Source of the DNA: Octopus vulgaris
Lineage: Eukaryota
Assembly (NCBI GenBank): GCA_951406725.2
Contig: OX597833.1
Coordinates: 64,046,001-64,110,000 of the forward strand
Reading direction: 5' to 3'
Length of the DNA: 64,000 nt
Position 1 is the first letter of the stretch. The number at the start of each line of letters is the position of its first letter. The translations under genes and the position numbers were made by a program. Positions 1-64,000 of the stretch are shown here, piece by piece. Under the pieces are notes generated by a model. That model was not told the DNA's origin and ran no database searches. It was given only the letters and a program-made list of their open reading frames with translations.

Positions 1-28009: not shown

Positions 28010-28349
28010 GTGCATGGCTCAGTGGTTAGAGCGTCGAGCTTACGATCGTGAGGTTGTGAGCTCGAATCCCGGACCGGGCTGCGTGTTGTGTTCTCGAGCA
28101 AGGCACTTTATTTCACGTTGCTCCAGTTCACTCAGCTGTAGAAATGAGTTGCGACGTCACTGGTGCCAAGCTGTATCGACCTTTGTCTTTCCCTTGGATA
28201 ACACTGGTGGCGTGGAGAGGGGAGGCTGGTATGCATGGGCGACTGCTGGCCTTCCATAAAAACAACCTTGCCCAGACTTGTGTCTAGGAGGGTAACTTTC
28301 TAGGTGCAATCCCATGGTCATTCATGACCGAAGGGGGTCTTTACCCTTT
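28010..28349 (+). mobile_element. tRNA/CORE SINE with a distinct 3' tail, embedded in a long (TATG)n array (27690-29165)
   Basis: TGGCTCAGTGGTTAGAGCG (A box), AGCTCGAATCCC (B box), CORE-like GAGCAAGGCACTTTATTTCACGTTGCTCCAGTTCACTCAGCTG; tail ends CTTTACCCTTTA. Confidence 0.85.
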
Positions 28350-29699
28350 ATGTATGTATGTATGTACGTATGAATGTATGTGTGTATGTACGTATGTATG
28401 TATATATGTATGTATGTATGTATGAATGTATGTGTGTATGTATGTATGTATGTATGTATGTATGTATGTATGTATGTATGTATGAATGTATGTATGTACG
28501 TACGTACGTACGTATGTATGTATGTATGTATGTATGTATGTATGTATGTATGTATGTATGTATGTATGTATGTATGAATATATGTATGTATATATGTATG
28601 TATGTATATACGTATGTATGTATGTATGCATGCATGCATGTATGTATGTATGTATGTATGTATGTATGTATGTATGTATGTATATGTGTGTATGTATGTA
28701 TTTATGTATGTATGCATGTATGTATGTGTGTATGTATGTATGTATGTATGTACGTACGTATGTATGTATGTATGTATGTATGTATGTATGTATGCATGTA
28801 TGTATGCATGTATGTATGCATGTATGTACGTACGTATGTATGTATGTATGTATGTATGTATATACGTATGTATGTATGTATGCATGCATGCATGTATGTA
28901 TGTATGTATGTATGTATGTATATGTGTGTATGTATGTATTTATGTATGTATGCATGTATGTATGTGTGTATGTATGTATGTATGTATGTATGTACGTACG
29001 TACGTATGTATGTATGTATGTATGTATGTATGTATGTATGTATGCATGTATGTATGCATGTATGTATGCATGTATGTACGTACGTACGTATGTATGTATG
29101 TATGTATGTATGTATGTATGTATGTACTTATGTATGTATGTATGTTTCTATGTATGTATGTATGTGTGCATTGCGAACAGCTCCGGTTGTATATGACAGA
29201 TGACTCTTCCGTAACTTGTTGCTGGACAACCTGCAGAAACGGTTTGTTTCTGGCGATCAAATGTTTCCTCTGTACGTTTGTTTACTTTCTCTCTCTCTCT
29301 CTCCTACTCTCTCCCCCTCTCTCCCCCTCTCCCTTCCTTTCTCTCCATCAAATTAGATCTCGAACTGACCACAAACCAACACGAAACGACGTGTTTTACA
29401 CGGGAACACATCGCACCTTCCGGTCTGGAAATCGGAACCACAATTTTTACGATGATGAATGTAACACTGTTTATTCACATCCCAAGAACTGTTTCTACAG
29501 AATTTTATGGCTTTGAAACCCTGAATTCAATAAAACGGTCCTAATGACGAATCCATTTAATATGTAACTTAATAATACGAATTTCCAAACACAACCAGTG
29601 GGCCACACGCTATCCCTCCCTATCTCTGGATACATATCTGTATTCATATTAAAGACGGCGAACATCTCTCCATCTTTTAAACATCGAGACTGTTTCGTA

Positions 29700-29965
29700 A
29701 CGAACCGGCGCTCCGCCGGTTACGACGACGGGGCGTGTAGTCGATCTGATAAACGGAACAGCTTGCTTGTGAAATCACCGTGCAAGTGGCTGAGCACCCC
29801 ACAGTCAGGCCTACCCTTAACGTAGTTCCCAGGGAGAATCAGGGTGACGCAGAATATGACAAGGCCGGGCCTTTGAAATAAAGGTGCTACTCATTTTTGC
29901 CAGCTGAGTGGACTGGAGCAATGTGAAATAAAGTGTCTTGCTCAAGGACACAACGCGTCGCTGGC
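29700..29965 (-). mobile_element. CORE SINE with a third tail type, 5'-truncated
   Basis: CORE region CTCATTTTTGCCAGCTGAGTGGACTGGAGCAATGTGAAATAAAGTGTCTTGCTCAAGGACACAAC joined to a different 3' body. Confidence 0.75.
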
Positions 29966-30096
29966 GATAAGAGTAATATAATTAAATACTTAATGAATAG
30001 AGACAAATAAGATAGGACTGGATCTCGTCTTTAAAGCAACTTAAGGACATATTTCAGTCTTATTACACCTCATTCACAAGACGTAATAGACAACTA

Positions 30097-30333
30097 CTCT
30101 TTTACTCTCTTTTACTTTTTTACTCTTTTACTTGTTTCAGTCATTTGACTGTGGCCATGCTGGAGCACCGCCTTTAGTCGAGCAAATCGACCCCGGGACT
30201 TATTCTTTATAAGCCCAGTACTTATTCTATCGGTCTCTTTTGCCGAACCGCCAAGTGACGGGGACGTAAACACACCAGCATCGGTTATCAAGCAATGCTA
30301 GGAGGACAAACACAGACACACAAACATACACAC

Positions 30334-30400
<67 letters not shown>

Positions 30401-30543
30401 TACGACAGGCTTCTTTCAGTTTCCGTCTACCAAATCCACTCACAAGGCTTTGGTCGGCCCGAGGCTATAGCAGAAGACACTTGCCCAAGATGCCACGCAG
30501 TGGGACTGAACCCGGAACCATGTGGTTGGTAAGCAAGCTACTT
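30097..30543 (-). mobile_element. SINE family A, interrupted near its 5' end; the remainder is at 32966-32998
   Basis: Family A consensus runs to ...GGTAAGCAAGCTACTT (30543) and resumes as AAGCTACTTACCACACAGCCACTCCTGCGCCTA at 32966. Confidence 0.9.
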
Positions 30544-32965
30544 TATTTCAACAATTTTGCCACTAGGGCAGCACACAGAGTAGCTACGGGCTGGACAAAG
30601 ACATTAATGGATGATGGTGGTGGTGGATGAAGATGGTGATGGGAGAAGTCAAAAAGCGCCCGCCGACTCTCGCTTCTCTAAAACAATGTTCAATGATTAC
30701 ATTTAATACAATGATTACAAATTACAAATTTTAGAGGAGGCGATAAACCTCCTCTTCAACCTGTTACAGAAATGTTAAAATTGACATCCAATTGCAAATT
30801 TTACAAATTTTAGAGGAGGCAATGAACCTCCTCTTCCACATGTTACAAAGATGTTACACAACCTATGTGACACGGCCGACCATCGCTCTTGCCTCATTGA
30901 GGCAATACTCGCTGGTCAGGTCAGTGTCCAGAGGTATAATTTCGAAGGAGTCCGCTGGGCAGGTATCCACGACCCTGTGTAGATCAGCCCTTCTCACGAC
31001 CTCCGCAGCTAACTGCGAAGGCCACTCGGGGTTCTCCACGCAGGTCCGGAGTACCTCCCAACGTCCTTTCTTTCTCACTTTTCTTACAGTGCTTTCCGCC
31101 TTTTCTCCTTTAGAAAAGAGGAGCACAAAATCTTCCACGAATTGTCCCTCAGGCGGCACACCCGCCTGAGAGGACCCGGGATACTCGGGAACCGCCGTCT
31201 GCGTGTAGCAATCCGCCGGCGGGGCTCCGTTTCTCTTTTTTTTCTTTTTCTTCTGGCCCTGGGCCACGGGAGGCTGAGGTTCCGGAGCTGTGCGCACCGG
31301 GTTCTCCCCTCCCGCAGCTTTCAGGTCCTTCGGTGGGTCGCCATTGCTCCCACCTTCCTTTTTCTTCTTTTGGAGGGGGATCCCCCCCCTCATTTTGCTT
31401 CTCTCCCTCCGTTGAAGAGGCAGGGAGAGGCTCCAATATCAGCCGCTCCAGGATCCTACTCTGGTCCCTGGGGCAGCTCTTCTTGATGTGGCCGGTCTCC
31501 AAACACAGGTGACACTTGGGGGGGGGGGGGCGTCCCTCAAGCATCACCGGATACTTGGACCCGGCCATTCTCAAAAAGTCCGGCAAAACCAGACTCGTGG
31601 CTGACTGGGTCCACAGGGTTAAGGTAGCCTTAGAACCCTCCCAATCAGCCGCAGGCTGTATATTAACATTTAGGATTTTTGCATCCCTGTCACTCAGACC
31701 CCGGCGGATAGAGTCTTCTATCCACTCGGGTTCAATGCCGGGTGGCAGGCCGCAGACCCATAGTCTTGTCAATTTTTCTCCCTTGTAACTAGGGAGAAAC
31801 AACATTTCTTTGCCCTGAATGGGCTTGCTTGCAAAATCGCAAGCATCTTTTGGGGAGTCAAACAGCAACCCAACCGTTGCGTATTTGGCTCCCTGCGTGA
31901 TATATTTCACGGCTGGCATGTGGTCTGCCAGCTCTTCAATAATTTTCGCCTTCGGAAAAACCATGATAGCGTTGAGCGACCTTGAATAAGTCCTCAGTAC
32001 CACGGTCTTATCCTCGAGCTGTTTGACATATTTTTTGGGAGCCTCCAGCTCCCAAACAATCAGTTCCTTTGCCATTTTTAACAAAAAATATTAATACAGT
32101 TTGAATAGAAAAAACACAAAAGTGACAGAAAGAGGGAAGCAAAAACAAAATGGAAACGAGAGTTACAATAAAAACAGTTCGGAGTTCAAATGAAGGATAG
32201 CTAGAGGAAGAAGTTCAAATGTGGCAAAGAATTATTTTTTTATGGCCGAAAAGGTAGTCCAGGCCAAACGTCACGGCAGTCCTTGGTAAGTCTGGTGCTT
32301 GCAAAAACAATCCACGAATATCCTTGGTGCCTCCTGGTAATCCAAGGGTGCAGTATTCCACGTGTGGTAATCCAAAGCGAAATTGGTGCTCCAATGAATC
32401 GAATTATTTTTGATGTGGGCTATGCCTCTTCAAAAAACACACTTCTCACTAAAACGTGAGATTTTAAATACAACAGGCAGAAAAAATATATCCGAAGCAA
32501 GGCGAAGTCTATTACCCGCAAAAAATTATTAACGCTAATTAACGTTGACGTCAAAAAGTATTAATGGCAGGCAATAAACATCGCCAAGCCTCTAAAAATA
32601 TTCAAACAGTCCTACCTGCTGTGCCAAACAGTTCAATATTCCACGTGTGGTAATCCAAGTGTGAAAATTGGTACTCTAATGAGTCAAAAATATTTCTGAG
32701 GAGGGGCTACGCCTTCCTCAAAAAACACAATTTCTATCTAAAAAGTGAGACTTTTAAATACGCCAACAGGTAGAAAAAATATATCCGAAGCAAAGTTTAT
32801 TACGCGCAAAAATTATTAACACTAAGTAACGTTGTTAATGTTAAAAAGTATTAACGGCAGGCAATAAACATCACTTGGCTTACAACAATATTCGAAGGCC
32901 CCACCTGTTAAACGTTAAACGTGACATTTGCCGGAGCGAAGAAAAAACGCGTCCGTTCGGTGAGA
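30544..32965 (-). mobile_element. ORF1-only non-LTR retroelement (HAL1-like, Tx1/L1-derived), apparently complete, with 9-bp TSD AAGCTACTT
   Basis: TSD at 30535-30543 and 32966-32974; ~890-bp 5'UTR with two ~283-bp monomers; gag-like ORF1; ~320-bp 3'UTR ending in AATAAA; no endonuclease or RT coding sequence. Confidence 0.8.
30863..32075 (-). CDS. LINE ORF1-like nucleic-acid-binding protein (RRM-like region plus CCHC zinc knuckle), ~403 aa if one frameshift near 31390 is corrected
   Basis: ORF 31149-32084 has RLWVCGLPPGI (RNP2-like) and CHLCLETGHIKKSC (CX2CX4HX4C). The overlapping ORF 30863-31393 continues with K/P-rich then globular-looking sequence. The two frames differ by one extra base near homopolymer runs at 31375-31390. 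First ATG at 32075. Confidence 0.75.
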
Positions 32966-33059
32966 AAGCTACTTACCACACAGCCACTCCTGCGCCTAAG
33001 TTAGACAGATTTAGAAATGACTAGTATATCAGTTATGACTGTGTTGATAACAGGCTAGC

Positions 33060-33403
33060 GTTGGCAACGACGTGGTTTCGGATTCAGCCCCAATATACGA
33101 TACGTAGAGCATCTTCTATTATAGGGGCCGGCCAATGTTTGTGAATGAATTTAGTTGCTGTAAACGGCAAAAAACGTGTATGTCTTTGGGTGTGCTTGTG
33201 AGGTGTGTGTCCACCCCAACCGCTTGACAACTGGTGTTGGATGATTATTGTACTGGTGAAATAGCGGTTCGACAAAAGATCTCGATAGAATAAGGGCCAG
33301 ATTTCAAAAAAGGAATATGTTCTGAGGTCGTGTTGTTCGATTAAAATTCTTGAAGGCTGTGCCCCAGCATGGTCGCTGACCAATGACCGAAATAAGTAAA
33401 AGA
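33060..33403 (+). mobile_element. Degenerate SINE family A
   Basis: CGCTTGACAACTGGTG...GCGGTTCGACAAAAGA...GTGCCCCAGCATGGTC...TGACCGAAATAAGTAAAAGA. Confidence 0.75.
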
Positions 33404-34046
33404 TAATATGTATGTGTGTACGTGTGTGTGTGTGTGTGTGTGTGTCTATGTGTGTGTGTGTGTGTGTGTAGTTCCACACTATATTTCTTAATATGCGTAA
33501 ATAAACGATTTCTTTAAAGAGACGCACATACTCAACCATCCATAAATACATACACTCACATAAATGTACAAATATACAATTACACACACACGCACACACA
33601 CATACACACAGACATACAGTCACATATAGAGAAACACACACACATACACGCACAAATACATACGTTATACACACATACTGTCGCGACGGCATGAAAATTC
33701 TTTCTTATGTAAGATTAAAAGTCTTTTGAAATCCATCAACTGTGAGATCTTATAATCTTTTTGGTAGCACGGAATGTTTTCTTGGTGGGAATTCTTAAGG
33801 AATGGAACAAAAAACAGAAAATCTTCGACAAAGAAAATATCAGGATCTGCCGAATTCCTCAAAAGAAAACATATTTATGATATAATTATATAAAATATTG
33901 TGACATTGTGTACAAACGTAAGCAAGTGTTGGTTTTTTTTCTTTATATTTGTAGACGTTATATACATAGATGTGTATACAGAAACAGGCGTGCATGGGAA
34001 TATATATACATTCGTATATTCATGGGAATATATATATATATATATA

Positions 34047-34275
34047 CTTTATTTAAAGCAGCAGAAAATTCAACAAAACCTGTTACGCTGAGTTTCACGT
34101 TGCCGTTCGTCGGACAGTTTTTGCTAGAAAAAACTGTCCGACGAACGGCAACGTGAAACTCAGAGTAACAGGTTTTGTTGAATTTTCTGCTGCTTTAAAT
34201 AAAGCATATTACTCTACCACTGGTATTTGAGTACTCTTTTTTATCCACCTTGTTTCACATTTATGTGTTTACTCC

Positions 34276-34280
<5 letters not shown>
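34047..34280 (+). mobile_element. Palindromic Penelope-type mini-element in (TA)n, with hammerhead-like motifs on both strands
   Basis: 34047-34204 is a near-perfect palindrome (~76-bp arms, 1 mismatch). 34134-34171 reads CUGU-CCGACGA-ACG(GCAA)CGU-GAAAC-UCAGA-GUA-ACAG. Confidence 0.75.
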
Positions 34281-34322
<42 letters not shown>

Positions 34323-34459
34323 TTTGATATAGATGTACATACATATGTTCATATGTGAGCATGTGTTTGCGTGTGTGTATCTATGTTCATGGTGCATTCG
34401 TGTGTGAAATGAAGCAGAGGGAAAGAAAGAGAAAGAGAGCGAGAGAGAGAGAGGAAGGG

Positions 34460-34498
<39 letters not shown>

Positions 34499-34539
34499 TA
34501 GTTCACACATGAACGGACAATCCCGAAGATGACGCTAAT

Positions 34540-34708
34540 CTATCACTGGTTCAACCTCTCAACTGTTGCTGGGACACATTTATAGATGAGTAGGCGGGAG
34601 CAACGTGAACTGAAGTGTATTGCTCAAAAACATAACGCACTGCTCGGCCTGAAATCGAAACCACGCTTTTACAATTGAGAAGTCGACACCTGAGCCACAC
34701 GGCTTCAC
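34540..34708 (-). mobile_element. Degenerate CORE-type SINE
   Basis: GGAGCAACGTGAACTGAAGTGTATTGCTCAAAAACATAACGC...ATCGAAACCAC. Confidence 0.65.
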
Positions 34709-35133
34709 GCTGGAAAGAAGACACCTAAAAAAAAAATCATGCCTTATTCCGTTTTCGCTCAGCGTAACGTATTTTCCGGCAGCACCAACCTGATCGTTAT
34801 CGGCACAAATATTTCAGCATCGTTCAACGATTAGCGTAGTATTGTAATGATTTGTGAATCTGCCTTGATTTTTCTCCTGGACATGATTTTATATTCTTGG
34901 TATCGTTTCCTTCAGAATTGTCTGAAGATCGAAAACTAGAAACTTGGAGCAACGAATACTGAACGTTCGCAGCAGCACATACATAGAAAATACATACATA
35001 TTTACATCCATATATCCATCAATCCATCAATCCATAAATACACAACACACACACATTGTATTTGTGTTTTGATATAGACGTATTTATGTATGCGTATGTA
35101 CCTGTAAATGTAAATATATATATATATATATAT

Positions 35134-35310
35134 GGGGAGAATTTAGGAAAAAAACAAAAGGCGAAGTCAGGTGGTGTACAAAACAAAAAGATGTATAAGT
35201 GTAACGCTCAGGTATAGAAAAAGTCTTTTACGTTTCGAGCCTACGCTCTTCTACAGAAAGATACACAGAAAAAAACAAGGAGAGAAAAAAAGTTTGTGTA
35301 GTGGCTAACT
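35134..35310 (-). mobile_element. Short (TA)n-flanked element with a hammerhead-like motif (35225-35260)
   Basis: Minus strand: CUUU-CUGUAGA-A-GAGC(GUAG)GCUC-GAAAC-GUA-AAAG, with core A6 changed to U. Its end (AACAAGGAGAGAAAA...GTGTAGTGGCT) recurs at ~36893-36921. Confidence 0.65.
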
Positions 35311-35337
35311 ATATATATATATATATATATATGTATA

Positions 35338-35396
<59 letters not shown>

Positions 35397-35561
35397 TTGT
35401 GTGTGTGTGTATGTCTAACATTGGAAATTCAATCTACTTCACTCTGTTTACATAATATCTCTCCTTTTACGCCCCTCTCTCTCTCTTTCTCTCTGTTACA
35501 CTTCCTTCTTTCTGTCATTTCATGTTTCTTTATCCTATACATAATTTATTCCTCCTTCTTG

Positions 35562-35654
<93 letters not shown>

Positions 35655-36919
35655 ATATCTATCTATCTATCTATCTGTCTATCTATCTGTCTATCTATTT
35701 CTATATTTATTTATCTATCTTTCACTATTGCCCGCCATCATTCTTTCTCTCTGTCTCACTCTGTCTCCCTCTCTGTCACATTCCTCCTCTCTTCATCACC
35801 ACTGCTCATACCTTCATATATTCCTCATCACCTAATCTTTTGACTGTTTTTTTCTCTTCAGAATTGTTTACATCTGCAACCATTGAAAGCTTCAAGTCAT
35901 AATCTAATTTAACTTAATGCCAAATGCCACATTATAAATCGGAAACTTTAATAAACACAACAAACTTTAACCAAACAATGTTTTTTTTATTCAAATTCTT
36001 TCTTTCACGAATCATGTTTTGTTTTATATTTTTACATATAATTTCTCTACATAATGGTTTTGTTTTTATTTTATTCAAATTCGCCGAGAAACGAAAAAGA
36101 AAACAGCCATTAAGAAAAGATATTAAGCAAAAGACAACGAAATATATTTTCTTTAAAAAATGTTATTAAAAACATAATTTTCGAAATATAAATAAAAGAA
36201 TTCGTGAGTAATAAATATAACAATATTAGGATTCTGTGAATCTTATGAATATATATTTTTTTTTGTGTGTGCATATTGCTGTTGAGGACTAATATATGGC
36301 GGAGTGTTGAGTTGTTAAATATTAGAAACAACAAATATAAAAAAGAAGGAGGTGGGGAAATAAAAACAATATATTTTAAAGAAATATACAAAATTTTCAA
36401 ATATCTATGTCAAATGGAAAATATCAATTATAATGAAAATGCCGCCAATGTCTCGAAGACAGAGAAAAAAAAGGTGAAAGTCAGAAGTGAGGAGGTGTGC
36501 GGGCGCGAAGGTATTTGAATAGTGAGAGGGGGATTGCGGGTAGGATATTGACGTGTAGTGAGGCATTTAGAATTGTTATGTTGTTGTTTTTTTTTTGTCT
36601 CTGTTTGAGAAATGATTTTGAGTATTGCTGGTTTACACTACCAGACTGTCTTATATAACGAACAGAAAAAAAGTCTTGCATACAAACCTTGGCGTCACAT
36701 TGAAACAGGTATATTACTACTTATACCTAAAATGTTTTCTGCGTTTCTGATTATATAAAATGAGCTGGAATAACATTTTAGTCAACTATCCGATGGGATT
36801 ATTGCATTCATAATACGTAGATTATAGGAGATTAATACAGAAAAAATTGACAAACACCGAAACCCAATAGTTTTTTATATCGCATACAGGCAAACAAGGA
36901 GAGAAAATGCGTGTAGTGG

Positions 36920-36976
<57 letters not shown>

Positions 36977-37450
36977 GTTAATAGATGAGAATAAAATATT
37001 CTCCGTATAGAATACGCTTGGTAGTGCTCAAGATATTTAAACTTGAACGAGTATAGAAGCAAATGTAGGGATAAGCGAGTTAGACAGGTCAATATATGAA
37101 GTATATCAAATACATAAAAAGAAAAACAAAAATATATATAGGTTTACATACAAAACGGTCAGACATACACAGACTGGAAATGATGCCGAGAATTTAGGGA
37201 TTGAAGAAAAGTATTTCAAATGCAACTGCTGTTTCTGAGGGCACTTCGTTATGCAAACGTGGCACTCCTTTATGCAAGCACAATATATGATGAAGTATAC
37301 AAAATGTCAGCTGGACGACCCACTGTGACAGCAGTGCTTGTTACATTATCTTAAAGATGTTTTCTACAGCCAGCACTGATTATTTGCTGCAACGTTTCAT
37401 ATCGAGTCTCAGATGTAAACAAGCAATGAGATCGGAGACAAAAGTGGGTG

Positions 37451-37493
37451 TATATACCATATTTCGAGGCTTGTTGTCCCTTCGTCAGTACCT
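37451..37493 (-). ncRNA. Degenerate hammerhead-like motif
   Basis: Minus strand: GUA-CUGACGA-AGGGACAACAAGCCUC-GAAAU-AUG-GUA-UAU; stems are weak. Confidence 0.4.
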
Positions 37494-38785
37494 ATCTAAC
37501 CCTCTGCTGTGTCCGAACACATTCCTTATATAGCCACCGCATACAGCGGTTTTAAGTTATTAGATATACAACTTTACATATCAGACGCATTCCCGGATCT
37601 GGTATGCAAACATTAAAGGTTTGTAAGTAGGTGGACCTTCGTTATGCAAGCAAAATAGTCTATGAAATATACTAAATGTTTTTATAAGTCAGTGTCTCGT
37701 CCTACTACGTTAGCAGTGCTTGTTACATTATTTTAAAGGTTGTTTCTACAGATATTCTATAGAACTTATAGCCAGCACTGATTTTTCCTAAAACGTTTCG
37801 TATCGAGACGACAGATTGTGATTGAATCGCACTGCTAACACCAAAAATAGGATATATTATTGACCTGTAAACCTCTGACATACTTTGTAGTGCATTATAG
37901 TGGCAAAACGAGATACGGGATGCATACAAGCAATTAATTTGTACCTACCTCTTTTAAGGAATTTGTTTCATGTATAACTTAAGCTATCCAACACTGCTAC
38001 ATTACTAAAGTTAGTCGGTATGTAAGCAATGCGTTCGTGAGATGAAGCAATGACTCCTGAAATATCTATATACATCTATCACCTATTTTTTGCATCTTAG
38101 GTCAAATTGTTTATATAGGCATATTCATATTCGAAAAGTCGTAACTTTTGGTGCAGGCTATAATACATTCAAGAGAAAATCTGTAGAGTTATATTAAAAG
38201 TACTTGTGTGTGTGCGTGCGTATATATATATATATATGGTAAATGAAAGACGGAAGATGGAATAAAGGGGAATTTATCATTAATCACAATTGTTTCGACA
38301 TATCTAGCATCAACCCCTCAAGTGTGGTACACTTAACAACTGGTTCAGGATTATCCGGCAGTGCAGATGTTTCTTATCGGGTGAAAGCGACCGTGCTTTA
38401 TCAGTAAGCAACCACATCTAAACCATTCTTTATATATATATATATACAAATTGAGATAGGGGTTGTAAATGCAACCCTCCATGGGATAACATATATCAAA
38501 TATGAGACATACTTATCTACATGGCCGAAACAGCTGTAAGATGTAATCTATACTTATATTTATATTTACTTATAATTATATTCTCTTTTATATATATTCT
38601 ACTTATTATACGATACTGCTCTTTTATGTACACTTTTTTATGTACATTCCTTTATGTACACTGATTTGTTCTGATTTTTATATTTAACCCTACAGTCTCT
38701 TATATGGTGGTTTAATAAAGTATGTGATTGAGTATTATCTGGTAATTGATATTTGATTTAGATGTATTTCTCCATTTTCTTATCT

Positions 38786-38887
<102 letters not shown>

Positions 38888-38900
38888 TATATATATACAT

Positions 38901-39109
38901 AGTTAATCCAAACATGAAAACACAAAGAGAAAACACAACACGAGAACGTGGAATAAATATAGTATCATTGGACGCTCAGGAAAGAAGGAAAGAAGGACGG
39001 CTTAACGTTTCGAGCGGAGCTCTTCGTCAGAAACATAGGAGAAGGAAAGATCCACAAAAGAGAAGACAAAGGGAAAAAATCGCCAACGGTACACACCGGT
39101 CACATTTTG
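38901..39109 (-). mobile_element. ~210-bp (TA)n-flanked mini-element with a hammerhead at 39000-39034
   Basis: Minus strand: GUUU-CUGACGA-A-GAGC(UCC)GCUC-GAAAC-GUU-AAGC; end-to-end homologue at 52182-52384 on the other strand. Confidence 0.8.
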
Positions 39110-39126
39110 AATCATATATATATACA

Positions 39127-39167
<41 letters not shown>

Positions 39168-39453
39168 ATATATATATATATATATATATATTTTATATAT
39201 TATAAAATATTATTAGAGACAAAACATATTTTGCAAAACAAACAAGGAATAATTACATAAAATTTTATAAATAGTTACAATGTTTTTCTTGATCGACACA
39301 TATATGTATATATATATGAATCATATATGTATATCTTTCCTTGTTTGTTTTGCAAAATAGTGGTTTTTCTCTAATAATATTCAAAATGTGACATATATGT
39401 ATATGATTCAAATGTTACGATTTTTTCCCTTTGTCTTCTCTTCTGTGGATCTT

Positions 39454-39501
<48 letters not shown>

Positions 39502-39504
39502 TAT

Positions 39505-39862
39505 AAATAGAAAATACTAAAAAGTGAAAAAACTACAGAAGGCTTGTTTTAAAAGGTTAAAAAATATATATTTGAGTCATTATGTCAGAAGAATGTTATA
39601 AATTTTTTTCATACAGTGACATAGTTTTTGAAGAAATTAACGGTTTCGTGTTTAACTCTTCAAATTTCTCAAAACATTGTGTTATGATTTCGTTAAGAAG
39701 TGTAAAGAGGAGTTCCAGGTAAGGGGAGGTAATAAGTGATTTCTTCCGGTGTAAGGGAGATAATCGCCTTATATTTCTTGCTTTTTTTTAATGGGGTGAG
39801 TTTCTCTGTATAAGAATGTTAGAGTGGTTAAGTTTGGGCTTATATTTTTCAATGAAGAATGT
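39505..39862 (-). mobile_element. 3' end of a Penelope-like element (GIY-YIG C-terminal remnant plus 3'UTR with a degenerate hammerhead)
   Basis: Minus translation [11 protein letters not shown] resembles the FIxxxKPxLN end of PLE GIY-YIG domains; downstream GAAAU-UUGAAGA-GU(UAAAC)AC-GAAAC-CG-UUA-AUUUC at 39668-39633. Confidence 0.55.
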
Positions 39863-39877
39863 TATATATATATATAT

Positions 39878-39977
<100 letters not shown>

Positions 39978-64000: not shown

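Follow-up and report, generated by a model that had tools for sequence, protein, structure and literature searches.

A 3' poly(A) tail is a feature of elements mobilised by L1. Non-autonomous LINEs in which ORF1 is present are listed by Kojima as HeT-A of the Jockey clade, HAL1 of L1 and Ag-Sponge of CR1 (PMC5786205); the ORF1-only design itself is already known, in three LINE clades. HAL1 of mammals encodes ORF1p only, without ORF2, and is assumed to rely on ORF2p provided in trans (PMC5753468, PMC3627910). ORF1 proteins that combine RRM with CCHC are described as Type I, and such variants of non-mammalian animals as consistent with the Tx1 clade (PMC5203782). For Octopus vulgaris, 80 L1-Tx1 consensus families have been reported, 13 of them recently active, in addition to RTE, CR1 and Dong-R4 (PMC13282606).

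Here we describe a retroelement located in a 64,000-nucleotide stretch of O. vulgaris DNA, the whole of which is referred to as the window. We consider it probable that this is a full-length, although frameshifted, copy of a multi-copy ORF1-only retroelement, which likely borrows the reverse transcriptase (RT) and endonuclease (EN) of an autonomous LINE of the L1/Tx1 group.

Structure of the insertion

The ORF1-only non-LTR retroelement occupies positions 30544-32965 on the minus strand and both of its ends are defined. Two exact copies of a 9-bp target-site duplication (TSD), AAGCTACTT, are separated by 2,422 bp, one located at the 3' end of the element (30535-30543) and the other at its 5' end (32966-32974). 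The element interrupts a SINE of the same orientation, the 3' part of which lies at 30130-30534 and the 5' part at 32975-32998 (both minus strand), and the insertion falls within the tRNA-like head, which was assigned by eye. Uninterrupted copies of this SINE at 6148, 44123 and 56249 contain AAGCTACTT once each, and the two flanks, when rejoined without the element, share 95-96% identity with these three intact window copies. This is therefore a true insertion accompanied by target-site duplication, as an earlier note on this DNA had claimed. ARAGORN identified no tRNA genes, and the eight Rfam matches at 30000-33500 were all under the gathering score and all placed in the flanking SINE or microsatellite.

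The 5'UTR (32076-32965, minus strand) is 890 nt long, in agreement with the long leader reported before, and includes two tandem monomers of ~240 nt (32348-32582 and 32631-32872), which are 290 nt apart and 82% identical. The 3'UTR (30544-30862, minus strand) is 319 nt long. It contains two tandem hairpins with 9-bp stems on the minus strand (30733-30834, i.e. 30733-30755 and 30812-30834; z -5.56, 0/200 shuffles) and, at 30556-30583 on the same strand, a 3'-terminal motif resembling a LINE tail. The terminus of the element, ...GAAATA, abuts the TSD directly and poly(A) is absent. The 3'UTR had been described as short and ending at AATAAA; it is indeed short, but the AATAAA straddles the junction, being formed by the last four bases of the element and completed by the first two nucleotides of the TSD (minus strand).

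The ORF1 gene and its octopod relatives

The only gene of the element is of the ORF1 type and spans 32075-30863 on the minus strand, with a first open frame at 32075-31149 and a second one at 31438-30863. The first part of ORF1 (31437-32075) comprises two predicted RRMs, RRM1 at ~32042-31776 and RRM2 at ~31775-31533, followed by a CCHC knuckle at 31517-31470. The second part, in the other frame (30863-31438), consists of a charged linker and a C-terminal region ending with TAG at 30863-30865; this frame is open for 191 codons, which was equalled in 6 of 5,000 shuffles.

The closest protein, Octopus sinensis XP_029652367 (281 aa, 64% identity to the first part of ORF1), is a RefSeq gene model, and the same protein appears under three accessions in O. 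sinensis. Its alignment with the element starts in frame -3 (32075-31437) and continues in frame -1 (31363-31253), from which we conclude that the window copy is frameshifted between ~31437 and 31363. The frameshift may result from decay or from an assembly error at a homopolymer. The single ORF1-like gene with a CCHC knuckle proposed in the earlier note is thus present, with a predicted RRM-RRM-CCHC arrangement, but it is not one open frame.

The CCHC knuckle was matched by Pfam zf-CCHC with an E of 0.033, under the curated cut-off, while Transposase_22 had no ORF1 match in Pfam up to E 1. An AlphaFold2 model of the first 224 ORF1 residues, based on a 36-sequence alignment, had a pLDDT of 87. 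Foldseek found 61 matches to this model at E<=0.001, nearly all of them RRM proteins among the matches listed. In VIA-align, residues ~11-99 and ~100-180 each fitted RRMs with Z of 7-8.7 (such Z being middling alone) and rmsd of 2-3 A. These comparisons of a predicted structure indicate two RRMs located before the CCHC knuckle. A PDB sequence search with the ORF1 family alignment gave mostly zinc-knuckle matches, and the Atlas neighbours of ORF1 were eukaryotic CCHC and ZCCHC3-RBD clusters (0.90-0.93).

Relatives of ORF1 were represented by 41 matches among cluster representatives, and the 6 knuckle-only ones were left out of the family alignment. Among the 29 of the 41 that were looked up, 16 were species-named and all of these came from octopods (15 Octopus, 1 Argonauta). 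The C-terminal region of ORF1 aligned plausibly, by eye, with the C-termini of five octopod relatives, and a 5-sequence HMM gave no match between them; this region had no Atlas match, and its single-sequence model (pLDDT 54) had no Foldseek match at E<=0.001. Among the 40 of 489 substitution rows listed, a biased subset, 21 fall in coding sequence; 8 of these are synonymous and 13 not, which gives no sign of purifying selection.

Evidence for a family of copies without ORF2

In accordance with the earlier note, neither EN nor RT was found in the element. The best tblastn match obtained with three ORF2 proteins (queries without the EN domain) had an E of 0.33, and Pfam recognised no EN or RT families in the two ORF1 frames and 30 further stop-to-stop frames of at least 35 aa. 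The sequence following the ORF1 stop amounts to 319 nt only. Elsewhere, fused ORF1-ORF2 protein models (lengths 1403-4005) were not encountered among 7,989 scored candidates, which is weak evidence, and none of 276 and none of 201 candidate stretches from metagenomes was confirmed as an ORF1 relative with flanks. As no record joins the ORF1 family to an ORF2, descent from Tx1 is argued from the domain type.

Contigs of four public sequencing runs, bearing three organism labels and coming from four studies, were aligned to the element at 80% likeness; one of them, run X11, is RNA by guess only. The rows listed from the run contigs comprised 15 of 462 joints, 24 of 1,246 loose ends and 32 of ~306,000 pieces, mostly from the SINE flank. 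Coverage of the element extended over 30/30 bins in 4/4 runs, and individual sites were represented by numerous variant contigs (as many as 18 at 30973).

Two contigs bridge the ORF1 stop (30863) and the 3'UTR of the element, i.e. one of run X11 (30662-31082; 34 other letters, 11 gaps) and one of run X1 (30790-30942; 28 other letters, 4 gaps). They are 8% and 18% diverged, originate from different studies and extend over more than 70 letters on each side of the junction. Moreover, judging by the variant rows at 30860-30872, runs X2 and X4 should contain bridging contigs too. As diverged contigs bridge the stop and the 3'UTR, we conclude, among the junction rows listed, that the element belongs to a family and is not a one-off deletion. 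This supports the earlier claim of a protein-coding, RT-less, multi-copy family. As for the case named at the time as contradicting it, i.e. other copies with ORF2 placed before this 3'UTR, the two listed diverged contigs pass from the stop to the 3'UTR without ORF2, but no contig spans the element and ORF2-bearing copies may exist as well.

Further contigs bear on the ends of the copies and on their variation. A contig of run X4 contains the last ~144 nt of the element and then 435 unaligned letters, which means that the 3' end of the element lies there on a different flank; this contig could represent a sister family. One run X4 contig skips 290 nt in the monomer region of the 5'UTR. In run X11, contigs of similar depth, 4-8% diverged, tile positions 30662-31082, 31101-31524 and 31539-32866, none of them spanning the element, which is as expected of a second near-complete copy, among short contigs only. 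The depth across the RRM/CCHC core is several-fold above that of the rest of the element (this is not a copy number), suggesting that more relatives (~80% identical) share the ORF1 core than the UTRs.

The 3' tail shared with a LINE and a SINE family

A 5'-truncated LINE of the L1/Tx1 group is located at 62402-63842 (minus strand) within a GATA repeat. It retains the C-terminus of ORF2 (63841-62810, minus strand) with a zf-RVT domain (E 3e-8), together with a 3'UTR and a tail at 62404-62440 (minus strand). The RT core is missing from this copy; in a 69%-identical relative RVT_1 and zf-RVT are both present, and this relative matches L1 ORF2p (E 1e-50) and R2 (E 1e-24) in PDB. Since this relative is nearest to L1 ORF2p, we place the LINE in the L1 group; we presume it to be a Tx1 element, the sequence evidence reaching the L1-group level only. 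The two differ in their choice of target, a GATA repeat for the LINE and a SINE for the element, which counts against the explanation preferred here.

The tail motif was present exactly where the earlier note had placed it, at 30559-30579 in the element and at 62415-62436 in the LINE. These are the two window matches of a pattern that had been written from both, and it had none in 100 shuffles. In an unbiased local alignment of the two over their last 60 nt, the score was reached by 4 of 5,000 shuffles, and in that of the whole 3'UTRs by 14 of 2,000. The rest of the two 3'UTRs does not align (202 of 1,000 shuffles reach the score), as had also been seen before, so the motif is the only aligning part of both, and it takes a matching terminal position in each. 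Judged by these alignments, the similarity of the two tails is real but modest.

A second SINE family, not mentioned in the earlier note, ends in the tail of the LINE. Its tandem copies at 14428-15199 (minus strand) have a tail matching that of the LINE, a single copy at 53637-53900 (minus strand) has the same tail, and a further copy lies at 61081-61268 (plus strand). An HMM built from the SINE tails only found the LINE tail as its best non-SINE match (nhmmer E 1.3e-4, 18.2 bits; best of 20 shuffled windows, 7.5 bits), and a covariance model of the SINE tails only found it with an E of 0.0015. As both profiles recover the LINE tail, we regard it as a shared retroposon signal. The tail of the element was absent from the 26 matches of the SINE-tail covariance model up to E 10, and scored 3.4 bits (E 5.6) with an HMM of SINE and LINE tails.

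A 4-bp stem is possible in all three tails, with outer pairs A-U/G-C in the LINE, U-A/G-C in the element and G-U/C-G in the SINE. Its pair probabilities are 0.86-1.0 in the LINE and at most 0.21 in the element copy, and pair counts on 5 SINE tails contain no two-sided stem changes. A relaxed regular expression, fitted to the tails that it finds, occurs at 7 places (the LINE tail, the element tail, 4 SINE tails and 1 SINE tail on the reverse strand) and in 0 of 200 shuffles.

We interpret the element tail as a diverged variant. Such divergence points to a sister Tx1-type family as the partner, and the enzyme more probably comes from a sister family of the 62.4-kb LINE than from that LINE family itself. 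The earlier suggestion that a Tx1 ORF2 is borrowed through a shared tail is strengthened by the LINE tail being common to a SINE family, but it is weakened by the SINE-tail profiles missing the tail of the element.

Possible mechanism and alternative explanations

In our view, the element belongs with HeT-A, HAL1 and Ag-Sponge among the non-autonomous LINEs that carry ORF1, and its parent likely came from the L1/Tx1 group. Pol II would transcribe a master copy from the 5'UTR with its monomers, and the predicted two-RRM/CCHC protein encoded by the element itself would coat the element RNA in cis. ORF2 of the Tx1 type would act in trans: it would recognise the 3' tail rather than poly(A), nick the target (ACTT^A at this site) and begin priming on the terminal AA through microhomology. 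This family likely originated when a Tx1-type ancestor lost its ORF2. The cis role that we infer for ORF1p is in line with L1 assays, in which Pol II transcripts are reported to need ORF1p for L1-driven mobilisation (PMC2666806), and with HAL1 of the guinea pig, in which ORF1 was kept for long (PMC3627910).

The link between the tail and the enzyme may be questioned. The family could be ORF1-only, as we propose, and still carry the 26-nt motif as an inherited remnant or by chance, its mobilisation being due to another LINE or to a relaxed, tail-independent recognition. The element tail does fail both SINE-tail profiles, the hairpin is not favoured in the element, the alignment of the whole UTRs gives only 14/2,000, and the 80 L1-Tx1 families, together with RTE, CR1 and Dong-R4, offer other candidates in O. 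vulgaris (PMC13282606). However, the motif is found at a matching terminal position as the sole aligning part of both UTRs, and relaxed recognition would have to operate without any poly(A) to use. Moreover, an L1-group enzyme would be compatible with an ORF1 of this type and with a 9-bp TSD nicked at T^A. We therefore consider this explanation unlikely.

The nature of the copies has to be considered as well. If they had arisen by retroposition from the transcripts of a domesticated host gene of ORF1 origin, such as L1TD1 or ZCCHC3, and not as a self-propagating family, it would be understandable that the closest protein is an O. sinensis RefSeq gene model with three accessions and that ZCCHC3 RNA-binding-domain clusters appear among the Atlas neighbours. 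Against such an origin, which seems improbable to us, argue the absent poly(A) tail, the presence of tandem 5' monomers and of a LINE-like terminal motif, the abundance of variant contigs at single sites (up to 18 at 30973), which diverge by 8-18%, and a homologue that is shorter and only 64% identical; in addition, octopod gene models of greater divergence, at least 16 in number, resemble the radiation of a TE family. We give even less credence to the window element being the product of a single internal deletion or splicing event in an autonomous LINE, other copies of which would have ORF2 between ORF1 and the 3'UTR. The same passage from the stop into the 3'UTR is seen in two listed contigs from different studies, at 8% and 18% divergence, others are implied in X2 and X4 by the variant rows at 30860-30872, and this makes a single event highly improbable, even though no contig spans the element, the junctions seen are a small listed share and the ORF1 core is common to more abundant relatives.

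Starting from the reading that we prefer, i.e. an ORF1-only family dependent on an L1/Tx1-group LINE, a wider and more speculative one can be put forward. One short 3' hairpin tail might recruit the Tx1 ORF2 to an autonomous LINE, to a tRNA-type SINE and to protein-coding ORF1-only 'half-Tx1' families, which would form a Tx1-centred guild in octopods. We offer this only tentatively and would sooner doubt it than rely on it. If it is true, the guild would include a fourth independent LINE-clade origin of ORF1-only elements, one independent of poly(A), and many unexplained RRM-RRM-CCHC gene models of octopus would be such elements.

Comparison with known systems

Three features of ORF1-present non-autonomous LINEs are found in the element: it has a gene for a predicted ORF1p-type protein (frameshifted in this copy), no ORF2 within its ends, and a family with the same ORF1/3'UTR junction (in short contigs). 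Its traceability to an autonomous LINE consists of the ~26-nt tail match only. In the literature covered, with most subscription papers and Repbase Reports outside the scope, we found no description of a Tx1-derived ORF1-only element or of a cephalopod case. The element may be included in the Zenodo library of O. vulgaris (PMC13282606) as an unnamed L1-Tx1 or unknown consensus.

An L1/Tx1-group case from a mollusc, without poly(A) and with a short tail also borne by a SINE, would show the ORF1-only design arising again. It might constitute a compact natural system for asking why ORF1 is retained in cis by long Pol II retroposons but not by SINEs, and which signal a Tx1 ORF2 recognises. Such families escape surveys based on RT, and their relatives appear in octopus annotations as uncharacterised genes of the host.

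As in HAL1, only an ORF1-type protein is encoded, and ORF2 is lacking. In contrast to HAL1, this protein is a predicted two-RRM and CCHC one (Type I), whereas that of mammalian L1 has the coiled-coil/RRM/CTD architecture of Transposase_22; moreover, the element copy has no poly(A), its host is a cephalopod and its origin would be independent. HAL1 in the strict sense, i.e. derived from mammalian L1, is ruled out, as the ORF1 is not of Type II and poly(A) is missing.

With HeT-A of Drosophila and Ag-Sponge of Anopheles the element shares being an ORF1-present non-autonomous LINE of an invertebrate (PMC5786205, PMC5537684). It differs from both in its likely L1/Tx1-group parent and its short 3'UTR and, unlike the telomeric arrays of HeT-A, it is interspersed and flanked by a TSD.

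Among SINE/LINE pairs of the stringent type, a short terminal similarity to the LINE and a possible hairpin have been described (PMC3747384, PMC4824008), and the element resembles them in this respect. On the other hand, it is protein-coding and 2.4 kb long, the shared part measures ~26 nt and the hairpin is not favoured.

Compared with the Tx1-clade LINEs (Tx1, Keno, Kibi, Koshi), the element lacks ORF2, was inserted into a SINE head and has an otherwise unrelated 3'UTR. The window LINE lies in a microsatellite, as do Kibi and Koshi (PMC4494074). What the element shares with the clade is an ORF1 predicted to be of the RRM and CCHC type, together with a terminal motif in common with the L1/Tx1-group LINE of the window.

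Core of ORF1 and its relatives

The RRM/CCHC core of the ORF1 of the element (31426-31941) was covered by contigs several-fold more deeply than the remainder of the element in all four sequencing runs, and the pieces aligned over this core share about 80% identity with the element. The core appears to be common to the element and to either a more abundant sister family or an autonomous parent. The homology search among cluster representatives also revealed dozens of distant proteins of RRM-RRM-CCHC organization (P0007-P0045; 22-32% identity), many of them annotated as uncharacterised genes in Octopus or Argonauta, and one is wrongly labelled 'EPM2A-interacting 1-like'. These relatives are likely to be LINE ORF1s.

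Termini of the element and other repeats of the window

The 3'UTR of the element contains a tandem pair of hairpins with 9-bp stems (30733-30755 and 30812-30834; z -5.56). A small hairpin is duplicated in the 3'UTR of the probable Tx1-type LINE too (62524-62539, 62613-62628), but its sequence is unrelated.

The 3' end of this LINE (62404-62440) is matched by the 37-nt 3' tail of a SINE family other than that split by the element, copies of which lie at 14428-15199 (minus strand, a head-to-tail array), 53637-53900 (minus) and 61081-61268 (plus), with partial copies at 47153-47262 and 57287-57672. The two probably form a pair of a SINE and a Tx1-type LINE; the SINE body is presumably akin to a MetaSINE-type core. 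Identical 108-bp blocks of a higher-order GATA repeat flank the LINE on both sides (62217-62324, 63843-63950), a pattern explained either by the satellite's own tandem organization or by a target duplication of exceptional length.

Elsewhere, a stretch of raised GC (~22576-24069) carries ORFs resembling a decayed DNA transposase, with motifs in the frame 23653-24069 that we take to be mariner-like.

The 5'UTR of the element contains two ~240-nt monomers (32348-32872), which lie 290 nt apart and are 82% identical. As one contig of run X4 skips 290 nt of this region, we suggest that some copies of the element possess one monomer fewer. This would parallel rodent L1 promoters, in which the number of monomers varies between copies.
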